A stretch of DNA of 64,000 bases, from IMG/VR virus record IMGVR_UViG_3300024502_000010, positions 124,001 to 188,000 of that record; one strand, written 5' to 3'. The position numbers were made by a program, and so were the translations under genes. Numbering within the stretch: the first letter of the stretch is position 1; each line of letters opens with the position of its first letter. Positions 1-64,000 of this stretch are shown in pieces. The notes under the pieces were generated by a model that had not been told where the DNA came from, did not search any database, and was given only the letters and a program-made list of their open reading frames with translations.

Positions 1-42
1 GATATGTTGCCAATGTTACACCTCCATTGTATGTAAGGATAT

Positions 43-753
43 TTATTCAATAGTGATGGAAGGTGCATCAACACACTCAGAACACCCTTCACGAGACCAA
101 CCAAGTGCTTCAGACACTGCAGGAAACTGGCAAGTAAAGATGCAACGAACAAGTTCTGCAATTTCCATGTGTTCCTTCTGTGTACCATGAGCAGAACGAA
201 GATCAATATAATGAATCCATGACCTTACAGAACCGGTCATATAGAGTCTTGTAGGCGTCGCTAAGGGCAGTACAAACCTTGCACACTCCTTTGCCACACC
301 CTTCTCTAAAAGGCGGTTATAAAGGCGTAGAGACTGCTCAAAATGAACGCGGATATCTTCTGTCAGTGTCAGTTTCAGATAGTCGGGAATATCATCAATA
401 GAGTTCTGACGGTTCTTTGTATCTTGGCGGCGCAGTTCAGGCAGAGGAATAGTGCTATTCAGAAGATTTGTATCAGCATATCGTTGCGAAAATTCTTGAT
501 ATGTAAATGAACGATGGCGAAGAATCTGAGCTGCTAGTCCACGAGTAGTATTGATTTCAACAGTCATTGAAGCTTGTTCAAAGATACTCCAGTGTTGATG
601 TTGGATGCAATACTTGAGAAGACCAGAAAACTTATCATTATCCTGATTAGCAGGATTACTTACCCGAGCACAATATGCCATATGCTTTTCTGCATCGGGA
701 GTAACACTAATGAGTTTTACTTCTGGTTTCATAAACTCAAAATCATCGTACAT
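43..753 (-). CDS. thyX: FAD-dependent thymidylate synthase ThyX
   Basis: ThyX signature RHRSFTYQEFSQRY, plus HWSIFE and EISARFVLP-like ECARFVLP; ATG at 753 or 732 is more likely than the track start at 795. Confidence 0.95.
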   Translation of the reverse strand: MYDDFEFMKPEVKLISVTPDAEKHMAYCARVSNPANQDNDKFSGLLKYCIQHQHWSIFEQASMTVEINTTRGLAAQILRHRSFTYQEFSQRYADTNLLNSTIPLPELRRQDTKNRQNSIDDIPDYLKLTLTEDIRVHFEQSLRLYNRLLEKGVAKECARFVLPLATPTRLYMTGSVRSWIHYIDLRSAHGTQKEHMEIAELVRCIFTCQFPAVSEALGWSREGCSECVDAPSITIE

Positions 754-922
754 CGTATTCATCTTCCTCGTCATAAAATACTTCGTCGTAGTCACTTAAA
801 AAATTTTTAATTTCTTCATAGACAGGATCTTTAACCTCAGTCTCAGGTTCAATCTCTGCTTTTAAACAATCTACCAGAGACTCAAGGTTTCTGACAATAA
901 GTTTAAGTTTTTCTCTATCCAT
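743..922 (-). CDS. 59-aa hypothetical protein with acidic tail (MDREKLKLIVRNLESLV...)
   Basis: ORF read by hand; lies just downstream of a sigma70 promoter and overlaps the thyX start. Confidence 0.7.
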   Translation of the reverse strand: MDREKLKLIVRNLESLVDCLKAEIEPETEVKDPVYEEIKNFLSDYDEVFYDEEDEYDVR

Positions 923-944
923 TTTTTATAAACCTCGACAAAGG

Positions 945-974
945 TATTATAGACAAAAAAAGAGGTGGAGTCAA
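945..974 (-). promoter_or_regulatory. sigma70-type early promoter
   Basis: TTGACT-N18-TATAAT, overlapping a terminator hairpin. Confidence 0.7.
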
Positions 975-985
975 GTCCACCTCTT
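954..985 (-). terminator. Rho-independent terminator
   Basis: AAGAGGTGGAC-TTGA-CTCCACCTCT hairpin followed by a T-run. Confidence 0.8.
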
Positions 986-988
986 AAG

Positions 989-1087
989 TCATTTTGCTGC
1001 TACCAGAGTAGCAAGAGATGCTTTTTGACGCCTCTCTTCTTTTTGTTTTTGTTCTTTAATGAGTTGAAGAAAGTTTAGTTTTTTCAT
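989..1087 (-). CDS. 32-aa basic peptide (MKKLNFLQLIKEQKQKEERRQKASLATLVAAK)
   Basis: ORF read by hand; start overlaps the upstream stop (GTGATG) and it ends just before the terminator. Confidence 0.6.
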   Translation of the reverse strand: MKKLNFLQLIKEQKQKEERRQKASLATLVAAK

Positions 1088-1224
1088 CACTTATGCCCCT
1101 CCTTTACAAACTTAACACCACGATAGTTTTCGTTATACTGTTGGGGTTGTTGCATCATTTGCTGTTGATACTCAAGACGCTTTTGCTTGTCGTATTCAAC
1201 ACCGCGATAAACTACTTTTGACAT
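1087..1224 (-). CDS. DUF4278-like small protein, 45 aa
   Basis: MSKVVYRGVEYD...YRGVKFVK with two YRGV motifs; strong SD AAGGAGA; lies downstream of a glnA-type RNA. Confidence 0.85.
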   Translation of the reverse strand: MSKVVYRGVEYDKQKRLEYQQQMMQQPQQYNENYRGVKFVKEGHK

Positions 1225-1254
1225 TAGGTTTTCTCCTTAGTTTTTAGGTTAAAG

Positions 1255-1310
1255 AGCGTTCCTTCAGTCGGCGTTTCCGTTCGCTATTTGCGAATAGCGA
1301 ATGAACGAAT
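1255..1310 (-). ncRNA. glutamine riboswitch aptamer (glnA motif), second of a tandem pair
   Basis: CGUUCA-[P2 UUCGCUAUU/AAUAGCGAA]-CGGAAACGCCGACUGAAGGAACGC; P1 is CGUUC/GAACG; DUF4278 gene downstream. Confidence 0.75.
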
Positions 1311-1562
1311 TGCGTTCCGCGTCGGCTTACTTCCGTCCTATTAGGTTTTAGCACTTTACTATGAAATCCTTTCGGAGTTCTAATAACAATCGGTCCTCTA
1401 TCTTTTGAATTACTACATCGTCGTTTTTAACGATGTCCATTAGTTCCATCGCGGTGTCGCAAGAAACTGCAACCTGTTGGATGCTAGATGCTTGTGGCGC
1501 TGAAACGAAGAGGAAAGGAACCCATGCTAAAAGCAAGAGTGCTTTAGTCATAGGATGAACGG
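1311..1562 (-). ncRNA. split glutamine riboswitch aptamer (first of the pair) with an ORF in its P2 loop
   Basis: 5' half CCGUUCAUCCUAU (1550-1562) and 3' half AUAGGACGGAAGUAAGCCGACGCGGAACGC (1312-1341); P2 UCCUAU/AUAGGA is a perfect 6-bp stem. Confidence 0.65.
1348..1551 (-). CDS. 67-aa hypothetical protein with signal-peptide-like N-terminus and two Cys
   Basis: ORF track; hydrophobic N-terminus MTKALLLLAWVPFLFVSA; no SD sequence. Confidence 0.7.
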   Translation of the reverse strand: MTKALLLLAWVPFLFVSAPQASSIQQVAVSCDTAMELMDIVKNDDVVIQKIEDRLLLELRKDFIVKC

Positions 1563-1608
1563 TAGAGGATTATTATACCTCTATTCAACTTATATAGGAA
1601 GTTTTGTG

Positions 1609-1624
1609 TGTATTTCCTGATACA
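1609..1624 (-). promoter_or_regulatory. NtcA-binding site
   Basis: Perfect TGTA-N8-TACA (TGTATCAGGAAATACA) upstream of a TATAAT box at 1572-1577. Confidence 0.65.
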
Positions 1625-1629
1625 GTTTT

Positions 1630-1956
1630 CTATCTCTCAATATAACTTAATGTATGATTGGTAGCATAAAGTTGTTGGATAATAATATCACATCCAATCT
1701 TTGGATTACAATCACCACAAGTATAAACATCAACTGCTGCCTTACCTTCTTCTGGCCATGTATGAATGCTGATGTGACTTTCGGACAACAAGCATATTAC
1801 AGTAACTCCTTGTGGTTCAAACTTTTTTGAAATTGTTTGAACCACAGTAGCGCCGCTCGCTGCTGCCGCGTTTTCCAATAAGTCTATAAGACAACGCTCG
1901 TCGTCCAAAAGGACAAACGAGCATCCATACAAATTAAGTAGGTAATGCTTCCCCAT
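1630..1956 (-). CDS. speD: S-adenosylmethionine decarboxylase proenzyme
   Basis: LLSESHISIHTWPE self-cleavage motif; DVYTCG. Confidence 0.95.
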   Translation of the reverse strand: MGKHYLLNLYGCSFVLLDDERCLIDLLENAAAASGATVVQTISKKFEPQGVTVICLLSESHISIHTWPEEGKAAVDVYTCGDCNPKIGCDIIIQQLYATNHTLSYIER

Positions 1957-2168
1957 TACAACGGATTCTCCTCTGCTTCTTTAATTAATGAACTCACAAT
2001 ATCTTCTGTGCCATCCATTGTTTTGATAGCATACAGAGATGATTTCTTATATTTTTTAATTTTCTTATATTGTTTTAAAACTATGTCTATATTATCTAAG
2101 TCAATAGTAATTTTGGCATCTTTACCAATTCTATTTTCTTTTCCTTGACCACCAAATCCTGCGCTCAT
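1956..2168 (-). CDS. hypothetical protein
   Basis: ORF track; translationally coupled to its neighbours. Confidence 0.7.
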   Translation of the reverse strand: MSAGFGGQGKENRIGKDAKITIDLDNIDIVLKQYKKIKKYKKSSLYAIKTMDGTEDIVSSLIKEAEENPL

Positions 2169-2518
2169 TTTTTCTTCTTTTTCTCAGGTTGTTTGTATCC
2201 CCAAAGTTTTGGATTGGTTCTACCATATCCAAAATCAATCTTTTTAACAGCACCTGGACCATACTTGTCATAGTACATATCAAAAAGATTTACTCGTTTA
2301 GGGCAACGAGTCAAATCAATATATTCTTCACCATCAACAAGATACCAAATTAAATATGCATCATTGGGTAGAGAAGAATCTTTTGCTTTTTCTACAGTAG
2401 TTTTTTCTAAAATAATTTCGCATCCATATTCATATGGCAGAACTTTATTAATCTTAGTCTTATTTTCTGCCATTTTACTTTTTTCTCCTACCGCTGTACT
2501 CATGAACGACCCCCCCAT
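2165..2518 (-). CDS. hypothetical cyanophage protein
   Basis: ORF track; coupled overlap. Confidence 0.75.
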   Translation of the reverse strand: MGGSFMSTAVGEKSKMAENKTKINKVLPYEYGCEIILEKTTVEKAKDSSLPNDAYLIWYLVDGEEYIDLTRCPKRVNLFDMYYDKYGPGAVKKIDFGYGRTNPKLWGYKQPEKKKKK

Positions 2519-3093
2519 TGAATATCGGAGTAGGCTTCGGAAACAATTTCTTTAGTTATTTTATATTTAGTTTCAAGTCTTTTATCTTTTGTTAGAACTA
2601 AAACTTCCGCTTCTTTAGGATGAAGTCCCTCCAAAATATTAATGAACATGGTTTCTCTACGAAGAGAACTTAGTGTATCATTGCCACCTTTTACAAAGTT
2701 ATAGAACATATGATACTCTCTTCGGATAGAAGACTTCCCTTGGTCCATAGATCCAAGAGAATTGGAGTCTAACTCATCCATTTTAGAAACTGCATCATTA
2801 ATTTTTCCACTTAGAGTTCCACTGTAAGAGGTTTGTTCTCCAGTGCTTGCATATGGAACATCACCTTCAGGAAGCAGTGAAATCACAGTATCATCAAAAT
2901 TCCAAATAAAAATTGCTTTTAGGGAATCATGTTCATAAGTTTTAAGAACTTCCACTTTCTTTGCATTACTTCTTTGCTTTGATGTAAGCTCTAAAATCTC
3001 AAATATAAAAGGATTTGTGGGAAGAGTTTCAATCGGTTTTTCAGTCGTCGCTTTCTTCGTCTTCGTCGTAGTCATAATCGTAATCGTTTTCAA
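2500..3093 (-). CDS. conserved T4-like cyanophage hypothetical protein
   Basis: ORF track; RRETMFINILEGLHPKEAE motif. Confidence 0.8.
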   Translation of the reverse strand: MKTITIMTTTKTKKATTEKPIETLPTNPFIFEILELTSKQRSNAKKVEVLKTYEHDSLKAIFIWNFDDTVISLLPEGDVPYASTGEQTSYSGTLSGKINDAVSKMDELDSNSLGSMDQGKSSIRREYHMFYNFVKGGNDTLSSLRRETMFINILEGLHPKEAEVLVLTKDKRLETKYKITKEIVSEAYSDIQWGGRS

Positions 3094-3274
3094 ATCGTAC
3101 AGATACTATTTCGTCAGGAATCACCTGCCCATTTTCATCAAAGAACTCTGGATGTAAATATGGAGGTTTTGACTCCAACAAATGCCTATAAGTTAACCAA
3201 CCTATTATACCTCCTACCATAAAAAAGAGCAATGTGAACATTGTAACGAATGTTATTACATATGCTGTTTCCAT
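3041..3274 (-). CDS. small membrane protein
   Basis: N-terminal TM helix; PYLHPEFFDENG motif; acidic tail. Confidence 0.75.
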   Translation of the reverse strand: METAYVITFVTMFTLLFFMVGGIIGWLTYRHLLESKPPYLHPEFFDENGQVIPDEIVSVRFENDYDYDYDEDEESDD

Positions 3275-3292
3275 TTTTCTTCTCCAGAGAGT

Positions 3293-3523
3293 TTATTTTT
3301 TCCTAATATCAAAATGAAATTCTATAAAGAAATGAAACTCTCTACGGAAGAGAGAAATCATTTTACCAAACTTCACTTGAAAAGTCTTTGGCGTTGATGA
3401 TTTTCTCCTCCTATTGCGTAGTAATAATTCAACACCCCTATTAATTTGAGGTTCTGACTTATTTAGTTTGCTTCTTTCTCCTTCCTGGTCTTTTGTCATG
3501 ATTATATCTCCAGGCATCTTCAA
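3293..3523 (-). CDS. hypothetical protein
   Basis: ORF track; INRGVELLLR motif. Confidence 0.65.
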   Translation of the reverse strand: MKMPGDIIMTKDQEGERSKLNKSEPQINRGVELLLRNRRRKSSTPKTFQVKFGKMISLFRREFHFFIEFHFDIRKK

Positions 3524-3863
3524 GAATACCGTAAAGGTAATTTCTTATTTTTCTTGCTTGTGGTTTTGGAATATGTCCATATCCTTCACGAAGTTGTTTA
3601 TGAATCTCATCTGATCCACCCTCAAGATAATCATCCAAATCCATTACAAGATTACTCAGCTCGTGTGCTGTATTACTTTCAATAAATTGTTCAACCTCTA
3701 CTTTTTTAGTTCCACGAACTTTTAGATAATCATAAAAACTCAAAACAAATTGACCATTGAAAGCATAATCAATTGCTTTTTCTACATCGTTACAAACTTC
3801 GTGAATGGTGTTTTCCATTAAACTAGATTTTGCTCCTTTAGATATTGAACAGTATCGGTGCAT
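3459..3863 (-). CDS. hypothetical protein
   Basis: ORF track; true start probably MENTIHEV. Confidence 0.75.
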   Translation of the reverse strand: MHRYCSISKGAKSSLMENTIHEVCNDVEKAIDYAFNGQFVLSFYDYLKVRGTKKVEVEQFIESNTAHELSNLVMDLDDYLEGGSDEIHKQLREGYGHIPKPQARKIRNYLYGILEDAWRYNHDKRPGRRKKQTK

Positions 3864-4054
3864 CCACCAATGTGTTGGTCATTTACAATCACTTGAGGAA
3901 AGGTAGATCCCTCTCCGAATTCTGAATAAAATTCTTCTCTACTAAAATCACTATTCAATTTGTAGACTACATGTTGCAGTTGTGCCAACTCTAGCACCTG
4001 TTGAACTTTTGTGCAATATGGGCAACCATCTTTTGAATAAACTGTGAACTTCAT
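3818..4054 (-). CDS. nrdC: glutaredoxin
   Basis: CPYC active site, TFPQV and IGG motifs; start at MKFTVY. Confidence 0.92.
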   Translation of the reverse strand: MKFTVYSKDGCPYCTKVQQVLELAQLQHVVYKLNSDFSREEFYSEFGEGSTFPQVIVNDQHIGGCTDTVQYLKEQNLV

Positions 4055-4182
4055 TTTTTTCTGCAATTTTGTGGAATATTTATAGAAGATTTATTATAAG
4101 TCTTTACTGGTGGTCTGTAAAGTCCAGGCCATGTATCACGAATAATTTCTGCGAGTTTGTATGGTGTTGTAGAAGTTATCAT
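4051..4182 (-). CDS. 43-aa hypothetical peptide (MITSTTPYKLAEIIRDTWPGLYRPP...)
   Basis: ORF read by hand; ATGA overlaps at both ends. Confidence 0.55.
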   Translation of the reverse strand: MITSTTPYKLAEIIRDTWPGLYRPPVKTYNKSSINIPQNCRKK

Positions 4183-4253
4183 AAGTCCTGCATAACAGAT
4201 AATATAAACATTAGGATTCCAAAAAGTTGGAAGAGAACTAAGATGAGAAGCAT
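4179..4253 (-). CDS. 24-aa hydrophobic micropeptide (MLLILVLFQLFGILMFILSVMQDL)
   Basis: ORF read by hand; coupled to the next ORF. Confidence 0.4.
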   Translation of the reverse strand: MLLILVLFQLFGILMFILSVMQDL

Positions 4254-4807
4254 TTGAGGTTTTCTACTAGGAGTTCTAATTCTTGTAGGGATGCGTCCCA
4301 TTTTAGGGCATTCGCTCTTGAAGATATAACCCAAATATTATCGGGGGTATATCCTTTACCAGGAACCTTTTGATCTAAACTAGGATTTCTTGGATCTCTT
4401 TTATCATTAGTAGATACAAGAGGTATTCCAAGTAAAGGACAAGTTTCTGGAATAATAATATCATCTATAGTTATACTAAATGGAATACCCTTTCTTTTTG
4501 CCCTATGTTGAGCATTATGAAACATACTATATCTTCTATCGTCTTTTTTTAATTCACCTTCTGGTTTCTTTTTAGTTTTATTAAAAGCAATAGTAGTTTC
4601 TCTCCTAACACACCCACAACTAGTAGTTGAACCATTCATAAGACCATATCTCTCGCAAGTTTTTTCTCCACCACATTCACATTTACAAGTTGAATAAACT
4701 CTATTCTTCCCACTCTTAAAGACTACTTCTTCTTTCAGGACAGTAAGTTTTCCAAATTTTTTACCAATCAAAGCACCACAAGGTTTTGATTTATTATTTA
4801 AGGGCAT
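4238..4807 (-). CDS. free-standing HNH-family homing endonuclease
   Basis: N-terminal GKKFGKLTV...CKCECG...TTSCGC module; C-terminal CPLLG..SLDQKVP..GY...NIWVIS.RAN..K nuclease core. Confidence 0.8.
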   Translation of the reverse strand: MPLNNKSKPCGALIGKKFGKLTVLKEEVVFKSGKNRVYSTCKCECGGEKTCERYGLMNGSTTSCGCVRRETTIAFNKTKKKPEGELKKDDRRYSMFHNAQHRAKRKGIPFSITIDDIIIPETCPLLGIPLVSTNDKRDPRNPSLDQKVPGKGYTPDNIWVISSRANALKWDASLQELELLVENLKCFSS

Positions 4808-4900
4808 TATCCTAACTTTGAATATCTATTATTATTTATATTTTATCATACTTTGGGTCTTATGTAAATAAAAAAGACCCCAACAATGAGGTCTTTAAAA

Positions 4901-5962
4901 TCAAAGTGCGTTGCCCCGAGGCAAAACTTCCTCTGGAAAAACAAAATTTTCATGTGGTTGGTCTACGGGAGCCATCCAAGCACGAAGCCCTTCGTTAAGA
5001 AGTATATTCTTCGTGTAGAAAGTTTCGTATTCCGGATTGACGGCTGCTTCAATCTCCTGACTAACAAAGTCGTAAGCACGAAGATTGAGAGCAAGACCGA
5101 TAATCCCGATAGAAGATGTCCAGAGACCCATGACGGGAACAAAGAGCATAAAGAAATGTAACCAACGCTTGTTACTAAAAGCAATTCCAAAGATTTGCGA
5201 CCAGAAACGGTTAGCAGTAACCATTGAATAGGTTTCTTCCTCTTGTGTTGGTTCGAATGCCTTGAATGTATTTGCTTGATCACTATCTTCAAATAGTGTG
5301 TTTTCTACAGTTGCTCCGTGAATAGCACAGAGCAGTGCTCCACCCAGTATACCAGCAACACCCATCATATGAAATGGGTTAAGAGTCCAGTTGTGAAAAC
5401 CCTGAAGGAACAGAAGGAACCTGAAGATAGCAGCAACACCAAAGGAAGGTGCAAAGAACCAACTGGATTGACCCAGAGGGTACATCAGGAAGACGCTCAC
5501 AAACACTGCGATGGGACCAGAGAATGCAATTGCGTTGTAAGGACGGATGCCTACCAGTCGTGAGATCTCAAACTGGCGAAGCATAAATCCGATCAGACTA
5601 AAGGCCCCGTGGAGCGCCACAAAAGTCCATAGTCCCCCAAGTTGGAACCACCTGACGATATCCCCTTGAGCCTCAGGACCCCAGAGCAGAAGAAGAGAAT
5701 GACCCATAGAATCTGCTGGAGTACTAACTGCTGCAGTAAGAAAGTTTGCACCCTCAAGATAGGAACTCGCAAGCCCGTGAGTATACCAACTCGTGACGAA
5801 AGTTGTCCCAGTAATCCAACCACCAAGAGCAAGATAAGCAGTGGGAAAAAGAAGAAGTCCAGACCAGCCAACAAAAACGAAACGGTCTCTTTTAAGCCAG
5901 TCATCGAGTACATCAAACCATCCTCGTTGTTGAATAGGTTGTGAAAGTGTAGAAGAAGTCAT
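4901..5962 (-). CDS. psbD: photosystem II D2 protein
   Basis: Near-identical to D2 ([14 protein letters not shown]...[10 protein letters not shown]); no intron. Confidence 0.99.
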
Positions 5963-5983
5963 AACCTCCTTAGTTATTTCTCA

Positions 5984-6017
5984 TATTTATCTTAACATTC
6001 CTTAACAAAGTAGTCAA
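5984..6017 (-). promoter_or_regulatory. psbD promoter (sigma70 plus T4-late box) with 10-bp direct repeats
   Basis: TTGACT-N17-TAAGAT; TAAATA; CTTAACATTC/CTTAACAAAG repeat between -35 and -10. Confidence 0.55.
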
Positions 6018-6030
6018 TGAGTGTTTGTGC

Positions 6031-6153
6031 TTATCCCCAATACATCTGACCGAGAGTGAATAAGACAAATACAAGAACTGTAAATACCATCATACCTACA
6101 CCTGCCCAGATGATCCAGGGTTCCATAGGATGATGTTGATTATTATGAGACAT
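6031..6153 (-). CDS. 40-aa single-pass membrane peptide (MSHNNQHHPMEPWIIWAGVGMMVFTVLVFVLFTLGQMYWG)
   Basis: ORF read by hand; clean TM helix; directly upstream of the psbD promoter. Confidence 0.6.
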   Translation of the reverse strand: MSHNNQHHPMEPWIIWAGVGMMVFTVLVFVLFTLGQMYWG

Positions 6154-6179
6154 AAAAAAAGAGGGTTGTTACACCCTCT
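6154..6179 (-). terminator. Rho-independent terminator
   Basis: AGAGGGT-GTAACA-ACCCTCT followed by T7. Confidence 0.8.
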
Positions 6180-6201
6180 AATTATATCAGTTATTCAGTT
6201 G

Positions 6202-6246
6202 TTATCAACCAATTGAAGGTGCAGTGAGAGCAACAGGAGTTGCTTC
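6202..6246 (-). pseudogene. psbA: orphan 3' end of a second psbA allele
   Basis: GAA GCA ACT CCT GTT GCT CTC ACT GCA CCT TCA ATT GGT TGA TAA = [13 protein letters not shown], matching the D1 C-terminus. Confidence 0.85.
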
Positions 6247-6276
6247 AGAAAACTGAGGATAGGTTTTTATTATTAC

Positions 6277-6304
6277 TTGACTTTTTGATAATTTATGATA
6301 TAGT
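6277..6304 (+). promoter_or_regulatory. sigma70 promoter with extended -10
   Basis: TTGACT-N16-(TGa)TATAGT. Confidence 0.6.
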
Positions 6305-6346
6305 TTCTTAGTGGAAACACACATCACACACATTAGGAGAATATCT

Positions 6347-6550
6347 ATGACACCTTATGAACTTCGATTTGAAATCTTTAAGCAAGCATATAATATGCTT
6401 AATGACCAGTTTAGCATGGAATATGATACTGCTGTTCGTTGGAATGAAGATGAGAACAAAAAAGTAGCAATGGATTATCCAGAGTTTCCAACACTTAATC
6501 AAGTTCTAGAACAAGCAGAAATCATTAATGATTTTGTAAGTTCCAAATAA
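6347..6550 (+). CDS. 67-aa hypothetical protein (MTPYELRFEIFKQAY...)
   Basis: Own promoter, SD AGGAGA and a downstream terminator. Confidence 0.8.
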   Translation: MTPYELRFEIFKQAYNMLNDQFSMEYDTAVRWNEDENKKVAMDYPEFPTLNQVLEQAEIINDFVSSK

Positions 6551-6554
6551 AGTT

Positions 6555-6582
6555 AAAGGAGGGTTTTATCCCTCCTTTTTTA
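6555..6582. terminator. bidirectional terminator
   Basis: AAAGGAGGG-TTTTAT-CCCTCCTTT followed by a T-run, between convergent genes. Confidence 0.8.
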
Positions 6583-7317
6583 TTATCTTTTGTTTCTATT
6601 ATAAGTTGCTCTTACAGCATCAAAAGATACTCTATCCTTTTCCTTTTCATCATCGGGAAGATTTGAATATGATGTATTAGCAAGTTTTGCTCTTCTTTGT
6701 TTCTTTTCTGGTGTTTGGTCTGTACTTGTTTTAGCAGTTCTTGCCCAACCCTGATGAACTGCATCAGCACCTGCTTCTCTTGAAGTTCCACTACCACTTC
6801 TTTCACCTCTTCTAATAGCACGAAGGGCAGCGGCAGCAGATGAACGATTTGCTGCTCTACCGAAAGAACGCTTATCACCAGATGCTCTACCATATCCATA
6901 TCTTTTATCTAATGCAGCATCAGATGCTTTCTCATAAGGACTATCCTCTCTTTCTATAATATTGTCTCTCCACTCTTCACTCATATTCACCATAATTGCT
7001 TCTGCTGCTTGTTGAGTATCAGCATATCCTTCATCAAGTAAGTGTGAAAGAATTAGATCGTAAACATCTACTTCTTCTTTTGCTAAATCAGAATCGACAC
7101 GAACATTTGAACCTGTTCTTACATTTCTTCTTGCTGCTGCCTGATGAGCGCGGCGTCTTGCCATCCAAGCACCACTTATACCACCACTATCTACATCTTG
7201 TGCATCTCTCTTTCTTAACATTCCTTTGACTTTTCTATCAGAGATTTCATCCAGTTGCTGATTTTCAACAACTTCCATATATGCTTCTTGAAGATTGCGA
7301 AGTTCTTGTGCGTCCAT
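6583..7317 (-). CDS. late modular hypothetical protein (cyanophage LLDEGYA-module family)
   Basis: Late box CTAAATA upstream; module YDLILSHLLDEGYADTQQAAEAIMVNMSEEWR shared with the 63027 ORF. Confidence 0.8.
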   Translation of the reverse strand: MDAQELRNLQEAYMEVVENQQLDEISDRKVKGMLRKRDAQDVDSGGISGAWMARRRAHQAAARRNVRTGSNVRVDSDLAKEEVDVYDLILSHLLDEGYADTQQAAEAIMVNMSEEWRDNIIEREDSPYEKASDAALDKRYGYGRASGDKRSFGRAANRSSAAAALRAIRRGERSGSGTSREAGADAVHQGWARTAKTSTDQTPEKKQRRAKLANTSYSNLPDDEKEKDRVSFDAVRATYNRNKR

Positions 7318-7332
7318 TTTTATGAATACTTT

Positions 7333-7695
7333 TTAGTTATTTAGGTATTCTATCATCTTTTGAAGAGTGCTGATGTTGTCTCCTACAAGACCTAATGCAG
7401 TGTTGCAGTTGTTACAGAGAACACCACGAACCTTATTTGTAGAGTGGCAGTGGTCTATACACTTCTTGGTTAGTTCCACATCACATATTTGGCAGTTCTC
7501 ATTCTTCATTAGGTCATTATATTGGTCTTCTGTAAGTTTAAATCTGCGTCTAGCATATTCGTGAGTCTTATAATATTGCCTACGAACTTCCCGTTCACAA
7601 TCCTTACACTTTGATTGAACCCCAGAAGGTCTACTACTTCTTTTAGAGAAACTATCAAGTTCTTTTGTTTCTCCACATCTACTACAAGTTTTCAT
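7333..7695 (-). CDS. endonuclease VII-family homing endonuclease (F-CphI-like)
   Basis: CQIC...IDHCH..NKVRGVLCNNCNTALG Endo VII motif; N-terminal CxxC/CxxC; position downstream of psbA; start ATG at 7695. Confidence 0.88.
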   Translation of the reverse strand: MKTCSRCGETKELDSFSKRSSRPSGVQSKCKDCEREVRRQYYKTHEYARRRFKLTEDQYNDLMKNENCQICDVELTKKCIDHCHSTNKVRGVLCNNCNTALGLVGDNISTLQKMIEYLNN

Positions 7696-7740
7696 TATGG
7701 TATGGAAGTTTGGTATGGAACTATTTATGAATAATACCAT

Positions 7741-7768
7741 AAAAAAAGAGACCTGTAAAGGTCTCTTC
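7741..7768 (-). terminator. psbA terminator
   Basis: AAGAGACC-TTTACA-GGTCTCTT followed by a T-run. Confidence 0.8.
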
Positions 7769-7792
7769 ATTCTTATTCAGTTTTTATAAAAC

Positions 7793-8872
7793 TCAACCGA
7801 TTGCGGGTGCAGTAAGGGCAACAGGAGTGTTGCTAGCAGCAGCAAGATCCAGAGGGAAATTGTGTGCATTCCTTTCGTGCATCACCTCGAGCCCGAGTCC
7901 AGCACGGTTCAGAACATCTGCCCAAGTGTTGAGGACACGACCCTGTGAATCAATGATGGACTGGTTAAAGTTGAAACCGTTGAGGTTGAATGCCATGGTG
8001 CTAACACCAAGAGCAGTGAACCAGATACCAACTACAGGCCATGCAGCAAGGAAGAAGTGCAGCGAACGTGAGTTATTAAAGGAAGCATATTGGAAAATAA
8101 GGCGTCCGAAATAACCGTGAGCAGCAACGATGTTATAGGTCTCTTCTTCTTGACCAAACTTGTAACCATAGTTCTGTGACTCGTTCTCAGTGGTTTCACG
8201 AACCAGTGAGGAAGTAACCAGAGAACCGTGCATAGCACTGAACAGAGAACCTCCAAAGACACCAGCCACACCAAGCATGTGGAAGGGGTGCATCAGGATG
8301 TTGTGCTCTGCCTGGAACACAAGCATATAGTTGAACGTACCAGAGATACCCAGAGGCATCGCATCAGAGAAAGAACCTTGACCGAAAGGATACACCAGGA
8401 ACACAGCAGAAGCAGCAGCCACAGGTGCAGAGTAAGCAACACAGATCCAAGGACGCATACCAAGACGGTATGAAAGTTCCCATTCACGACCCATGTAAGC
8501 GTAGATACCGATAAGGAAGTGGAACACTACAAGTTGGAAAGGACCACCGTTGTAAAGCCACTCATCAAGCGAAGCAGCTTCCCAGATGGGATAAAAGTGC
8601 AGTCCAATCGCGTTGGACGAAGGAATAACAGCACCAGAGATGATGTTGTTTCCGTACATGAGTGAACCAGCAACGGGTTCACGGATACCATCAATGTCCA
8701 CTGGGGGAGCACCGATGAATGCGATGATGAAACAAGTCGTAGCAGCAAGCAGGCAAGGAATCATGAGGACTCCGAACCAACCGACATAAAGACGATTATC
8801 GGTTGATGTGACCCAGTTGCAGAATTGTTCCCAAGTATTCGATTGTCGTTGACGTGAAATTGTAGCAGTCAT
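7793..8872 (-). CDS. psbA: photosystem II D1 protein
   Basis: Full D1 sequence; E130; H332/E333 retained; no intron. Confidence 0.99.
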
Positions 8873-8886
8873 TGTTTTAAGCAGTT

Positions 8887-8992
8887 AGTAAGACCATCAG
8901 GGAAATGGTGGAGATACTATGCTCCCCGCACCCTTAGCGGGGATATGAGAGACGTAATTTATACACCCATAGGTCTCGGTTATCGGGTGTCT
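8887..8992 (-). ncRNA. PhotoRC-II-like structured psbA leader
   Basis: GAGAC...GUCUC, CACCC...GGGUG, CCCCGC...GCGGGG and ACCAU...AUGGU pairings in the psbA 5' UTR; family name from recollection, not a search. Confidence 0.6.
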
Positions 8993-9040
8993 AACAATGT
9001 TAAGGGAACGTTGCGTTCCGTAACATTTGTTTACCTATTT

Positions 9041-9069
9041 ATCATACTACGGTTTGCCGCCTGTGTCAA
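9041..9069 (-). promoter_or_regulatory. psbA sigma70 promoter (plus adjacent late TAAATA)
   Basis: TTGACA-N17-TATGAT. Confidence 0.75.
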
Positions 9070-9132
9070 CCCCCCTCCCCAAATGGGGACACTCTCCTAA
9101 ATACTCATAGTGTTTATCACAACAATAAGAAA

Positions 9133-9594
9133 ATGAAAAGACTTCTATTAGCCTTTTCGTTATTCTTCGCAATCCCAGTTAATGCTGCTGAAATTACATC
9201 AAAAATCACTGATTCCGTTCAATTGAAAGTTGATGGTGCCGCAGTTCAATCAACTCGAATTGGTGCTTCCTATTCGGCGTCAGGAACCAATATCCAAGCA
9301 ACATCCTTTGGAGGTGTTGGTGGTGCTGGAACCTATGACATTAATACTCCAGGTCAAGCATTTACTTTCTCTGAAAGTTTCAATGCTGCTGATACTCCAG
9401 TTAATACTCAAACAGTTACTAACGGTGTTATTGGAACACCAAATCTCTACGGAGATAGTGTAACTCAAGTTGGTGGTGAGAAAGGAACTCTTGCAGGTAC
9501 TCTTTCACCAACTGGTGTTCCTACTGTTACTGCTGGTGGTGCTGGAACAAGTGCTACTGCTCAAAGGTCCATTGAACTGAGTGTATTCAAATGA
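9133..9594 (+). CDS. secreted Gly/Thr-rich hypothetical protein
   Basis: Signal peptide ending VNA; late box CTAAATA at 9097-9103. Confidence 0.85.
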   Translation: MKRLLLAFSLFFAIPVNAAEITSKITDSVQLKVDGAAVQSTRIGASYSASGTNIQATSFGGVGGAGTYDINTPGQAFTFSESFNAADTPVNTQTVTNGVIGTPNLYGDSVTQVGGEKGTLAGTLSPTGVPTVTAGGAGTSATAQRSIELSVFK

Positions 9595-9956
9595 GACATT
9601 TAACTCCCGTTTTGCTTTTAGCAACGGGAGTCATTTGTACTCCCGTTTATGCTGAGAGCGTTGTGCCTAATTTTACTAGAGGCACAATCAATGCAACAAC
9701 AGAATCTACAACAAGAATTGTAGAAGCAATCCGCCAAGTTGAATATACAACTGGTGAATCTTATACTGTAACTGGTACGAACATCAACATTCCTGGAAAT
9801 CCTACTAAGGATACAAATTATAGTATTACAACTCCTGGTGCTCCATTCCAGTTCAGTGAAACCTATCTCGGACCTGGAGTGGCAAAAGAAACATGGATAG
9901 ATCGCACCACAGAAACTCAATCAACTACTACATCAATCTCTGTCTTTACGCAATAA
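9591..9956 (+). CDS. secreted Thr-rich hypothetical protein, paralogue of the 9133 ORF
   Basis: Signal peptide; shared TPG..F.FSE and C-terminal SVF motifs. Confidence 0.85.
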   Translation: MRHLTPVLLLATGVICTPVYAESVVPNFTRGTINATTESTTRIVEAIRQVEYTTGESYTVTGTNINIPGNPTKDTNYSITTPGAPFQFSETYLGPGVAKETWIDRTTETQSTTTSISVFTQ

Positions 9957-10471
9957 TTTCAACAGGGACTGCATTTGCTCAGCAAGCTCCATCAAATACA
10001 AACATCGCAGGACCTTCAGCATCTGCTACTGGTAATGTAACAAACCAGGCAGTTCAAGTGCTTCAGGGCCCTTATGCTATGAATACATTTGGTGCTGGTG
10101 TTTCTTGTCAAGGACCAACATTTTCCCTGGCACCATTTATTATTGGTAATGGTAATGCTAGTCAAGATCCAGAACAGTTTTCATCTTATTCTGGAAATGC
10201 TGGATTATCTATGGGATTTAATATTCCCTTAGATGGTTCTTTACAAGAACTCTGCAAATCAAGAGCAAGAGTTGAAATCTCAAGACAACAAGCCGAAGCT
10301 GATAAAGCAAGATTAGATTTTGAACTTGTAAGATTATTAAAATGTGGTGAAGCATACAAAGCAGGAATTATGTTCCATCCTGATAGTCCTTACTACAAAG
10401 TTTGTGAAGATATTGTTGTGAAGTACCCAAGAGTTGAGGATGTGGTCAATGGAACCAATACAACCTATTGA
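9893..10471 (+). CDS. secreted hypothetical protein with beta-rich N-half and Cys-containing helical C-half
   Basis: ORF track; AFA signal-cleavage-like site. Confidence 0.8.
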   Translation: MDRSHHRNSINYYINLCLYAIISTGTAFAQQAPSNTNIAGPSASATGNVTNQAVQVLQGPYAMNTFGAGVSCQGPTFSLAPFIIGNGNASQDPEQFSSYSGNAGLSMGFNIPLDGSLQELCKSRARVEISRQQAEADKARLDFELVRLLKCGEAYKAGIMFHPDSPYYKVCEDIVVKYPRVEDVVNGTNTTY

Positions 10472-11333
10472 TAATCCAAACTTAAGGCAAATAATCGGAA
10501 ATAATCCGATTAACATACCGAGTGCAAGTATCAACAGAATATCTGGTCCATCTATAATCTCAACTATAGATAGACCAAATGTTCGTTCTGTAGAAGCACC
10601 TGTTGTTCGTGGTCTTGAAGTTCCTGTTATTGATGCCCCAAATACTACGATTAAATATCCAGTTATTAATGTTCCAACTCAAGCAGAGTTTGATGCTGCT
10701 GTAAAAGCAGAGCGTGAAAAACAAGCAACAGAACAACAAGAAAAAACAAGGGGGTTGCCTGATACTACCCCCCCACCTCAACTGCCTCAGGTTGCTCAAA
10801 CCCCCCCTACTCAAACTCCTGTTGTTACTCCAGTTGCAGAAGTTCCAGCAGATAAACCACAACCAACATTTTCTGTTTATGGTGTCGATATTAATTTACC
10901 TGACCCTTCTCTTGTTGCTACGGCTGGTGCTGTCGCAGTAGTCACAACTGCTGCTACAATGGCATCCACAGCAGTTTTAAATGTATTGAAGAATGCTGCT
11001 GAACCATTTATCAAAGAAGCAACAAAGAATAAGTTTAAAATTAAAATCAAACAAGTTAAACCTGTTCTCCATTATGTGATGGCAGAAGCAGGTCATATTG
11101 ATATTTTTGAATATTCATCAGAGGGAACAAGACTTGTTGCACAAACAGATAATGTAGAACAATATATCCGTGATGAGATTGAAAAGAATACCCTATATGA
11201 AATTGAGAATAAAGTGATTATTGATGAACCAGTAAAAGATAAATTCACAAAAGAGGGGCAAGAAAGATTTAAGTCTCTCTATGCCCCTCCTAAAAAGATT
11301 GCTAAGAAATTATCTGCTCGCTTGTCTTTTTGA
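10434..11333 (+). CDS. Pro-rich hypothetical protein with central hydrophobic segment
   Basis: ORF track; LVATAGAVAVVTTAATMAS hydrophobic stretch. Confidence 0.8.
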   Translation: MRMWSMEPIQPIDNPNLRQIIGNNPINIPSASINRISGPSIISTIDRPNVRSVEAPVVRGLEVPVIDAPNTTIKYPVINVPTQAEFDAAVKAEREKQATEQQEKTRGLPDTTPPPQLPQVAQTPPTQTPVVTPVAEVPADKPQPTFSVYGVDINLPDPSLVATAGAVAVVTTAATMASTAVLNVLKNAAEPFIKEATKNKFKIKIKQVKPVLHYVMAEAGHIDIFEYSSEGTRLVAQTDNVEQYIRDEIEKNTLYEIENKVIIDEPVKDKFTKEGQERFKSLYAPPKKIAKKLSARLSF

Positions 11334-11750
11334 TTCTAATAGAGCAAAATCTTTCTTTTTAGTGCCACCAGAATATTCCCAAGCAAATCCTTCATCAATC
11401 ATCATTTGATTGACTGATTTCTTTTTATTGACTGCGGATACTTCAGCATCCCCAATAAACAAATGTCCAAGAATTCTTCCGTACTTTTCGGTAGAATCTG
11501 GGAGTTCTGTTTTGACAATAATGTCAGTTTGACCTTCTAACTTTTTCTTGAGCCATTCTTTAACTTCAAGACCAAGTGCCTTTTCTTTAGCATCAGTTGT
11601 TCTGCTCTCTGGGGTATCGACACCAGCAAGACGAATTCGTTTAGTAAGGGAGATATCAAACCCAAGGTCAATAGCAGCATCAATAGTGTCGCCATCTACT
11701 ACCTTATATACTGATTTGATTCTATAGATATACGGGTCTTTGTCTGCCAT
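11310..11750 (-). CDS. thermonuclease (SNase-like) family nuclease
   Basis: VVDGDTI, RIRLAGVDTPE and EKYGRILG motifs. Confidence 0.9.
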   Translation of the reverse strand: MADKDPYIYRIKSVYKVVDGDTIDAAIDLGFDISLTKRIRLAGVDTPESRTTDAKEKALGLEVKEWLKKKLEGQTDIIVKTELPDSTEKYGRILGHLFIGDAEVSAVNKKKSVNQMMIDEGFAWEYSGGTKKKDFALLESKRQASR

Positions 11751-11962
11751 TAGAAAGGAAACTTAATACTCCCAGTATTTAGTTTGGGAATTGGTAGTTT
11801 CTCAAATGCTTTATTCACTTGATTCTCCACAACCTTACCAACGAACTGTTCTGGGTTGTTTAAAATTGCTTCCGCTTTTTTATAAGTCACATAAGCACCA
11901 TAGCAAAGTGCTCCACTAATGAGAAGACTTGTTGTTGACAGAATGATTGCTAGGTTCTTCAT
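11750..11962 (-). CDS. small membrane protein
   Basis: N-terminal TM helix. Confidence 0.75.
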   Translation of the reverse strand: MKNLAIILSTTSLLISGALCYGAYVTYKKAEAILNNPEQFVGKVVENQVNKAFEKLPIPKLNTGSIKFPF

Positions 11963-12068
11963 TTTTCATTTCCTCGTGTGCTAATCGTAATATGTAGTAG
12001 ATTACATATAAAGTAAAGATAAGACCAGACCCCAATATTATAATTACTCCCCAAGGAAAGTCGCTCAT
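11916..12068 (-). CDS. 50-aa membrane peptide (MSDFPWGVIIILGSGLIFTLYVIYYILR...)
   Basis: ORF read by hand; TAATG overlap with the upstream stop. Confidence 0.55.
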   Translation of the reverse strand: MSDFPWGVIIILGSGLIFTLYVIYYILRLAHEEMKNEEPSNHSVNNKSSH

Positions 12069-12814
12069 TAAAACTTACCTTCTACACAATATTCTGCTTT
12101 CTTGTTTGGATAATATGGATACTTACCCTCTTGTGGTTTCATCCATCCACAACCAATCAGCCAATCCATTGTCATTGGAGTTGGTCTCATCTGTTCCCAC
12201 AGTGGACCCTTAGCACACATTTCTAACTTTTCTGCAGTGACATTTGATTGTTCTTCTGCCCAGTTAGCATCTGCTTCCCAAGGAACTGCACGACCTTGAC
12301 CCATCGTTTCATAAGTCAATCTTGTAGATTTCATAACCCAGGCAGGGATCTCACTATCTTGATGAACCTGTGCCATAAAAGATGTTTTTAATCCACCACC
12401 CATACAGTCTTGAACTGTATGCCATCCTTCGTGTCTCATTGTTCCTAGAAACTCTCTAGGATCTTTAAGAAGAGTTTCATTTACAAAGAAACGATTATAT
12501 TCTGGTTTATATAATCCTACTGTCCTTGGTGTGAAATATCTTTCTGGTGCAACATAAACAGGAACTCCAAGTTTATCAAGTCCTGCAATGATTGCTTTTA
12601 GTTCTTCTCTAAATGGATCAAAGTCTGGATCTTTTAGTAATTCAGAATCTACTGTAAGTCTTTCTACTCCTTCAGTACATTCCAAAAGTATCATACAACC
12701 CATTGCTGATAAACTATAAGGTTTTACAGTTGGTTGTGTTTTAATTATTGATTCTGCTGCTACTGGAGAAATCAATGCTAATGATAAACTAATTGCTGTG
12801 AGAATTTTTTTCAT
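12068..12814 (-). CDS. secreted putative zinc metallopeptidase
   Basis: Signal peptide; HEGWH (HExxH) and downstream WEADA. Confidence 0.7.
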   Translation of the reverse strand: MKKILTAISLSLALISPVAAESIIKTQPTVKPYSLSAMGCMILLECTEGVERLTVDSELLKDPDFDPFREELKAIIAGLDKLGVPVYVAPERYFTPRTVGLYKPEYNRFFVNETLLKDPREFLGTMRHEGWHTVQDCMGGGLKTSFMAQVHQDSEIPAWVMKSTRLTYETMGQGRAVPWEADANWAEEQSNVTAEKLEMCAKGPLWEQMRPTPMTMDWLIGCGWMKPQEGKYPYYPNKKAEYCVEGKF

Positions 12815-13011
12815 TCATCCCACCATCCTTCTTGTTTATGAATCCAGATTTTCAAATCTTTGACATATTTTCTCAAGATCTGGGCCTGTTCTTCATGCCA
12901 AAAATCACCCGTCTCCATATGAAGACGGGTGTGATTATCTATAGCTTTGAGTATTTGGTGGATGGGAGCATTCCAACACTCTCGTTTTGGAGTGTTCCAT
13001 TCTCTTGGCAT
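12811..13011 (-). CDS. hypothetical protein
   Basis: ORF track. Confidence 0.7.
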   Translation of the reverse strand: MPREWNTPKRECWNAPIHQILKAIDNHTRLHMETGDFWHEEQAQILRKYVKDLKIWIHKQEGWWDE

Positions 13012-13118
13012 TGGTATATAAATGTGTAAATTTGATTATCACTTAAAAAATCAGTTTGACATAAGTTAGGTCCAACTAACACATGACCAACAACCACCAA
13101 AGTAACAAATTCAATCAT
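12939..13118 (-). CDS. 59-aa hypothetical protein
   Basis: ORF read by hand; ATGA overlap with the upstream stop. Confidence 0.45.
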   Translation of the reverse strand: MIEFVTLVVVGHVLVGPNLCQTDFLSDNQIYTFIYQCQENGTLQNESVGMLPSTKYSKL

Positions 13119-13231
13119 TTTTTCTTTCCACCATTCTTTGCCTTTTTGGCGTTCGCATTGCCAGAATTCTGCTTTTTGTTATTAGCAGAACCTGCCGAAC
13201 CTTTCTTACCTTTGTTTGCTGACTTTGCCAT
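13115..13231 (-). CDS. 38-aa highly basic peptide (MAKSANKGKKGSAGSANNKKQNSGNANAKKAKNGGKKK)
   Basis: ORF read by hand; TAATG coupling. Confidence 0.65.
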   Translation of the reverse strand: MAKSANKGKKGSAGSANNKKQNSGNANAKKAKNGGKKK

Positions 13232-13575
13232 TATGCGCCACCTGTGCGAGGTTGTACTTGACCTTCTTCAAGTGCTTCAACTCTTTCTTCAAGAGTTGGT
13301 TCAGCAGCAACTTCTGGTGCTGGTGGTTCTGGAGTAGGTTCTACTACAACTTCTCTGCGTGGTTCTTCTTTCTTCTCATCTTCATCGCCACCCTTCTTCA
13401 TTGTATTAATACCGAAAGTTGCAGCAGATGCTGTGAATACAGTAGCAATAAAAGTAGGATCCATCTTAGATAGAGCCCCAGCATAACTGGCAGTAAGAAG
13501 AGCAGCGGACCAACCCAAAATCGCTATACGAATAACAGTACTCATACACTTTTCTCTTTTATTTGGATTATCCAT
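13231..13575 (-). CDS. two-TM membrane protein with acidic/Pro tail
   Basis: ORF track; two hydrophobic helices. Confidence 0.75.
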   Translation of the reverse strand: MDNPNKREKCMSTVIRIAILGWSAALLTASYAGALSKMDPTFIATVFTASAATFGINTMKKGGDEDEKKEEPRREVVVEPTPEPPAPEVAAEPTLEERVEALEEGQVQPRTGGA

Positions 13576-13611
13576 CAGTCTTTTGATGAAGTGTCTTTGT
13601 TATTTAGGATT

Positions 13612-15738
13612 TCAGAACTTAAATTTAAGTTTTGCAGATACTGCTGTGTTAGAAACTCCATCATTAATTTGATGTATTCCTTCAATAATAACCATTTCCT
13701 TATAATCAACAGAAGCAGATGCTTCAATCATTCCACTGGTTTCATAAGAACCACCAATAGTTACTCCAAATAAATCCTTTTTCTTTCCACCAAAACGGTG
13801 TGAAATATTTAGACCTACCTCACCAGAATGTGAAGTTTTGTTTATAGCATCAACAGTTCTTCTGGATTGAATAGAACCTTTCTCAGTAAATCCATCTCTC
13901 TGATAGTTACCAACAGTGTATCCAACAAATGGAGTTACATTCTTATTGAGATGCCAGAATAGTCTGTTATTTACAAACCACTCTTTTCCTTCTGTTGAAC
14001 TTTCATTATTGAAGACACTCTGAACATTTCTGGATACATTATATTTGTTCTGGGAGTATCCAGCATTTGTTAAGAGTGAGAATGTATTTCCACGGAACAT
14101 ATTGAATATTCCATAATGATTTTTGAGGAGTTTAGAAGTACTATCAACACCACCCAAATCAATGTTCATATTATTATATTGACCACCTATAGTCCAGGTT
14201 GGTTTAATATCAATCTCTAATCCACCACCAATGATTAAAGTCTTACCATTGTATCCATAATCACCAGAAGACCAGGCATAATAGTTGTTATTGAATACTC
14301 TTACTCTGTCTGTGGTTGGTTCAGTTGGTTCGTAAATAAACAGATTTTGTAATCCACCACCAATCTTATCTAAAACTTCATGCTGGTCAGTGCGTCCAGA
14401 AAGAACATCATGATTATTTTCAATATCAACAGAAAGAAGTAATGATGCTACAACGGTTCCATCACTATAAGTATCCTGTCTTAATAAAGGAGTTTGAGTT
14501 GTGGTTGCAAAGTCTCTTCTAATCTTTTGAACTCCATCCTTCTCAGATGCCTTATGAGTTACTTCTGTGGTAACAACAACTGGAAGTCCTGGTGCAGGAA
14601 CAGTCACAGAGTTTAATAATGTTGGTGGTTGTGGTTCAGGAGTTGGCTCTGGTGTAGGTTCAGGAGCAGGAGCAGGAGTGGGTTCAGGAGTTGGCTCTGG
14701 TGTTGGTTCTGGTTCTGGTGTAGGTTCAGGAGTTGGTTCGGGAGTTGGCTCTGGTGTAGGTTCAGGAGTTGGTTCGGGAGTTGGCTCTGGTGTAGGTTCA
14801 GGAGTTGGCTCTGGTGTAGGAGTTGGAGTTGGTGCTACCTCATCAACAGATGGAGCATCTGGATTATTTGGAGCAACAGGAGTGAATTCTTCACCATTTG
14901 CTGTTGTAGTTCCAGGTTGACTATCAACTAAAAGAACTGGTGATAGTGCGGTATCTCCAAGGTTGAATACTGCAAATCCCAAGAGATAATCACCATTAGC
15001 ACCTACTTGATAAGTTGAATACTGCCATCCAGTAGAACCAAAAGAACCTGTTGAATAATCACCAGTTCCTGGATTAGTAAATCCAAGTAATGCATAGTTT
15101 TGAAGTTGGTTATTAACTGTTACTGATGGAGAAGTTCCAGTTCCTTGATAAACAAGTGAAGTAATAGAACCATCATTGAAAGGAACATAGTCCGTTCCAA
15201 TGTAGTTCCAAGACATTGTATAAACTTTTCCAGTCTCCAAAGTGACTGATTTTGTAATCCAAGCAGCATCAGTAGGATTTGGATTTCCAAGTCCAGATGC
15301 TTGTTGCTGTTGAATAAGAAGGTCTCTTATTGCTTGATTTTGTTCTGCGGTTAAACCAAGTGCTTCTGTTGCCTGGTCGAATGTTTGCTGTCCATTTGGT
15401 TGTAGTGCTGCACCTGCGGTTCCGTAAGGAGCAAACTCCCAAGTGGTTGGTGTTACTGCGGGTGCGTAATATGGATTAGGAGAACCATCTTGTAATGTTG
15501 GACTTCCTTGTGCTGGGAAAGAACCGGCATTAAAGATAACTGGATTATCTACGACACTAACACCAGTTCCTCCTCCGTCGATTGTGGCATCTAATGTTCC
15601 TGTTTGAGTTCCAGTATTCCATCCTGAAGTATCTCCAGTCTCGAAATCTGTTCCAGATATTGTTTCTGCTAATGCTGCTGTTGATGCCCCCATTAAAAGA
15701 GCAGACGCTACAGCAAGCGCCCTTGTAGCGTAAGACAT
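13612..15738 (-). CDS. autotransporter-like protein: signal peptide, beta-rich passenger, (PEPT)n stalk, C-terminal beta-barrel
   Basis: Signal peptide ending ALA; amphipathic strands; terminal AKLKFKF ending in Phe. Confidence 0.75.
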   Translation of the reverse strand: MSYATRALAVASALLMGASTAALAETISGTDFETGDTSGWNTGTQTGTLDATIDGGGTGVSVVDNPVIFNAGSFPAQGSPTLQDGSPNPYYAPAVTPTTWEFAPYGTAGAALQPNGQQTFDQATEALGLTAEQNQAIRDLLIQQQQASGLGNPNPTDAAWITKSVTLETGKVYTMSWNYIGTDYVPFNDGSITSLVYQGTGTSPSVTVNNQLQNYALLGFTNPGTGDYSTGSFGSTGWQYSTYQVGANGDYLLGFAVFNLGDTALSPVLLVDSQPGTTTANGEEFTPVAPNNPDAPSVDEVAPTPTPTPEPTPEPTPEPTPEPTPEPTPEPTPEPTPEPTPEPEPTPEPTPEPTPAPAPEPTPEPTPEPQPPTLLNSVTVPAPGLPVVVTTEVTHKASEKDGVQKIRRDFATTTQTPLLRQDTYSDGTVVASLLLSVDIENNHDVLSGRTDQHEVLDKIGGGLQNLFIYEPTEPTTDRVRVFNNNYYAWSSGDYGYNGKTLIIGGGLEIDIKPTWTIGGQYNNMNIDLGGVDSTSKLLKNHYGIFNMFRGNTFSLLTNAGYSQNKYNVSRNVQSVFNNESSTEGKEWFVNNRLFWHLNKNVTPFVGYTVGNYQRDGFTEKGSIQSRRTVDAINKTSHSGEVGLNISHRFGGKKKDLFGVTIGGSYETSGMIEASASVDYKEMVIIEGIHQINDGVSNTAVSAKLKFKF
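14627..14830 (-). repeat. 12/24-bp coding tandem repeat encoding (PEPT)n
   Basis: Repeated GGTTCAGGAGTT/GGCTCTGGTGTA units on the plus strand. Confidence 0.95.
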
Positions 15739-15883
15739 AGAAAGTCCTCTGTGAGTTCAGTGTGTACTAAACAAAACAAACCGAAGTTATGTTTAAAAGT
15801 AAAGTAATCACCGAATCACAGAGGATTCGGACTATGTAGATTCAGACCATTTAAGATCAAGAATCAGTTATGATTGTAACTAT

Positions 15884-16552
15884 TTATCCCTTCTTCCAGG
15901 ATTCACCCTCTGCTTTTCTTCTACGTGCAAGTCCTGCTTCTACATTAGAACCAGGATTGCGATAGAGATAAAGAGCATCAGGAACTAAATCCCACTCCTT
16001 ATTTTTCAAGCGTTTAGTAATAGTATTAAAGTTATCGCCACCGTAAAAACCGGCACCAAGATTATAAGCAAAGCTGAGCAGAGCGCCTCTTTTTCCATCT
16101 GACATTTCATTCCAATGAGGGATTTTACGCAGAGCAGGAAGGAACTCTTTCTTACATTGTTCGATAAGAAGTTCATCTGCTTCTGCCTGTGTTAGGGTAT
16201 CACCCATTTTGAAGGGTGATCCATCCTTCTTGCGAGTAGATCCCCAACCAATAGTGATTGGAAGTCCACCAGTCAAGGGGTCTGGGTATGCCTTCAGATG
16301 ACATCCCTCAAACTCTTTGATTAACTTGATGCCCATTTGAGGAACATCATCACCACCTGTTACAGGAGCTGCAGCAGCAGTGGTTGCTGGTGCAGCACTA
16401 GTCTTTTTTCCTCTATAAATCTCCGCCCAATCAATATTATCTTCTAGATATTTGACTGGGAGGTTATCTTCCAACCACTGCACTGCTTTAACGTGGTTGG
16501 GGTTCTTCTCGTCATAAAACTTGAAGAAGTTATGTAAATCGATTCTTGCCAT
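15884..16552 (-). CDS. GH24 phage lysozyme with N-terminal accessory domain
   Basis: IKEFEGC..KAYPDP....ITIGWG and GLARRRKAEG motifs. Confidence 0.9.
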   Translation of the reverse strand: MARIDLHNFFKFYDEKNPNHVKAVQWLEDNLPVKYLEDNIDWAEIYRGKKTSAAPATTAAAAPVTGGDDVPQMGIKLIKEFEGCHLKAYPDPLTGGLPITIGWGSTRKKDGSPFKMGDTLTQAEADELLIEQCKKEFLPALRKIPHWNEMSDGKRGALLSFAYNLGAGFYGGDNFNTITKRLKNKEWDLVPDALYLYRNPGSNVEAGLARRRKAEGESWKKG

Positions 16553-16637
16553 TGTTTTCTCCGAAATACCGTTGATAAAGTTCGTTTGCTTCTACGTGCT
16601 TTCCATGATTTGTAAGTTCTTTGATCACTTTAAGCAT
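16530..16637 (-). CDS. 35-aa peptide (MLKVIKELTNHGKHVEANELYQRYFGE...)
   Basis: ORF read by hand, between the two lysin-like genes. Confidence 0.5.
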   Translation of the reverse strand: MLKVIKELTNHGKHVEANELYQRYFGENNGKNRFT

Positions 16638-16650
16638 TTTTGCCTTAAAT

Positions 16651-17322
16651 CTAATCGAAGATTCTGCCCCACCCATCATTGCCTCCTGGACACCAACGGT
16701 GCTTAAGAACTGCTTTGGTATAGATTGTTTTCTTACCGTTAGTTACAGGACCAGTATAGTTATCATTCAATGATCCATATGGGTCATTAACGTAATATCC
16801 TTTTCCGTCTGGAGTCTTACCAATTACAACGCACATGTGCCCACCAGTAGGTGCAGAAAGAGAACCCCTATGGAGTATGCCAATAACAACGGGCTTCCCA
16901 GCGTCCAAACTTTTATCAATATCAGCAAAAGATAGATTGTAACTAAAGTGTGACTTAACGCCATAACCTGCCAGAACCTTCGTCTGTACGGCATGGTCCG
17001 TTGTATCACCAATCGCAAATACTTTCTTGACGTATTCATCGTCACCTTTAATGCTTCCTGGCTTGAGGAACGCAAGACACATAGCGCACGATGAAGAGTT
17101 GCAAGTTCTATGTGCATCTCTGTAGTTATCTACTTGATTGAAATATGGAACGTTTAGAACCGCTGGTGTAGGGGGTTTGGTTCTAAAAATTCCAATCCAA
17201 TCTGTCTCCGCATCGTCTAAAAATTGGGGAGGAAGATTATCTTCTAACCACTGAACCGCTGCAACATGATTTGAATTGCTATCATCATAAAACTTAAAAA
17301 AGTTATGAAGATCTAGGGTCAT
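16651..17322 (-). CDS. peptidase C39-like protein with the same N-terminal domain as the lysozyme
   Basis: VPYFNQ...CNSSSCAM, GGH and VNDPYG motifs. Confidence 0.85.
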   Translation of the reverse strand: MTLDLHNFFKFYDDSNSNHVAAVQWLEDNLPPQFLDDAETDWIGIFRTKPPTPAVLNVPYFNQVDNYRDAHRTCNSSSCAMCLAFLKPGSIKGDDEYVKKVFAIGDTTDHAVQTKVLAGYGVKSHFSYNLSFADIDKSLDAGKPVVIGILHRGSLSAPTGGHMCVVIGKTPDGKGYYVNDPYGSLNDNYTGPVTNGKKTIYTKAVLKHRWCPGGNDGWGRIFD

Positions 17323-17387
17323 GGATTATCTCTATAAACACTGAAGATATTTATAAAAAAAGCGCCTTTTTGGGCGCTTGATTATCT

Positions 17388-17915
17388 TCAGGCAGTAACA
17401 GTTTCTCGAACCGTAGATTTTACATATTCAAAAACATTTTCTGGAGTAGTCTCAACATAAGGATCTTCAGGGGCATTATCGCGCTGTCCTGGTTCAACAA
17501 ACAGTTTCTCGATGATTCCGTTATCCACGACTGCAGCATAACGCCAAGAGCGATCACCGAAACCAAGGTTGGACTTACTAACAAGCATTCCCATAGAGCG
17601 TGTGAAATATGCATTTCCATCTGGAATGAGTTTTACTTTCTCAATGTTCTGGTCTTGTGCCCAGGCATTCATCACAAACCCATCATTAACAGAGATGCAG
17701 TAAATAGCGTCGATGCCACTACCAATAAAGTCGTCGTATTTCTCTTCGAATCCAGGTAGCTGATAGGCACTGCAAGTAGGAGTGAAAGCACCAGGCAGGC
17801 TAAAAATGACCACACGCTTTCCATTGAATAGTTCTGCGGATGTACGATTTACAAACTCACTATTCTCACGGAATACAAATTGTACTTGTGGAACTTGATA
17901 TTGCTCTTTACGCAT
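17388..17915 (-). CDS. peroxiredoxin (type II / Prx5-like)
   Basis: LPGAFTPTCS, CISVND.FVM.AW and RSWRYA motifs; start at MRKEQY. Confidence 0.92.
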   Translation of the reverse strand: MRKEQYQVPQVQFVFRENSEFVNRTSAELFNGKRVVIFSLPGAFTPTCSAYQLPGFEEKYDDFIGSGIDAIYCISVNDGFVMNAWAQDQNIEKVKLIPDGNAYFTRSMGMLVSKSNLGFGDRSWRYAAVVDNGIIEKLFVEPGQRDNAPEDPYVETTPENVFEYVKSTVRETVTA

Positions 17916-17926
17916 TTTGACCTCTA

Positions 17927-18046
17927 TCAAAACACACCGGGGATAATTTGACCGGTAGTAAGATAAGAACCAGCGGCTGCAACAAAACCAATCATTGCAA
18001 ACCAACCATTAATACGCTCAGCTTTTTCAGTAAAAAGATTTTTCAT
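17927..18046 (-). CDS. hli: high-light-inducible protein, 39 aa
   Basis: Not in the ORF track; [39 protein letters not shown] with the AExxNGxxAMIG motif; SD AGGAGA. Confidence 0.92.
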   Translation of the reverse strand: MKNLFTEKAERINGWFAMIGFVAAAGSYLTTGQIIPGVF

Positions 18047-18321
18047 TTGTTTTCTCCTTGATAAAGGTGGTGTTGTTTAAGTTCAGGATTTGGTTGTGAA
18101 GGAACAACTGGGTTCCTCGATTTGTTTTTAATTACGATGAAAGCATCGTTTTGGTAGGATACAGTTCCAAATGGTTTTGCCCATTTTGGATTTGCATTTG
18201 GACTGGTAGCAGTTCCTGTTACTGCTACTCCTCCAATCTCCACCGAGATTTCATCATCAGCATTCCACCCAAGTTCTTGAAGGGCAATTGCGAACTGCCC
18301 TAGCATACCAGCAGTGCTCAC
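18043..18321 (-). CDS. hypothetical protein
   Basis: ORF track; coupled to petF and hli. Confidence 0.75.
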
Positions 18322-18611
18322 AGATTCTCTTCCTGTTCAGTAAGAATTACACAATCACTTGTGGGATAAGCAACGCAAGTGAGAACCCAACCTTCTGCTT
18401 GTTGATCATCATCAAGGAACGATTGTTCTTCGTTGTCAACGGTGCCAGAAATGAGTTTGCCAGCACAGGCAGAGCAAGCGCCTGCCTTACACGATGAAGG
18501 GAGGTCAACACCTGCCTCTTCTGCTGCTTCAAGGATGTACTGGTCATCAGGACATTTGATAGTAGTTTCGGTGCCATCAGGGGATTGGAGAGTGACATTA
18601 AAAACGGTCAT
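18318..18611 (-). CDS. petF: plant-type [2Fe-2S] ferredoxin
   Basis: [13 protein letters not shown]...VLTCVAYP. Confidence 0.96.
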
Positions 18612-18697
18612 TAGTAAGTCTCGCAAATTTTTTCAACGGATGCTGCCAGTAAAACAAAAAAGGCAACTGATGTTATTGTAAAGATAGTTGAAGTCAT
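18611..18697 (-). CDS. 28-aa hydrophobic peptide ([28 protein letters not shown])
   Basis: ORF read by hand; TAATG overlap with the petF start. Confidence 0.5.
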
Positions 18698-18706
18698 TGT
18701 CAAGTC

Positions 18707-18916
18707 TCAAACTACTCCAAAGAAGAGGTGCCCAGTGAGAGCATAAGAAATAGCGCCAGCAACAATGCCGACCATAGCCCAGCGTCCATTCATTTTCTCC
18801 GCTTTTTCTGCATAGGGTTCGATGCCATAACGCTCAAGGTCTTCCTTGGTCATATACATCGCGGGTTCTTTGGCAAACATATTCATTTGCCCAAACTCGT
18901 TTTTTGTTACAGTCAT
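18707..18916 (-). CDS. hli: high-light-inducible protein
   Basis: AEKMNGRWAMVGIVAG motif; FAKEP N-terminal motif. Confidence 0.92.
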   Translation of the reverse strand: MTVTKNEFGQMNMFAKEPAMYMTKEDLERYGIEPYAEKAEKMNGRWAMVGIVAGAISYALTGHLFFGVV

Positions 18917-19012
18917 TTTTCGTTTTATTACGAATTGTTACACAATTATATAGCAAAAATAAAGGGGTGTCAAGCACCCCTCGTAGTCATTTATACCTAG
19001 TTTTGTTAGGAA

Positions 19013-19975
19013 TTACTGACCAATACGCCCAACAGCAATGCGTGATTTGTTGAGAACCGAACCTGCAAGAGGAACATAACCCAAATCATCAGCAATCATC
19101 TGTGCTTTTGTGCTCAAAGCATAGTTCAGAGCAGCACGGATATCATCAGTCTTAGCACCATTACCTTTCTTATATGCAAGGATCCAAGTCAGAGTAGAAA
19201 TTGGATATGCATTTGTTCCAGAGGGATTGGGATTTTCGCCAGCAAGGTTTGCATCCAGAGTAATGCTATTCAGAGCAGCAGCACCAGTCACAGCGGAAGG
19301 ACCGACAAACTTACCTGCCTTGTTTTGAATAACTGCTGCTTTAAGTTTGTTGGCACGAACAAATCCAGTATTCACATAACCAATAGCACCAGGAGTGTTT
19401 TTGATAGTACCAGAAACACCTTCGTTACCTTTTGAACCAACACCAGTAGGCCAATTAATAGACTTACCTACACCATAAGTCCAACCACCAAATGCTTCCA
19501 AAGAGTTGGTGAATGCAAAAGTAGTTCCAGAACCATCAGAACGATGAACAACTTTCATCGGACCAGCAGCACATCCGACTTGCTTCCAGTCTTTAATACG
19601 ACCAGCAAAAATATCAACAGTTTGCTTTTGAGTGAGTTTCAGAGTGCAACTAGGATTGTTGTAAGCAACAGCAATCGTTCCACCAATCATAGGGATCTGG
19701 ACAACACCACGCTTCACTTTTGCCGCTTCTGCGGGTTTGATGGGTTCGTCACTTGCTGCGAAATCAACCGTTCCCGCAAGGAATTGACGAACACCAGCAC
19801 CAGAACCAACGGACTGATAATTAACCCTACTCCCAGAAGTTCGTGCATAATCTTGGAACCATCGTTGATAAAGAGGTGCTGGGAAGGTGGCACCTGCACC
19901 GTTCAAAGTAGTCCCAGCAAATGCAGCAGCAGGAGCAAGAGCAAGACTAATAGAAATAAAGTTTTTGAGTTTCAT
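19013..19975 (-). CDS. pstS: phosphate ABC transporter substrate-binding protein
   Basis: GAGATFP, YQSVGSGAG, HRSDGSGTT and YPI motifs. Confidence 0.97.
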   Translation of the reverse strand: MKLKNFISISLALAPAAAFAGTTLNGAGATFPAPLYQRWFQDYARTSGSRVNYQSVGSGAGVRQFLAGTVDFAASDEPIKPAEAAKVKRGVVQIPMIGGTIAVAYNNPSCTLKLTQKQTVDIFAGRIKDWKQVGCAAGPMKVVHRSDGSGTTFAFTNSLEAFGGWTYGVGKSINWPTGVGSKGNEGVSGTIKNTPGAIGYVNTGFVRANKLKAAVIQNKAGKFVGPSAVTGAAALNSITLDANLAGENPNPSGTNAYPISTLTWILAYKKGNGAKTDDIRAALNYALSTKAQMIADDLGYVPLAGSVLNKSRIAVGRIGQ

Positions 19976-20014
19976 AAAAAGTGAATAACTACAAAGAAAT
20001 TCTAAAGGAAATGA

Positions 20015-20043
20015 AAATTAAAGTCCACTAAGAGAAGGTTAAG
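20015..20043 (-). promoter_or_regulatory. putative cyanobacterial pho box
   Basis: CTTAACCT-tct-CTTAGTGG-ac-TTTAATTT; ~11-bp periodic YTTAAYYW-like repeats upstream of pstS. Confidence 0.45.
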
Positions 20044-20045
20044 GT

Positions 20046-21338
<1,293 letters not shown>

Positions 21339-21357
21339 TTATCACACTTTCAGTTTA

Positions 21358-22854
21358 TCAGAAAGTAAATTTGGTTTGGATTACACCACCAAAGTTGGAA
21401 GAAGCATCAGTGAATGCTTGGTTGTTAGAAGCATAGAACACTGCAGGAGTAATAGTAATGTTATCGCTTACACGATACTTGTAGAATACTTCCCACATCG
21501 TTGCATCCTCATCCAGTCCTTCTGCATTACCAGGTTGACCCACAGCAAAACCTGCAGAATTACCCTTGGCAAGTACATCACTCCACTGAAGACCAGCATA
21601 CCAAGTTTGAGAATCGGTAGCACCAGCAGGAGTTGCTGCACCTTCAGCATTCAGACTTACAGTGTTCCAACCATAACCAGCAGATACCGAGGGAACAATG
21701 CCAGACTTAGAGGGTTGCCAGTAAGCACTCAGAGCATAACCGTTGGAGGTTTGACCTGGAGCAAGAGCACCAGAAGCACCAGCAACACCATTAAAGGTGC
21801 GAACACGAGTGCCTTCAGTACCATAACGATAACCGAATGCAATACCGTAGTTAGGAGCACGATAACCAATCTGTGCCAGAGTGTTCAGGGCACCCTTTTC
21901 GTTGAACTCACCTTTGGTGGAATCGCCACCATTTTGAGCAACATAGTTCAGACCAGCAACAAAACCTTTCTTACCTTGTGACCACTGGGCACCAAAACCA
22001 GCACCAGTTGCCTTGTTATAGACGCCAGGAGCACCAGCAAGTTGGAAGAAGTCAAGAACTTCCGACTTATATGCAGTAGGAATCCAGGTCATTTCAGTGT
22101 TACGAACCAGAGCACCAGCAGTCAGAGTTACACCCTTAGCAAGTGCAGGGAACTGATAGTAGAGACGGTCGAGAGTAACTGCATTTGCGGTACTCTCTGC
22201 CTTATCCAGTTTGAACAGAGAAGAAGAAGAACCGAAGGGTTGACTGGAGAAGTTGCCAGAACGCAGACGAGTGCGGAGCAGATCTTTACCAGTGAACGAT
22301 GTGTCAAAGTTCAGGCGAAGATCATAGTTGAATGCAGTATTACCAACATTCGTACTTGCAGTTGAACCGGGAGTCCAAGCATTATCTACACCACCAAGAA
22401 CAAAGTTTGCTTCACCGCGAAGTTTTGTGGTGGTAGAGAACTGAGTTGCTTCAAGAGCACCTACTTTGGTTTCCAAACTTGCAACCTTACCTTGAATAAC
22501 AGTGAGTTCATCACGGAACTCATTAGCAAGACGCTTGAGTTCATCAGTATTTTCTGTTACGCGATCCAAGCAAGCATTCAGAAGTGCTGCTGCCTCATAG
22601 CGAGTCATTGCTTTGCCACCACTGAAGGTGCCATTTGGATAACCAGCAACGCAACCATAACGCTCTACAAGGTTGCTGAGTGCCTGATATGCCCAATCCG
22701 TAGGTTGAACATCAGACAGTTGTGAGACGCTTGTGACCTGCTCAGAGGTTGCATATTGGTTGACTGCTGCCATGTTAAGGTCTGCCGCATTCGCAGCAAC
22801 AGGAGCAACCATTCCCAGAGCAACAGGTGCAAGCATCAGTTGTTTGAGTTTCAT
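21358..22854 (-). CDS. cyanobacterial SLH-domain outer-membrane porin (SomA/B, iron-uptake porin family)
   Basis: DVQPTDWAYQAL..LVERYGCVAGYP SLH domain; QFSTTTKL; terminal QTKFTF. Confidence 0.92.
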   Translation of the reverse strand: MKLKQLMLAPVALGMVAPVAANAADLNMAAVNQYATSEQVTSVSQLSDVQPTDWAYQALSNLVERYGCVAGYPNGTFSGGKAMTRYEAAALLNACLDRVTENTDELKRLANEFRDELTVIQGKVASLETKVGALEATQFSTTTKLRGEANFVLGGVDNAWTPGSTASTNVGNTAFNYDLRLNFDTSFTGKDLLRTRLRSGNFSSQPFGSSSSLFKLDKAESTANAVTLDRLYYQFPALAKGVTLTAGALVRNTEMTWIPTAYKSEVLDFFQLAGAPGVYNKATGAGFGAQWSQGKKGFVAGLNYVAQNGGDSTKGEFNEKGALNTLAQIGYRAPNYGIAFGYRYGTEGTRVRTFNGVAGASGALAPGQTSNGYALSAYWQPSKSGIVPSVSAGYGWNTVSLNAEGAATPAGATDSQTWYAGLQWSDVLAKGNSAGFAVGQPGNAEGLDEDATMWEVFYKYRVSDNITITPAVFYASNNQAFTDASSNFGGVIQTKFTF

Positions 22855-22888
22855 AAAATTATTTTTTATGTACTATAGGACAAATGTT

Positions 22889-22950
22889 AAGAATTACAAC
22901 TGAATTCTTAAGTACTTATTTAGTATAGAGAGATTCTTAAATTTTGTCAA
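22889..22950 (-). promoter_or_regulatory. porin promoter (sigma70 plus late box)
   Basis: TTGACA-N17-TATACT followed by CTAAATA. Confidence 0.65.
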
Positions 22951-23762
22951 GTGTTTTGCTGAGAAGTAGAATTTTCGGTTATTCTCCCCAGATATGGATC
23001 ATAATCCATGTATTCTTCTATTTTAATTTTAGAACCATTTTGCTCCCAAAATTCGGAGAGTGCAGTGTGATTTCCTTTATGAAAAATATCAACATGTTCC
23101 GGATGAATAGATGATCCAAGTTCAATTCTATAAAAGAGAAGAGGAATTGAATATGTATTTCCAGAATTATAAATCAAATCATCCGCAACTGGACGAGGTT
23201 TGACTCCATTATCCAGTTTATATTTTTCTCCACGGACATGGAACTTCAATAACTTTTCTGCATGATGTCTATTAATAAGATAGCAAGCTGTTGAAAAGTC
23301 ATTAACAAATCTCTTATGCAATCTAACATGCAAATCACCAGTACAAATGATTGCGATTTGAACTACATCCCAATCATATGGAATATGTGCATAAAAATCT
23401 GACCAATTAAAATCCCAGTATTTCACCAAATCAAGATTACAATCATCTTCCATGATGATTGCATATGGACTATCTGAGGTTTCATACCAATGCTTTATTG
23501 CCTTAAGGTGAGATGTAATACATCCAATCTCACCCGATGTCATATTTTCAGGATAGCGACCTATTATAATATCACTTAAGTCATCTTCACGACCATCGTA
23601 TGCAGAGATGCGTGTATAATTTTCAACTTCCCAATATTTAAATTGGGACTCCATATATTCTCTCCTTTCTTGCTGTCCATCAAGATTAAGATAATAAATG
23701 GGTCCAATATTTTTTAGTTTGTATGCTGATTTATTCTTATCCAATTTATTAAAATCCATCAC
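22947..23762 (-). CDS. glycosyltransferase family 25
   Basis: YYLNLD...ERR...RISAYDG, GEIGC..SH.KA and IMEDD motifs. Confidence 0.88.
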   Translation of the reverse strand: MMDFNKLDKNKSAYKLKNIGPIYYLNLDGQQERREYMESQFKYWEVENYTRISAYDGREDDLSDIIIGRYPENMTSGEIGCITSHLKAIKHWYETSDSPYAIIMEDDCNLDLVKYWDFNWSDFYAHIPYDWDVVQIAIICTGDLHVRLHKRFVNDFSTACYLINRHHAEKLLKFHVRGEKYKLDNGVKPRPVADDLIYNSGNTYSIPLLFYRIELGSSIHPEHVDIFHKGNHTALSEFWEQNGSKIKIEEYMDYDPYLGRITENSTSQQNT

Positions 23763-24943
23763 AAATCAATCCAGTATACCTCTTCATTGGGAATTCCATC
23801 AACCACAACTCTATCTCCATATTTTGATTCTAGGAAATCTTTTACTTGACCAAGAATTGCTTGATTGTCAAGTACATATACTTTATAACCCTCATCGAGA
23901 AGGTCTAAGCAAAGACGATACTGCTGACTCTCGGTAAGGATATCAGTTCCTTCTTTATATGAAATGTAATGAAAAGCAAATGGAATTTTATTCTCGTTCT
24001 TTTTGATAAAGTAGGTTTTCAAAAACTTTGCGTGTTCATTATTAAAGTCATCAGTTGTTTTTCCAAGGTTATATTCTAAACCAAGTTTTTTTGCATAAGC
24101 AGCAAAAGAACGATTGTCTCTTGGTAAGCACGGACCACCAAATCCATATCCATATTTCAGATATTTACTACCAACTCTTGTATCAGAACCGATTGCTTTA
24201 AGAACATGATCAATTTCTTCTTCAAGACCAGCAAGAGACATGACTTCGCCAACCATATTTGCATAACTAATCTTGGTAGTTAAGAAACAATTGACTGCAA
24301 GTTTAACTAACTCTGCAGCAGTCGTTGACATAAAATAAATTCTTGGTTCTGTTACTTGAATTCTATTATAAATTTCTTCAATGAATGGGCGATACTGACC
24401 TTCGGGTCCACCAACAAGGACCATATCTGCATTCTGCAGGTCCTTAATAATATTTCCCTGAGCAATAAACTCAGGATTATAGTAAACATCTACGCCATAA
24501 GCATTGAGTTGGGATTGAAAATTATCACAATCACCCGGATTAGTTGTACATCCAACTACAAAACATTTACCTTTAACTTCAATCCCAAGGTCTGGAGCAT
24601 TTTGAATATCATTGATAACACCCCAAACAGCACTAACATCATAACTTCCGTCAGGAAGAGATGGCGTCGCTACCAGAGTATAAAGAACATCACACTCTCG
24701 GATAACATCATAGTTTCCAGTTTTAAATGTAATATTCTTTGCTTCAGAAAGAAGTTGCTGAACTTCTGGTTCGTGAGTATCAATGGTTCTTTGTAGAAGA
24801 CCATTTACATAGTCTTCTCTAACATCAGAGGCTACAACCTCATAACCTGCTTTTTCTAAAAGAAGGGCAAAGCAAATACCAAGTCTACCTGCCCCAATAA
24901 CTCCTACTTTCATTTTAGTTTTGCTGTAATAAGTAAATGCCAA
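23759..24943 (-). CDS. UDP-glucose/GDP-mannose dehydrogenase family protein
   Basis: GxGxxG, YNPEF, AELVKL and GFGGPCLPRD motifs. Confidence 0.92.
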   Translation of the reverse strand: MAFTYYSKTKMKVGVIGAGRLGICFALLLEKAGYEVVASDVREDYVNGLLQRTIDTHEPEVQQLLSEAKNITFKTGNYDVIRECDVLYTLVATPSLPDGSYDVSAVWGVINDIQNAPDLGIEVKGKCFVVGCTTNPGDCDNFQSQLNAYGVDVYYNPEFIAQGNIIKDLQNADMVLVGGPEGQYRPFIEEIYNRIQVTEPRIYFMSTTAAELVKLAVNCFLTTKISYANMVGEVMSLAGLEEEIDHVLKAIGSDTRVGSKYLKYGYGFGGPCLPRDNRSFAAYAKKLGLEYNLGKTTDDFNNEHAKFLKTYFIKKNENKIPFAFHYISYKEGTDILTESQQYRLCLDLLDEGYKVYVLDNQAILGQVKDFLESKYGDRVVVDGIPNEEVYWIDL

Positions 24944-25683
24944 CCAAGATTTTTTTCAAGAACTCTAAACATTTCCGGAGGCATGGATTCAAACCAAGGT
25001 TGTCTCACATACTCACCATTCTTATAAGGTTCTATTTGATAGGGGAAGATATGATCCTGTTCAATTGATAGAACTTCATATCCATCCAACAAGTCTACCA
25101 CATCTTGCTTAGTATATGTATTAGCGATTGGACAACCATACTGTGCTTCTGGTTGATCAAGACCAGACTCAATCATATAATTTTTCCAAGAGTCTTTTGC
25201 ATAAAGCATAATCTTGAGAACACTATTCTCGTTCATATACTTTTTAATCTCAGAAATAATCTTTTCTGGGTGAGGACTATGATGAATTACCCCAAAAGAA
25301 TAAACCAAATCATAAGTCTCTGCAGGGACAAAGGTTGAAAGTTCTTCAGCGTTTCCAGAATAAAACTTTCCAGTCTGCTCAAATACTTCAAATCTTTGTT
25401 TAGCAAGTTCAAGACTTGATTCAGAAAGTTCTACTCCAGTATAATCTGCCCCATTAAGAGCAAAGTTCAAACCAACTGTAGCAAGACCACAACCAATCTC
25501 TAAAACTTTTTTACCTTCCCATTTGGAAAATTCAGTGAAGTCAAGGATGTGAGGTTCAACAAAAAATTTCTTTCTTTCTACCTCATTAAAATATTCTTTA
25601 GTACCAACCTCTTTTGAAGAATGTCTGACATTGCAGGGACGATCATCCCAAAACTTTTTTACTTCGGTAATTGTTGCAGTCAT
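24910..25683 (-). CDS. class I SAM-dependent methyltransferase
   Basis: VLEIGCG and YDLVYSFGVIHH motifs. Confidence 0.88.
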   Translation of the reverse strand: MTATITEVKKFWDDRPCNVRHSSKEVGTKEYFNEVERKKFFVEPHILDFTEFSKWEGKKVLEIGCGLATVGLNFALNGADYTGVELSESSLELAKQRFEVFEQTGKFYSGNAEELSTFVPAETYDLVYSFGVIHHSPHPEKIISEIKKYMNENSVLKIMLYAKDSWKNYMIESGLDQPEAQYGCPIANTYTKQDVVDLLDGYEVLSIEQDHIFPYQIEPYKNGEYVRQPWFESMPPEMFRVLEKNLGWHLLITAKLK

Positions 25684-26564
25684 AATGGAATATTGAAATT
25701 ATAGTCTACTTTAATTGTTGACGGATAAGTGAAACACCAAAAATTATCTCTCACATAGGTCAAATCAGTTCTCATAAATGAAGCAATATATGAAAAAGCA
25801 CTGTTTGCCATAATAAAGCAATCTGAGTATATCATATGATATAAGTCACTGATTGGATGTTCATCTATATGAAGTTTAACTTCAAACATTTCTGTTGTTA
25901 GATTTACAAATTCTTCAAATGAATTAGTAAATCCCTGAGAGTAAATATGAAGAACTGTCTTCTTATTATAATATTTTTGTTTCAACCTGTCAATCAGATT
26001 CAAATATCTAGAGAAATCTCTCTCATAATTATAAAGTTCCCTTTCGGTTGAAGAGGCATCAACATCTTTTGGATTTTCCGTCCTTATATGTAGGGCAATA
26101 TTTACCTCATCATTATTGAAATATTTTTCTCCACTAAATCGCAAATTATTCTTTGCCTCTTTTACTAACTCTTCAGTAAAAATTATATCAGAATTCTGCT
26201 CACAGAAACACATCATGGGCCAAGTTGCACCATGCTGAGGAAGTTCAATTAAAATTTCTTTGTTAGTATTTCTATTTTCTGCAATAAAATTTACAAGATT
26301 TTGATCAAAAGAAAAACCTCTAATTATTTCATCTGGATTTTTTAACTTAGGAAAATTAAAAAACTCTTCAAATGATTTGGACCAAGATTCACTGTCACCA
26401 GTATAATCAGTATACTCAAAGTGAGACAGGTCTTTAACTCCTGAAAAAGAAAACTCAACTCCAAAAAATTTGGAAACAAAACTGAGCATAATGGGGTACA
26501 TCATCATAGCACCCGCACCCTCAGTTTTATTTCCGTTCATGTCCAACGATAAGTGTAAAGACAT
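25680..26564 (-). CDS. GT11/O-fucosyltransferase-like protein
   Basis: IALHIR and DLYHMIYSD..IMANSAFSY motifs. Confidence 0.55.
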   Translation of the reverse strand: MSLHLSLDMNGNKTEGAGAMMMYPIMLSFVSKFFGVEFSFSGVKDLSHFEYTDYTGDSESWSKSFEEFFNFPKLKNPDEIIRGFSFDQNLVNFIAENRNTNKEILIELPQHGATWPMMCFCEQNSDIIFTEELVKEAKNNLRFSGEKYFNNDEVNIALHIRTENPKDVDASSTERELYNYERDFSRYLNLIDRLKQKYYNKKTVLHIYSQGFTNSFEEFVNLTTEMFEVKLHIDEHPISDLYHMIYSDCFIMANSAFSYIASFMRTDLTYVRDNFWCFTYPSTIKVDYNFNIPL

Positions 26565-26571
26565 ATAATAA

Positions 26572-27330
26572 TTACAGAGTAAAAGTTGGAATAGGAATCA
26601 TTTTATGTTTGTTTTGAGTATTAAATCTTTGCAGAATCTTTACTGCACTGCCCGTCCCAAATTCCATTGCCTCTTCAAGTTCTGCGTAAGAAGCACCAAT
26701 TTGAGATTCATCACTTCTACCATCTTCCCAAAGTCCATCAGTAGGAGGTGCAGAAATAATCCGTTCATCAACACCAAGATGTTCCCCCAACATCCAAACC
26801 TCAGTTTTATACAGGTCGGCAATAGGAGCAATATCTACTCCACCATCACCATACTTAGTATAGAATCCTACACCATAATCTTCAACCTTGTTCCCAGTAC
26901 CAACTACAATACCACCAACACATCCAGCAACTTGATACAAAGTAACCATACGAATGCGTGACTTTGTATTTGCATTTGCAAGATTATTCTTGGTAAACTC
27001 TCCTTCCCCTGTCCAGAAATCAAATGACTTCATAAGTTGATCGTATGTACCAGTCAAATCAATTCTAACTTTAGTTACATTATCATACTTATCTTCCAAT
27101 ACATTGGAATAAGAATCAGATAGTTCATCATTTTTAAAAGATGAATGAAGAGGCATAGACAAAACATATGTTGGAAGTCCTGTCTCGGCACAGAGAGTAG
27201 AGACAACGGCAGAATCAATTCCACCAGAGACTCCAACTACAAGAGATTTAATATTATTCTCAGAAGCATAATTTTGAATCCAAGAAACTATTTTATTTTT
27301 TAATTCTGAGTAATCATTAATACGGTTCAT
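26572..27330 (-). CDS. nadE: NH3-dependent NAD+ synthetase
   Basis: GVSGGIDSA, N.KSRIRM, GTGNKVE, YTKYGDGG.D..PI.DLYK and PTDGLW motifs. Confidence 0.95.
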   Translation of the reverse strand: MNRINDYSELKNKIVSWIQNYASENNIKSLVVGVSGGIDSAVVSTLCAETGLPTYVLSMPLHSSFKNDELSDSYSNVLEDKYDNVTKVRIDLTGTYDQLMKSFDFWTGEGEFTKNNLANANTKSRIRMVTLYQVAGCVGGIVVGTGNKVEDYGVGFYTKYGDGGVDIAPIADLYKTEVWMLGEHLGVDERIISAPPTDGLWEDGRSDESQIGASYAELEEAMEFGTGSAVKILQRFNTQNKHKMIPIPTFTL

Positions 27331-28184
27331 AACACAATCCAGTTTTCTACATAAAGGTCTTTAGTATCTTTATCGGCATAAGAAGGTCCAAACCAATTTT
27401 TAGGTGCAATGACCTTTTTATTTGGATTAGAAATTAACCAAGCACCCCACCAACTCATACTACTATTAGCAATAATAGCATGAGAACACAGAGACATCAA
27501 GCACAAATCGGAGTATGGAGTATAGGAACCATCTGCATATTTTTCCTGTGGTTCAGAATGAAGAAAGCGATCACCAGAGAAAAACTCCTGTTCCTTTACC
27601 CATTCGGGAGAGTCGGAAAAAATAACAACTGGTTGCTCATCATCAAACTCTGCTAATGCTTTTTCATAGTATTCAATTGTTTGTGGAGGATGTTGCGAAG
27701 AACACTGAGTATAACTCCACTTAAATCCACGAGGGTCTGTAAGATTAGGATCACCTCTACGAACATGAAGCATAATCGGTTCTTGTCCTTCAAGGGAACT
27801 CATCATTTCTTTACATGGTCCAAGATGCTCATCGTGAAATGTAAAGTCTTTTCTAATTTCATCTGAAATATGTTTGAAATATTTTTCAGATTGAAAGAAC
27901 CCGTGAATACTTACATCATTTGGGCAATTTTCAAAGAGTTCATCATCAAAGTGAAAGAACCTTTCCTGAACATATCCAAAATCATCTCTGACTGCTAAGT
28001 TTTCCTCCTTAACAGATTCTAACTTAAAACACTGATGAAGACTGTAATTTTCAATACCGTTTCTGTTGAATGGGGGGATACACCAATTATATCCATGCTT
28101 GGCAGCAATACCTCTCACTGCTGCATATTCGAACATTTGATTTCCAAGTCTACCAAGATTTCCAATCTGATTAAATGCTAACAT
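27327..28184 (-). CDS. alpha-1,2-fucosyltransferase-like (GT11)
   Basis: GRLGNQMF, GFFQSEKYF, HVRRGD and IIANSSMSWWGA motifs. Confidence 0.9.
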   Translation of the reverse strand: MLAFNQIGNLGRLGNQMFEYAAVRGIAAKHGYNWCIPPFNRNGIENYSLHQCFKLESVKEENLAVRDDFGYVQERFFHFDDELFENCPNDVSIHGFFQSEKYFKHISDEIRKDFTFHDEHLGPCKEMMSSLEGQEPIMLHVRRGDPNLTDPRGFKWSYTQCSSQHPPQTIEYYEKALAEFDDEQPVVIFSDSPEWVKEQEFFSGDRFLHSEPQEKYADGSYTPYSDLCLMSLCSHAIIANSSMSWWGAWLISNPNKKVIAPKNWFGPSYADKDTKDLYVENWIVL

Positions 28185-28986
28185 ATTTTTTAAGATAATT
28201 TTGCTTAGAATAATATTCTTTTAATTGCTCTTTATTCATAGTTTGAATTTTTTCCCACTCTTGCATATTTGATTGCATATGTGGATTACTAAACCAAGAA
28301 TTTTCCCCTCGACTATGTTCTAAGTGATAAACATAATCAGTAATCCTACCTACATTATAATCTAAAGTAGTAAACCTGTAAAATCTTTCTTTATCTTCTG
28401 GTGCATATGCTTTGAAATTTTCATTTTCCATCCCACCATCAATGTAGACTTTACGATTAAAGAACTGAACCCAACCAAAGTCAGAAGTATGAAGATTAGA
28501 ATTCTTATCGAGCACTTGATAATCTTTTGTTTCTAAAAATTCAGAGACAATCTCATCAGTTGCTCTAACCTGATACTGATGCATTCCTTGTCCATAAGGA
28601 TAGATTACATCGTGAGTATGATGAAGAATAGATTGATATGCTTCATGATATGAATCTAAAGGAAGCAAAACATCACAGTCATAATTTACAACGATTTCTG
28701 TTTTGGATTCGGCAATCATTTCATTCAGAACTCTTTGACGATGAAATAGAGGATCATCACTCTTCTCAAAGATATGGTTCACATTTATTTCAACATCCAA
28801 AATATCCTTGAGAATGGGAAGAGCATCCTTTTGAAAAACTGATTCTGAATCTACTTCTTTGATGGTGATATTAGTATCAAAATTTTCCAGAAGAAACGCC
28901 GTTGTTGTAATAACATTACGCAACCTATCTTGAGATTCAATCCGAATAGGAATAATAAATGTTGCTTCCTTTAAATCAATTTTCAT
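28171..28986 (-). CDS. GT-A fold glycosyltransferase (GT2/GT7C-like)
   Basis: YDCD, GGMENENF..Y.PED and YHLEH motifs. Confidence 0.75.
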   Translation of the reverse strand: MKIDLKEATFIIPIRIESQDRLRNVITTTAFLLENFDTNITIKEVDSESVFQKDALPILKDILDVEINVNHIFEKSDDPLFHRQRVLNEMIAESKTEIVVNYDCDVLLPLDSYHEAYQSILHHTHDVIYPYGQGMHQYQVRATDEIVSEFLETKDYQVLDKNSNLHTSDFGWVQFFNRKVYIDGGMENENFKAYAPEDKERFYRFTTLDYNVGRITDYVYHLEHSRGENSWFSNPHMQSNMQEWEKIQTMNKEQLKEYYSKQNYLKKYVSI

Positions 28987-29746
28987 CTGGATACTTCCTG
29001 TTCATGCAAAAATCTCTATGCTTATCCTGTATATAATGATATTCTTTGGTATTGATTAACCACCCACCTTCCGGATGTTCAATTGCAGCATCATATTGAG
29101 AGGTTTGTTGACTACTAATTCTATCATCATGATCTCTATTTGCAACTAATGTATCTTCAATAATATGAGGCATACCATTTTCCCACCTCATGCGATGATA
29201 AAATTCTGTGTCTAAAAATAGTTTCAAATTTTCATCAAAGTGTTGTTTAGAAGTATTCAAAAAAGAGACAACTGTTGGACTACTTAAAAGATTTCTTCCC
29301 TCCAACATATAGTCAGACCACTTTGGAGTTTTGTAATCATAAAATTGTTTGCCATCTTTAGTTCCACAGAATCCACTAAATGCCCACTTACAATTAGTTT
29401 GTTTATATTCTTGGTCTATTATTTCAAGAGCAGAATCGTTCACAAAAATATCATCAGAGAACATAATCTTAATTATCTCTCCCTCACACTCATCTAAAGC
29501 AATATTAATATTTTCGCAGGGAACTTTTCCTTCATACCTCACATACTTAAACTCAAAGTCATCAGAGTATTCTTGACAGACATTCAAGATATTATCATTT
29601 TTACTCTGGTCAGAAACAACAATTTCCAAATCAAGAAGAGTTTGCCTCTTAATGGAATCAAGCAGTTCTCTCATCCATATTGAACCATTTTCTCCACGGT
29701 CATGGGCAGGAATAGCAATAGAAAATCTCATCAGATTCTCTCCCAA
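28976..29746 (-). CDS. glycosyltransferase family 2
   Basis: FSIAIP, IVVSD.S and MFSDD motifs. Confidence 0.8.
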   Translation of the reverse strand: MGENLMRFSIAIPAHDRGENGSIWMRELLDSIKRQTLLDLEIVVSDQSKNDNILNVCQEYSDDFEFKYVRYEGKVPCENINIALDECEGEIIKIMFSDDIFVNDSALEIIDQEYKQTNCKWAFSGFCGTKDGKQFYDYKTPKWSDYMLEGRNLLSSPTVVSFLNTSKQHFDENLKLFLDTEFYHRMRWENGMPHIIEDTLVANRDHDDRISSQQTSQYDAAIEHPEGGWLINTKEYHYIQDKHRDFCMNRKYPDEN

Positions 29747-30531
29747 CCATCAGGAACTAAATCTTTATCATCAACATCCGAACTTGGTCCAAACCAATTC
29801 TTGGGACAAATAACTTTTTCACTTTTAGCAAGCCAAGCACCCCACCAACTAAAAGTACTTGCAGCAATGATATGATATTGGCACATGGACATGAGGCACA
29901 TATCATGAATATTATCACTTGATTCCGAAATTAAAAATCTATCATCCTCAAACAAATTACTATTCTGACACCACTTTGGTTCATCGGAAAATACAATTAC
30001 AGGAATATCTTGCGGAAGTTTAGAAAGTGCTTCAGCAAAATATTCATCTGTCTGAAGATAATGATAATCTTTTTTCTCCACTTGATCGGTTCTTCTTACA
30101 TGCAAAGAAATTGCTTTACCTTCGGGAACTACTTGATCGAATATTTCTTTGCAGGTATTCCAAACATCATCTCTCCAAGTAAAGTCTTGGCGAATTTCAT
30201 TTTCAATGTGCCAGAAATATCTTTCGGATTGAAAATATCCATAGAGATTAATATCATCAGGACATCTTTTCACAAGTTCTTTATCATATCCGAAAGAACT
30301 TTCTTGTTTGTATGGTGCTTTCAATAATCCAACATTTTTAAGTCCCGACATTTTAAATGCCATGAAAAGTTTATGTTGGTTTTCTTCATCATAAAACTCT
30401 TCATCGGTTCTTGGTCCATCAGGAATAATAAAATCATATCCACGAGCAGCAGCGATACCCCTCGTTGATGCATATTGGAACATTTGATTCCCAAATCTCC
30501 CATTTTTACCTAAGTGATTATGTCCTATCAT
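29731..30531 (-). CDS. alpha-1,2-fucosyltransferase-like (GT11)
   Basis: GRFGNQMFQ, GYFQSERYF, HVRR and STFSWWGAWL motifs. Confidence 0.9.
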   Translation of the reverse strand: MIGHNHLGKNGRFGNQMFQYASTRGIAAARGYDFIIPDGPRTDEEFYDEENQHKLFMAFKMSGLKNVGLLKAPYKQESSFGYDKELVKRCPDDINLYGYFQSERYFWHIENEIRQDFTWRDDVWNTCKEIFDQVVPEGKAISLHVRRTDQVEKKDYHYLQTDEYFAEALSKLPQDIPVIVFSDEPKWCQNSNLFEDDRFLISESSDNIHDMCLMSMCQYHIIAASTFSWWGAWLAKSEKVICPKNWFGPSSDVDDKDLVPDGWERI

Positions 30532-31232
30532 TCTAATACAACTCCTGGAGGCAATCTATAATGAAATCCGAAGGGAGTGATCCCTTCACACTCAGGAACT
30601 CTTGCTTCCTGAGAAAATTTAACAGCAACTTCAACCGGAGCAAACTTACATCCTTGCTCAACAAATATGTGTCTGTTGTGTACACATATGTTTCCGTCCT
30701 CATGATAGTTAACAACTCCAGGGGGCATCCAATAGAAATCACTATTGTTTACCTCCCAAGGAACTTCAACTTTATTTGGAACATTTAGAAGTTTTTTACT
30801 TCTCAAAGAAAATCCACCATTACCAACTCGATGATGATTTCCAAAAGGATCAATATAAGAATCCTCAACATATTCCCAAGGAGCGCCTATGTAATCATAT
30901 TCCAACCAACTATCATCCCACTTTTCGGGGAACAAAACAAATCCATCTGGTTGAACTAACAAACAGTGAGATGTTTCTATATGTTCACAAATTTTATAAA
31001 TTACATAATAATTATAATCGTTGTAATTATTAACTTCTATTGTAGGTTCTTCTAAGATAATTCCATCATTTTCAAGTTGATCTTTATGTTTTTCTATTTG
31101 CTCTTTTGTTGTTACTAATTTAACAGCACCATAATTAATACCACTCATACTTGTATATAAAGCACGAAGGGTTTTATCAATTTCTCCAGTAGTGTCTATA
31201 GTAAACAGAGTTACATCAGGAAGATTAATCAT
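30528..31232 (-). CDS. DUF5672-family protein (glycosyltransferase-like)
   Basis: LLVQPDG, YDYIGAPW, VGNGGFSLRS, EDG and FGFH motifs. Confidence 0.8.
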   Translation of the reverse strand: MINLPDVTLFTIDTTGEIDKTLRALYTSMSGINYGAVKLVTTKEQIEKHKDQLENDGIILEEPTIEVNNYNDYNYYVIYKICEHIETSHCLLVQPDGFVLFPEKWDDSWLEYDYIGAPWEYVEDSYIDPFGNHHRVGNGGFSLRSKKLLNVPNKVEVPWEVNNSDFYWMPPGVVNYHEDGNICVHNRHIFVEQGCKFAPVEVAVKFSQEARVPECEGITPFGFHYRLPPGVVLE

Positions 31233-31250
31233 ATATTATTTTTATTATTC

Positions 31251-31790
31251 TCAACCAATCCAGAAACCAATCAGAGCATCAAAATTATGAGCAGGTCCAT
31301 GGGTTTTATCCAACTTAAATCCAAGTTCTTCATAATCAGATTCGTACCAAGAACTCAGATGAGATTCATGAATATTACCATACATCTCACCTTGCTCATA
31401 AACACCATTTGGAGTTTGGATTATAATAAGAGAAAAATATTCTTTTGCTTCTTCCAAAAGTTTTTTAGAAGCATCCATCTCCAGATGCTCTGGACCATCA
31501 GACCAATATAAAATATTTTTATCTTTCTCTTCTTTGTTTACATACTGAGCGAAATTTTCAACAGAATCACATACTACAGTAGCATTATATTCTTCCTTCG
31601 GAAATGCATTAGCATTAGGTTCAAAAATTTCAATAAGAGTTATATTACAATTCCTCTCTTTAAAGAAATCATACTGCCACATATGAGAATCTGGTCTCCA
31701 TCCAACAGTATAAACATTAGTATTTTGCTTCACACTATTAGTCAACTCTCTGGAATACTCTTCACGCATTCCATCCAAATAAAAATCCAT
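31251..31790 (-). CDS. hypothetical protein, possibly methyltransferase-like
   Basis: ORF track; GPEH and TPNG...N.HE.H motifs. Confidence 0.55.
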   Translation of the reverse strand: MDFYLDGMREEYSRELTNSVKQNTNVYTVGWRPDSHMWQYDFFKERNCNITLIEIFEPNANAFPKEEYNATVVCDSVENFAQYVNKEEKDKNILYWSDGPEHLEMDASKKLLEEAKEYFSLIIIQTPNGVYEQGEMYGNIHESHLSSWYESDYEELGFKLDKTHGPAHNFDALIGFWIG

Positions 31791-31791
31791 T

Positions 31792-32865
31792 CTATTTCTC
31801 CAATAATCTTTGCAGTTTATTTATTTTTACTAAAGCACCTTCGGACATATTAGTTCCGCGATTAGGAACTATAAAGTAATCCAATTCTATAGAGCTAGCA
31901 ATATTATACAATGTATACATGCAATCTGTAAACACATACTCTATAAATTTTGTACCTTTAGGGCAGAATATTATATTATAATTTGCTCCGCCATGGCACC
32001 CAACTACAGTATGTGCATTTTTAAAAATATCAAATGTTTCTTCAATCGTATAATTTGTGTCAATATAATCTATAAAATTCAAATCGTTTTTCTCTGCATA
32101 TTGTTTCAAGTAATCAACAGTTTCTTCTTCATTAATAAAAATTCTTGAGGTTGCTGTTTTGTTTCTGTTCAGATAAATTAAATTTTTATTTTCAAATTTC
32201 TCATCTCTCAATATAAACTCATTAGCCTCTTGATAGAAAAAGTTATTCCACCAATAACAAGGCATATGATTATTACAATCAAGTAGATATAACTTGTTTG
32301 CTCTTGCTAAAATTTCAGCATACCTAAATGGAGTATAATTTGGAACATAATATACTGGGTTTTTTAAATTTAATTTATTGAGAAAAAAGTCAGATATAGA
32401 TTTCTTATTAACACCTTCATATAATAAAATTGTTACATCAGGATTCTGTTCAAGAAATTCTCTTGCAAATGCGATAATGGGTAGAGCATCTTGAACAAAG
32501 TGTTGCCATATATAACCACCATAATTTAGAGCAGAGAATACTCGGTCAAACTCTAAGTCAACATATGATGGTTCTATATTTAAAGCTTCTACCCTACTTC
32601 CCTCACAATAATAAGTAAAGTTTTCAATACCTATCATTCTAAAGTAGGAATTATCATATTCTTTCAATAAAAATTCATTAAATGGTAGTTTAAACTCTTC
32701 ACCATCCCACAACTTGGGATAGTTTATTTCCCTCTCGCCCAAGAAAATCATTCCCGTACTCTTAGCATCACTAAGAGAAACTACATCTTCATCACTATCA
32801 ACCTTGATTGGATATGAATAGTGCTTCTCTTTCTCGCTTAATACTTTTTCTTTAATGATTTTCAT
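31792..32865 (-). CDS. GT61-like glycosyltransferase
   Basis: WQHFVQDALP, IYLNR, R...NEEE and VVGCHGGA..N..F motifs. Confidence 0.8.
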   Translation of the reverse strand: MKIIKEKVLSEKEKHYSYPIKVDSDEDVVSLSDAKSTGMIFLGEREINYPKLWDGEEFKLPFNEFLLKEYDNSYFRMIGIENFTYYCEGSRVEALNIEPSYVDLEFDRVFSALNYGGYIWQHFVQDALPIIAFAREFLEQNPDVTILLYEGVNKKSISDFFLNKLNLKNPVYYVPNYTPFRYAEILARANKLYLLDCNNHMPCYWWNNFFYQEANEFILRDEKFENKNLIYLNRNKTATSRIFINEEETVDYLKQYAEKNDLNFIDYIDTNYTIEETFDIFKNAHTVVGCHGGANYNIIFCPKGTKFIEYVFTDCMYTLYNIASSIELDYFIVPNRGTNMSEGALVKINKLQRLLEK

Positions 32866-32868
32866 AGA

Positions 32869-33813
32869 TTATTTCACGTAATAATTATCCCGCTCTTCCT
32901 TACACACACTACCCGGATATAAATCTCCATCAGTATCCAACCATAACCATCTTTCATCATTTACGATTCCATCTTCAGGTCTCCACCAACCATTAGAGCG
33001 AGACCAATCAAACCAATACTTAGGTGCAATTACATTAATAAGTTCATTATTAGTCCAAACTGGCCAAAATGCAAAAGTAGATGCTGAAATAATAGCATAC
33101 TTAGCAGTATTCAAAATACTATAATCAATAGATACTGGACCACCAGGATAAATATACCAACTGATATTCTTTTGGTAAGGATCCTTTTCTTCAGAAATTG
33201 CAGATCCAACAATCTTAACACCAGGAACTAATTGACCAGCAAACTCTGGGTCATCAGTAATGATTACAAACTCAATATCTGGATTATTTTCTTTCATATG
33301 CTTCATAGCAAATCGATAATACTCAGCAGGTAGTACCGAATGCCCAGTTTTGTAGTCACCACCCCTAATTTGAATTACACAGATATTTTCCGAAGAATAG
33401 TCCCGGACTTTATATTTGTCGTCATAAGATAACCAGTCACATATTTTATCTCGATAATCTTCAATATAAGACATCCTCTGGAAGTTACCATTAATATAAG
33501 TATTATCCTTTACTGTAAAGAAATTTTTATCTGCTGCTCCAATTTCTCCAGGAGCAGTTTTATGATGGATGCTTTCTTCTTCATAATAATGTAAGATACC
33601 ATCGGGAAGTTCTCTACAGTCATAAAAATCAGATGCTTGTTCTACATTAAGAGAGATATCTTTTCCAAAATCAAAATTTAAAAATGGACCTCTCCAACCG
33701 GGTGAACTAATCGCATAATCATAACCCAAACGATCAGCAAAGACACGACAACAAACCGCTCTCCAGATTTGGTTTCCCAAACCCGCGTGTTCATGAATAC
33801 TTACTGCTAACAT
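32869..33813 (-). CDS. GT11-like glycosyltransferase
   Basis: GLGNQ, GNFQ, IRGGDY and STFAFW motifs. Confidence 0.8.
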   Translation of the reverse strand: MLAVSIHEHAGLGNQIWRAVCCRVFADRLGYDYAISSPGWRGPFLNFDFGKDISLNVEQASDFYDCRELPDGILHYYEEESIHHKTAPGEIGAADKNFFTVKDNTYINGNFQRMSYIEDYRDKICDWLSYDDKYKVRDYSSENICVIQIRGGDYKTGHSVLPAEYYRFAMKHMKENNPDIEFVIITDDPEFAGQLVPGVKIVGSAISEEKDPYQKNISWYIYPGGPVSIDYSILNTAKYAIISASTFAFWPVWTNNELINVIAPKYWFDWSRSNGWWRPEDGIVNDERWLWLDTDGDLYPGSVCKEERDNYYVK

Positions 33814-33815
33814 AA

Positions 33816-34412
33816 TTATCTCCGATGATATTTGTTACTGTATTTTTTTCTCAAAATAGTAAGACCATTATTCCAAGGAAGTGTTGACCATTCCCAGAAT
33901 TGTGGGTCAAGTTCTGCTACTGCTCTATATGGACCACCACCAGCCCATTGACCATCTTTAAGTGTAAGATCAGAATGGTAGAATGGGTCAGTGCTTCCAT
34001 ACATCAAATCGTGCAAAAGAATAACACTTGTTGGACCAACTAATTCATCAAGAAGTTCTAACTGCTTTTTAACATGAGGATATGAATGCCAGTCATCGAC
34101 ATAAACAACATCTATTTTTTTATCCTTAGGCCAATCTTCAAGGAACTTGATACTATCTCCTTGATGAAATGTATAGTTGCCATTATTTGGTTTAAATTCT
34201 GACGGTGGATTAAGATCAACAGACCACAGATGTCCGTTATTTAACTTTGCTGCTTCATATAAAGGTTCTGTGGTATGTCCTTCCCTAACACCAAGTTCAA
34301 CATATGTAGAACCTTTAGATGCCAAAGCGATTGAAAAAATTGTAATAATATGCCTATCAGAATCTAGGTTTCCGTTTAAAGCTTTATTACAAAAATCAGT
34401 TAGATACTTCAT
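33816..34412 (-). CDS. class I SAM-dependent methyltransferase (Methyltransf_24-like)
   Basis: VELGVREG, VYVDDWH and ILLHD motifs. Confidence 0.8.
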   Translation of the reverse strand: MKYLTDFCNKALNGNLDSDRHIITIFSIALASKGSTYVELGVREGHTTEPLYEAAKLNNGHLWSVDLNPPSEFKPNNGNYTFHQGDSIKFLEDWPKDKKIDVVYVDDWHSYPHVKKQLELLDELVGPTSVILLHDLMYGSTDPFYHSDLTLKDGQWAGGGPYRAVAELDPQFWEWSTLPWNNGLTILRKKYSNKYHRR

Positions 34413-35345
34413 TTAATTCGTGTACTTATTTACGATATTATCAAAAAATTTTGGAAGTGTCAATCCAGACAAATCCATTTTTTGAGCTTTTTGGAATAAA
34501 TGATCGTTTTCTATTAATAGATTTTCATTTACTTCGGAGTATTTATCCACAAAAAGAACAGGGTAATCTGCAAATAAAGTTTCCAAATAAAGATGCCTCT
34601 TCATAATTGGAACTCTTCTCATATAAAGAACTTCCCAATTACGATGACAATCAATAGCATTTCCTCTTGGGCATATCATAAATTTTGATTGACTAAGATT
34701 ATAAAGAAACACAGAAAAAGAAACTCTATTTTCATGTACCACTGCCCAAGATTTATTCCTGAACATTTCTTTTATTCCCTTCCTTTCTTCATTGGAAGAT
34801 TCGTTGTGACTCACATATAAAAGTCCGGGAGGATTATTTGGAAGATTTTTTGAAGCGCCTTTAATTTCAGATACTCTCATATCATTAGGATTCATTGCTC
34901 TCTGCAGTCCATAAGGAGCTGGGATAACTTTTCCACCATTAGCAATAGCATTTACTGCAGAAATGCACAAAACATTATTGGGTATCAAGTCAAAGATATA
35001 ATCATCAATGGGAGTATCCTCAAGATTTGTGAAAATAATAAAATTCATTTCAGGAAAATTTGAGCAAAGATTTAATAAATCACTCCTTTCCATTAATGAA
35101 TTGACATATGGTCTATCAGAATCACTAACCTCAACAATATGTCTTTTATATAAACGAATATTATCAATAAACAGAGTCATATAATCTCTGCTTTTTTTAA
35201 TCTCAAATAATCTATTAACGAATTCAAGATTCAATAAATTAGCATCTTTCATAAATGATGTAAAAATATTCCCCCATTGACCAGACTGGTCTCCGAAAGA
35301 ATAATCACATAGTTTTGAAAGTGCTACACCTTCAATCAATTCCAT
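34413..35345 (-). CDS. exostosin/GT47-like protein
   Basis: SKFMICPRGNAIDCHRNWEVLY...PI. Confidence 0.75.
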   Translation of the reverse strand: MELIEGVALSKLCDYSFGDQSGQWGNIFTSFMKDANLLNLEFVNRLFEIKKSRDYMTLFIDNIRLYKRHIVEVSDSDRPYVNSLMERSDLLNLCSNFPEMNFIIFTNLEDTPIDDYIFDLIPNNVLCISAVNAIANGGKVIPAPYGLQRAMNPNDMRVSEIKGASKNLPNNPPGLLYVSHNESSNEERKGIKEMFRNKSWAVVHENRVSFSVFLYNLSQSKFMICPRGNAIDCHRNWEVLYMRRVPIMKRHLYLETLFADYPVLFVDKYSEVNENLLIENDHLFQKAQKMDLSGLTLPKFFDNIVNKYTN

Positions 35346-36190
35346 GGCGTAATAAATTCTGAATATTTTTCTTGATTATCTACAATGTACTGTGGAAATG
35401 ATTCATCTATAGGAACAGGAAAATAATTTACACCTCTACCCAAAGGGTCTTTCTTTTCACTGACTATATCTTCGGCATTCACTATTATTGAAGGTTGAGC
35501 ATCGGCACCTGCGACCATTTTTTGTTTATATCTTTCCACACCACCAAAATAACTCCAATGCCATCCACCATCTTGAATTCGATAAGATTCATTCCACATA
35601 CTATCTCTCAGTTTGTCTATAGAAAGATTTTTTATTTTTTTCCAAGTACAAATTCTTGAACCTCTCCAATTATCATGATAATGAGTATTAAGATTATAAT
35701 AAAATGCTCTCTGCATTGCAACATATAAATTATTAGGATTAAACCAATTTAGATTTTCTAAAATTAATGGATTTACAATTTCATCAGCATCACTTGTTAT
35801 AACAATATCATCATCAGTCACTCCTGCTTTTTCAATCGAGACTGCAGTATAATTTCTTGCATACATATCCCTTTGATAGGGGAGAGGAATATCAATATAT
35901 CTTTGTCCACAATTTGGATCAATGTCTTCATATGCAGTATGAAATTTTTGTTTTTCTAAAAATGCAGTAAAATCCACAGGGATTTCATCCATTACATCAT
36001 GAATAACCTTATCGTTAAATTTGGAAAAACGTTCTTTGTTCTCCAAATAATAAAGAGGTTTTTCATCACCCATAGTAGTATATGGACATTCTGTTATAAC
36101 AAAATAATCCACATAGTCATAAAGGAGATTGAAACGTATTTCAAGTATCTCTAACTCATTAAAAAATCTAAAGGAATCAAATATTTTCAT
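35336..36190 (-). CDS. glycosyltransferase family 17
   Basis: FFNELEILEIR, VDYFVITE, SDADEI and GGWHWSY motifs. Confidence 0.88.
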   Translation of the reverse strand: MKIFDSFRFFNELEILEIRFNLLYDYVDYFVITECPYTTMGDEKPLYYLENKERFSKFNDKVIHDVMDEIPVDFTAFLEKQKFHTAYEDIDPNCGQRYIDIPLPYQRDMYARNYTAVSIEKAGVTDDDIVITSDADEIVNPLILENLNWFNPNNLYVAMQRAFYYNLNTHYHDNWRGSRICTWKKIKNLSIDKLRDSMWNESYRIQDGGWHWSYFGGVERYKQKMVAGADAQPSIIVNAEDIVSEKKDPLGRGVNYFPVPIDESFPQYIVDNQEKYSEFITPWN

Positions 36191-36848
36191 AAATTTTTTC
36201 TCTGGACAAATAGGTTATCATTCTTTCATTTGGACTATAATCTTTAATAGAATAAGAATAATCATTTTCATTATCGGAAAAAACCATATTACAAAAATCT
36301 CTTAAGGCAGCGGTTACTTGTCCCATATCACAATCATCGATTAAGATATTTTCTATTCCCAATTTTCCACAATTTACCAAATCGGAAATAGCACATTCGT
36401 AACTATGTCCACCATCTACCCATGCCATATCAAATGGAATGTCATCTGGGTTGTCAAAAGAAGTTAAAGTTTCTAAAGAATCTCCGGGAAAAAAAGTAAT
36501 AAAATTTTCACCATAAAGTTCATTAATTGCATCAACACAAAGTTGACTTTCCTCATTAATACCAAAAGTATAAACTTTTACTTCAGGTATTTCTTTTTTA
36601 ACAACGTAAGAATAAAATCCCTTAAAAGTTCCAATTTCCAAGATATACTTTGGTTGAATCTTTTGCAAATATTTTTTATGAAATTTTAATTGGTGAACCA
36701 TATTTTCAGCTGTTCTCCAATTAAATAATCCACCTTCACTATGATCAAACATTCCTTCCAATTTGGAAAGAAATTCATAATCATATTCCAGCAGTTCCGA
36801 TTTAGATTCAAAATCTTGTTTTGTAATTTCGATAGTTCTAGTTGTCAT
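36177..36848 (-). CDS. class I SAM-dependent methyltransferase
   Basis: LEIGT..G.YS, FDMAWVDGGHSY and ILIDD motifs. Confidence 0.8.
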   Translation of the reverse strand: MTTRTIEITKQDFESKSELLEYDYEFLSKLEGMFDHSEGGLFNWRTAENMVHQLKFHKKYLQKIQPKYILEIGTFKGFYSYVVKKEIPEVKVYTFGINEESQLCVDAINELYGENFITFFPGDSLETLTSFDNPDDIPFDMAWVDGGHSYECAISDLVNCGKLGIENILIDDCDMGQVTAALRDFCNMVFSDNENDYSYSIKDYSPNERMITYLSREKIYENI

Positions 36849-37841
36849 TTAATTTCTCCAATAATCGTAAATGTCTTTAGTAACTTCATATTCCATACTC
36901 TTCACTTTTCTATTCGGTTGCTTCATAGCCCAGATAAACATACTTTCAATTAGTTCTTCAAGTTTTGTTTCATCCCTGAATTCTAACATACTTTTTGCTT
37001 TTGTATGATCACAATATGCGTGCTTAACTTCATGTCTTGGTTCACCATGTTCAATAGGAACTTCATATCCATATTTCTTACCAATCTTCTGTACGGTTTC
37101 AGCAACCTCATTCAAAGTAAAATGTTTATCGGCACCAATATTAAAAATTTCTCCATCATATTCTGTAAGAAGTTTATCAAATGGTTCCATATAATATTTG
37201 ATATCGGAGAAAGCACGAGTCTGTTCCCCATCACCATAAACAAGAATTGGTTGACCATTCAAAGTTTTGCGAATGAAAATACCAATCACATTTCGATAAC
37301 GGTCCCAAATGTTTTGGTAAATTCCAAGAACATTATGAGGACGAACAATATTGTATCGAAGTCCAAACTGTTCGTGAGCTAATTTTAAATCACACTCGAC
37401 AGCATACTTAGCAATACCATATGGGTCAATTGGTTGAGGACGCTTATCTTCAGTGAATGGTGGTTCTTGCTCACCATAGACTGCCATACTAGAGGTGAAA
37501 ATCATTTTAGTATCGTGCTTGATACATTCATTAATTAAATTGGCAGAACAAATAAGATTGTTTCTATAGTTATAGTTTCGAATAAAAGGTGATAGTCCTT
37601 CAGCAGCATATGCAGCAAAATGCAAAAGGACATCTGGTTTATGTTCTTCGAACAATTCAACTACTTTTTTTCTCCTTTCAAGATCAAATTTTGCAAATGT
37701 AAAATTTTCTGCCTTTGGAAGAAACGCTTTATATCCACCAGAAAGATCATCAATACCTATTACCTTATGACCGTTCGCTAAAAGATGTCGAGTATAATTG
37801 GACCCAAGGAGTCCCGCGCATCCAGTAACAAATATCTTCAT
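36849..37841 (-). CDS. NAD-dependent epimerase/dehydratase
   Basis: TGCAGLLG, SSMAVYG, YGIAK and RPHNV motifs. Confidence 0.9.
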   Translation of the reverse strand: MKIFVTGCAGLLGSNYTRHLLANGHKVIGIDDLSGGYKAFLPKAENFTFAKFDLERRKKVVELFEEHKPDVLLHFAAYAAEGLSPFIRNYNYRNNLICSANLINECIKHDTKMIFTSSMAVYGEQEPPFTEDKRPQPIDPYGIAKYAVECDLKLAHEQFGLRYNIVRPHNVLGIYQNIWDRYRNVIGIFIRKTLNGQPILVYGDGEQTRAFSDIKYYMEPFDKLLTEYDGEIFNIGADKHFTLNEVAETVQKIGKKYGYEVPIEHGEPRHEVKHAYCDHTKAKSMLEFRDETKLEELIESMFIWAMKQPNRKVKSMEYEVTKDIYDYWRN

Positions 37842-38689
37842 AGATAATCTCCTTTCATTGCTTCAAATACTTTAGCAATACCTTGATCAATTGTGGTTTT
37901 AGGGGTCCACCATTTCATCAAATAGGTATCTGGTCTATTTCTTTTATCCATCTGTACACTATCTTTTTGATCAGATGGTTGAACTTTTACATCATACTTT
38001 CCGATCAAATTAAATTGTCCACAAATAATACTTGCAATGTCAATGATTTTTGTTGACTTAAAGCTTGTAATATGAAGATTATCTTCTGAGGTAAATTCAT
38101 TATAGTTTTCCATAATTGCCTCAAGTGCTTCGCAGCAGTCTTCAGCATATAGAAACTCCCGTTCTTCCTGACCATCAGTAAGCATATCAATTGCACCAGT
38201 CTCAAATCCTTTACGGATGAAGTCTGTGATAACATGTGCTTTGTCATGGTCCTTTTCGATACCATATACATTCCAGAACTTAACAATAAGTCCATTAAGA
38301 GATTTGGTATAAAGTTCTCCAACATTTTTGAGTACCCCATATGGAGAGTAACTCATGTTGCTCATTTGAGATGATGCAAATACAAATCTCTTATTATACT
38401 TTTTAAGAAGTCCAAATGCATTTGCCATCAAGCGAGCGTTATTATCAATGAACTGGAAAGTATGTTGATACTTCTTCAGGTAACGAGACCCACCAACATC
38501 AAATGCAAGAAAGAATACAAAGTCTGCAGTCTCAATTGCATTCTCAAGATATTGATTCGGTATCACAGTCATATCATGATTGGGTGTTTCCACCTTATCA
38601 AAGTCAATAACAGTATGACCTTTTTCTCGAAGATACTCCGAAAGGTAGGCACCAATTTGCCCACTGGAACCAAGAATAGTAATTTTCAT
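37838..38689 (-). CDS. NAD-dependent epimerase/dehydratase
   Basis: GSSGQIG, YGVLK, WNVYG and REFLY motifs. Confidence 0.85.
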   Translation of the reverse strand: MKITILGSSGQIGAYLSEYLREKGHTVIDFDKVETPNHDMTVIPNQYLENAIETADFVFFLAFDVGGSRYLKKYQHTFQFIDNNARLMANAFGLLKKYNKRFVFASSQMSNMSYSPYGVLKNVGELYTKSLNGLIVKFWNVYGIEKDHDKAHVITDFIRKGFETGAIDMLTDGQEEREFLYAEDCCEALEAIMENYNEFTSEDNLHITSFKSTKIIDIASIICGQFNLIGKYDVKVQPSDQKDSVQMDKRNRPDTYLMKWWTPKTTIDQGIAKVFEAMKGDYL

Positions 38690-39429
38690 TCTACATCAAC
38701 CATAACTTCATGAGATTCAAATGTATAATCATCCGAATACTTATCTATGTCTTCTATTAGAGTGTTCATATATCGCGTATCTTCAACCATCATATCTCTT
38801 GTCGGTTGAAGAATCATCTGATATTTTTTAAAATTATTTTCTACCAAATATTCATCTAACTCACCACCAGTATTTGCATTTTCATAGTCATCAGATTCAT
38901 CATATTCAGAATCAATGAAGACGACATTTTTAATGTGGTCACCAAGACTCTTAATAACATTAAGATCGTTACCCTGCGTGTCAGTTTTTAAGACTTCTAC
39001 TACATCATAATCAATATTATCCAATATAGACTTTAAAGAAATGACATCCACATTATACACATTTTCTGTAGAATTCTCAAACCTACCCTTTGGTTTGAGT
39101 AGTGAAGAACATCCTGGATTATTTGGCCAAACATCCCAACCAAATCCATAAAATTCTTTTGTAGTTGGTTCTTCAACATTATCAATTGCAGCTTCGATAA
39201 GATAGAATCTATCTCCACCTCTTGTTCTAACTAAAAGTTCCTTTAGGGAAGAACAATTTTCTGGGTGGGGTTCAATACCAATAACAAAAACATCATCAAT
39301 AAAATTAATCCATCGTTTAGATCTTCCCATATCACAGGAAAGACCCACATCAATTCTAAGTTTTAGTCCAGATTTAAGTTTTTGATTAATATAATCAAAG
39401 TCGATATCCAAATCATTCTTTACTGTCAC
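38686..39429 (-). CDS. FkbM-family methyltransferase
   Basis: IDVG, GIEPHP and LKTDTQG.D motifs. Confidence 0.75.
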   Translation of the reverse strand: MTVKNDLDIDFDYINQKLKSGLKLRIDVGLSCDMGRSKRWINFIDDVFVIGIEPHPENCSSLKELLVRTRGGDRFYLIEAAIDNVEEPTTKEFYGFGWDVWPNNPGCSSLLKPKGRFENSTENVYNVDVISLKSILDNIDYDVVEVLKTDTQGNDLNVIKSLGDHIKNVVFIDSEYDESDDYENANTGGELDEYLVENNFKKYQMILQPTRDMMVEDTRYMNTLIEDIDKYSDDYTFESHEVMVDVE

Positions 39430-40525
39430 CTTTCACCTCTTCCACCTTTTTCATTTGCGTATTAATCCACTCATAAGTCTTGCGGATACCTTCTTCCAGA
39501 GTCTGTGAATAATCCCAACCAAGTTTTTCGCGAATCAAATCATTATTTGAATTGCGTCCACGAACTCCAAGAGGACCATCAATATGATTCTTCTCTACGA
39601 CTTTACCTGCAACTTTAGCAGCAGTATCTACGAGTTGATTAATGGTTACCATTTCTTCGGAACCAATATTAACAGGTCCGATGAAATCACTATTCATCAT
39701 TCTGCGGGTTGCTTCGATGCATTCATCAATATACAGGAAGGAACGAGTTTGTAGCCCGTCTCCCCACACCTCGATGGTTCCACCTTCCTCTGAAAGGTAG
39801 GCAACTTTACGACAGATTGCTGCGGGTGCTTTTTCTCTACCACCAGTCCAGGTTCCTTCAGGTCCAAAGATATTATGATACCTAGCAACCCGCACAGGAA
39901 TACCATAGTTGCGGTGATAAGCGAAGAAGAGTCTCTCTGAGAAGAGTTTTTCCCAACCATACTCGGAATCTGGGTTAGCAGGATAAGCGGACTCTTCACG
40001 ACAATCGGGATTGTCTGGATCTAATTGATTATGTTCTGGATACATACAAGCAGATCCAGAATAGAAAATTTTAGTTTTATAATCTAATACTGGGCGAACA
40101 CAAGCGGTGCCATTATCAACACCATCAAAAGTTTCATTCAATTGACGCTGTGCTTCAAGAACATTTAAGTTGATGGTTGCAGAGTTGTGCATAATATCAG
40201 CATCATTTTCTCCAGTGAAAACAAATCCTGCACCGCCCATATCAGCAGCGAACTGATAGATTTCATGGAAGGGTAGAATATATCGATAAGGAACTGAGTT
40301 ATAAAAGTTTCCTTGCTCTCCTTTAAATTCAAGAACACGGCGAACAAAGTTCATATCCCTCAGGTCTCCCTGAATGAATTCATCTGCTTCAGAAATTGAA
40401 AATTCTGGATACTTGAGGTCTACACCACGCACCCAATAACCTTCAGACTTTAATCTTCTTACCATATGACTTCCAATAAAGCCACCAGCACCTAACACAA
40501 GTGCCGTTTTCTTGTACTCACTCAT
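39413..40525 (-). CDS. GDP-mannose 3,5-epimerase-like NAD-dependent epimerase
   Basis: GAGGFIG, QFAADMGG.G, YGWEK, RYHNIFGP and GGREKAPAA motifs; start at MSEYKK. Confidence 0.9.
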   Translation of the reverse strand: MSEYKKTALVLGAGGFIGSHMVRRLKSEGYWVRGVDLKYPEFSISEADEFIQGDLRDMNFVRRVLEFKGEQGNFYNSVPYRYILPFHEIYQFAADMGGAGFVFTGENDADIMHNSATINLNVLEAQRQLNETFDGVDNGTACVRPVLDYKTKIFYSGSACMYPEHNQLDPDNPDCREESAYPANPDSEYGWEKLFSERLFFAYHRNYGIPVRVARYHNIFGPEGTWTGGREKAPAAICRKVAYLSEEGGTIEVWGDGLQTRSFLYIDECIEATRRMMNSDFIGPVNIGSEEMVTINQLVDTAAKVAGKVVEKNHIDGPLGVRGRNSNNDLIREKLGWDYSQTLEEGIRKTYEWINTQMKKVEEVKGDSKE

Positions 40526-40560
40526 AGACCAATAAATTTCTCTTAGTATATAGTATACAA

Positions 40561-40589
40561 AAAAAGAGGAGTTTATGCAACTCCTCTTA
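40561..40589 (-). terminator. terminator hairpin after the wcaG-type RNA
   Basis: AAGAGGAGT-TGCATAA-ACTCCTCTT followed by a T-run. Confidence 0.75.
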
Positions 40590-40596
40590 TGTAACT

Positions 40597-40692
40597 CAGG
40601 CTCGCCACTTGCCCTTTGACTGGAGGCAAGAAACCAGGCGGGAGAGAGTCCCATCCGCACCAATTGCCCTTGAGAGAGGCAATAAACTCATA
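40597..40692 (-). ncRNA. wcaG-type RNA: tandem pseudoknot modules each ending in UGGYG
   Basis: UGAG/CUCA with AUUGCC/GGCAAU then UGGUG; CUGG/CCAG with CUUGCC/GGCAAG then UGGCG; upstream of an NDP-sugar epimerase. Confidence 0.7.
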
Positions 40693-40724
40693 ATAGGGTC
40701 ATTTTGACTCCACCAGTATAAGTT

Positions 40725-40961
40725 TTAAGTCGTTCCAGGACTAAAGAAAAGTTGGGTTAACTTTGATATCTCGGTAATACCAAAGAATGCACATAAGAAT
40801 AGTACATCCCAAAGTTTAAGTTTAATAGCAAAGGGTACTGTGAGTAATCCTCCAACAACCTTTATCATTAAACCATATTTAAATTCTCCCCATAGCATAG
40901 TTTGATAACCAATTATGAGGAGAATGTTTCCAATCCAACGAAGTAGATCAGATTTTGCCAT
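40725..40961 (-). CDS. small multi-TM membrane protein
   Basis: ORF track; three hydrophobic segments. Confidence 0.7.
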   Translation of the reverse strand: MAKSDLLRWIGNILLIIGYQTMLWGEFKYGLMIKVVGGLLTVPFAIKLKLWDVLFLCAFFGITEISKLTQLFFSPGTT

Positions 40962-40989
40962 AAGGGGTTGCTCCCGACCAGTGCGCTTT

Positions 40990-41646
40990 TTAAGTCATCC
41001 CGGGACTTTCACCCATCATTGGACCATGCATATACTTGAGATTAAAAGTCATAACATATCTATCAAAATCAGAATTGCTTTCTTCTGTTTTGTGATTTAC
41101 CCATCCAGGAAAGATTACAAGTTCATTTGTTTTAACAGGAACTTCAATCCAAGGATACTGATATTTTACTTGTTTAGAGAAAGCAGATTCTACGACATCA
41201 TTTGCCCTATGATATTCTAATGGATCTCTTATCAAGAGATTTCCACTATTTGGTGGACAATGAAGGTAAGAACTAACAACAATATCAACAAATTGATGCT
41301 TGTGTTCTACAGTTCTTCCCCCTTTAGAATGACGATTAATCCAAGAATTTGCTACTTCAATTGGTTGATTGGAGAGACCAAATTCTTTGAGAATGTAAGG
41401 CATATTTGCATTCAAAAATTGAATGTATTTCCTATTCTCTGTCCAAGTATGAGGTTGCCCATTGATATTATGTATAACAGTAGATGTTGCTTCTCCTTTT
41501 TCTAAGGGTACTTGTTCTTTTTGATTTTTAGAATAGTCTACTGTCTCATCCGCTTTTGCTTTTAGACTATATTCGAAATTAAAATCGTAATAAAGTTTAA
41601 TAGCTACTTCGGAACAAATTTTTATTCGTTCAATATGATTTAACAT
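40990..41646 (-). CDS. putative 2OG-Fe(II) oxygenase (TIGR02466-like)
   Basis: SW.N....G.....H.H, SSY and LVIFPGWVNH...R.VMTFN motifs. Confidence 0.8.
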   Translation of the reverse strand: MLNHIERIKICSEVAIKLYYDFNFEYSLKAKADETVDYSKNQKEQVPLEKGEATSTVIHNINGQPHTWTENRKYIQFLNANMPYILKEFGLSNQPIEVANSWINRHSKGGRTVEHKHQFVDIVVSSYLHCPPNSGNLLIRDPLEYHRANDVVESAFSKQVKYQYPWIEVPVKTNELVIFPGWVNHKTEESNSDFDRYVMTFNLKYMHGPMMGESPGMT

Positions 41647-41651
41647 TTTAA

Positions 41652-41900
41652 TTAATCTTCATCGTCTTTCACATAACAAGGAACACGGTCTGGGTCCAAC
41701 CATTTAGCATATTCAATATCCTCCATTGCAGTAGAGCATTGTAGAACATTATCAAAAAGATAAATGTCATTCCAGCGTTTGGTGTACTCATTTTGTTTTT
41801 GGAGACGGTAATCGGGTTTACCGTTAATCTCAAGAATACCAACTTCTACGAAGCGATATCCTTCTCGTTCCAAAAGAACCTTAGGAAGTCGTGTTGTCAT
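41652..41900 (-). CDS. hypothetical protein
   Basis: ORF track. Confidence 0.75.
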   Translation of the reverse strand: MTTRLPKVLLEREGYRFVEVGILEINGKPDYRLQKQNEYTKRWNDIYLFDNVLQCSTAMEDIEYAKWLDPDRVPCYVKDDED

Positions 41901-42112
41901 GCAACTTCAACGGATTCAAGATCAGCAAGAACATATTCCATAAGCATCTCATAATCATCCAGTGGATCACCAGAGAATACTACACCCTCATTCTCATAAA
42001 AACGACGAACCTTTTTATAGAGTTTAGGATTCTTTACATCAAGGTAGAAGTCACCGTTTGCTGCACCACGAAGGGTTTGAACGTCTTTCTTGAATTTTGC
42101 TGTGAGAGTCAT
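41897..42112 (-). CDS. hypothetical protein
   Basis: ORF track; early promoter TTGACA-N18-TATAAT upstream. Confidence 0.75.
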   Translation of the reverse strand: MTLTAKFKKDVQTLRGAANGDFYLDVKNPKLYKKVRRFYENEGVVFSGDPLDDYEMLMEYVLADLESVEVA

Positions 42113-42165
42113 TGTTTTGAATGTTGACCTTAGTATTATAAGGGTTTGACAGGTAATCTGTCAAG

Positions 42166-42238
42166 TGCTCCTTGCGTGGATCGAACACGCCTCAGGCGAA
42201 TTATGAGTTCGCTGCATTCACCAGATTGCTAAAGGAGC
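42166..42238 (-). tRNA. tRNA with CAU anticodon (Met or Ile2)
   Basis: GCUCCUU/AAGGAGC acceptor; GCGAA-CUCAUAA-UUCGC; UUCGAUC T-loop. Confidence 0.85.
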
Positions 42239-42242
42239 AAGG

Positions 42243-42330
42243 TACGAGTGGGTGGATTCGAACCACCTCAAAGCCGCTAATCTGGCGGAAAGAGTTTATA
42301 AGACTCCTCTGACTACCAAGTCTCACTCGC
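42243..42330 (-). tRNA. tRNA-Ile(UAU) with long variable arm
   Basis: GCGAGUG/CACUCGU; GGAGU-CUUAUAA-ACUCU; variable arm CCGC/GCGG; UUCGAAU T-loop. Confidence 0.8.
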
Positions 42331-42369
42331 TTAAATTCAGGTCTATTATAGAGGACCTGAAACTCTGTG

Positions 42370-42600
42370 TCAACAACCTTCTTCGTGGTCGGTATGTATT
42401 CGTATCACATCGTCGTCCACTTTAGATTCTACTGCAAACTTTATGGTTTCGTTGTATGGAACTATCACTGCGTTTCTTTCTCCGTCAGTAATGACAAATG
42501 ATTCACCATTTTCTACTCTTTCTATTAGGTTGTCAAAATCTTCTTGAAACTCTTGAACTGTAAACTTTTGGAGATCTGAAAGTTCTGGATACATTTTCAT
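42370..42600 (-). CDS. Phd/YefM-like small protein
   Basis: FTVQEFQEDFDNLIERVENGESFVITD...AVIVP pattern. Confidence 0.55.
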   Translation of the reverse strand: MKMYPELSDLQKFTVQEFQEDFDNLIERVENGESFVITDGERNAVIVPYNETIKFAVESKVDDDVIRIHTDHEEGC

Positions 42601-42618
42601 AAAGTGAAGTTTTATGAG

Positions 42619-42694
42619 TCCGGATATTCAGATTTGAACTGAAATTATTCCTGCTCCCAAAGCAGGTGCCATGACCAAGTTAGGCGATATCCGG
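42619..42694 (-). tRNA. tRNA-Pro(UGG)
   Basis: CCUGC-UUUGGGA-GCAGG anticodon arm; UUCAAAU T-loop. Confidence 0.9.
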
Positions 42695-42811
42695 TTATTT
42701 GTTTTTATGTATAAACATAATACCAGCGAATGGTACGATTGTCAACCCACATCCACAAAGAAAAAGAAAGAAAGGACTTGCTGCTAGGGTTTCAACCAAG
42801 TGGAAAATCAT
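42695..42811 (-). CDS. 38-aa membrane peptide (MIFHLVETLAASPFFLFLCGCGLTIVPFAGIMFIHKNK)
   Basis: ORF read by hand; SD GAGGA; ATGA overlap. Confidence 0.55.
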   Translation of the reverse strand: MIFHLVETLAASPFFLFLCGCGLTIVPFAGIMFIHKNK

Positions 42812-43092
42812 CTTCCTCTCCAGTTCTTGTATTCATAATACATGTATTGGTCTGCTTCGTCAAGCCCCTGTAAAGGAGCTTGACAATCCCAATATGACCA
42901 TTCAATACAGAACTGTTTAATATGTATATCATTAGAAGCAGTTTTTACTCCATACATTCTTGAAAAGGCAGACATTGCAAACCAATATCTCTGCCTAATG
43001 TGCGGTTCCATTTCCCTTATAGTCTTTGGAGTCATAGTATCCGCCTCTTGTTCCGAAATAGAGTGTAGATAATACAAATGGAATAGCAACAA
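42808..43092 (-). CDS. hypothetical protein
   Basis: ORF track; true start probably MTPKTIRE. Confidence 0.65.
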   Translation of the reverse strand: MLLFHLYYLHSISEQEADTMTPKTIREMEPHIRQRYWFAMSAFSRMYGVKTASNDIHIKQFCIEWSYWDCQAPLQGLDEADQYMYYEYKNWRGR

Positions 43093-43103
43093 AAATAAGT
43101 GCT

Positions 43104-44138
43104 TTACCTAACATGATGACCACCAAACATATAACGCATTCCGTTCAGGATTTTTGCTCCAAATGATCCGAGATTGCGTGAGTTAAATCTTTCAAATAGT
43201 GCCGTAGTAATAACAGGAGCGGGAACCCCCAAGTCCACAGCGGCAGAAACAGTCCAACGACCCTCACCGCTATCGGATACTCCTCCAGAGAAGCGTTTAA
43301 GGCTACCATCCCTGCGTAGCACATCAGCAGTAAGATCGAGTAACCAACTACCAACCACGCTACCGCGACGCCATAACTCAGCCACCTCAGCAACATCAAT
43401 GTCGTAACAATAACTTTCTGGGTCTGCCATAGGAGCAACTTCAGCATCTCCTTCTTTGACATACTGTGCTCCGTTATTTGCGTTCTTTAAGATATTAAAT
43501 CCTTCAGCATATGCCTGCATCATTCCATATTCAATTCCATTGTGAACCATCTTCACAAAATGTCCAGCACCAGGACCACCACAATGTAACCAACCAAACT
43601 CAGCAGAAGTTACATCCGAGTCATACTGAGTCCTGGGGGCAGCGTTGATTCCTGGGGCAAGGGCATCAAAAATCCTCGCACAAGTGGCGACCGCAGTATT
43701 TCCGCCACCAACCATAAGACAGTATCCACGATCCAAACCATAAACACCGCCGCTAGTACCACAATCAATATATTGGATACCAAGTTTTGCCAGACGCTCT
43801 GCTCTTTTCCGACTGTCTTTAAAATTGCTATTGCCATGATCAATAATAATATCTCCTTCACCACAATATCGTAGTAACTCATTGATCGTTTCCTCTACTG
43901 TTTCGGATGGAACAACCATTTGAAAAATACCTGGTTGTTGTCTACCGTTTTTATTTTGTTTAACTACTTTAACAAGGCTTTCAATATCAGTCGTAATTCC
44001 ATTAACAAATCCCTTTTCAAAAGCTTCGTTTGCTTTCTCATAATTTCTTCTATATCCCCAAACCTCTATACCCGATTTCATCATGCGGCGAGACATACCT
44101 TCGCCCATTCTTCCTAAACCGATTAATCCTACTTTCAT
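43104..44138 (-). CDS. gnd: 6-phosphogluconate dehydrogenase (decarboxylating)
   Basis: GLGRMG, DHGNS, DCGTSGG, GAGHFVKMVHNGIEY and DSGEGRW motifs. Confidence 0.96.
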   Translation of the reverse strand: MKVGLIGLGRMGEGMSRRMMKSGIEVWGYRRNYEKANEAFEKGFVNGITTDIESLVKVVKQNKNGRQQPGIFQMVVPSETVEETINELLRYCGEGDIIIDHGNSNFKDSRKRAERLAKLGIQYIDCGTSGGVYGLDRGYCLMVGGGNTAVATCARIFDALAPGINAAPRTQYDSDVTSAEFGWLHCGGPGAGHFVKMVHNGIEYGMMQAYAEGFNILKNANNGAQYVKEGDAEVAPMADPESYCYDIDVAEVAELWRRGSVVGSWLLDLTADVLRRDGSLKRFSGGVSDSGEGRWTVSAAVDLGVPAPVITTALFERFNSRNLGSFGAKILNGMRYMFGGHHVR

Positions 44139-44230
44139 AAAACCTCTGGATATGCGTGCGTAAGTCCCCAATATATAAAAAGTCCAATTGAACCAAACAA
44201 AGTCATTGAAGTGAATATTAACCTAATCAT
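44135..44230 (-). CDS. 31-aa membrane peptide (MIRLIFTSMTLFGSIGLFIYWGLTHAYPEVL)
   Basis: ORF read by hand; ATGA overlap with gnd. Confidence 0.5.
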   Translation of the reverse strand: MIRLIFTSMTLFGSIGLFIYWGLTHAYPEVL

Positions 44231-44513
44231 CTTCTTCGTCCTCATAGGTAGATGGTTCTTCAAAGAGTTCATCCATTTTTTGTTGTATAATTCTTTGTTG
44301 CAGTTCTTGCAAGTCTTCTTCGGTGAATTTAACCACTAGTAAAGGATCTCCTGCTTTAACGTCGTTTAATTCTGGATGTTTTACTTTTGGACTTTTAGAA
44401 TACCCATGATGAGCATTCATAATCATCCAACCCTGCACGAACATTGTAAGTGCAATCACCACAAGAACAAACCAAGGAACCAAGAAAATCAGTTCAGAGT
44501 GATTTTGAGCCAT
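44223..44513 (-). CDS. small membrane protein
   Basis: TM helix; HPE motif; acidic tail. Confidence 0.7.
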   Translation of the reverse strand: MAQNHSELIFLVPWFVLVVIALTMFVQGWMIMNAHHGYSKSPKVKHPELNDVKAGDPLLVVKFTEEDLQELQQRIIQQKMDELFEEPSTYEDEEDD

Positions 44514-44692
44514 GGAAGCAACGGAGGAATTACCCCTACAAGTCTCAAAAGTCCTTCAGCAAATAAAGCAAGAACCACCCAACCGACGCACATACTAATG
44601 ATAGAAGCATTACGGTTGTGTCGTCGTATTGCTGCATCGATCATCTCCTGAACTTCAGAACGTGTAATAAATTCGTCTTGTTCGTGCATCAT
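44489..44692 (-). CDS. small membrane protein
   Basis: ORF track; HNRNASIISM plus TM helix. Confidence 0.7.
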   Translation of the reverse strand: MMHEQDEFITRSEVQEMIDAAIRRHNRNASIISMCVGWVVLALFAEGLLRLVGVIPPLLPWLKITLN

Positions 44693-44838
44693 TTCTCGTC
44701 TCCAAGAAACTTTGCGAGAGGATCTTTTCGGGTTTTTAAAATCTCACATGCTCGATAATAAAACATATTATTAGTGTTGCCAGAGGCTTCAAAAGTTGCC
44801 TTGATCTTCACCCAATTATCATAGGTGTGCTGATCCAT
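44689..44838 (-). CDS. 49-aa hypothetical protein (MDQHTYDNWVKIKATFEASGNT...)
   Basis: ORF read by hand; SD AGGGA. Confidence 0.65.
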   Translation of the reverse strand: MDQHTYDNWVKIKATFEASGNTNNMFYYRACEILKTRKDPLAKFLGDEK

Positions 44839-44953
44839 AGGTTTGTCCCTGTGATACTATTATATACTAATCACAGACATTTCAAAGTCAATTTTTTGTG
44901 TTCATATCGTAACACTGTTGAAGAAAATATTAAATTTGTAACTTAACTTAAAA

Positions 44954-45038
44954 CGGAAAGGGTGGGATTCGAACCCACGGATGCTTTCACATCGCTAGTT
45001 TTCAAGACTAGAGCCTTCAACCACTCGACCACCTTTCC
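44954..45038 (-). tRNA. tRNA-Ser(UGA)
   Basis: CUAGU-CUUGAAA-ACUAG; long variable arm; G73. Confidence 0.95.
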
Positions 45039-45048
45039 AGTGGGAGGT

Positions 45049-45300
45049 TCAACGAACCTCAAAATCCAAACGCTTTACTTTGCGTTGGCGTCTTGCCTCT
45101 TGCCAGGCAATATCTTGTGAAGTCAGAACATTTGATTTTTGTTCTTTCTGAATAGAGTTTAACATAACAATACGAGATAAGTCAAGTGCTGAAATCTTAT
45201 CTCCACGAATTGTTGCCATATTAGGACAACCACAGGTCACTGTTTTTGAATGATGTCCTGTTATTTCTCTATTACAATCTTTGCATCTTATTGAAATCAT
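45049..45300 (-). CDS. small Cys-rich (zinc-ribbon-like) protein
   Basis: CKDC...CGCPN. Confidence 0.7.
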   Translation of the reverse strand: MISIRCKDCNREITGHHSKTVTCGCPNMATIRGDKISALDLSRIVMLNSIQKEQKSNVLTSQDIAWQEARRQRKVKRLDFEVR

Positions 45301-45315
45301 TATTCTTCATCCTAA

Positions 45316-45750
45316 TCATTGCAGGTGTGCTCTCAACTGCCAAACAAACTTACCATGAGATTCCATCAAATCTTGAACTAAATTTGCTGTAGCATATGAC
45401 TTTTGATTTTCAGACTCTTCCGAAATTTCTCCCATCAATTCACAAAACTTGGTATTGTTATCAAGAAGTTCTTGAAGCATTTCTTTTGCTCCGGTTGAAC
45501 TTGCTGCCTCTTTGATTTGAGTTACCTCAAGCATTCTTGAGAGAGAACTGAGAGGTTTTACATTCAGATAACGCATATGTTCTGAGAGACGATCAATCTC
45601 TTCAAACATAGTCTCATACTGACCACCAAAGAGTTGATGTAGTTGAGTGAAATCTTCACCTACAACATTCCAGTGAAATGCCCAAGTTTTATGGAATAAA
45701 ACAAAAAGCGATGACTGTGCATCACTCAAGAGTTTATAAAGTTTTTCCAT
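45316..45750 (-). CDS. dps: Dps/ferritin-like DNA protection protein
   Basis: HWNVVG..F..LH.LF..QY......D..SE and H.K..WQL motifs. Confidence 0.92.
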   Translation of the reverse strand: MEKLYKLLSDAQSSLFVLFHKTWAFHWNVVGEDFTQLHQLFGGQYETMFEEIDRLSEHMRYLNVKPLSSLSRMLEVTQIKEAASSTGAKEMLQELLDNNTKFCELMGEISEESENQKSYATANLVQDLMESHGKFVWQLRAHLQ

Positions 45751-45778
45751 TATACTCTTTTTGAAATATTTATGCAAA

Positions 45779-45795
45779 TGGGAGCAGAGGGATTC
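45779..45795 (-). pseudogene. orphan tRNA 3' end (T-arm 3' strand, acceptor 3' strand and A73)
   Basis: GAAT-CCCTC-TGCTCCC-A directly after the HNH gene. Confidence 0.6.
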
Positions 45796-45801
45796 ATTTT
45801 T

Positions 45802-46338
45802 TTACTTATTCATACAAAACTTAGGATGTTGCTTGTCCTTACTGTAACGTCCACCGTTACTCTTTTGGGGTGGTAAAGTTTTTTGTGCGTGGCAGTTGGG
45901 ACAGACCACTTGTAGATTTTCAGGGGCGTGGTTGAAAGGGTCGTCGTCTATGTGGTCCACCTCAAGGCAGGTTCGTCCGGTATGAATGTTTGTTCCAGAC
46001 CAACCACAAAGGGAACACTTACCCCCACTCGCTTCTAATAAGTAAGCACGAACACCGCTGGGAACATAACCCTGCCCTGTATGGTTCAGTTCTCCTACTT
46101 TCCACTTATCTATTGTCCATTGTCTCTTGGCTGCAGCACTACACTTGTTAGAACAGAACTTGCCAGTAGAACTCTTTTTCTTATAGTCAAACTCTACACT
46201 GCAGTAATTACAGATGGCGGTGTCCCAACCAGTTCTTTTCCTCTTAGGAGACTTCTTATTATTATAGGTTACAGAACACGAACGGGAGCAGAACTTAGGT
46301 TTATCGTTCTCACACCCGCAGTTTAAACAAGTAGTCAT
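45802..46338 (-). CDS. HNH homing endonuclease
   Basis: CSLC...LEVDHID.....N...NLQVVCPNCH; N-terminal FCSRSC / FCSNKC zinc repeats. Confidence 0.9.
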   Translation of the reverse strand: MTTCLNCGCENDKPKFCSRSCSVTYNNKKSPKRKRTGWDTAICNYCSVEFDYKKKSSTGKFCSNKCSAAAKRQWTIDKWKVGELNHTGQGYVPSGVRAYLLEASGGKCSLCGWSGTNIHTGRTCLEVDHIDDDPFNHAPENLQVVCPNCHAQKTLPPQKSNGGRYSKDKQHPKFCMNK

Positions 46339-46392
46339 AATAGAACCGAATACCTTTTATTATTTATAACACAAGTATTCGTTTTAGTAAAG

Positions 46393-46464
46393 TGCCCGAA
46401 GAGGGACTTGAACCCCCAACATTTTCGGTGTAAACGAAACGCTCTGCCTTTGAGCTATTCGGGC
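46393..46464 (-). tRNA. tRNA-Val(UAC)
   Basis: GCCCGAA/UUCGGGC; UUUCG-UUUACAC-CGAAA. Confidence 0.92.
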
Positions 46465-46466
46465 AA

Positions 46467-46540
46467 GCTCCCATCGTAGGTACTGCCCCTACCAATCTCT
46501 GATTAACAGTCAGGCCCGTTCGCTTGCTCGGTCGATGGGA
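46467..46540 (-). tRNA. atypical tRNA-Asn(GUU)
   Basis: UCCCAUC/GAUGGGA, G73; CUGA-CUGUUAA-UCAG; T-loop GGCAGUA; D-loop lacks GG. Confidence 0.7.
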
Positions 46541-46544
46541 ATAA

Positions 46545-46614
46545 AGGAAGTTACTGGACTTACACCAGTTCAAAGGGCATTGTCTGCTTGTCTCGATTCT
46601 TTGACTTAACTTCC
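46545..46614 (-). ncRNA. tRNA-like element with degenerate anticodon arm
   Basis: GGAAGUU/AACUUCC; D-like GUC/GAC; T-like ACUGG-UGUAAGU-CCAGU. Confidence 0.55.
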
Positions 46615-46654
46615 TTTGGCGTCTTTCTATGCTATCTGCATAACGACTACCAAG

Positions 46655-46726
46655 AGCGAAAGACGAGATTCGAACTCGCAACAACCTGCTTGGAAGGCAG
46701 GGACTCTACCGTTGAGTTACTTTCGC
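46655..46726 (-). tRNA. tRNA-Gly(UCC)
   Basis: CCUGC-CUUCCAA-GCAGG; U73. Confidence 0.95.
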
Positions 46727-46765
46727 AATGAGACAATCATAAACTATTTAAGTTTGATTGTCAAG

Positions 46766-46848
46766 TGCTCCAGAGAAGATTTGAACTTCCACGCTTTTTA
46801 AGGCGGCGGATTCTAAGTCCGCTGTGTCTACCGTTCCACCACTGAAGC
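46766..46848 (-). tRNA. tRNA-Leu(UAG)
   Basis: GCGGA-CUUAGAA-UCCGC; long variable arm; A73. Confidence 0.93.
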
Positions 46849-46931
46849 AGATGGAGTAAGCGTAATATACCTCATAAGGATATAACAGAGGCTTACCCTC
46901 TATCACTTTTATGTATGGAGATAAACTCCAA

Positions 46932-47004
46932 CAGGCACAGAGGGACTCGAACCCCCAATCGTCATCTTAGAAGGATGTTGCATTATCCATTATGCTATGT
47001 GCCC
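46932..47004 (-). tRNA. tRNA-Arg(UCU)
   Basis: CAUC-CUUCUAA-GAUG; UUCGAGU T-loop. Confidence 0.93.
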
Positions 47005-47009
47005 ATAAA

Positions 47010-47060
47010 GTAGGTTCCTATCGCCGCCATTCCTGAACCTACCGAAGGGGAATGCCGCAG
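47010..47060 (-). ncRNA. candidate H-type pseudoknot RNA in a tRNA spacer
   Basis: P1 CUGC..CAUUCC/GGAAUG-GCGG; P2 GUAGGUUC/GAACCUAC. Confidence 0.55.
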
Positions 47061-47109
47061 TTGATTTCTCAACTCTTATATTGTACCAGTTGTTTGGAAA
47101 CTGGTCAAG

Positions 47110-47181
47110 TGGGAAATGGTGGATTTGAACCACCGACCTCTGCGTTATCAGCACATTGCTCTACCACTGAGCTAATCTCCC
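47110..47181 (-). tRNA. tRNA-Ile(GAU)
   Basis: UGUG-CUGAUAA-CGCA; canonical D and T arms. Confidence 0.93.
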
Positions 47182-47273
47182 TGGCGGAAGTGGTTGGATT
47201 CGAACCAACGGATGCACTTAGGTACATCGGCGGATTAGCAATCCACTGCATTAGACCTCTCTGCCACACTTCC
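47182..47273 (-). tRNA. tRNA-Ser(GCU), CCA encoded
   Basis: GUGGA-UUGCUAA-UCCGC; long variable arm. Confidence 0.95.
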
Positions 47274-47275
47274 AA

Positions 47276-47347
47276 TAGTCCCTACGGGAATCGAACCCGT
47301 GTCTACACCGTGAAAGGGTGGTGTCCTAACCGCTAGACGAAGGGACC
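47276..47347 (-). tRNA. tRNA-Glu(UUC)
   Basis: CACC-CUUUCAC-GGUG. Confidence 0.95.
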
Positions 47348-47350
47348 AGG

Positions 47351-47432
47351 TGGGCAGGGAGGGATTTGAACCCCCGTAGGCAGAGCCAGCGGATTTACAG
47401 TCCGCCTCCATTAACCACTCGGACACCTACCC
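47351..47432 (-). tRNA. tRNA-Tyr(GUA)
   Basis: GCGGA-CUGUAAA-UCCGC; long variable arm. Confidence 0.95.
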
Positions 47433-47442
47433 GACTTTTCTA

Positions 47443-47847
47443 TTATATAGGTTCTTTGGGGCAACTGTCAACCCATGGAGCGCATAGTCTCATCTCCCCA
47501 CCAAGTAATCGTTGAGCCTCAGAGTTATCTGGAGCTTTCTCAATCAACCTGGGCAAAGGTACTCTAGGTGGATCTGAGTCTCTTGTCAAGTCCTCATAAT
47601 CACGAATTGCTTTATCCACATCACGCTCAACTCTCCTACCAACCACAGCAGGGTCCTGAAGCAGCACATCGTTGATTACGGTGCCTGGGAACAGAGATCT
47701 CTGAACCTCGTCTAGAAGGTCCCAGAGGCGCTCCTGAGGCGCTCCTGTGCATTGGGAGAGGGTTGCTACGATACCACTGAGTATGACGCTTATAAGGATT
47801 ATCTGCTTCTTATCAGGTTTCTTCTTTCCGAAGTTAAAATTGAACAT
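47443..47847 (-). CDS. membrane-anchored hypothetical protein
   Basis: ORF track; N-terminal TM helix. Confidence 0.75.
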   Translation of the reverse strand: MFNFNFGKKKPDKKQIILISVILSGIVATLSQCTGAPQERLWDLLDEVQRSLFPGTVINDVLLQDPAVVGRRVERDVDKAIRDYEDLTRDSDPPRVPLPRLIEKAPDNSEAQRLLGGEMRLCAPWVDSCPKEPI

Positions 47848-47883
47848 AAAAAAAGAGGAGTAGCAACCGCTCTCCTCTATTTA

Positions 47884-49086
47884 TTATTTTTGTCTAGCTC
47901 TTTGAAGGGCTCTCATAAGAGCACCAGATCTAGTCGTTGATTTTTCAGTATTACTAGAATTTTTTTCACGATTTTCTCTACTTGGAATTACTCTCCTATT
48001 ATCAGAAGAATCACCCGGATGAATTGCTTGAAATCTTGATTTTGTTGTTTCACTTCTTCTATTTGGTTGTGCTTGAATATGATCTACATCATGCTTTTGC
48101 CCTGTTTCCTGAGACTTACTTTTTGCCTCATCTCTTTGAGACTTTTTCCTTCCCCTTTCAATTCTTAATGCTCTATTCGCATTTTTTTTACAATCACCCG
48201 GATGCAAATTTCTTTTACAATGATCTTCCAACTCTTTATGACTAATCGCTTTTAGATTTTCTTTTCTCCTTTCATCTTGGTCTTTTCTTTTTTCTTTGGA
48301 TTCTAGTCCCCAATATGGAGTTTCTGCAGTTTGTCTATTTTTTAATCTATAAGCATTTGGATTTTCTTGTGATTGTCGAATTTTCTCAGCATCTTCTCTA
48401 GAACGGATTCTAGTATATTTTCTTGCTTCTAAAATAATATAACACTCATATATAAACTCACTAAAAGTTTTTCCATTAAAGGAATCACTCAACTTCGCCA
48501 TCTGAACACCAGTCTTGGGATTTCTTTCTCCCATTCCTAGTTTCTTATAAATTCTACCTCTTTGTTCTGCACCTTCCTCACCACTTCTACTCTTTTTACC
48601 CTTAGACTTAGCAGAATCAATAGCAGTAGGAGTATTTGTAGCAACTCCTTTCTTTGACTTCATAGTATCTTTTACGCCTTTGAGAGCACCAACAAATTGT
48701 CTTGCTCTTTGTCCGGGATCTTTTACTTTAGATTTTGGAGAACCAACAGTGATATCATGAACTGGAGAATCTTTCTTAGCACCAGTTTTACCAAACTGTT
48801 TTTTTAATTCTTTACTCTGTGGCTTATCACCCTCTCTATGTTGCTTTCTTGCAGTATGAGCAGCATAATCTCCAGGAGACTTATGAGTTCTTACCCAAAC
48901 AGGAACATCTTTTCCACTCTTTTCTACTTTTGGATCTTGAATGGGACCTTTTTTCCTAAACCCCGCACGAGAAACATCTTTTCTCGCGGCACCTTCTGAT
49001 CCACGCATATTCATAGTTCCGGAAGGTCTAACTTTTTTCCCTACCATCAAAGTCCTTTCATCAAGGATTTCTTCTTGAAACTGCAT
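47884..49086 (-). CDS. late modular basic protein with C-terminal HNH-like domain
   Basis: HDVDHIQ...G.SSDNRRVIP.REN.EK at the C-terminus; internal KTFSEFI..ILE linker. Confidence 0.7.
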   Translation of the reverse strand: MQFQEEILDERTLMVGKKVRPSGTMNMRGSEGAARKDVSRAGFRKKGPIQDPKVEKSGKDVPVWVRTHKSPGDYAAHTARKQHREGDKPQSKELKKQFGKTGAKKDSPVHDITVGSPKSKVKDPGQRARQFVGALKGVKDTMKSKKGVATNTPTAIDSAKSKGKKSRSGEEGAEQRGRIYKKLGMGERNPKTGVQMAKLSDSFNGKTFSEFIYECYIILEARKYTRIRSREDAEKIRQSQENPNAYRLKNRQTAETPYWGLESKEKRKDQDERRKENLKAISHKELEDHCKRNLHPGDCKKNANRALRIERGRKKSQRDEAKSKSQETGQKHDVDHIQAQPNRRSETTKSRFQAIHPGDSSDNRRVIPSRENREKNSSNTEKSTTRSGALMRALQRARQK

Positions 49087-49101
49087 CTTTATAAGTACTT
49101 T

Positions 49102-49761
49102 TTAGGTATTTATGAAAACTCTACCATACCAAAAACCACTTGGAACTTCATCAATAGAGTTTATGTATTTGTTTTCATTTCCATTTGTAATCCACTTTTT
49201 ACCATAACAAGGATTTTTCTCACCAAGTTTTGCCTCAATATGTTTTCTTTTTGTTTCTGGATTTTGATGAGATTTGAGTGCTGCCTGTCTATGGTTCTCA
49301 ACTACTTCTGGACGATTGTGTGCTTTCTTTCCAACTCTACTTTTTAGTTTTCTCATTTCTGGATTACTCAAAGTTCTAATCAAGTTTTTTCTTGCTTTCT
49401 CTTTGAGTTTTGGATTACTCATAGGATTGTATTCTGTTTTCATCAACTCACTTCTTTTCTTGTTTGCTTCTTCACCAGCACCTTTATTACAATAAAATCC
49501 AGTAGAAGTTTGTTTTGCCCTATTAGCAAAGTGTGGATTTTTATCTACTTCATAAAAATCGTGGAGAGCACATTCTGCTTCAAGTGCTTCTTCAACACTC
49601 CCAAAAGTTTCTAATATTATTTTTTGAGTTGGATTGAAAGTTTTATCTTTGAAACTTCCAAAATAACTTACATCTTCTTCTGGAAGACATTTACATTCTC
49701 TTTTTCCAATATAACCTCTTCCATATTCCTCATAGGAATAATACACATAAAAGTGTTTCAT
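49102..49761 (-). CDS. GIY-YIG (Seg-like) homing endonuclease
   Basis: FYVY..GYIG.R...YFGS..EALEAE..N; NUMOD3-like GEKNPCYGKKW; late promoter within an RBS-masking hairpin. Confidence 0.85.
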   Translation of the reverse strand: MKHFYVYYSYEEYGRGYIGKRECKCLPEEDVSYFGSFKDKTFNPTQKIILETFGSVEEALEAECALHDFYEVDKNPHFANRAKQTSTGFYCNKGAGEEANKKRSELMKTEYNPMSNPKLKEKARKNLIRTLSNPEMRKLKSRVGKKAHNRPEVVENHRQAALKSHQNPETKRKHIEAKLGEKNPCYGKKWITNGNENKYINSIDEVPSGFWYGRVFINT

Positions 49762-49796
49762 ACTACTCTAACTTGCTGACATTACTATTTATACAA

Positions 49797-49819
49797 GAAA
49801 GGAGTGCCGAAGCACTCCA
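49797..49819 (-). terminator. terminator hairpin
   Basis: TTGGAGTGC-TTCG-GCACTCCTTTC. Confidence 0.7.
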
Positions 49820-49858
49820 ATCCCACCTGAAAAGTGTCAGCAAGTCAGGTAAAGTTAT

Positions 49859-50512
49859 TTAGACATCAGCAAGAACCAATCGTTTAGCATAGTCATAAGC
49901 ATATTGTGTTCTTGCTCCATGGTGTCCCCATCCAATCCATTCGTAGGCATAATTCATATACCTATCAATAGATTTTCCAGAAACTTTCATTCTGTTTTCA
50001 ATACTCTTCCATTGTGGTTCAGTAGTAATATACCGAAGTTGAGTATCAGCAGTAGAAGGATTACCTCCTATTTTTTTAGCAAAAGCACCCAGTCCATAAT
50101 AACGAGAAGCAGAAGTAAATTGTATCAAACCATAACCTCTTCCACAATTATAGTATGAGGTTCTACTACCACCTTCACAAATGTTAGGCACGAATGTTGA
50201 TTCCTGTCTAATATTGCCCATGATGGTAGCAAGGGCGTTTCTGTCTCTAATACCACGATCCTGGAAAAATGCCAGGGTAGCATTCTCATGTTCATTACAC
50301 CCTTTACAAATTAGTCTTTTCTCTTTTGGCTTTGGTGGTGCAACCTCTAGGATTGCTGTCTTCTCGGGTTCAAACTCTTTAATAATAGAATAAGGTTTTT
50401 CATCCACTGGGGGAGGAGGACCTTGCAGTTTATAACTAGAGAAAGGCAGTGATGCCGTATTGGTTGTAACCATTGCTAAAAGAGGAACGGCTACAGTAAA
50501 GAAGTTTAGCAT
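49859..50512 (-). CDS. phage tail lysozyme-family protein with N-terminal signal/anchor
   Basis: ATIMGNIRQES.F.P...E, GYGLIQFT and TQL.Y motifs; start at MLNFFTV. Confidence 0.75.
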   Translation of the reverse strand: MLNFFTVAVPLLAMVTTNTASLPFSSYKLQGPPPPVDEKPYSIIKEFEPEKTAILEVAPPKPKEKRLICKGCNEHENATLAFFQDRGIRDRNALATIMGNIRQESTFVPNICEGGSRTSYYNCGRGYGLIQFTSASRYYGLGAFAKKIGGNPSTADTQLRYITTEPQWKSIENRMKVSGKSIDRYMNYAYEWIGWGHHGARTQYAYDYAKRLVLADV

Positions 50513-50666
50513 TAAAATTAATTGAACTCTACATCCGTATAGAAAGGGGGTACACCCTTTTCTCAAAGGGCACTTTCCACGGCTCTAATTGTCACTCAAA
50601 GTCTCATTACAAGAAAACCCACCTTATGGTGGGTTATAAACATTATAAGTTTTTATTTAGAATCTG

Positions 50667-50861
50667 TCAAGATTCCACTTCTTCAGAAGTTTCTTTGGAT
50701 TCTGGCTCTGGCAAAGTAACTCCAATTTGTGTTAGATACTCAATAGCTCCTTGAACTTTCCAAAAAAGTTCTCTGTTTTGATTAATTTCTGATTCAAGTT
50801 TAACTCTTTGTTCTAAAAGTTGTTGTAGATGTTGCTGCTGTTCTGTCATTTTTTTTCTCAA
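50667..50861 (-). CDS. small coiled-coil protein
   Basis: ORF track. Confidence 0.65.
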   Translation of the reverse strand: MRKKMTEQQQHLQQLLEQRVKLESEINQNRELFWKVQGAIEYLTQIGVTLPEPESKETSEEVES

Positions 50862-50879
50862 ATTTTATTAAAAGTTTAT

Positions 50880-51056
50880 TTAGTAATCTTCAGGTTCTAG
50901 AGAGACAATCTCAAGTTCATCATCTTCCGGTTCAATCCACTCATAAAACTCAGCAAGAATTGCGCGTGCATCCTCTTTAGGAATGCTCATATCAGCGGCA
51001 CGGTCAAGAGACCATGACCTAACATGAGCAACAATATCTTCAGTCGTTGCGTTCAT
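50880..51056 (-). CDS. 58-aa hypothetical protein (MNATTEDIVAHVRSW...)
   Basis: C-terminal part of the track ORF; SD AAGGA. Confidence 0.65.
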   Translation of the reverse strand: MNATTEDIVAHVRSWSLDRAADMSIPKEDARAILAEFYEWIEPEDDELEIVSLEPEDY

Positions 51057-51483
51057 AATAGTCCTTTCGGAAGTACCTGTTGAGGATGTTGCTATTGTAG
51101 TATCTGGGCACTCCACTGTCAAGGGATTCTGTGAGAACATTGTTGAAGAAGAGTTGCCTTGTTTCTTCAAAGTTTGTTTTGCCCTTTGTTTTATGTAATG
51201 ATAAAATAGTGCGCGTAAAATTCTCCCTACCATATTTCTCTATATCTTCTTTGAGTTCTGGACATGAACCATAGTATTTTTTCCAATCAGATTCTGCCTT
51301 AACCTTTCTAGATTTTCCTCTCGGTGTGCGGAAGCTCCAGAAATATTTTCGACCAATATAGTCACGATTAGTTTTGTTGCAATGAATATGATATACGAAA
51401 CCAAAATAATCCTGAATATCACTCGAACCAAATTCTTTTCCATTGTAGGTCCAAGGATTCTCATAGTCAATATCTGTACTCAT
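51040..51483 (-). CDS. GIY-YIG nuclease (Seg-like)
   Basis: GFVYHI....RDYIGRK, YYGS and NFEE...YYNSNI motifs. Confidence 0.8.
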   Translation of the reverse strand: MSTDIDYENPWTYNGKEFGSSDIQDYFGFVYHIHCNKTNRDYIGRKYFWSFRTPRGKSRKVKAESDWKKYYGSCPELKEDIEKYGRENFTRTILSLHKTKGKTNFEETRQLFFNNVLTESLDSGVPRYYNSNILNRYFRKDYYERND

Positions 51484-51628
51484 CAATAATATCAAGAACT
51501 TCGTTCAGATATTTATGAGCAAGTCCTTTCATATCCATTTCGGGTCTAATATGATCTTTATAAAGATTGTCTTTTAATTTCAAAACACGAACTTTAATTT
51601 CATCTTTAGTCAGTTGATTTTTAGACAT
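51467..51628 (-). CDS. 53-aa hypothetical protein
   Basis: ORF read by hand (MSKNQLTKDEIKVRVLKLK...). Confidence 0.6.
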   Translation of the reverse strand: MSKNQLTKDEIKVRVLKLKDNLYKDHIRPEMDMKGLAHKYLNEVLDIIDEYRY

Positions 51629-51666
51629 AAAAAAGGGGAAGGATAACTTCCCCTATCTATATGAGA

Positions 51667-51816
51667 TTAAGTATTCTCACCTAACCATTCTTTGCAAAAG
51701 TCATAATCTCCAAACATAAACTCATCACATTCTGCTGCTTCTTTGTATGCGTTCAGAATTTCCTGTTCACACCATTCATCATAATTGGAATCCTGCGAAA
51801 GTATTTTTGGTAACAT
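51667..51816 (-). CDS. 49-aa acidic peptide overlapping the nrdB 3' end
   Basis: ORF read by hand (MLPKILSQDSNYDEWCEQEILNAY...). Confidence 0.5.
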   Translation of the reverse strand: MLPKILSQDSNYDEWCEQEILNAYKEAAECDEFMFGDYDFCKEWLGENT

Positions 51817-52969
51817 CTTGTTTGATTCCGCCGACTACATAACTCTCGACTTCCGTTTCCTGGGGAGCAACCTGGAGACCTTTAGAGGAAATCCAGTGCT
51901 GTGTCCAAGGAAGTGGATTATTGTTTGCTGAAATATCGTATTGGGGTTTTAGTCCAATTGCTTTAAGTCTTCTATTTGCTACCCATTCAACATATTGTTG
52001 AAGAAGTTTGTCGTTTAATCCAATCATGCTGCCATCTTTGAACAGATAATCTGCCCATTTCTTCTCTTCGTTTACAGCACGATCAAACATCTTATAAGTC
52101 CATTCCTCTTCTTCTTTCATAATCTTTTGCATTTCTGGATCATCACCTTCTCTCCACTTATTCAGAATGTTCTGAGTAAGTGCTAAGTGTTGGTTTTCAT
52201 CTCTTGCGATAAGAGAGATGATTTTAGCAGATCCTTCCATAAGCTTAAGTTCACCAAAGGCGAAACTACAAGCAAAACTAACGTAGAAGCGAATACCTTC
52301 AAGAATATTAACGTTTGCGACTGCTCTGTACAGTTTTCGTTTGACATCATTGAGATTTTCCCTTGCGTATGTGACTCCTTCAAGTTGTTGCTTCCAAGTT
52401 TCGGAAGTACCATAATTCTGTGCAGATTGAATAAAGTCATCATAAGACTCTGTGACGCTCTTAGCACGTTCCAGAATACGCTCATCACCAATAATAGTAT
52501 CAAACACCTCAGATGGGTCTGAATATACGTTCTTGATAATGTAAGTGTATGAGCGACTATGGATCATCTCCATAAATCCCCACACTTCCATACATGCTTC
52601 TAACTCAGGGAGTGAGCAGTATGGAATGAATGCCATACCAGGACCACGACCCTGAACAGAATCAAGCATAATCTGATACTTCAGGTTAGAAGTATAAATG
52701 TGCTTCTGTTCAGGGCGAAGTGTTTGATAATCTCCACGATCCTTCTGGAGAGACACCTCTTCGGGTCTCCAGAAGTATCCAAGTTGCTGAGTGGTTAGTT
52801 TATCAAAAATAGGATATTTGTATGAATCGTATCTTTGAACCCCAAGTGGTTTACCAAAAAACATTGGTTGTTTTTTGGTGTCAACTTTTTCAGTATTAAA
52901 AACAGTCATTCCTTTAATATTTGTTTGAGGTTCTTCTGTTGAAGAAATTTTAAACTGCACAGGATTCAC
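51779..52969 (-). CDS. nrdB: ribonucleotide reductase class Ia beta subunit
   Basis: FWRPEEV, DSVQGR, EMIHSRSY, LEGIRFY and RDENQH di-iron ligands; no intron. Confidence 0.97.
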   Translation of the reverse strand: MNPVQFKISSTEEPQTNIKGMTVFNTEKVDTKKQPMFFGKPLGVQRYDSYKYPIFDKLTTQQLGYFWRPEEVSLQKDRGDYQTLRPEQKHIYTSNLKYQIMLDSVQGRGPGMAFIPYCSLPELEACMEVWGFMEMIHSRSYTYIIKNVYSDPSEVFDTIIGDERILERAKSVTESYDDFIQSAQNYGTSETWKQQLEGVTYARENLNDVKRKLYRAVANVNILEGIRFYVSFACSFAFGELKLMEGSAKIISLIARDENQHLALTQNILNKWREGDDPEMQKIMKEEEEWTYKMFDRAVNEEKKWADYLFKDGSMIGLNDKLLQQYVEWVANRRLKAIGLKPQYDISANNNPLPWTQHWISSKGLQVAPQETEVESYVVGGIKQDVTKNTFAGFQL

Positions 52970-55247
52970 ACTCTCCCTCCTCTACTGAACTTAACTCACT
53001 TAACAAATCTTGAAGATTGGGTTTCTCTTCTACTACCTCATCAGTTTTAATATCATAAGTGTTTTGGTAGTAAGAAGTCTTCCACCCGTACTTGTATGTA
53101 GTCAAAAAGTCTTGTGCCATCACGGACACTGGGACTTCATTATCCGTATAATTCTCCGGGTTATAGGACCAGTTGCCTGAGATTGCTTGGTCAAAGAATT
53201 TTTGCATCACAGCAACAATATTAATATAACCACGGTTACTAGGCATATCCCAAAGAAGCGTATACGCATTCTTGAGGGTATGATACTGTGGAACAATCTG
53301 TTTGAGTGGTCCCTTTTTACTTTTCTTAACGGACAAGAATCCGCGAGGAGGTTCAATTCCATTGGTTGCATTTGACACAACGGAACTGCTCTCCGAAGGC
53401 ATTTGTGCGGACAGTGTTGAGTGCCTGAGACCGTGTTCCAAGATGGATGCTCTAAGAGTTTCCCAATCATGCTGAAGTTGAACAGAAGAAATTTCATCTA
53501 CATCTTTTTTGTAAGTATCAATTGGAAGAATTCCATCAGCATACTTAGTGCGACCAAAGTATTCGCAATATCCTTTTTCTTTAGCAAGTTGATTAGATGC
53601 TTTTAGAAGATAATACTGGAATGATTCGGATAAACCATGAACTGCATCCCATGCTTCTTGGGAATCATAATTAAACCCAAGTTTTGCCAAATAGTGCGCT
53701 AACCCTATAAACCCTATACCAAGAGAACGACGCGCCTTGGTGGCGATTTCTGCCGCATCCACGGGGTAATTTTGATAATCAATCAACTCATCCAAACCGC
53801 GAACAGAAAGGTCACAAAGTTCTTCAAGTTCTTCATCAGACTTTACCTTTCCAACATTAATTGCAGAAAGAATGCAAAGTGCAATCTCACCCATCTTGTC
53901 ATCAATATGCTGAAGAGGGTCTGTTGGAAGAGTAATCTCTTGACAAAGATTACTCATATTAACTTTGTCTTTAAAAGAAGAATGAGAATTGCAGTGGTCA
54001 ATATTCATAATGTAGACTCGACCCGTCTCTGCGCGTTCTTTAAGAAGGCTAAGGATGAGTTCTTGTGCTTTAATAGTTTTTTTCGCAATGGACGGATCTT
54101 TTTCATATTGTACGTAGAGAGAATCAAACTCAGGGAGTCCAAAGCTATCATAAAGTCCAGGGACATCATGTGGAGAGAAAAGCGTGATCTCACCGTCTTG
54201 AATAAATCTTTCATAGAACAACTTGCTAATTTGAATGGAGTAATCAAGTTTGCGGACACGATTATCTTCCGTTCCCTTGTTATTCTTAAGGACTAAAATA
54301 TCTTCTATTTCTTGGTGCCAGATTGGGAAGTGGACTGTCGCGGATCCACCTCGTATGCCATTCTGCGTGCAACATCTGACAGTTGCTTCAAACTTCTTGA
54401 GAAATGGTACAACACCCGTGTGTTGAACTTCTCCCCCTCTGATTTTGCTGTTGATGCCACGGATCCTACCAGCGTTGATGCCGATTCCCGCCCTCTGTGC
54501 AACGTATCGACCAATAGCCATATCACTGCTAAAGATAGAATCGAGGGTGTCATCAACATCAACAAGAACACAACTAGCAAATTGTCGAAGTGGCGTTCTA
54601 ACTCCTGCCATGATGGGAGTTGGGATGTTGATTTTGTGTTTGGAGATTGCGTCATAATACCTCTTTACATATGACATTCTAGTTTCTTTTGGATACTCAG
54701 CAAAGATAGTCAAAGCAATCATCATATACATGAACTGCGGAGTTTCATATACTCCACCGCCGCTTCTATCTTGCACAAGGTACTTATCAACGACTTGACG
54801 TAAACCCGCATAAGTGAAGAGATAGTCGCGGTCATGATCAATATATGAATCAGCCCTATCAATCTCTTCTTTCGAGTACTTATTGAAAATGTCATTATCA
54901 TAAACTTCATGATTAACACATTGGTAAATGTGTTGCTCTAGAGTTGGGAGTTCTTTCATCTTTCCATAAAGTTGCTTACGAACAGCAAACAAAAGAAGAC
55001 GAGCAGCAACATACTGATAATTTGGATGATCCAAATCAATCAAGTCACTAGCAGAGCGAATCAAAATTTCCTGAATCTCCCCCGTAGTAATACCATCATA
55101 AAATTGAATGCCAGAAGTCATTTCAACTTGACTCGCAGATACACCTGCAAGACCCTTACATGCCTCTTCGACCATCAAATGCATCTTGTCTAAGTCAAGA
55201 GACTCAATTCGACCATCACGCTTTTTAACCTTTGTACCGTTGCTCAT
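52950..55247 (-). CDS. nrdA: ribonucleotide reductase class Ia alpha subunit
   Basis: ATP cone; PTPIMAG, FASCVL, SNLCQEI and MPSESSS motifs; no intron or intein. Confidence 0.98.
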   Translation of the reverse strand: MSNGTKVKKRDGRIESLDLDKMHLMVEEACKGLAGVSASQVEMTSGIQFYDGITTGEIQEILIRSASDLIDLDHPNYQYVAARLLLFAVRKQLYGKMKELPTLEQHIYQCVNHEVYDNDIFNKYSKEEIDRADSYIDHDRDYLFTYAGLRQVVDKYLVQDRSGGGVYETPQFMYMMIALTIFAEYPKETRMSYVKRYYDAISKHKINIPTPIMAGVRTPLRQFASCVLVDVDDTLDSIFSSDMAIGRYVAQRAGIGINAGRIRGINSKIRGGEVQHTGVVPFLKKFEATVRCCTQNGIRGGSATVHFPIWHQEIEDILVLKNNKGTEDNRVRKLDYSIQISKLFYERFIQDGEITLFSPHDVPGLYDSFGLPEFDSLYVQYEKDPSIAKKTIKAQELILSLLKERAETGRVYIMNIDHCNSHSSFKDKVNMSNLCQEITLPTDPLQHIDDKMGEIALCILSAINVGKVKSDEELEELCDLSVRGLDELIDYQNYPVDAAEIATKARRSLGIGFIGLAHYLAKLGFNYDSQEAWDAVHGLSESFQYYLLKASNQLAKEKGYCEYFGRTKYADGILPIDTYKKDVDEISSVQLQHDWETLRASILEHGLRHSTLSAQMPSESSSVVSNATNGIEPPRGFLSVKKSKKGPLKQIVPQYHTLKNAYTLLWDMPSNRGYINIVAVMQKFFDQAISGNWSYNPENYTDNEVPVSVMAQDFLTTYKYGWKTSYYQNTYDIKTDEVVEEKPNLQDLLSELSSVEEGECESCAV

Positions 55248-56212
55248 ATTTTCTTCCAGGTAGTAAATTTAAGTTTTGCTTCTAATCCAGAGTAAGTATT
55301 TGATTCTATCACAGACTGAACATCTAGTCCAGATAAAACCATATCATTAATATCTTTTTCTTTTATTCTTGAGGGCCAGATGACAACTTTTTGTCCACTA
55401 CTAATAACTCTGGAGATTCTAGAGTGGATTTCTGCATTACGTGGTTCGTTATCGTATATCCAAACACAATCGCGAATATTCCACTTAGTAATATCACCGT
55501 CAGCTCCGCAAAGAGCAATCGAGTTGCGAATGAAAGTTGAGTCGAATGGACCTTCGGTGATGTAGACAGTTTCACTTTTTTGGACTTCATCGAGACCATA
55601 GATTTTTGGTGCGTCATCGTTAAGCATTACTGTAATGTATTTTACCTTGCTGGGACCAAGTGCTCTTCCCTGAAACCCGACTAGATTATTTTGATAGAAC
55701 AAAGGAATGATAATCCTTGGTTCATCTTTATCTGTGCTGTCGAATGTTTGGTGAAGAGAGTTAGTCCACTCCTTAAATTTTTCGGCGTAATAATAGTTAT
55801 CTGGATTTAATTTTCTACTTTCCAAATAACTCTTTGCGTCAGTATTTGCTGATGCTTTAGGTAGATTTAATTTTGGTTTGAACTTAGGTGCCTCAAATTT
55901 AAATACTGGTTCTTCTACAGTAAAGTTTTTTCCAGTATGACCTTCCTTAAACTTTTCAAATGTATATTGTTTGTATATTGCAGTATCAATTTGTTTTAAA
56001 AAGTTATTAAAGGATATATTGAGACCGCAATTGTGACATTTAAAATTTGTATTATTTTTTACCTGATACAAATATCCCCTTGCTTTATTCTTATTCTTTT
56101 GAGAATCTCCACAAATAGGACAACGAAAATTATAAAGGTTGTGCTTTACCTTTTTAAATTTTTGAAATCTGGAAGAAATCAAATTGATGTATTTAACATC
56201 AACAAAATCCAT
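55244..56212 (-). CDS. T4-like DNA primase (gp61)
   Basis: CPICGDS zinc finger; TOPRIM EGPFDS and YDNEPRN motifs. Confidence 0.95.
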   Translation of the reverse strand: MDFVDVKYINLISSRFQKFKKVKHNLYNFRCPICGDSQKNKNKARGYLYQVKNNTNFKCHNCGLNISFNNFLKQIDTAIYKQYTFEKFKEGHTGKNFTVEEPVFKFEAPKFKPKLNLPKASANTDAKSYLESRKLNPDNYYYAEKFKEWTNSLHQTFDSTDKDEPRIIIPLFYQNNLVGFQGRALGPSKVKYITVMLNDDAPKIYGLDEVQKSETVYITEGPFDSTFIRNSIALCGADGDITKWNIRDCVWIYDNEPRNAEIHSRISRVISSGQKVVIWPSRIKEKDINDMVLSGLDVQSVIESNTYSGLEAKLKFTTWKKI

Positions 56213-56378
56213 GACAATACACTTAGGAGTCTACTTATTCTACCAGATTATTGAGTCTTGTCAATACACAAAACGGTTATGAGAGCGGTCCATTTTATAA
56301 CCGAATTTGTTATTTTTTGGAGAGAATAAATCGTCGTCTTATTTTTAGTTTTCACTGGCATCTTGTGCCAACACTCAA

Positions 56379-56726
56379 TTATTTATTTCTTACTTGTTCT
56401 GTTAGAGAATTTACTGAAGAAGTTATAAAATCTGTTACAACTGGAACAAATAATAAAGCAACAGCAACTATACCTGCTGCCATCCATTTAAATCTAGAAA
56501 GTTCGTCTACTTTTACTTCCAACTTACCCATTTTCTCATTGATATCTTCATCACTTCTGACACAGTTAAAAATTCTTTCGTCATGTACCGCAAGCATCTT
56601 ACAAATGTTTTGATTAGTTTCACTCAAAGTTTGGATGGCAGCATCTACACGCTCAACCATTTCCTCATGGATTTTTACTCTTTCTTCAAGAACTGCAACC
56701 TTGATCTTTGAGTCTTGTCCAAACAT
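56379..56726 (-). CDS. coiled-coil protein with C-terminal TM helix
   Basis: ORF track. Confidence 0.75.
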   Translation of the reverse strand: MFGQDSKIKVAVLEERVKIHEEMVERVDAAIQTLSETNQNICKMLAVHDERIFNCVRSDEDINEKMGKLEVKVDELSRFKWMAAGIVAVALLFVPVVTDFITSSVNSLTEQVRNK

Positions 56727-56730
56727 TAGT

Positions 56731-56946
56731 TTACTGCGATGGTTTGTTTTTCATCCAGCGTTTGCGGGATCCCACTCCTAAAGATGCATATTTTTTTCTT
56801 CTCGTTAAACCCATAACAGGATCAAAACCAGCAGTTGGACCTTTTGGTTCAGCAGATGCACTAAACCCAGGAGCACCAGCAGAAGAACCAGTTACCATCT
56901 GCTCTCTAACTATTTGAATTATCCAGTCCAATTTCTTCTTTTCCAT
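56731..56946 (-). CDS. hypothetical protein
   Basis: ORF track; IIQIVRE and GPTAGFDP motifs. Confidence 0.7.
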   Translation of the reverse strand: MEKKKLDWIIQIVREQMVTGSSAGAPGFSASAEPKGPTAGFDPVMGLTRRKKYASLGVGSRKRWMKNKPSQ

Positions 56947-57319
56947 TGTAGATTTTATAGAGTTCAGAGAGGCAGTTTATGTCAACTTGAATATCATGTA
57001 TATAACATTTTGGATATTCGGGTAACCTATTAAGAAAAATAATGAAGGTTTTCATGGCAGACCACAACTCTCTTTCTATTTTATAGAAAAGCATTGGAGT
57101 TGCTGCCTCCCCAAAAATATTATAAAGAATAATAAAATGATTAAGAAGAAGGTGAGTTTTTAACTGACCAGTATTCTTATATCGTTTCAATAATCTTTTA
57201 ATATATTTGAAATGATTTAAATCCTTTTCAAAATCTTCTTTGGTTACTGCTTGAGGATTTTCATAATGTTTAATAGCGAATAATATAAAATTATCCTCAT
57301 TCAACTCATTAAAAATCAT
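56906..57319 (-). CDS. conserved T4-like phage hypothetical protein
   Basis: F..FAIKHYENP...F..DL..FKYIKRL. Confidence 0.8.
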   Translation of the reverse strand: MIFNELNEDNFILFAIKHYENPQAVTKEDFEKDLNHFKYIKRLLKRYKNTGQLKTHLLLNHFIILYNIFGEAATPMLFYKIERELWSAMKTFIIFLNRLPEYPKCYIHDIQVDINCLSELYKIYNGKEEIGLDNSNS

Positions 57320-57322
57320 AGA

Positions 57323-58075
57323 TTATAGAGCAGGTGGATAATTTGTATTTCCAGTAGTAATTCCAGACATTGCAACAAGAACTTCCTTCCTAACTCTCAG
57401 ATTACCTTCACTATCTTTATATGTCGTAATACCGACCCAACCACCATGAGTTAACTCATAGCGAGTTGCTGATGCCGCAGTAACAACAGTTCCATTAGCA
57501 CCAATAACAGCAGTCTCACGACCACCAGTTACCCTTGAGAAAGTAACTAAGTTTCCAGCAGTAATTGCAGTTGCGATGGTTGATGCAAGAGAAACTGAAG
57601 TTGATCCAACAGATGCGACAACCTTAGAAACAGCTCCACTGGCAAGAGTATCTCCAGCAACAACACCAGCAACACTATTAACTAAAACTATATCAGTTCC
57701 AACACCTGCAGTATAAGTTGCGGATGTCTTAAGGAAGGTATAGTTTTCAGTTACTGACCCAGTTGACTGATTTAAATGACTATCTAAAACTGCATACTTA
57801 GGCGATTCGCTAATTTCAAATGCAACTCCAGAAATAGCAGACCCATTTAATCCTGCAGTTGATGCAATAGAAAGACTCGTCGTACTTGCAATACCAACAA
57901 TTACAGCATCACCGTAGTGAACACCAAATGCAGTACCAAATCTAATCACATCTCCAGTTGCAGCAGCACCTACTTGACCAAATGTAGTTCCACTGCCAGT
58001 TACAGTAAGGGTTGCATAATCAAGAGATACTGTACCACCAGATCCTTTAGCATCATTATTTCCCCAGAGTGCCAT
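57323..58075 (-). CDS. late Gly/Ser/Thr-rich structural protein
   Basis: MALWG start; HGGWVG..RVRKEVLVAM end; late box TATAAATA. Confidence 0.75.
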   Translation of the reverse strand: MALWGNNDAKGSGGTVSLDYATLTVTGSGTTFGQVGAAATGDVIRFGTAFGVHYGDAVIVGIASTTSLSIASTAGLNGSAISGVAFEISESPKYAVLDSHLNQSTGSVTENYTFLKTSATYTAGVGTDIVLVNSVAGVVAGDTLASGAVSKVVASVGSTSVSLASTIATAITAGNLVTFSRVTGGRETAVIGANGTVVTAASATRYELTHGGWVGITTYKDSEGNLRVRKEVLVAMSGITTGNTNYPPAL

Positions 58076-58129
58076 GTTCTTTCTTCCGTAAAGTTATTTG
58101 CTAAAAATTATTTATAAAAAAAAGAGACC

Positions 58130-58294
58130 TTACTTTTGGTCTCCCTTATGTAAAACAACTCTCAAAAAATTAGTTGTTAAATCAAGCAATCCATTCTCCT
58201 CAAATCTTTTTGTTTTTGCCAACCACTCGGATGTAGTTAGTAATAGACCAAGAATAATGGTTACTCCCCAGTTAGTTACAAGGCAGGTAATCAT
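58130..58294 (-). CDS. 54-aa membrane peptide (holin-like size)
   Basis: ORF read by hand (MITCLVTNWGVTIILGLLLTTSEWLAK...). Confidence 0.55.
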   Translation of the reverse strand: MITCLVTNWGVTIILGLLLTTSEWLAKTKRFEENGLLDLTTNFLRVVLHKGDQK

Positions 58295-58464
58295 GCTTGT
58301 GGTGTAAAGAGTTTATCCTTTACTAAATCATAAACGACATTATCAATACTGTTATCGGTGCTATCAACATACTTTTTAAGTAGGTCAAGAACAAGACCTT
58401 TAACAGCTGGATGAGTTGCAATCTGAATAAGAAGTGGTTTTACCACTGCTACTACTGCGCCCAT
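58291..58464 (-). CDS. 57-aa hypothetical protein
   Basis: ORF read by hand (MGAVVAVVKPLLIQIATHPAVK...); SD GGAGGA; late box. Confidence 0.65.
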   Translation of the reverse strand: MGAVVAVVKPLLIQIATHPAVKGLVLDLLKKYVDSTDNSIDNVVYDLVKDKLFTPQA

Positions 58465-58518
58465 AATGTCCTCCGTAAAAGAGTATCCAAAGATATTTAG
58501 GATTTTTATATAACAGAT

Positions 58519-60819
58519 TCACTTCATATATTTTTGCATTTCTGGATTATCTCTATAGTTAATCCTTCTATCATACTTATTTGCGACATCTGCAACATTT
58601 CCTAAAAGAGGAACTCCCTTGAGACCTTTAGCAAGTGCTGCAGATGCAGTTTGTGGTTTAGATTTAGCAGTAGCAGGTTTTGCTACTGGTTTTGCTGCAG
58701 GAGGTTTCTTATCTGGAGTTACGCCAACAGTAGTTTGACCACCACGTTCTTTACCCAAAAGTTGATTCATAGATTGTTTATTTGGTTTAATCTGTGAACC
58801 AGAACCAACTCTTTGATTATGTCTATTTACATCGGACTGAGAAACTCCTGGTTTAAAACTTCCAGGAACTGTCTTACCAAAAACTTTCTGAACCGTTCCA
58901 GCCTGTGTAAATTTTGATCCAGAATTATATCCTGCTTGAGTTTTTCCAGCAACAACTCTACCAGTTCCTAAGAATTCGTTAATATTTTGCTCTGCGATTT
59001 TCTTTGCCATTTTAGTAGCAGTCGCATACATTACTTCTTTACCGCGACCAGGATATCTCTTCTCAAAGTCTCCTGCCTTGGACTTCATTGACTTAACGAT
59101 TCTTTCCTTTTCTTTAGTCTCCGCAGAGGTTAGGGTTTTTTCATCAATTATGTTTCCATCAGGTTCGTAATGAGCAACCATTGTAGAAGGCTTTTTCTTT
59201 AAACTTGCCTGAGGTAGATTTAACCCCGGTGTTGGACGAGGAACATCTCCAGGAATTCCCCCTTCCCATGCACCAGATCCACCTGTTTTTTGTGCATCTT
59301 TTCTATACCACTGCCCACCAGCAGTTCTACCATATTTATTAGGAGCATACTCAGCTTCATCAATATGCACTTCCTCACTTCTTACACTTGCAAGAAGATC
59401 ATCTAACTTAGACTTTCTTTTTGGTTTTGCTTTTGGTTTTGTCTTTTCTTTAGCATCAATTTTTGCTTTTACTTCAGCAGGTGATGGAGATCCTTTTCTT
59501 GCTTTTTTAGCTGGTCTCCCCTCTTCTTTTTTGGGAGGAGTTGTTGCACTTCCTTCCCATGGGTCAGCGGGTTTTTCTGCTTTCTTAGGTGCTGCCGTTG
59601 GTTTTGGTGCCTCTTTTTGTGCTTTTGATTTTGAAGGTTTGCCACCTTCAATCTTACGAGCAACATTTCTTGCTCCTCTTGATACCGACCTTGCGGCTTT
59701 TGCAAGACCTCTCTTCAATTTTGAACCAATTCTCGAAAGAAGACCTGGTTTTTTATCTTCTCCATCTGAAGTTGATTTACCACTACCAGAATCTGAAGTA
59801 GTTGAAGTTCCTGAAGTTGTAGTTGATGATGAAGAAGATCCACTTCTACCTCTCTCATAACCTTTTCTTGCTGCAGAACCCAGTGCTCTTGCTCCTCTTA
59901 CTGCAGCACCAGCTGCATATCCAAGTCCACCAGCAATTGCTTTACCAACTTTCTTTACAGCACCTTTGACTTTTTGAAGTCTATCACTCTTAATATCAGT
60001 GTCGTGACCATAAGTAACTTTTGCCTCATTTAAAAGTGCAGAAGAAATTTCAAGAGATTCAAGTAACTCATTTTCAATATCATTGATATCATATCCTTCT
60101 TCAATACACTCATAGAAAAATTCTTGGACAACTTCTTCAATTAAAGAATCTGACAGTAGGAAAATTTCCATGTCTGACATTTCATCAAGAACTCCATTGA
60201 AATCTTCAATCTCATTCATTTCAAGAAGAGTTCCACCAAGTTCTTCAATTTTTTCCCCAAGATCAAGTTTTGGATTGATGTCAACTTTATTGTTAACTTC
60301 CTTTTCAACTACTCTTGGTTCTTTACCTTCACCTTTAATCTTATCTGCAACTTCAATTAAATCATCTCTCCAATTTGAAAAACTCTCTTTTCTAACGCCA
60401 ATTGCTTTTCCACGAACTTTTCTACGATGCTTCAGATATTCATCAGACTTATCTACATCACCATCATTGTCAATATCCGAATCTTCTTTTCCTACAGGAT
60501 CAAGTGCTTCTTTTTGGGTTGCAATTGCTTTACCAATTGCTTTACGACGCTTATGGAGGTACTTATCTGACTTATCTACATCACCATCATTGTCAATATC
60601 CGAATCTTCTTTTCCTACAGGATCAAGTGCTTCTTTTATTTTTTTCTTATCTCTCATTGCCTTTGCTTTAGCAAGAGTTCTTTCTCTTGCAGCATCCTGC
60701 TCAGACTTAGGAATAGCAGTCACTGCACCAAGTCTCTCGGCGGGTTTACCGGGAACCGCAGATTCGACAACCTGCTCCAAATAAAGTTTGGAGATATCTT
60801 TTAAATTATTGGAGTTCAT
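58519..60819 (-). CDS. large late modular low-complexity protein
   Basis: Alternating basic and acidic modules; duplicated DIDNDGDVD motif. Confidence 0.8.
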   Translation of the reverse strand: MNSNNLKDISKLYLEQVVESAVPGKPAERLGAVTAIPKSEQDAARERTLAKAKAMRDKKKIKEALDPVGKEDSDIDNDGDVDKSDKYLHKRRKAIGKAIATQKEALDPVGKEDSDIDNDGDVDKSDEYLKHRRKVRGKAIGVRKESFSNWRDDLIEVADKIKGEGKEPRVVEKEVNNKVDINPKLDLGEKIEELGGTLLEMNEIEDFNGVLDEMSDMEIFLLSDSLIEEVVQEFFYECIEEGYDINDIENELLESLEISSALLNEAKVTYGHDTDIKSDRLQKVKGAVKKVGKAIAGGLGYAAGAAVRGARALGSAARKGYERGRSGSSSSSTTTSGTSTTSDSGSGKSTSDGEDKKPGLLSRIGSKLKRGLAKAARSVSRGARNVARKIEGGKPSKSKAQKEAPKPTAAPKKAEKPADPWEGSATTPPKKEEGRPAKKARKGSPSPAEVKAKIDAKEKTKPKAKPKRKSKLDDLLASVRSEEVHIDEAEYAPNKYGRTAGGQWYRKDAQKTGGSGAWEGGIPGDVPRPTPGLNLPQASLKKKPSTMVAHYEPDGNIIDEKTLTSAETKEKERIVKSMKSKAGDFEKRYPGRGKEVMYATATKMAKKIAEQNINEFLGTGRVVAGKTQAGYNSGSKFTQAGTVQKVFGKTVPGSFKPGVSQSDVNRHNQRVGSGSQIKPNKQSMNQLLGKERGGQTTVGVTPDKKPPAAKPVAKPATAKSKPQTASAALAKGLKGVPLLGNVADVANKYDRRINYRDNPEMQKYMK
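60446..60637 (-). repeat. perfect 69-bp direct repeat (60446-60514 and 60569-60637)
   Basis: Identical copies 123 nt apart, encoding KEALDPVGKEDSDIDNDGDVDKS. Confidence 0.95.
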
Positions 60820-60820
60820 C

Positions 60821-62122
60821 TTAAAAAGTACTTGCTTTTTTTGCTTTATACTTATTTATGAAATTGATACCATAAGCCTTGCCACCCTTCTGCAAATATT
60901 GTTTATTAGTTCCCACTGCACCGGGAGTTTTTGATGCATAATGCTTAAATGCCCCCAATGTACCAACAAGAGTATTTGGATGCTTTTCGTCTCTCATTGG
61001 ACTATCCATTTGAACTTCGGTATATTCCATCACATCTTTAATCCAAGACTTAAACATATAACCCTCTTCAGTCACACAGATTAAATGATTGGTTCCCCTA
61101 CGCATTACTTCACCAATCAAACCAGTATTAAGGTTTTGAACTTTATCACCGATTCTGAAAATTTTACCTCTCACATAATTCTCACGAAGATTTCTCATAT
61201 CATACTTTGGAGCAATCTCCCATAAAGCAAAACTTTCCTTTTTGATTGCTGACTTTTTAACACCCATTCCCTGACGAACAGCATTGAATAAACCTTGAGT
61301 TTCTGCATCATCAAGAGACTTTGGAGTGCCTCTTCTAAAAGATTTAAAATCGCCATCAATAACTGCCTTTCTCATCTTCGATGCCGACATTCCCTCAACA
61401 CCCTCAGCATCAGCATCACGAACACCAGCAGAGATTACCCTAATTTGATCAAAGGTATAAAGTTCTCCATTATACTTTTGTGCCAGATTTTCAAACTCTG
61501 CTTGCCTATCTGAACCAACAACAATATTGACATTAGTATACCCGTCTTCATTAGCGGTAATGAGAACATTAAAAATTGTCTTCATTTCCTTATCATTAAT
61601 AATGTTCTCCTCGAACTCAGGGAACATTTTCTTCATATAAGAAACTTTACTATCAGGGTCTAAAGGATTCTTCTTTGGATCTTGAGACCTTGAAGGATAA
61701 ATCTTAATATCTCCACCGGCAGAAATTCTCTTTGCTGACTTGAGAAGTTTTTCGTGCCCCACTGTTGGTGGATTGAAGCGACCAAATACAACAGTGAGTG
61801 GTGGAAGTTCTTCTGCAGGTTGCTCTTCGGGTTCTTGTCCTGGTGCTGCTTGAGGTTGTGGTGCAGGTTCTTGTGCTGTAGCGATTGGTTGAGGAGATGG
61901 TGCTTGTGCTGCTTGAGGTGCTTGTGTCTCTGGTTGTTTTGCACCTTTTGCTTGGCGACCATCAATATATTTAAGTTTCCCCTTCTCCGTTCTCGCAATG
62001 ACTTTACCGGAACGGTCAATCCATCCACCATGACCATCACCAACCAATCCAAGTTTTTTCGCTTGCATCGCTGCTTGCGATTGTGTTGCCTCAGACAAAA
62101 ACTGAAAGAAATTTTTCATCAA
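60821..62122 (-). CDS. cytidylyltransferase-like (HxGH nucleotidyltransferase) protein
   Basis: FGRFNPPTVGHEKL, VVGSDR and MSASKMR motifs. Confidence 0.85.
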   Translation of the reverse strand: MMKNFFQFLSEATQSQAAMQAKKLGLVGDGHGGWIDRSGKVIARTEKGKLKYIDGRQAKGAKQPETQAPQAAQAPSPQPIATAQEPAPQPQAAPGQEPEEQPAEELPPLTVVFGRFNPPTVGHEKLLKSAKRISAGGDIKIYPSRSQDPKKNPLDPDSKVSYMKKMFPEFEENIINDKEMKTIFNVLITANEDGYTNVNIVVGSDRQAEFENLAQKYNGELYTFDQIRVISAGVRDADAEGVEGMSASKMRKAVIDGDFKSFRRGTPKSLDDAETQGLFNAVRQGMGVKKSAIKKESFALWEIAPKYDMRNLRENYVRGKIFRIGDKVQNLNTGLIGEVMRRGTNHLICVTEEGYMFKSWIKDVMEYTEVQMDSPMRDEKHPNTLVGTLGAFKHYASKTPGAVGTNKQYLQKGGKAYGINFINKYKAKKASTF

Positions 62123-62159
62123 TGTATTTTAACGCACTTACCTGTCTTTTAGTTATTTA

Positions 62160-62849
62160 TTACTTTGCATATTGTGCAAGTAAAAAATCAACTCCTTTAT
62201 CAATATCATACTTTGATTTTGGTGGTTTATTTGTGATTTGCAATGCGGTTGTAAATCTATAATTATAGATTGTTCCACTCCCACCTCTTTTCAACCTCAA
62301 TCTAATTCTCAAACCAGGATTAAATTGAGGAACTGGAAGACCGGCAGGGTTTGCTGCCATATAATATAATCCATATCCACCAATTTGAATATAATAAGTT
62401 TGTTTAGAACCATAGTAACCCCATAAAGCACTTGATTTAATTGGTAAAAATGCATCAGTAAATCTCGCATAGTCAGATTTTACCATATCATCAGTCATTG
62501 CTTTATTATCAATGATTCCTTTATTTGGTGGTCCTTTAGGTCCCCATTGCTTATTTGCAAAATTTTCAATGCCAACAGTTCTCATTAAATTTCTAAGTTC
62601 TTCAGCTGCGGCAGTTTTTGCTCCACCAAGAACCCATCTTCCATTCTGATATTCTAAGGTTCCTTGACCATAATCGGCTTTCAAATCAAGTTTTACTTCA
62701 AGTTTATATGGTTTTTTATTATATAAAAACATTGCGTCTGGTGCATTAGAATCAGAACCTGCTGGAGTAAATCCCGGAGGCACTAATTTTTTAGACAACA
62801 ATTTTCTATGAATTTTACCTTCGTAGATAAACCCCTGTTCGCCAGCCAT
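62160..62849 (-). CDS. putative PD-(D/E)XK nuclease
   Basis: G..YE..I, PDA and LEVK spacing. Confidence 0.5.
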   Translation of the reverse strand: MAGEQGFIYEGKIHRKLLSKKLVPPGFTPAGSDSNAPDAMFLYNKKPYKLEVKLDLKADYGQGTLEYQNGRWVLGGAKTAAAEELRNLMRTVGIENFANKQWGPKGPPNKGIIDNKAMTDDMVKSDYARFTDAFLPIKSSALWGYYGSKQTYYIQIGGYGLYYMAANPAGLPVPQFNPGLRIRLRLKRGGSGTIYNYRFTTALQITNKPPKSKYDIDKGVDFLLAQYAK

Positions 62850-62886
62850 TTATACAAATACTCTTTCAAGTATTTATTATTCTGTA

Positions 62887-62958
62887 TGGAGTGTAAGGAA
62901 ATCGAATCCTTATTGCTGGAATGCAAATCCAGAGTAATAACCGTTATACGAACACCCC
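62887..62958 (-). tRNA. tRNA-Ala(UGC)
   Basis: GGGGUGU/ACACUCC with G3-U70; CUGGA-UUUGCAU-UCCAG. Confidence 0.9.
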
Positions 62959-63026
62959 GTGTTTAGATATTATAAAACCCCTCAACTGAAAAGTCAAGGG
63001 GTTAGAGCAACCTTCCGACTTATTTA

Positions 63027-64000
63027 TCAGTCGTGCTCACCCATTGCTTTTTGCTTACGGAGTTTCTTAGGATTCTTAGTAATTCCACCAGGACCCTCTG
63101 AAGGATAATCGTGGTCGGCACGAGTTCCTACACCGTGAGCAGAACCTGCTCTTGCTCTTTCTCTATCATCGGCAGTTAGACCCTTTCTTGGAGAACCATA
63201 AGCATCCTTTCTGTTGGCAGGATTGGTTCTCCTTTGCATTGCTTTTAAGAATGGCTTTCTCTTTGCAGTCATCTTGGTTTTTAATGCTGCACTATATGCT
63301 TTTGGAGTTTCGCCGTATGAACCTTCTGCTTCAGAAATAATTTCAGATCTCCACTCTTCACTCATATTTGCCATAATAGCGATTGCTGCCTCTTCAGTTT
63401 CAGCATATCCTTCATCGAGCAAATATCCTTTTACAATATCGAACATATCAAATCCAGAAACAATACTTCCTGGCTTTTTGGAACCAGTTGCCTTATTTAC
63501 TGGAGCAGGGGCTGCTGCTGGGGTTGGTTTTAGTGCTGCAACGGCACCACTCTTTACAATAGCATCAGCTTTTGCTTTTTGTTGATCTGGAGCATTACCA
63601 GTTTGATATCCAAATGTCTTTTGCATTAAAGGATTTGGAGTTTTTGGTTTGATTGATTCTGGACCTGCTGCCTTTGTTCCAGGAGCTGGTTTTGCTGCAG
63701 CGGTTGGTGCTGGTTTTGTTGCAGGAGCAGTTGGCGCTGGTTTTGCTGCTGCTGGTCTTGCTGCTGGGGTTGCTGCTGGTCTTGCTGCTGCTGGTCTTGC
63801 TGCTGCTGGTTTTGCTGCTGGTTTTGCTGCTGGTTTTGCTGCTGGTTTTGCTGCAGGGGGTTTTGCTGCTTGCTTTTGGAGATATTCACCAGTTGTAGAG
63901 ACTCTTCTGTTTGCCTCAACACCACTCATTCCAGTTTTCATTAATTTTTGAACTTTTGCTTTACCACCACCAGCAGAAAATGCAGTCATTACAGGTGCTT
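63027..64000 (-). CDS. late modular protein (5'-truncated) with PAAK repeats and LLDEGYA module
   Basis: Frame appears open to the window edge; FDIVKGYLLDEGYAETEEAAIAIMANMSEEWR. Confidence 0.8.
   Translation of the reverse strand, partial: APVMTAFSAGGGKAKVQKLMKTGMSGVEANRRVSTTGEYLQKQAAKPPAAKPAAKPAAKPAAKPAAARPAAARPAATPAARPAAAKPAPTAPATKPAPTAAAKPAPGTKAAGPESIKPKTPNPLMQKTFGYQTGNAPDQQKAKADAIVKSGAVAALKPTPAAAPAPVNKATGSKKPGSIVSGFDMFDIVKGYLLDEGYAETEEAAIAIMANMSEEWRSEIISEAEGSYGETPKAYSAALKTKMTAKRKPFLKAMQRRTNPANRKDAYGSPRKGLTADDRERARAGSAHGVGTRADHDYPSEGPGGITKNPKKLRKQKAMGEHD
63720..63870 (-). repeat. 12/15-bp coding repeats encoding (A)AKP/(A)ARP
   Basis: Tandem TGCTGCTGGTTT / TGCTGCTGGTCT units on the plus strand. 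Confidence 0.9.

Follow-up and report, generated by a model that had tools for sequence, protein, structure and literature searches.

The analysed window is a 64,000-nucleotide stretch of a T4-like cyanophage genome (IMG/VR record IMGVR_UViG_3300024502_000010, positions 124,001 to 188,000), in which we found on the minus strand a tandem of glutamine-type aptamers upstream of a small gene. The first aptamer is interrupted by a 67-codon ORF (1551-1348), while the second (1307-1257) is unsplit. The two aptamers are followed by a Shine-Dalgarno (SD) sequence AAGGAG (1238-1233) and a 45-aa gene with two YRG motifs (AUG at 1224-1222, 1238-1087 including the SD), a motif described in the supplement of PMC2864571. 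This gene is DUF4278-like, with a match to DUF4278 at E 0.0024 (18.6 bits, below the Pfam cut-off of 25.3) and matched phrog_5049 at E 6.6e-9. An overlapping ORF of 32-33 aa (1090-989), whose GTG/ATG start overlaps the stop of the preceding gene, showed no family match. An intrinsic terminator with a 10-bp stem followed by a U-run (985-960) ends the small operon.

Upstream of the first aptamer we identified a likely promoter (1600-1563) with a TATAAT box at 1577-1572 and a weak -35-like element, TTCCTA (1600-1595). A consensus promoter scan did not list this site because of its weak -35, whereas relatives (S-PM2 and DSL-LC03) have TTGACT-N17-TATAAT. An inverted repeat AGAGG/CCUCU (1581-1577 and 1567-1563) flanks the -10 box and covaries between loci. 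About 52 nt upstream of the likely transcription start, which is inferred, lies a GTA-N8-TAC sequence (1623-1610) matching the NtcA-box consensus. The same motif occurred within 120 nt upstream in 65 of 85 distinct relatives, mostly at a fixed 58-62 nt from CGTTCA, but in only 1 of 85 in a control region. Binding by NtcA is inferred.

A small gene within the first aptamer

The 5' half of aptamer 1 consists of CGUUC (P1 5' strand, 1561-1557), A1556 and UCCUAU (P2 5' strand, 1555-1550). The start codon of the 67-aa ORF lies at 1551-1549, so that its A and U are located inside P2, and the ORF ends with UAA at 1350-1348. Six nt after the stop follow AUAGGA (P2 3' strand, 1341-1336), CGGAAGUAAGCCGACGCG (1335-1318) and GAACG (P1 3' strand, 1317-1313), with CGGAAGUAAGCCGACGCGGAACG (1335-1313) representing the 3' core together with the P1 3' strand. 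P1 comprises 5/5 pairs and P2 6/6 Watson-Crick pairs across 208 nt, and the inner stem lies directly after CGUUCA and directly before ACGGAA as in type-1 glutamine (glnA) aptamers. The 20 nt before the AUG are pyrimidine-rich and hold no GGAG, GAGG or AGGA. An earlier note had read this locus as a tandem glutamine riboswitch whose first aptamer encloses a protein-coding gene without SD and with the AU of its AUG inside P2, and every element it named is present.

We compared both aptamers with the Rfam model of the glnA RNA motif (RF01739). [quoted passage not shown] In a permissive scan of 601 nt, aptamer 2, which has a 9-bp P2 hairpin (1301-1280), aligned over model positions 1-53 of 53 with 34.7 bits (E 8.8e-6), which is 0.3 bits under the gathering score of 35, and all consensus blocks including GAAGGAACG are present. 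The split aptamer 1 cannot be scored by this model and gave no hit. However, phage S-CREM1 carries the aptamer 1 of the window with a GAAA loop in place of the ORF, and this natural loop-deleted homologue, whose 3' half is identical, matched RF01739 below threshold at 29.5 bits (E 2.6e-5). The conserved core ACGGAAGUA is represented in the window by A-CGGAAGUA (1336-1328), which in the identical S-CREM1 3' half aligns to the model consensus. Instead of the conserved GAAGGAACG at the 3' end, aptamer 1 has GCGGAACG and lacks the GAAG before GGAACG, as is typical of first aptamers in these phage tandems. We consider aptamer 1 a divergent relative and not a formal member of this family.

The nested gene encodes a protein with a signal-peptide-like hydrophobic N-terminus, two Cys (31 and 67) and two predicted helices (AlphaFold2 model of a low-confidence helical hairpin, pLDDT 69.5). 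Twelve distinct relatives with 69-79% identity were all nested in the same way. No Pfam or PHROG match was obtained, and a tblastn search of isolate phage genomes gave no match to the protein, while megablast of the locus against isolate phages found only the aptamer region. Within the ORF, a 36-nt stretch (1447-1412) containing a perfect hairpin (CAUCGU...ACGAUG) is invariant at the nucleotide level in the ORF family of the window. A further local hairpin at the 5' end (CCUAUG...CAUGGG, 1554-1521) also buries the AUG and competes with P2. This hairpin is part of the minimum-free-energy and centroid folds and is conserved in the ORF family of the window, with compensatory changes in two cases (L075 and L123). 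In the window's own sequence it out-competes P2, with a predicted pairing probability of 0.02 for P2 as compared to 0.89 for P1.

Conservation of split aptamers in related phages

Loci were retrieved using only the 3' core of aptamer 1, and all 31 long cases with enough upstream DNA showed CGTTCA 199-233 nt upstream, next to the start of an ORF, which is more than expected by chance. In about two thirds of 123 related cyanomyovirus loci sampled, a small gene is nested in this way. Among 215 aptamer units the hairpins were either 11-28 nt (119 units) or 138-246 nt (96 units) in length, with none between. Of the 96 long units 93 hold an ORF of 49-69 aa, while the other 3 were scanner artefacts. 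Either aptamer, or both, can be split. The AUG is located 8-12 nt after the C of CGUUCA and lies inside P2 in 94/94 cases, and the stop falls at one of a few fixed spots in or just before the 3' core. An SD-like motif preceded only 3 of 95 nested ORFs, but 52 of 53 downstream genes. The inserts showed coding signatures, with differences by codon position of 32/19/48% and all length differences being multiples of 3.

The long-range stem covaries across the ORF. In 95 distinct split units, chosen without any pairing requirement, the P2 pairs were 96-97% paired with 3-4 pair types at two positions, as compared to 47-51% with shuffled partners, while the P1 5' strand was invariant in 95 split units. 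RNAalifold found P1 and P2 as the only long-range consensus helices, with compensatory changes, in addition to one 2-bp local stem in the 3' core. This was the case for 44 aptamer-2 units as well as for 25 aptamer-1 units including the window. The nearest-neighbour model gave P2 a probability of 0.69 with native inserts and of 0.12 with inserts after mononucleotide shuffling. P2 does not vary within the window's own ORF family, so the covariation comes from the other ORF groups. In the ORF family of the window the P2 3' strand and the core lie outside the coding sequence and are nevertheless invariant. In the two other ORF groups the 3' core is also coding (DAKAD*, GRK*), which confounds its conservation, although the same core also occurs in unsplit aptamers.

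The nested proteins of the two other ORF groups matched phrog_504 and phrog_6471 (E 1e-12 to 4e-30), which are cyanophage proteins of unknown function annotated as hypothetical in Syn19, S-SSM4, S-SSM6b, Syn2 and P-RSM6. The protein of the window showed no PHROG hit at E <= 0.01, and hhalign of its ORF family gave a probability of only 4% against the phrog_6471-type group and 25% against the phrog_504-type group, whereas those two groups matched each other at 84%. A single family of nested proteins was therefore not supported for the ORF family of the window, despite the similar size, a hydrophobic N-terminus, two Cys about 36 residues apart and nesting in the same loop.

Possible regulatory function of the nested arrangement

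With its P1, the position of its inner hairpin, its core, its tandem layout and its YRG/DUF4278 downstream gene, the element resembles known type-1 glutamine riboswitches, but it differs in that the hairpin loop is 138-246 nt long and encodes a protein, with the start codon in the stem and the stop in or next to the core. We found no description of this layout in the literature that could be searched, and a 2022 survey of tandem riboswitches counted arrangements only when no ORF intervened (PMC9481103) and so would not have counted these. In the uORFs of Mycobacterium tuberculosis B12 riboswitch expression platforms (PMC11260477), and apparently also in the Salmonella mgtA and mgtCBR leaders (mgtL, mgtM, mgtP), translation of an ORF within a sensing leader RNA competes with alternative RNA structures. 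Those ORFs, however, are short leader peptides placed between or after the sensing helices, whereas here a conserved protein gene of 49-69 aa lies inside the aptamer's own helix. Group I and group II introns such as the phage T4 td intron likely offer a parallel for a structured RNA closing around an ORF in a peripheral loop, but these are self-splicing mobile elements whose ORF promotes their spread. Here we saw no sign of mobility functions, the RNA is of a ligand-sensing type, and the start and stop of the ORF are built into its helices.

Mutual exclusion of aptamer folding and ORF translation, which the earlier note had offered as an inference, follows from the geometry and remains an inference. 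A folded aptamer occludes the SD-less initiation site, and conversely a ribosome that initiates, elongates or terminates keeps the aptamer apart. Consistent with this, predicted accessibility of the start region in the two other ORF groups fell from 0.46-0.58 in nascent RNA to 0.25-0.28 in the completed unit. We favour, with moderate confidence, a reciprocal switch in which high glutamine locks aptamer 1 and shuts off the nested gene while, as shown for Synechocystis gifB (PMC6212724), glutamine-bound aptamers favour translation of the downstream DUF4278/YRG gene, and in which low glutamine gives the opposite pattern. Ribosome traffic would add a self-reinforcing, commitment-like step. Glutamine binding by the split aptamer, translation of the ORF and the direction of regulation are inferred here. 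The P2 of the window is moreover 6 bp long and AU-rich, and aptamer-1-type cores score below the Rfam threshold even when unsplit. If P2 forms without ligand, as hairpin stems do in free minimal aptamers, occlusion of the start codon might not depend on glutamine.

Other explanations appeared unlikely. Control might run mainly the other way, with translation of the nested ORF as the input, reporting ribosome or charged-tRNA supply or simply early coupled translation, and gating the downstream gene in the manner of a leader peptide. In 75 of 95 units the stop codon lies inside the aptamer core, so that every translating ribosome must melt it, and the 5' strands are transcribed 140-230 nt before their partners, which leaves time for ribosome loading, with a predicted accessibility of the start region in nascent RNA of 0.46-0.58. 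However, the ORFs encode conserved proteins with two invariant Cys and predicted helices and not short sensor peptides with runs of one codon, and this model adds to the one above rather than excluding it. It is also doubtful, but conceivable, that the P1/P2 helix works without ligand, either as a 5'-3' clamp that stabilises or processes the small mRNA (an RNase site or protection of the ends) or as a fixed translational brake, with the core retained only for coding or historical reasons. The deviating aptamer-1-type cores, the coding nature of the core in two ORF groups and the pairing of the AUG in both the local hairpin and P2 in the ORF family of the window, which looks like constant occlusion, would agree with this. 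On the other hand, the core is conserved in unsplit aptamers without ORF and in the ORF family of the window where it is non-coding, and the elements always sit in tandem upstream of a DUF4278/YRG gene, the known glutamine-riboswitch context (PMC6212724). Also unlikely is a gene cassette that landed in a tolerant loop of a dead aptamer 1, with only aptamer 2 still sensing glutamine and no regulatory coupling, because although the patchy distribution with all four short/long combinations, the identical flanks of the window and S-CREM1, the ORF family of the window being barely related to the two other nested ORF groups (the loop may have been colonised more than once) and the weak P2 predicted for the window would fit, a dead aptamer would decay, whereas P1, P2 and core are kept in 95 distinct split units with compensatory P2 changes, native inserts favour P2 closure, the AUG always lies inside P2, the stop falls at fixed core positions and the SD is systematically absent.

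Riboswitches are normally described, and searched for, as compact non-coding leader elements, and current annotation misses the split elements, as Rfam reported no glutamine-riboswitch match in Syn19 or the other loci where both aptamers are split. It is possible, though tentative, that cyanomyoviruses use a previously unrecognised architecture in which one short transcript would give two opposite outputs according to host glutamine, namely the nested Cys-pair protein at low and the IF17-like protein at high glutamine, with ribosome occupancy making the choice self-reinforcing, and that the split form would be the majority form of the phage glutamine riboswitch, invisible to current covariance-model searches. 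The layout offers a simple natural design for reciprocal control of two genes by one metabolite and a direct way to study the competition between ribosomes and long-range RNA folding. It further ties a family of about 275 sequence clusters of unknown small phage proteins to host nitrogen status, alongside an NtcA-like box upstream, which is relevant to how cyanophages handle nitrogen-limited hosts in the ocean.

Organisation of the locus and its match to the glutamine riboswitch family

The window belongs to a T4-like cyanomyovirus and carries the typical features of this group, namely wcaG RNA (102.9 bits), PhotoRC-II RNA (84.1 bits) and ten tRNA genes, nine of them in one cluster (40594-40691, 8909-9002, 44954-47432 and 62887-62958, all minus strand). 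The locus is syntenic with Synechococcus phage S-PM2. On the minus strand, speD (1956-1630) is followed by a GTA-N8-TAC box (1623-1610), a likely promoter with TATAAT at 1577-1572, CGUUC-A-UCCUAU (1561-1550), a 67-codon ORF (AUG 1551-1549, UAA 1350-1348), AUAGGA (1341-1336) with CGGAAGUAAGCCGACGCGGAACG (1335-1313), and a second, compact aptamer (1307-1257). Downstream of these we found a Shine-Dalgarno (SD) sequence AAGGAG (1238-1233) and a 45-aa gene with two YRG motifs (1224-1087), an overlapping 32-33 aa ORF (1090-989), an intrinsic terminator (985-960) and a further small ORF (922-743), followed by thyX. The 32-33 aa ORF overlaps the stop of the DUF4278-like gene (GTGATG), is preceded by AAGGAGGGG, ends just before the terminator and showed no family match. 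All elements listed in the earlier note, which had described a first aptamer enclosing an ORF downstream of a TATAAT box and an intact second aptamer, are present at the positions it gave. P2 (UCCUAU with AUAGGA) forms 6/6 Watson-Crick pairs and P1 forms 5/5.

The GTA-N8-TAC motif upstream of aptamer 1 matches the NtcA-box consensus and was also located in two related loci, L125 (about 1385-1400) and L124 (about 1223-1240). It is present within 120 nt in 65 of 85 distinct upstream regions, against 1 of 85 in a control region, and sits mostly 58-62 nt, or in 11 cases 19 nt, before CGTTCA. Although this spacing does not fit the classical -41.5 activator position, the motif suggests 2-oxoglutarate/NtcA control of the same operon. 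The TATAAT box is further flanked by an inverted repeat (1581-1563, minus strand; columns about 19-38 of the alignment A4) which covaries between loci (AGAGG/CCUCU, GGGG/CCCC, GGAG/CUCC, GGUC/GACC, UGUGUU/AACACA) and whose loop is usually -10-like. If this is an RNA hairpin, the transcript starts further upstream than the earlier note assumed.

Aptamer 2 aligned to the whole Rfam glutamine model RF01739 at 34.7 bits (gathering score 35, E 8.8e-6) and therefore only appeared in a permissive scan. Aptamer 1 cannot be scored because of the insert, but a natural equivalent of its loop deletion is found in phage S-CREM1, which has CGUUCAUCC-GAAA-GGACGGAAGUAAGCCGACGCGGAACG, with flanks identical to those of the window and a tetraloop where the ORF sits. 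This sequence matched RF01739 over the full model at 29.5 bits, E 2.6e-5. The score is below threshold mainly because first aptamers of these phage tandems lack the GAAG that precedes GGAACG, and we therefore treat aptamer 1 as a divergent relative of the type-1 glutamine aptamer and not as a formal member.

Occurrence of split aptamers in related phages

S-PM2 and S-CREM1 have the same locus with short hairpins in both aptamers, whereas phage DSL-LC03 has aptamer 1 intact and aptamer 2 split by a 51-codon ORF that starts at CGUUCA-UCUAUG. The distance from CGTTCA to the 3' core of aptamer 1 was 19-37 nt in 91 loci and 199-233 nt in 30 loci plus the window, with nothing between. A generic scan of all loci found 215 aptamer units, of which 119 have hairpins of 11-28 nt and 96 have hairpins of 138-246 nt. 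Among the latter, 93 hold an ORF of 49-69 aa and the other three are artefacts of the scan. The AUG lies 8-12 nt after the C of CGUUCA, that is, inside the P2 5' strand, and the stop falls on the UGA or UAA of GACU(G/A)AAGG (63 cases), on the UAA of AAGUAAG (12 cases), or 2-13 nt before the core (18 cases, which include the window's type).

Tandems occurred in every combination, with 40 short-long, 24 short-short, 13 long-long and 10 long-short (the window's type) loci as well as one short-long-short triple. Of the 123 loci, 80 have at least one split aptamer. In locus L080 (6552-6780) a phrog_6471-type (aptamer-1-type) protein with its aptamer-1-type core occupies the second position of a tandem, and the units appear to be shuffled or duplicated as modules. 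The short hairpin of S-PM2 aptamer 1 (locus L002, 2490-2530), UCCCAUAUGGGA, contains an AUG in frame with the UAA of the core and encodes MGRK*, the same last three residues as the phrog_6471-type nested proteins (...IGRK*). Only 6 of 89 short hairpins contain any AUG. The S-PM2 hairpin may be a relic of an ORF deletion. Isolates Syn19, S-SSM4, S-SSM6b, Syn2 and P-RSM6 carry nested genes that are annotated as hypothetical proteins, and where both aptamers are split, as in Syn19, Rfam reports no glutamine-riboswitch match.

We also screened one genome per bacterial and archaeal species with a sequence pattern and obtained seven matches. Three were chance hits without ORFs and four were genuine, all on marine MAG contigs. 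No cyanobacterial isolate genome matched, although the pattern covered only the commonest AUG offset and insert lengths of 125-155 nt. The contigs carrying cyanophage-type tandem aptamers with nested ORFs (L128-L131) were binned as 'Euryarchaeota archaeon TMED129', a Verrucomicrobiales MAG and an uncultured-bacterium MAG. The two TMED129 contigs (L130 and L131) are clearly cyanomyovirus DNA and are thus mis-binned.

Covariation of the long-range helices and coding signature of the inserts

Selection on the long-range helices was examined in 95 distinct units chosen by ORF and 3' core only, with no pairing requirement. The first five P2 pairs are 96-97% paired. At P2 position 3 we observed U-A 29, C-G 29, A-U 26 and U-G 6, while shuffled partners were paired in 47% (maximum of 1000 shuffles, 61%), and at position 4 we observed A-U 55, U-A 24, U-G 9 and C-G 3, against 51% with shuffled partners (maximum of 1000 shuffles, 67%). 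RNAalifold, which was given no structure, returned P1 and P2 as the only long-range consensus helices, plus one 2-bp local stem in the 3' core. This held for 44 aptamer-2 units (pairs CG 24 / UA 13 / UG 7 and CG 20 / AU 13 / UA 8 / UG 3, none broken) and also for 25 aptamer-1 units that include the window. In some units P2 extends to 14-20 bp, pairing the first codons with the last. In a nearest-neighbour model, P2 had a mean probability of 0.69 with native inserts and 0.12 with shuffled inserts.

The inserts are genes. Pairwise differences fall 32/19/48% on codon positions 1/2/3, all length variation is in multiples of three, and in the largest stop class 60 of 60 units are in the same frame. 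The encoded proteins share a short hydrophobic N-terminus and two invariant Cys about 35-40 residues apart, and we sorted them into three groups: group A (the window's type), group B (other ORFs nested in aptamer 1, matching phrog_6471) and group C (ORFs nested in aptamer 2, matching phrog_504). Groups B and C are homologous (hhalign probability 84%, E 7e-6). Group A has 12 distinct relatives, all nested in the same way, and matched no PHROG, Pfam family or isolate genome. It is only weakly similar to B and C (probability 4% and 25%), so it is either a very distant member or an independent occupant of the same loop. A profile of all three groups found 275 clusters at E <= 0.001 among 1.84 billion representatives, all of them small proteins. 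Many database versions of the nested proteins (e.g. representatives P0005, P0007 and P0015) carry about 24-30 extra N-terminal residues, and gene callers have probably chosen an upstream start that reads through the preceding aptamer. The AlphaFold2 model (pLDDT 69.5) shows two predicted helices, 31-43 and 49-63, bracketed by the two Cys, and the N-terminus of the window protein (MTKALLLLAWVPFLFVSAPQA) looks, in our reading, like a signal peptide.

Some complications are specific to the window. The P2 of group A is invariant and thus offers no covariation of its own, and the group has a conserved local hairpin (CCUAUG...CAUGGG, 1554-1521), with compensatory changes in two relatives, that sequesters both the AUG and the P2 5' strand. 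In the window this hairpin wins in silico, with a P2 probability of 0.02 and a P1 probability of 0.89, while across group A the P2 probability ranges from 0.02 to 0.95. The hairpin may represent a third state of the switch, or a 5' stabiliser. Group A also has a 36-nt stretch inside the nested ORF (about 1447-1412, minus strand) that is invariant at the nucleotide level across 12 relatives that differ elsewhere and forms a perfect hairpin (CAUCGU-UAAAAA-ACGAUG), which implies an extra RNA-level constraint. On the other side, the P2 3' strand and core of group A are non-coding yet invariant, while the 3' end of the ORF varies, and this points to an RNA-level constraint as well.

Known systems and a possible mode of regulation

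We found no description of an ORF inside a glutamine aptamer, or inside any riboswitch aptamer, in Weinberg et al. 2010 and its supplement, Klähn et al. 2018, the S-CREM1 paper, the methylophage paper, the 2022 survey of tandem riboswitches or by full-text searches, although an earlier remark in Ames & Breaker 2011 or Ren et al. 2015 cannot be excluded. The 2022 survey counted 157 glutamine doublets but accepted tandems only when no ORF intervened. We consider the closest analogues to be leader ORFs within sensing leaders (the mgtA/mgtL type, and mycobacterial B12 uORFs) and intron ORFs looped out of ribozyme hairpins.

Two features of the nested ORFs are systematic. They lack a Shine-Dalgarno sequence, with an SD-like 4-mer in 3 of 95 against 52 of 53 downstream genes on the same transcripts, and their start region is formed by the P1 and P2 5' strands. 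For groups B and C, the predicted accessibility of positions -12 to +13 around the AUG falls from 0.46-0.58 in the first 110 nt of nascent RNA to 0.25-0.28 in the completed unit. A folded aptamer should therefore block initiation. Conversely, the stop lies inside the core in 75 of 95 units and 6 nt before the P2 3' strand in the window, and a translating or terminating ribosome must therefore hold the aptamer open.

Type-1 glutamine riboswitches enhance translation of the downstream gifB gene when glutamine binds (PMC6212724). The most economical model is thus reciprocal, in that glutamine would lock the aptamer, the nested gene would go off and the DUF4278/YRG gene would go on, while low glutamine would give the reverse and ribosome occupancy would reinforce whichever state is reached first. 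Ligand binding by split aptamers and translation of the ORF are inferred here, as is the sign of regulation, and whereas we consider it very likely that the architecture is a functional unit, this direction of control is about as likely as not. The layout itself is real and conserved. It sets these aptamers apart from those described so far for this known riboswitch class in the sources examined, is common in cyanomyoviruses and comes with a clear, testable mechanism.

What the first reader, a model, noticed from the sequence alone, without database searches (positions are those of the whole stretch)
4901..5050. psbD 3' region carries non-canonical substitutions next to an HNH endonuclease
Seen: [19 protein letters not shown], where D2 proteins normally read SQE(I/L)RAAEDPEFETFYTKN. 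That is four changes in 8 codons (R304E, E307V, D308N, F311Y in 352-aa numbering; nt 5027-5050), followed by uncommon synonymous codons (CCG, ATA, GGG, CGG GGC). The rest of D2 is conventional. Established: free-standing T4-type endonucleases cut a neighbouring gene of endonuclease-less phages, and their own allele is resistant; this acidic lumenal segment lies near E312/K317 on the donor side of PSII. Inference: this is an endonuclease-immunity allele that also changes the charge of a functional PSII surface.
Basis: partly seen in the sequence, partly recalled or inferred. Interest (0 to 1): 0.7.

Follow-up and report, generated by a model that had tools for sequence, protein, structure and literature searches.

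The report
Selfish nuclease reshapes phage psbD
A cyanophage copy of the photosystem II gene psbD carries four rare amino-acid changes that occur only where a mobile endonuclease gene sits just downstream. This is the pattern expected if the changes protect the phage's own gene from that enzyme, so a selfish DNA element is altering a core photosynthesis protein.

Summary
psbD (4901-5962, minus strand) reads [19 protein letters not shown], with R304E, E307V, D308N and F311Y at nt 5027-5050.

These positions never vary in 64 distinct related phage alleles that lack a downstream endonuclease. R304E was not found in psbD in a collection of 185,579 prokaryote species genomes.

ORF 4238-4807 matches no Pfam HNH model. 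It does match phage endonuclease families, and its C-terminal domain folds most like the HNH enzyme PacI.

The ORF lies in a 647-bp cassette with a terminator and a TATAAATA late-promoter motif. The cassette sits exactly between the psbD stop codon and a conserved 24-aa mini-ORF. Related phages have an empty site there.

Every psbD followed by a close relative of this enzyme (at least 57% identity, over 10 distinct alleles) has changes in codons 305-320. These alleles are scattered over the psbD tree: six independent pairs, all in the same direction.

Amino-acid divergence in the patch is 24-fold higher in endonuclease-linked alleles. Third-codon-position divergence is the same in both groups.

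The best reading is a free-standing homing endonuclease whose target is the canonical patch, with the variant as the resistant allele. Cleavage itself is untested.

The parts
4901..5962 (-). psbD, photosystem II D2 protein, 353 aa
   Evidence: ORF list and translation. Pfam Photo_RC E 2e-72. 84% nucleotide identity to S-PM2 psbD.
5027..5050 (-). Variant patch: codons E305, V308, N309 and Y312 (R304E, E307V, D308N, F311Y in 352-aa numbering)
   Evidence: Codon table. These positions are invariant in 64 endonuclease-free alleles.
5004..5049 (-). Predicted equivalent of the endonuclease target. These are first and second codon positions that never vary in endonuclease-free alleles but are changed in endonuclease-linked ones. 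Hot spots are 5028 (codon 312, position 2) and 5014 (codon 317, position 1).
   Evidence: Per-nucleotide comparison of 64 endonuclease-free and 10 endonuclease-linked alleles. The role as target is inferred, not shown.
4873..4896 (-). Terminator-like hairpin plus T run directly after the psbD stop codon; left end of the cassette
   Evidence: Terminator scan. An equivalent hairpin is present in most related cassettes.
4833..4868 (-). Promoter region of the endonuclease gene: a sigma-70-like TTTACA-17-TAAAAT (4840-4868) overlapping TATAAATA (4833-4840), the T4-type late-promoter consensus
   Evidence: Promoter scan. TATAAATA is conserved upstream of the endonuclease ORF in 25 of 27 related loci. 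The reading as a late promoter rests on established T4 biology and is an inference.
4238..4807 (-). Free-standing endonuclease-like ORF, 189 aa. N-terminal small beta-barrel with invariant C43, C45, C64 and C66. C-terminal PacI-like beta-beta-alpha domain with S143-L-D145 ... N157 ... R164-A-N166.
   Evidence: phrog_3322 'endonuclease' E 2e-31, phrog_1035 E 4e-18, phrog_374 'HNH' E 1e-15. No Pfam, NCBIfam or PDB sequence match. Model pLDDT 84. PacI 3ldy Z 7.0 and Gme HNH Z 5.2. Family alignment.
4254..4900 (-). Whole mobile cassette of 647 bp: terminator, promoters and endonuclease ORF. It is absent from related phages, which have a 37-bp terminator at this position.
   Evidence: Homology to L044, L117 and L121 runs through psbD to about 4905 and resumes at 4253. 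Junction sequences.
4179..4253 (-). Conserved 24-aa hydrophobic mini-ORF (MLLILVLFQLFGILMFILSVMQDL). Its start codon marks the right edge of the cassette and overlaps the last codons of the endonuclease ORF.
   Evidence: Junction comparison with empty-site loci. ORF list.
3818..4066 (-). Glutaredoxin gene. In empty-site relatives it follows psbD directly or after the mini-ORF.
   Evidence: Pfam Glutaredoxin E 1e-13. Synteny in L048, L050, L093 and L119.

Best explanation
ORF 4238-4807 is a free-standing homing endonuclease of an unnamed phage family. The proposed mechanism has three steps.
1. In a mixed infection, the enzyme cuts psbD of phages that lack it, within the canonical sequence coding for D2 residues about 304-319.
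2. The break is repaired using the endonuclease-carrying genome as template. This copies the 647-bp cassette and the adjacent psbD 3' end into the recipient.
3. The carrier's own psbD escapes cutting because it differs at first and second codon positions of that site.

Because those positions are otherwise invariant, escape requires amino-acid changes in D2.

Shown here: the cassette and its empty site; the strict co-occurrence; the scatter over psbD backgrounds; and the localised excess of amino-acid change.

Inferred: nuclease activity, the position of the cut, and resistance of the variant.
For: 1. Mobile cassette. The ORF with its own terminator and promoters lies exactly between the psbD stop codon and the start of a conserved mini-ORF. 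Relatives L044, L117 and L121 have 37 bp there, and L048, L050 and L119 run straight from psbD to grx. L117 comes from the same metagenome as a copy of this phage.

2. Nuclease-like protein. It matches PHROG endonuclease, endonuclease VII and HNH families. Its C-terminal domain superposes best on PacI and an HNH nicking enzyme. All 15 ORFs translated next to psbD are intact, 148-196 aa. There are 443 database relatives.

3. Co-occurrence.
- All 8 full-length distinct alleles with an enzyme of at least 57% identity are non-canonical in codons 305-317, against 2 of 69 others (Fisher p = 2e-9, rows not independent). Two partial alleles are also non-canonical.
- Further alleles from a profile scan and from metagenomes follow the same rule.
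- EAAVNPEY itself occurs in five psbD backgrounds, each followed by a family endonuclease.

4. Independence. On a tree of psbD codons 20-295 the linked alleles need at least 6 changes. Six independent pairs all go the same way (sign test p = 0.03).

5. Localised, non-synonymous excess. Pairwise amino-acid divergence in codons 305-320 is 0.225 in linked alleles and 0.009 in free ones. The gene body shows 0.054 against 0.032. Third positions show 0.54 against 0.49.

6. Every one of the ten close-clade alleles compared at nucleotide level is changed at window position 5028 or 5014. Both bases are invariant in the 64 free alleles.

7. More distant clades of the enzyme go with changes in a different part of the psbD tail, codons 336-348.

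8. Precedent. F-CphI, encoded next to psbA in S-PM2, cuts psbA of another cyanophage (PMC6083498). The T4 endonucleases SegF and SegG give localised marker exclusion (cited).
Against: - No cleavage data exist. The protein matches no Pfam, NCBIfam or PDB sequence model.
- Position 146, after the conserved S-L-D where an HNH histidine would be expected, is Q or K rather than H.
- The fold matches are only middling, with Z no higher than 7.
- Patch variants with Y312 also occur with no nuclease gene next to psbD (L124/L137, L130, L135, L146, L151) or next to a different, NUMOD3-bearing nuclease (L131 and four others). The link therefore runs strictly from enzyme to variant, not the reverse.
- Some enzymes of about 50% identity sit beside a canonical patch (L165, L167, L168).
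- The patch and the cassette lie only 100-150 bp apart. Part of the association could therefore be linkage, and six pairs is a small sample.
Confidence: 0.7

Rival explanations
1. Hitch-hiking only. The enzyme is a homing endonuclease, but it cuts elsewhere, for example at the psbD stop/terminator junction that the cassette itself disrupts. The patch differences are then passive markers carried along from donor lineages by co-conversion, with no role in resistance.
For: The patch lies only about 100-150 bp from the insertion point. Intron- or insertion-disrupted target sites are the classic route to immunity, as in S-PM2 psbA. In distant clades the gene sits 20-40 bp after the stop codon, and in L097 the ORF ends with a copy of the psbD C-terminus, which points to events at the very 3' end.
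Against: Passive markers should resemble sequences found in some endonuclease-free lineage. These substitutions are absent from 64 free alleles and from the best 120 database matches. There are more than 10 different patch haplotypes, not one. The excess is confined to first and second codon positions of 16 codons.
Confidence: 0.13
2. Photosystem adaptation. The substitutions tune D2 function, for example the fit to a host PsbO or proton release. They are linked to the endonuclease gene only by chance or shared ancestry.
For: The segment borders the broad proton-exit channel: E310 and E312 lie at its boundary and T316 and N318 along it (preprint 10.1101/2021.01.29.428861). V at 307 and Y at 311 occur in some cellular D2 proteins such as Leptolyngbya. 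Net charge is kept, which suggests the protein is still under selection.
Against: The association holds across at least 6 independent psbD backgrounds. The replacements share no chemical direction: Y or W at 311, S or L at 316, S, V or Y at 307. Mutants at E307, D308 and E310 are reported not to alter the FTIR spectra. Endonuclease-free phages from the same kind of samples keep the canonical patch.
Confidence: 0.07
3. Not a nuclease. The ORF encodes a DNA- or RNA-polymerase-binding regulator, and its link to the psbD 3' end has another cause.
For: The canonical HNH histidine is missing. The N-terminal domain resembles Tudor/CarD-type barrels. There is a faint PHROG match to 'decoy of host sigma70' (E 0.09), and one relative is annotated as an Srd anti-sigma factor.
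Against: The strongest profile matches are to endonuclease families, with E values from 2e-31 to 1e-15. The best structural match of the conserved domain is PacI, itself an atypical HNH enzyme. The presence/absence cassette, the polyphyletic spread and the site-specific changes in the neighbouring gene are hallmarks of homing elements.
Confidence: 0.06

Closest known systems
F-CphI (S-PM2 ORF177), the free-standing homing endonuclease next to cyanophage psbA
   Same: It is a stand-alone nuclease gene immediately downstream of a phage photosystem II gene, and its target lies inside that gene in phages lacking the element (PMC6083498). This window also carries an Endonuclease_7-family ORF right after psbA. 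Direct similarity of that ORF to F-CphI was not tested.
   Different: F-CphI uses the Endo VII catalytic motif (PF02945), whereas the psbD-linked protein has no Pfam match and a PacI-like fold. In S-PM2, psbA is interrupted by an intron; my reading that the intron confers immunity comes from memory of Zeng et al. 2009, cited but not read here. Here immunity would come from amino-acid-changing substitutions. The target gene is psbD, which is not mentioned at all in the F-CphI paper, and no paper found in four searches links it to a nuclease.
T4 SegF (gene 56), SegG (gene 32) and MobE (nrdB): intronless homing with localised marker exclusion
   Same: In each case a free-standing endonuclease gene lies between conserved genes and cuts a neighbouring gene of related phages at some distance from its own insertion site. 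Resistance comes from sequence polymorphism, and flanking markers are co-converted (established knowledge; papers cited). The cassette and empty-site structure seen here matches this pattern.
   Different: Those enzymes are GIY-YIG or canonical HNH proteins with demonstrated cleavage. Here activity is inferred. The resistant alleles form a diverse series of non-synonymous variants in an otherwise invariant protein segment.
PacI restriction endonuclease (PDB 3ldy)
   Same: It is the best structural match of the conserved C-terminal domain: model residues 82-171, 90 residues aligned, Z 7.0, Foldseek probability 0.97. Its entry title calls it an HNH restriction endonuclease.
   Different: Sequence identity is only 14%, and no sequence-level match to any PDB chain was found. 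PacI is a restriction enzyme, not a mobile element. The phage protein has an extra N-terminal barrel domain with four invariant cysteines.
Intron-encoded HNH homing endonucleases such as I-HmuI and I-CmoeI (psbA intron of Chlamydomonas moewusii)
   Same: These are phage or organelle nucleases that target conserved coding sequence. There is a weak fold match of the N-terminal part to the psbA intron 1 ORF of C. moewusii (E 0.2, probability 0.80).
   Different: The enzyme here is not intron-encoded, and the match is too weak to count as evidence of kinship.

Membership tests
Free-standing homing endonuclease gene (intronless homing) | Stand-alone nuclease ORF in an intergenic position with its own expression signals | tested here: met
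   The ORF at 4238-4807 is preceded by a terminator hairpin, a sigma-70-like site and TATAAATA. TATAAATA is conserved in 25 of 27 related loci.
Free-standing homing endonuclease gene (intronless homing) | Presence/absence polymorphism at a precise site among otherwise syntenic genomes | tested here: met
   The cassette at 4254-4900 replaces a 37-bp terminator in L044, L117 and L121. In L048, L050 and L119 psbD abuts grx.
Free-standing homing endonuclease gene (intronless homing) | Distribution that does not follow the phylogeny of the flanking gene, indicating mobility | tested here: met
   At least 6 changes are forced by well-supported branches of the psbD body tree.
Free-standing homing endonuclease gene (intronless homing) | Sequence differences in the neighbouring gene that go with the element (candidate resistant site) | tested here: met
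   8 of 8 full-length linked alleles are non-canonical in codons 305-317, against 2 of 69 others. Six of six independent pairs agree.
Free-standing homing endonuclease gene (intronless homing) | Site-specific cleavage of the element-free allele and resistance of the element's own allele | not testable with these tools
   This needs purified protein and DNA substrates. The protein-DNA complex job was not folded and gives no evidence.
HNH / beta-beta-alpha-metal nuclease superfamily | Match to a curated HNH sequence model | tested here: not met
   No Pfam family matched even at E up to 10, and no NCBIfam match was found. Only PHROG families annotated as endonuclease, endonuclease VII or HNH match.
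HNH / beta-beta-alpha-metal nuclease superfamily | Beta-beta-alpha fold of the catalytic domain | tested here: inconclusive
   The model has strands at 142-146 and 158-162 followed by a helix at 163-171. The best matches are PacI at Z 7.0 and Gme HNH at Z 5.2, which is in the range where chance arrangements also fall.
HNH / beta-beta-alpha-metal nuclease superfamily | Catalytic histidine at the end of the first strand, plus conserved Asn and a metal-binding Asn or His in the helix | tested here: not met
   The motif reads S143-L-D145-Q/K ... N157 ... N166. The two Asn residues and D145 are nearly invariant, but no histidine is conserved at the expected place. PacI is likewise atypical (from memory, not tested).
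Photosystem II D2 (PsbD) | Full-length match to the reaction-centre family, with the conserved lumenal residues E312 and K317 retained | tested here: met
   PF00124 E 2e-72. E313 and K318 of this ORF (E312 and K317 in 352-aa numbering) are unchanged. The protein is 98% identical to the nearest endonuclease-free allele.

The most novel reading that the evidence does not exclude
The psbD 3' end of cyanophages is the site of an ongoing arms race between several families of selfish nucleases and their target. At least three clades of this unnamed family take part, along with NUMOD3/GIY-YIG-like and classical HNH genes. The race repeatedly forces new amino acids into the lumenal segment of D2 that lines the proton-exit channel.

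The host's own psbD encodes the same canonical residues, so the enzyme may also cut the host gene. That would promote the host-phage psbD mosaicism reported in the literature and would shift PSII in infected cells towards the phage-encoded, variant D2.
Probability: 0.2. Interest if true: 0.85.

Novelty: new member of a known kind. Interest (0 to 1): 0.66.

Why it matters
Phage photosystem genes are usually discussed as tools that keep host photosynthesis running during infection. Here part of their sequence variation seems to be dictated by a selfish nuclease, not by photosynthesis.

If that is right, three things follow:
- It identifies a large, unannotated endonuclease family (443 database relatives, none carrying a Pfam domain among the 120 listed) with a likely target site.
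- It explains a local hot spot of amino-acid change in one of the most conserved proteins known.
- It gives a mechanism for the mosaic, recombining psbA-psbD region of cyanophages.

It also supplies natural variants of D2 residues 304-319 whose effect on water oxidation can be measured. The cultured phage S-SKS1, which infects Synechococcus WH7803, has the same arrangement, so the idea can be tested directly.

Tried and rejected
- Pfam, NCBIfam and PDB sequence searches with the ORF or its family profile found nothing.
- Fold search against Swiss-Prot models gave only weak, partial matches.
- The protein-DNA complex prediction was not folded and counts as no evidence.
- Laying metagenome and metatranscriptome contigs on 3400-8900 showed that the stretch is present in riverine DNA and RNA libraries. 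The contigs give flat depths and no direction, so transcription of the endonuclease gene is not shown. One low-depth joint that skips 4232-5055 is too weak to use.
- I looked for higher nucleotide identity of the psbD 3' end among endonuclease-linked loci as a sign of a co-conversion tract. None was seen beyond the shared EAAVNPEY codons of the window and L001, which are 23 of 24 nt identical.
A longer pattern was used instead.
- The genome holds no second copy of either endonuclease.
- Four literature searches found no paper that links psbD to a homing endonuclease.

Full report
**What is in the window**

The window belongs to a 204,829-bp T4-like cyanophage genome. That genome was assembled repeatedly from riverine metagenomes.

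Reading the minus strand, the genes run in this order:
- psbA (7793-8872)
- an Endonuclease_7-family ORF (7333-7770)
- three small or unknown ORFs
- psbD (4901-5962)
- a 189-aa ORF (4238-4807)
- a 24-aa hydrophobic mini-ORF (4179-4253)
- glutaredoxin (3818-4066)

**Check of the observation**

psbD encodes a 353-aa D2 protein that contains [19 protein letters not shown]. The four unusual residues are E305, V308, N309 and Y312 at nt 5027-5050. In 352-aa numbering they are R304E, E307V, D308N and F311Y, exactly as reported.

Several comparisons show how unusual they are:
- The 120 best database matches to this C-terminus nearly all read (I/L/V)RA(A/S)EDPEFETFYTKN. A few cellular proteins have K, Q, A or V at 307 and Y at 311. 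None has E at 304 or N at 308.
- A pattern for DFVSQExEAA found no psbD in one genome from each of 185,579 prokaryote species.
- Compared with the consensus of related endonuclease-free phage alleles, this protein has 10 differences. Four of them fall in these 8 codons.

I give them no weight.

**The neighbouring ORF**

The ORF matches no Pfam or NCBIfam model and no PDB sequence. It does match three PHROG families:
- phrog_3322, 'endonuclease', E 2e-31
- phrog_1035, 'endonuclease VII', E 4e-18
- phrog_374, 'HNH endonuclease', E 1e-15

It has 443 relatives in the protein collection. Those that carry a source name are called hypothetical, and none of the 120 listed has a Pfam domain.

A model built from 24 family members has a mean pLDDT of 84. 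Residues 82-171 superpose best on the HNH restriction enzyme PacI (Z 7.0, 90 residues) and next on an HNH nicking enzyme (Z 5.2). Residues 6-62 form a small Tudor/SH3-like barrel.

The alignment shows four invariant cysteines (C43, C45, C64, C66). It also shows a conserved S143-L-D145 ... G152-Y153 ... N157 ... R164-A-N166 motif on a strand-strand-helix unit. No conserved histidine stands where HNH enzymes have their general base.

I therefore call the protein endonuclease-like with a PacI-like beta-beta-alpha domain. I do not call it a confirmed HNH enzyme.

**The ORF is part of a mobile cassette**

Against relatives L044, L117 and L121, homology runs through psbD to the stop codon and resumes at window 4253. 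In those loci a 37-bp terminator hairpin joins the stop codon to the ATG of the mini-ORF.

The window has 647 bp there instead (4254-4900). This stretch holds:
- a hairpin terminator (4873-4896)
- a sigma-70-like site (4840-4868)
- TATAAATA (4833-4840), the T4 late-promoter consensus
- the ORF itself

TATAAATA stands upstream of the homologous ORF in 25 of 27 related loci.

In L048, L050 and L119, psbD is followed directly by grx. L117, an empty-site phage with a canonical psbD, comes from the same metagenome as a copy of the window's phage.

**The co-occurrence test**

I fetched loci in two ways: by the endonuclease and by psbD.

Among the 80 IMG/VR loci with the most similar psbD:
- There are 64 distinct alleles with no family endonuclease downstream.
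- In these, codons 305-317 read RAAEDPEFETFYT in all but one, which has A306T.

Every psbD followed within 65-215 bp by an enzyme at least 57% identical to the window's is non-canonical in this patch. The alleles are:
- EAAVNPEY: the window, L237, L243
- EAAVNPEY plus T316L and I319Q: L001
- RAASDPEY..FYS: L011
- RAAEDPSY: L012
- RAAEDASY: L015
- RAASDSSY: L017
- RAASDPEF..FYS: L020
- RAAEDPEF..FYS: L022, L160
- RAAEDPEW: L025, L026
- RAAYDSEY: L125

The exact variant EAAVNPEY was found only with a family endonuclease downstream, in five psbD backgrounds. In one of them (L242) the enzyme belongs to a different clade.

**Is this more than shared ancestry?**

A tree of psbD codons 20-295, which leaves out the 3' end, scatters the eight full-length linked alleles among the free ones. 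Well-supported branches force at least six changes. Six phylogenetically independent pairs that differ in endonuclease presence all differ in the patch in the same direction (sign test p = 0.03).

The excess is local and non-synonymous:

| Region | Linked alleles | Free alleles |
|---|---|---|
| Amino-acid divergence, codons 305-320 | 0.225 | 0.009 |
| Amino-acid divergence, codons 20-295 | 0.054 | 0.032 |
| Third-position divergence, codons 305-320 | 0.54 | 0.49 |

At the nucleotide level, the bases that never vary in free alleles but are changed in linked ones span window 5004-5049. Each of ten linked alleles is changed at 5028 (second base of codon 312) or at 5014 (first base of codon 317).

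Free alleles differ freely at wobble positions. An enzyme that reads the constrained first and second positions would recognise all of them. Escape from it would then require amino-acid changes. That enzymes tolerate wobble variation in this way is established for other homing endonucleases. Applying it here is inference.

**Wider pattern**

Enzymes of about 50% identity go with a mixture of patch changes and changes at codons 336-344. Enzymes of 40-45% identity sit 20-43 bp after the stop codon and go with changes at codons 336-348. This fits different clades reading different sites.

In L097 the endonuclease ORF ends with a copy of the last ten psbD codons.

Other nucleases use the same spot:
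- A 220-aa NUMOD3-bearing ORF with GIY-YIG-like motifs follows psbD in L131 and four other contigs. Their allele is RAAEDPSY..KNQLLS.
- A classical HNH gene lies further downstream in those contigs.
- L012 also has an HNH/NUMOD3-like ORF (read by eye, not scanned) upstream of psbD, beside a duplicated copy of the first 22 psbD codons.

**Limits**

Alleles with Y at 311 also occur with no nuclease gene beside psbD: L130, L135, L146, L151 and the podovirus-like L124 and L137. This fits loss of the element after a resistant site has spread, but it also weakens the reverse implication.

Three enzymes of about 50% identity stand next to a canonical patch.

No cleavage has been shown. The complex prediction was not run. 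The RNA libraries hold the stretch, but this does not prove transcription.

**Effect on photosystem II**

E312 and K317 are retained. Net charge of the window's patch is unchanged: R to E is -2, E to V is +1 and D to N is +1.

A preprint places E310 and E312 at the boundary of the broad proton channel and T316 and N318 along it. It places D308 on the surface. It reports that mutations of E307, D308 and E310 do not change the FTIR difference spectra (10.1101/2021.01.29.428861).

The window's allele therefore alters positions that appear tolerant. Some sister alleles (E310S, T316S or T316L) touch channel residues. A functional consequence is possible but not shown.

**Comparison with what is known**

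The arrangement works like intronless homing by T4 SegF, SegG and MobE, and like F-CphI next to cyanophage psbA.

It differs from these in three ways: the nuclease family, the target gene, and the diversity of non-synonymous resistant alleles. The F-CphI paper does not mention psbD, and four literature searches found no paper tying psbD to a homing endonuclease.

**Verdict**

The immunity-allele reading is well supported by comparative evidence but not proven. The HNH label and the charge claim need correcting.

I rate this a new member of a known kind, with interest 0.66. The cultured phage S-SKS1 has the same psbD-plus-endonuclease arrangement, with the allele RAAEDGSY, and offers a direct experimental route.

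Noticed in passing
window 7333-8872 (psbA 7793-8872; ORF 7333-7770; codon L328 at 7889-7891): The intron-less psbA is followed 26 bp later by an Endonuclease_7-family ORF (PF02945, E 8e-18), possibly an F-CphI-like gene, though similarity to F-CphI itself was not tested. D1 here reads GLGLEV where most relatives read GLGMEV. The M-to-L change is seen in all five loci whose downstream ORF is 57-100% identical to this one (window, L070, L130, L102, L122). The locus with a 64% relative (L011) keeps M, and two loci with no detected relative also have L (L076, L106). It lies about 6-9 codons upstream of the place where psbA is interrupted in related loci. This could be the same kind of resistant allele in psbA.
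   Followed up: partly
L246 (Synechococcus phage S-SKS1, NC_020851.1, 22787-27764): A cultured phage of Synechococcus WH7803 has both arrangements. One is psbD (annotated 'photosystem II D1', allele RAAEDGSYETFYT) with a family endonuclease 60 bp downstream. The other is psbA followed by an endonuclease VII gene, 85% identical to the window's, and an HNH gene.
   Followed up: partly
L012:1390-2843: A copy of the first 22 psbD codons lies 1.4 kb upstream of the real psbD. A 193-aa ORF with HNH and NUMOD3-like motifs (read by eye) lies between them. This psbD is therefore flanked by nuclease genes on both sides.
   Followed up: partly
L131:5719-6381, and the same ORF in L140, L147, L149, L152: A different nuclease occupies the same site 90 bp after psbD. 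It has NUMOD3 motifs (E 6e-18) and GIY-YIG-like motifs seen by eye. The psbD allele is [19 protein letters not shown], and a classical HNH gene (PF14279) lies further downstream.
   Followed up: partly
L097, ORF starting 20 nt after the psbD stop codon: The endonuclease ORF ends with [10 protein letters not shown], a copy of the psbD C-terminus, and begins with VLPCGNT. Together these look like remnants of a duplicated psbD 3' end flanking the inserted gene.
   Followed up: no
window 4179-4253: A conserved 24-aa hydrophobic mini-ORF (MLLILVLFQLFGILMFILSVMQDL) follows psbD in empty-site relatives. Its start codon is the exact right edge of the cassette. Its function is unknown.
   Followed up: no
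L025, L044, L051, L067, L077, L086, L147 (psbA): In many related loci psbA matches in two to four pieces, with breaks after about codon 226 and codons 333-337. This is consistent with introns like the one in S-PM2 psbA. The window's psbA is uninterrupted.
   Followed up: no
L124 and L137: psbD with Y at 311 (SQELRAAEDPEY in L124; L137 holds only codons 311-353) is followed by a T7-type major capsid gene (PF21703). This suggests a podovirus-like phage that carries psbD, with no nuclease gene nearby.
   Followed up: no
window 3400-8900 in runs X1, X6, X7, X17: The stretch is held almost completely in many riverine DNA libraries and several metatranscriptome libraries from 2018-2019. Lower-depth contigs of a relative diverge near 4232, close to the cassette edge.
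   Followed up: partly

What the first reader, a model, noticed from the sequence alone, without database searches (positions are those of the whole stretch)
6202..7830. Fossil psbA 3' end marks a ~1.55 kb endonuclease cassette that replaced the end of psbA
Seen: 1.55 kb downstream of the functional psbA stop there is a second D1 C-terminus ([13 protein letters not shown]-stop-stop), with different codons from the live one ([13 protein letters not shown]). Both are followed by AACTGAATAA and then a terminator. Between them lie the Endo VII nuclease, a 244-aa late gene and an oppositely oriented 67-aa gene with its own promoter. Inference: a cassette carrying a new psbA 3' end, the nuclease and two passenger genes recombined into the last ~14 codons of psbA and stranded the old end. 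The endonuclease would thus act as a vector for unrelated cargo, and the scar gives the exact junction.
Basis: partly seen in the sequence, partly recalled or inferred. Interest (0 to 1): 0.8.

Follow-up and report, generated by a model that had tools for sequence, protein, structure and literature searches.

The report
Stranded psbA tail marks nuclease cassette
A river cyanophage carries the stranded last 13 codons of its photosynthesis gene psbA about 1.6 kb downstream of the working gene end, and the join next to them shows that a homing-endonuclease region plus unrelated genes was pasted into the gene's tail by sloppy break repair, a known kind of event not reported for phage psbA in the papers I searched.

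Summary
Window 6246-6205 (minus strand) is a second D1 C-terminus, [13 protein letters not shown] plus two stops. It is followed, like the live end (7834-7793), by AACTGAATAA and a hairpin terminator. The pair scores about 20 sd above shuffles.

In about 36 distinct related phage contexts, a live psbA ends directly on the fossil's flank (TGATAA, AACTGAATAACTGATATAAT, hairpin, a 40-aa gene, psbD). So the fossil is the old native end.

The right junction is exact. Codons 1-8 of an unrelated 65-aa gene (start decayed to ATA) are fused to psbA codon 347/348 through a 6-nt microhomology, CTGAAG (6248-6243).

The nuclease is F-CphI-like (Endo VII motif). It lies just downstream of psbA in all 33 informative loci, usually without any fossil.

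A second phage lineage (L017) has the same scar and cargo at 95-100% identity, but a different nuclease (about 33% aa) and a different last ~240 nt of psbA. The 244-aa gene is a fusion of two tandem paralogues. Shorter psbA-end remnants (0-2 codons) recur at other junctions.

The best model is nuclease-triggered break repair that is homologous on the left and microhomology capture on the right. The nuclease's role is inferred.

The closest precedent is the fungal mitochondrial endonuclease ORFs that carry duplicated gene C-termini. Interest is moderate.

The parts
7793..8872 (-). Live psbA (D1, 359 aa, no intron). Its last ~240 nt (about 8030-7793) behave as a separately exchanged tract linked to the nuclease.
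   Evidence: ORF and translation. tblastn identity to other phage psbA is 92-98%. Sliding identity to L017 drops from 92-96% to 72-77% at about 8030.
7735..7792 (-). Flank A of the live end: TGA-GTTTTATAAA, AACTGAATAA (7782-7773), hairpin terminator 7768-7745, a T-run and an ATG. It is a diverged homologue of flank B and is typical of nuclease-bearing alleles (TGAGTT..., stem GAGACC...GGTCTC).
   Evidence: The same flank sits upstream of the type-1 nuclease in S-SKS1 and in L159-L178.
7333..7695 (-). Free-standing F-CphI-like homing endonuclease (120 aa). It has N-terminal CxxC pairs and a C-terminal Endo VII catalytic motif. The late-promoter-like box upstream reads CATAAATA here and TATAAATA in relatives.
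   Evidence: Pfam PF02945, E = 5.9e-18. phrog_2633, E = 3.6e-37. 36% identity to F-CphI, with the D-H..H..N motif columns invariant. 87-88% aa identity to the S-SKS1 endonuclease VII. psbA lies immediately upstream in 33 of 33 informative loci.
6583..7317 (-). 244-aa ORF of unknown function. It is a chimera of two tandem paralogues of a large cyanophage family, joined in the shared LLDEGYA..AAEAIMVNMSEEW module.
   Evidence: 449 relatives in IMG/VR, mostly far from psbA. L017 has the two parts as separate genes, 4203-4760 and 4854-5471. No Pfam family and no function from PHROGs or the ESM Atlas. A paralogue lies at window 63452-63111.
6555..6578 (.). Bidirectional hairpin terminator shared by the convergent 244-aa and 67-aa genes.
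6277..6550 (+). The 67-aa gene (6347-6550) with its own sigma-70-like promoter (TTGACT-16-TATAGT, 6277-6304). It was captured from a non-psbA locus.
   Evidence: 197 relatives in IMG/VR. Only the window lineage and the L017 lineage have it near psbA. In L059, L240, L243, L244, L246 and L309 it is paired divergently with an intact 65-aa gene.
6244..6270 (-). Remnant of the 65-aa gene: codons 1-8 plus GAA, reading ATA-AAA-ACC-TAT-CCT-CAG-TTT-TCT-GAA. The start codon has decayed from ATG to ATA. This is the right end of the inserted DNA.
   Evidence: Window 6588-6243 matches L059 2288-2632 at 91%, and the homology stops at 6243. The intact ORF in L059 begins MKTYQQFSEDIEQRR.... Three-way comparison.
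6243..6248 (-). Junction microhomology CTGAAG. It is shared by the 65-aa gene (TTCTCTGAAGAT) and by psbA codons 346-348 (GCTGCTGAAGCA).
6202..6246 (-). Fossil psbA 3' end: codons 347-359 ([13 protein letters not shown]), TGA and TAA. It lies wholly inside the pre-D1 C-terminal extension.
   Evidence: It is collinear with live psbA ends in about 36 distinct relatives. In L017 it has drifted to TASSIG, a Pro-to-Ser change not seen in any live copy sampled.
6151..6208 (-). Flank B, the ancestral psbA downstream element. It holds the promoter-like site TTGATA-16-TATAAT (6208-6181), whose -35 box overlaps the fossil stop; AACTGAATAA (6200-6191); the hairpin 6179-6160; a T-run; and the ATG of the 40-aa gene. 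It is a composite terminator and promoter, PeSL-like.
   Evidence: 11 of 12 matches, the best promoter-like site in the region. In IMG/VR the motif occurs in 69 loci, two of them unrelated chance hits; in most of the others it lies between live psbA and the 40-aa gene.
6031..6153 (-). 40-aa membrane-type ORF, conserved between psbA and psbD. With psbD it forms the downstream homology arm.
   Evidence: phrog_7358, E = 5.1e-17. Present at 60-100% aa identity in most loci.
4901..5962 (-). psbD (D2), the conserved right-hand neighbour. Identity to L017 decays from about 5900 onward.

Best explanation
The ancestral arrangement was psbA, then a composite terminator/promoter (flank B), then a 40-aa gene, then psbD.

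In an ancestor shared (for this tract) by the window phage and the L017 lineage, the 3' end of psbA was broken. The most likely agent is an F-CphI-like Endo VII homing endonuclease carried just downstream of psbA by a co-infecting phage.

The left end was repaired by homologous copying of the donor. This installed the donor's psbA 3' end, its flank A and its nuclease. Copying then ran on through the donor's neighbouring hyperplastic-region genes: two p244-family genes, the 67-aa gene, and the start of a 65-aa gene.

The right end, resected to within the last 13 codons of psbA, was captured by a 6-nt microhomology (CTGAAG). This truncated the 65-aa gene at codon 8 and stranded psbA codons 347-359 in front of flank B.

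Later events, shown by comparison:
- The nuclease plus the last ~240 nt of psbA was swapped for another allele in one of the two lineages.
- The two p244 paralogues fused in the window phage.
- Elsewhere (L011) the nuclease was deleted.

The fossil is non-coding debris, and in L017 it is drifting. The promoter whose -35 box overlaps its stop codon probably still serves the 40-aa gene and psbD.

Shown: the polarity of the event, the exact junction, the ectopic origin of the cargo, and the modular exchange. Inferred: that a nuclease made the break, which nuclease it was, and that the cargo came as run-on copying of the donor's neighbours.
For: 1. The duplicate is real and non-random: z of about 20, and the best match in the window.

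2. The empty site exists. About 36 distinct contexts have a live psbA ending TGATAA + AACTGAATAACTGATATAAT + hairpin + the 40-aa gene + psbD. The fossil with its flank matches them at roughly 90-100% identity.

3. Polarity. The sequence left of the fossil is the 5' end of a 65-aa gene that is intact elsewhere, next to the same 67-aa gene. Homology to it stops at 6243, inside CTGAAG, which psbA alleles also contain. The start codon has decayed.

4. The two psbA ends are different alleles. The live end with flank A matches the nuclease-bearing modules of other phages (83% DNA identity to S-SKS1 over 553 nt; near-identical flank A in L166 and L168). The fossil with flank B matches nuclease-free phages.

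5. The nuclease is F-CphI-like with intact motif residues. It lies about 97 nt after the psbA stop in 33 of 33 informative loci, and it is optional among relatives. F-CphI itself cuts intronless psbA at the intron insertion site (PMC6083498). In relatives, introns sit at codons 334-337, which is 30-40 nt upstream of the junction.

6. Recurrence. Other loci show junctions onto the extreme psbA end that are distinct at the DNA level. The type-1 nuclease ends in ...GGTTGA + flank B in L189 and L175, and in TTGATATAA + flank B in L180. p244-like ORFs end in ...IG*/LG* using ATTGGTTGA in L109, L122 and L135. L151, L086, L011 and L200 show further variants.

7. Modular exchange. Window against L017: psbA 8750-8035 is 92-96% identical; 8030-7735 is 72-77%; the nucleases are about 33% aa identical; 7349 to about 5900 is 95-100%; the outer flanks are about 70%.

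8. The region is present in many DNA runs and in metatranscriptome contigs from the same river system.
Against: - No donor with psbA - nuclease - p244 - 67-aa gene - intact 65-aa gene was found among the loci fetched. Only the best 80 of 197 loci were inspected.
- L017 has the same scar with another nuclease, so the nuclease now present in the window cannot be shown to be the one that made the scar.
- Most insertions of this nuclease leave no fossil. The scar is therefore an occasional outcome, not a signature of the family.
- The cleavage site of this nuclease subfamily is unknown.
- The correlation between nuclease divergence and psbA divergence rises only weakly towards the 3' end (Spearman 0.27 to 0.43).
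- Recombination between terminator/promoter cassettes is known to shuffle genes in T4-type phages without any nuclease (PMC2839356).
Confidence: 0.7

Rival explanations
1. The whole present block (new psbA end, this nuclease, the 244-aa gene and the 67-aa gene) is one cassette that entered in a single event and is carried around by this nuclease.
For: The block is contiguous and is bounded by the two psbA ends. Nuclease-to-p244-like adjacency recurs in other lineages: L199, L200, L202, L109 and L151.
Against: L017 has the same scar and cargo but a nuclease only about 33% identical and a divergent psbA 3' tract. The 244-aa ORF is a secondary fusion of two genes. In most of the type-1 nuclease loci sampled the nuclease has no such cargo: it is followed directly by the 40-aa gene, by psbD or by other genes. 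L011 has the p244 gene without the nuclease or the 67-aa gene.
Confidence: 0.15
2. No nuclease was involved. The insertion arose by the general recombination that shuffles modules between promoter/stem-loop regulatory cassettes (PeSLs) of T4-type phages, for example by integration of a mini-circle between the two flank elements, or by replication-linked template switching.
For: The block is bracketed by two homologous terminator/promoter elements in direct orientation. PeSL-mediated shuffling and mini-circles are documented in T4-type phages (PMC2839356, PMC4122927). The p244 modules are multi-copy and plainly recombine.
Against: The right junction is not inside a regulatory cassette. It lies inside psbA coding sequence and a truncated foreign gene, with only 6 nt of shared sequence. 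PeSL exchange should leave no coding fossil. Junctions cluster at the end of a gene that is a demonstrated homing-endonuclease target in a related phage, and they sit next to such nucleases (PMC6083498).
Confidence: 0.12
3. The second D1 tail is a local tandem duplication, or a functional element kept for its own sake (a small ORF or a regulatory RNA), and not a scar.
For: The 42-aa ORF 6333-6205 is open in both the window and L017. The fossil's stop overlaps a strong promoter-like site. The region is represented in metatranscriptome contigs.
Against: The two tails are different alleles with different flanks, each matching a different set of phages. The ORF's upstream part is the antisense of the 67-aa gene's promoter, and it is closed in L059. 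The L017 fossil carries Pro-to-Ser at a position invariant in live copies, and 5 changes in 24 nt. No Rfam family matches there. Only two lineages have it.
Confidence: 0.03

Closest known systems
F-CphI of cyanophage S-PM2 and its psbA region (free-standing Endo VII-motif homing endonuclease; 'collaborative homing')
   Same: The protein architecture is the same: N-terminal CxxC pairs and a C-terminal Endo VII motif, at 36% identity. The position is the same, immediately downstream of psbA with psbD beyond. The gene is optional among related phages. Relatives of the window nuclease also co-occur with an intron at psbA codons 334-337, as in L162-L164. F-CphI cuts intronless psbA at the intron insertion site (PMC6083498).
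   Different: The window psbA has no intron, so self-protection must come from sequence differences. That was not tested. The window nuclease belongs to a distinct subfamily, closest to the S-SKS1 endonuclease VII (87-88% aa). Neither a stranded psbA end nor captured cargo is present in the S-PM2 locus.
Mobile endonuclease ORFs (mORFs) of fungal mitochondria with duplicated gene C-termini (Allomyces atp6; Glomus atp6, atp9, cox2, nad3)
   Same: The anatomy matches. A foreign C-terminal coding piece joins in frame to the resident gene, an endonuclease gene follows, and the native C-terminus is stranded downstream. The native piece matches relatives that lack the element, and the inserted piece is divergent (PMC3630166; here).
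   Different: Here the host is a phage and the nuclease is of the Endo VII family, not LAGLIDADG or GIY-YIG. The nuclease is a separate gene behind a terminator, not fused in frame. About 1.1 kb of unrelated genes came along, and the right junction lies inside a truncated third-party gene.
Intronless homing by free-standing endonucleases of T4-type phages (SegF, SegG, MobE) and 'nuclease genes at boundaries of genetic exchange'
   Same: The nuclease gene lies between conserved genes and presumably cuts the neighbouring gene in genomes that lack it, with co-conversion of flanking sequence. Here an exchanged tract boundary (7349) coincides with the 3' end of the nuclease gene (PMC10448857; PMC3037559).
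   Different: Classical intronless homing uses homology on both sides and leaves no scar. Here one side is an illegitimate join, which duplicates the target's end and imports foreign genes.
PeSL promoter/stem-loop cassettes of T4-type phages
   Same: Flank B is a near-consensus sigma-70-type promoter directly followed by a terminator hairpin and an ATG. It lies in a variable region, and a diverged second copy (flank A) brackets the insert (PMC2839356).
   Different: The junction that created the fossil lies outside these elements. PeSLs have not been described for cyanophages in the papers read (no mention in PMC4122927).

Membership tests
F-CphI-type (Endo VII motif) homing endonucleases | Endo VII catalytic motif at the C-terminus with the conserved acidic, histidine and asparagine residues | tested here: met
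   PF02945 matches residues 50-121, E = 5.9e-18. In the alignment with F-CphI, the columns D82, H83, H85, C95, C98 and N99 are invariant. F-CphI D101 and H102 are named as catalytically important in PMC6083498.
F-CphI-type (Endo VII motif) homing endonucleases | Free-standing gene beside a conserved target gene, present in some related genomes and absent in others | tested here: met
   psbA lies immediately upstream in 33 of 33 informative loci. About 36 distinct related contexts lack the nuclease.
F-CphI-type (Endo VII motif) homing endonucleases | Site-specific cleavage of the nuclease-free allele, with resistance of its own allele | not testable with these tools
   This needs an in vitro cleavage assay. 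No computation here bears on it.
F-CphI-type (Endo VII motif) homing endonucleases | Association with a group I intron that protects the host allele (collaborative homing) | tested here: not met
   The window psbA is one uninterrupted 359-aa ORF. Some relatives with the same nuclease type do have a split psbA: L162-L164, L182, L184 and L185.
mORF-type 3'-end replacement elements | Duplicated C-terminal coding segment of the host gene lying downstream of an endonuclease gene | tested here: met
mORF-type 3'-end replacement elements | The native (stranded) copy matches relatives that lack the element, and the in-frame copy is a divergent allele | tested here: met
   The fossil with flank B is collinear with live ends of nuclease-free phages. 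The live end with flank A matches nuclease-bearing modules.
mORF-type 3'-end replacement elements | Endonuclease ORF continuous or in phase with the host gene | tested here: not met
   A stop codon, a hairpin terminator and about 97 nt separate psbA from the nuclease gene.
PeSL regulatory cassettes | Strong sigma-70-like promoter combined with a stem-loop terminator in front of an ORF | tested here: met
   6208-6181 reads TTGATA-16-TATAAT (11 of 12 matches), followed by the hairpin 6179-6160, a T-run and an ATG. These are consensus matches only; function was not shown.
PeSL regulatory cassettes | Recombination junctions lie within the cassette (between the -10 box and the ATG) | tested here: not met
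   The junction is at 6248-6243, inside coding sequence upstream of the cassette.

The most novel reading that the evidence does not exclude
Once the old psbA end is stranded, the block (nuclease plus cargo) is flanked on the left by about 1 kb of psbA. On the right it is flanked by the fossil, the terminator/promoter, the 40-aa gene and psbD. That right-hand side matches the commonest nuclease-free arrangement at 90-100% identity.

The scar would then turn a one-off sloppy repair into a reusable two-armed homing unit. With it, a psbA-targeting nuclease could spread unrelated genes among many cyanophage species, with the photosynthesis gene serving as a universal landing pad.

The near-identical cargo-plus-scar tract shared by two otherwise ~70%-identical phages would be the first trace of such spread. 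The recurrent short remnants at other junctions would be further cases.
Probability: 0.3. Interest if true: 0.65.

Novelty: new variant of a known kind. Interest (0 to 1): 0.5.

Why it matters
psbA is the best-known host-derived gene of marine and freshwater cyanophages. Its mosaic evolution and the variable psbA-psbD interval have been noted for two decades without junction-level evidence of how foreign genes get in.

Here one junction can be read to the base. It shows an illegitimate, microhomology-mediated join at the end of a gene that is a proven homing-endonuclease target in a related phage, with about 1.1 kb of unrelated genes imported.

Together with the shorter remnants at other junctions, this makes a concrete proposal. 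Homing endonucleases do not only convert their target's flanks; they occasionally drag neighbouring genes into new genomes. The stranded gene ends can serve as datable markers of such events.

The proposal is directly testable by a cleavage assay and by phage crosses. It also warns that psbA 3' sequences, including the pre-D1 tail, are unreliable for phylogeny or host assignment.

Tried and rejected
- Separate comparison of the psbA 5' and 3' parts. The window psbA is at most 93% identical to any other in the 5' part, and its last 90 nt have no clear partner. No clean donor or recipient could be assigned.
- A Mantel-type test of nuclease divergence against psbA segments. It gave only a weak rise towards the 3' end (r = 0.27 to 0.43). 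I do not lean on it.
- Search for a donor with an intact 65-aa gene downstream of psbA and a nuclease. None was found among the 80 loci returned.
- Search for more lineages with the same junction. IMG/VR gave 7 contigs and JGI metagenomes gave 4 stretches of DNA, all from the same two lineages.
- GenBank phages. The fossil matches only live psbA ends. S-8S29 had a second match; I inspected only the annotation around its psbA and did not locate that second place.
- Function of the 244-aa, 67-aa and 40-aa proteins. Pfam, PHROGs and the ESM Atlas gave nothing beyond 'unknown'. The 244-aa protein is not related to S-PM2 p181.
- Rfam. The only hit is PhotoRC-II upstream of psbA; nothing lies in the cassette.
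- Papers. Zeng et al. 2009 and Millard et al. 2004 are not held, so the exact F-CphI cut position is taken only as 'at the intron insertion site' from PMC6083498.
- Laid contigs. They give presence and rough depth only. A single low-depth RNA-run contig joining 6246 to 7901 hints at a cassette-free relative in the same river, but it is weak.
- Rejected explanations: assembly artefact, in-situ tandem duplication, and a conserved ORF over the fossil. The reasons are given under the rival explanations.


Full report
**What the window is.** The region belongs to a T4-like cyanomyovirus. The same sequence occurs in five IMG/VR contigs of up to 284 kb and in many riverine metagenome and metatranscriptome runs. 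The nearest cultured relatives are the Synechococcus phages DSL-LC02 and DSL-LC03, at about 80-83% identity over about a quarter of the first 25 kb.

On the minus strand the gene order is as follows:
- psbA, 8872-7793.
- Flank A: TGA-GTTTTATAAA, AACTGAATAA, hairpin 7768-7745, T-run, ATG.
- An Endo VII gene, 7695-7333.
- A 244-aa ORF, 7317-6583.
- A bidirectional terminator, 6555-6578.
- On the plus strand, a 67-aa gene (6347-6550) with its own promoter (6277-6304).
- The D1-tail remnant, 6246-6202.
- Flank B: TTGATA-16-TATAAT at 6208-6181, AACTGAATAA at 6200-6191, hairpin 6179-6160, T-run.
- A 40-aa ORF, 6153-6031.
- psbD, 5962-4901.

**Check of the observation.** The duplicate is there and is far beyond chance.
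- The repeat finder gives 36 nt at 86% and 18 nt at 89% identity, in register 1588 nt apart.
- A gapped alignment extends about 100 nt through the stop, AACTGAATAA, the hairpin and the T-run-ATG.
- Its score of 62 compares with 15.2 +/- 2.3 (maximum 28) for shuffles. The fossil is the best match to the live end in all 64 kb.

**Which end is the old one?** The 20-mer AACTGAATAACTGATATAAT from flank B occurs in 69 IMG/VR loci. In the great majority, about 36 distinct sequence contexts after removing duplicates, a full live psbA ends ...GGT-TGA-TAA(A) directly on this motif. The same hairpin, the 40-aa gene and psbD follow.

The fossil with its flank is collinear with these. For example, it matches the L143 flank exactly and reads like the L104/L119 alleles in the coding part. 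None of the cassette-free relatives carries a duplicate.

**The exact junction and the polarity of the event.** The 67-aa gene has 197 relatives in IMG/VR. Only the window lineage and one other have it near psbA. In L059, L240, L243, L244, L246 and L309 it is paired head to head with an intact 65-aa gene (MKTYQQFSEDIEQRR...).

Window 6588-6243 matches L059 2288-2632 at 91%, and the homology stops at 6243. Three sequences side by side:
- 65-aa gene: ...AATAATGAAAACCTATCAACAGTTCTCTGAAGATATTGAG
- Window: ...AATAATAAAAACCTATCCTCAGTTTTCTGAAGCAACTCCTGTTGC
- psbA (L119): ...GCTGCTGCTGAAGCAACTCCTGTTGC

So the first eight codons of the 65-aa gene, with its ATG decayed to ATA, are fused in frame to psbA codon 347/348 through the shared hexamer CTGAAG (6248-6243). 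This is an illegitimate, microhomology-type join between two sequences that are each intact elsewhere. That fixes the polarity: the fossil-bearing arrangement is derived.

The fossil lies entirely within the pre-D1 C-terminal extension (residues 345-359 here). By established knowledge of D1 maturation, that extension is removed after Ala344.

**The nuclease.** The 120-aa protein has the Endo VII motif at its C-terminus (PF02945, E = 5.9e-18; phrog_2633, E = 3.6e-37). It aligns over its whole length with F-CphI of S-PM2 (36% identity), with the CxxC pairs and the D-H..H..N motif columns invariant. F-CphI is an experimentally shown homing endonuclease that cuts intronless psbA at the intron insertion site (PMC6083498).

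Proteins at least 65% identical to the window nuclease were found in 37 further loci. In all 33 whose contig reaches upstream, psbA lies immediately before the nuclease, behind the same flank A and a TATAAATA box. The box reads CATAAATA in the window. S-SKS1, a phage of another genus, shares the psbA end, flank A and nuclease at 83% DNA identity.

Some relatives have a split psbA at codons 334-337. That is 30-40 nt upstream of the junction found here, which is what a break at that site followed by modest resection would give. The cut site of this subfamily is unknown, so this step is an inference.

**Why the single-cassette reading fails.** Four observations count against it.

(a) Most copies of this nuclease have no fossil. 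In L159, L161, L166, L178, L183 and L185 the nuclease ORF runs into the ATG of the 40-aa gene.

(b) L017/L018 belong to a different phage, whose outer flanks are only about 70% identical. They carry the identical 65-aa-stub/fossil junction, the 67-aa gene and the p244 sequences at 95-100% DNA identity from window 7349 to about 5900. Their nuclease, however, is only about 33% identical. Their psbA falls from 92-96% identity (8750-8035) to 72-77% over its last ~240 nt and flank A. So the unit made of the psbA 3' tract plus the nuclease has been exchanged independently of the cargo and scar, with a boundary at the 3' end of the nuclease gene.

(c) L017 has two tandem p244-family genes (185 aa and 205 aa). 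The window's 244-aa ORF is their fusion through the shared LLDEGYA..AAEAIMVNMSEEW module.

(d) L011 keeps flank A, the last eight codons of the nuclease and the p244 gene. It lacks the nuclease, the 67-aa gene and the fossil coding part.

**The phenomenon recurs.** Other loci show joins onto the very end of psbA, in front of flank B, that are distinct at the DNA level:
- The type-1 nuclease ends ...EYLG* on CTCGGTTGATATAA in L189 and L175.
- It ends on TTGATATAA in L180/L181.
- p244-like ORFs end ...SI(I/L)G* on (A/C)TTGGTTGA in L109, L122 and L135, and similarly in L200.
- L151, L086 and L011 show further variants.

The window's 13-codon remnant is simply the longest. The -35 box of the flank-B promoter (TTGATA) overlaps the psbA stop codon. 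Selection to keep that promoter for the 40-aa gene and psbD could explain why junctions pile up just upstream of it. This is speculation.

**Mechanism proposed.** A psbA-targeting nuclease from a co-infecting phage breaks the recipient psbA near its 3' end. The left end copies the donor's psbA end, flank A and nuclease by homology. Where the donor's downstream genes differ from the recipient's, copying runs on through them. The new strand is finally captured on the resected right end by a few bases of homology.

The result is a replaced psbA tail, a nuclease, hitch-hiking genes and a stranded old tail. Later homologous exchanges, using psbA, the multi-copy p244 modules and psbD as arms, then reshuffle the parts.

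Shown: the empty site, the polarity, the junction, the ectopic origin of the cargo and the modular exchange. Inferred: that a nuclease made the break, which nuclease it was, and the run-on copying.

**Rivals.**
- Recombination between terminator/promoter cassettes (PeSLs; PMC2839356, PMC4122927) fits the bracketing by flanks A and B. It does not fit a junction inside coding sequence with only 6 nt of homology.
- An in-situ duplication is excluded because the two tails are different alleles with different flanks.
- A functional small ORF is unlikely. The frame is closed in L059. The L017 fossil has Pro-to-Ser at a position invariant in live copies, and 5 changes in 24 nt against about 3% in the flanks. 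Only two lineages carry it.

**Expression hints.** Logan contigs of two metatranscriptomes cover the whole block.
- Word depth is of the order of 10^4 over psbA, about 10^3 or more over the nuclease, and about 3-5 x 10^2 over the cargo, the fossil and the 40-aa gene.
- Depth in the DNA runs is flat, at about 40 and about 110.
- Contigs give no strand, and other phages' psbA adds to the psbA depth. This shows presence in RNA libraries and nothing finer.

**Comparison with what is known.** The anatomy is that of the endonuclease mORFs of fungal mitochondria, which bring a foreign C-terminus and strand the native one (Allomyces atp6; Glomus atp6, atp9, cox2 and nad3; PMC3630166). The nuclease family and target are those of F-CphI/psbA. 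The idea that endonucleases mobilise cassettes in cyanophages, and that they sit at exchange boundaries, has been voiced before (PMC3037559, PMC10448857).

What appears new is a base-resolved scar in phage psbA, the capture of unrelated genes through an illegitimate right junction, and the recurrence of short psbA-end remnants. I found no report of this in the papers searched. Two key older papers could not be read.

**Verdict.** This is a new variant of a known kind, of moderate interest.

Noticed in passing
window 4238-4807 (-): The 189-aa ORF directly downstream of psbD is a second putative free-standing endonuclease (phrog_3322, E = 1.8e-31, plus Endo VII/HNH families; no Pfam hit). Homologues sit in the same place after psbD in S-SKS1 (47%), L017 (41%), L099 (61%) and L195 (70%). 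psbD may therefore have its own homing nuclease.
   Followed up: partly
window 8909-9002 (-): A PhotoRC-II RNA motif (RF01717, 84 bits, E = 2.9e-14) lies in the psbA leader. It is a known cyanophage psbA-associated element.
   Followed up: no
window 6583-7317 (-); L017 4203-4760 and 4854-5471: The 244-aa ORF is a fusion of two tandem paralogues through a shared ~40-aa module. The module and the N-terminal segment have 3-4 times the word depth of their surroundings in DNA runs (6915-7055 and 7197-7337). Another paralogue lies at window 63111-63452 (-). The family behaves like a dispersed repeat that could guide ectopic recombination.
   Followed up: partly
window 6031-6153 (-): A 40-aa hydrophobic ORF (phrog_7358) is conserved between psbA and psbD in most related phages. 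Its function is unknown. It may be a small membrane or photosystem-associated peptide.
   Followed up: no
window 6151-6208 (-): The best promoter-like site of the region (TTGATA-16-TATAAT with TG) abuts a terminator hairpin, so a transcript starting there would lack the hairpin's 5' arm. This is a terminator-then-restart composite like the PeSLs of T4-type coliphages. A 38-nt near-copy (95% identity) lies just after psbD in S-RIM2 (L003 2501-2538).
   Followed up: partly
L011 470-620: Here the nuclease gene has been deleted cleanly. Flank A's ...TTTTTTTATGCTATAATG is joined to the last eight codons of the nuclease (ATTGAATACCTAAATAAC TAA), ahead of the p244 gene. This is an example of nuclease loss.
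   Followed up: partly
window 6246 joined to 7901 (RNA run X4, one contig, depth 4): A low-depth contig links a fossil-like psbA tail to upstream psbA sequence and skips the cassette. It probably comes from a cassette-free relative living in the same river, that is, a potential recipient allele.
   Followed up: no
L162-L164, L182, L184, L185, L190-L192, L199, L205: Relatives with the same or related nucleases have psbA split at one to several places (for example codons 334-337, 298, 231, 185). This indicates introns beyond the single S-PM2-type site.
   Followed up: no
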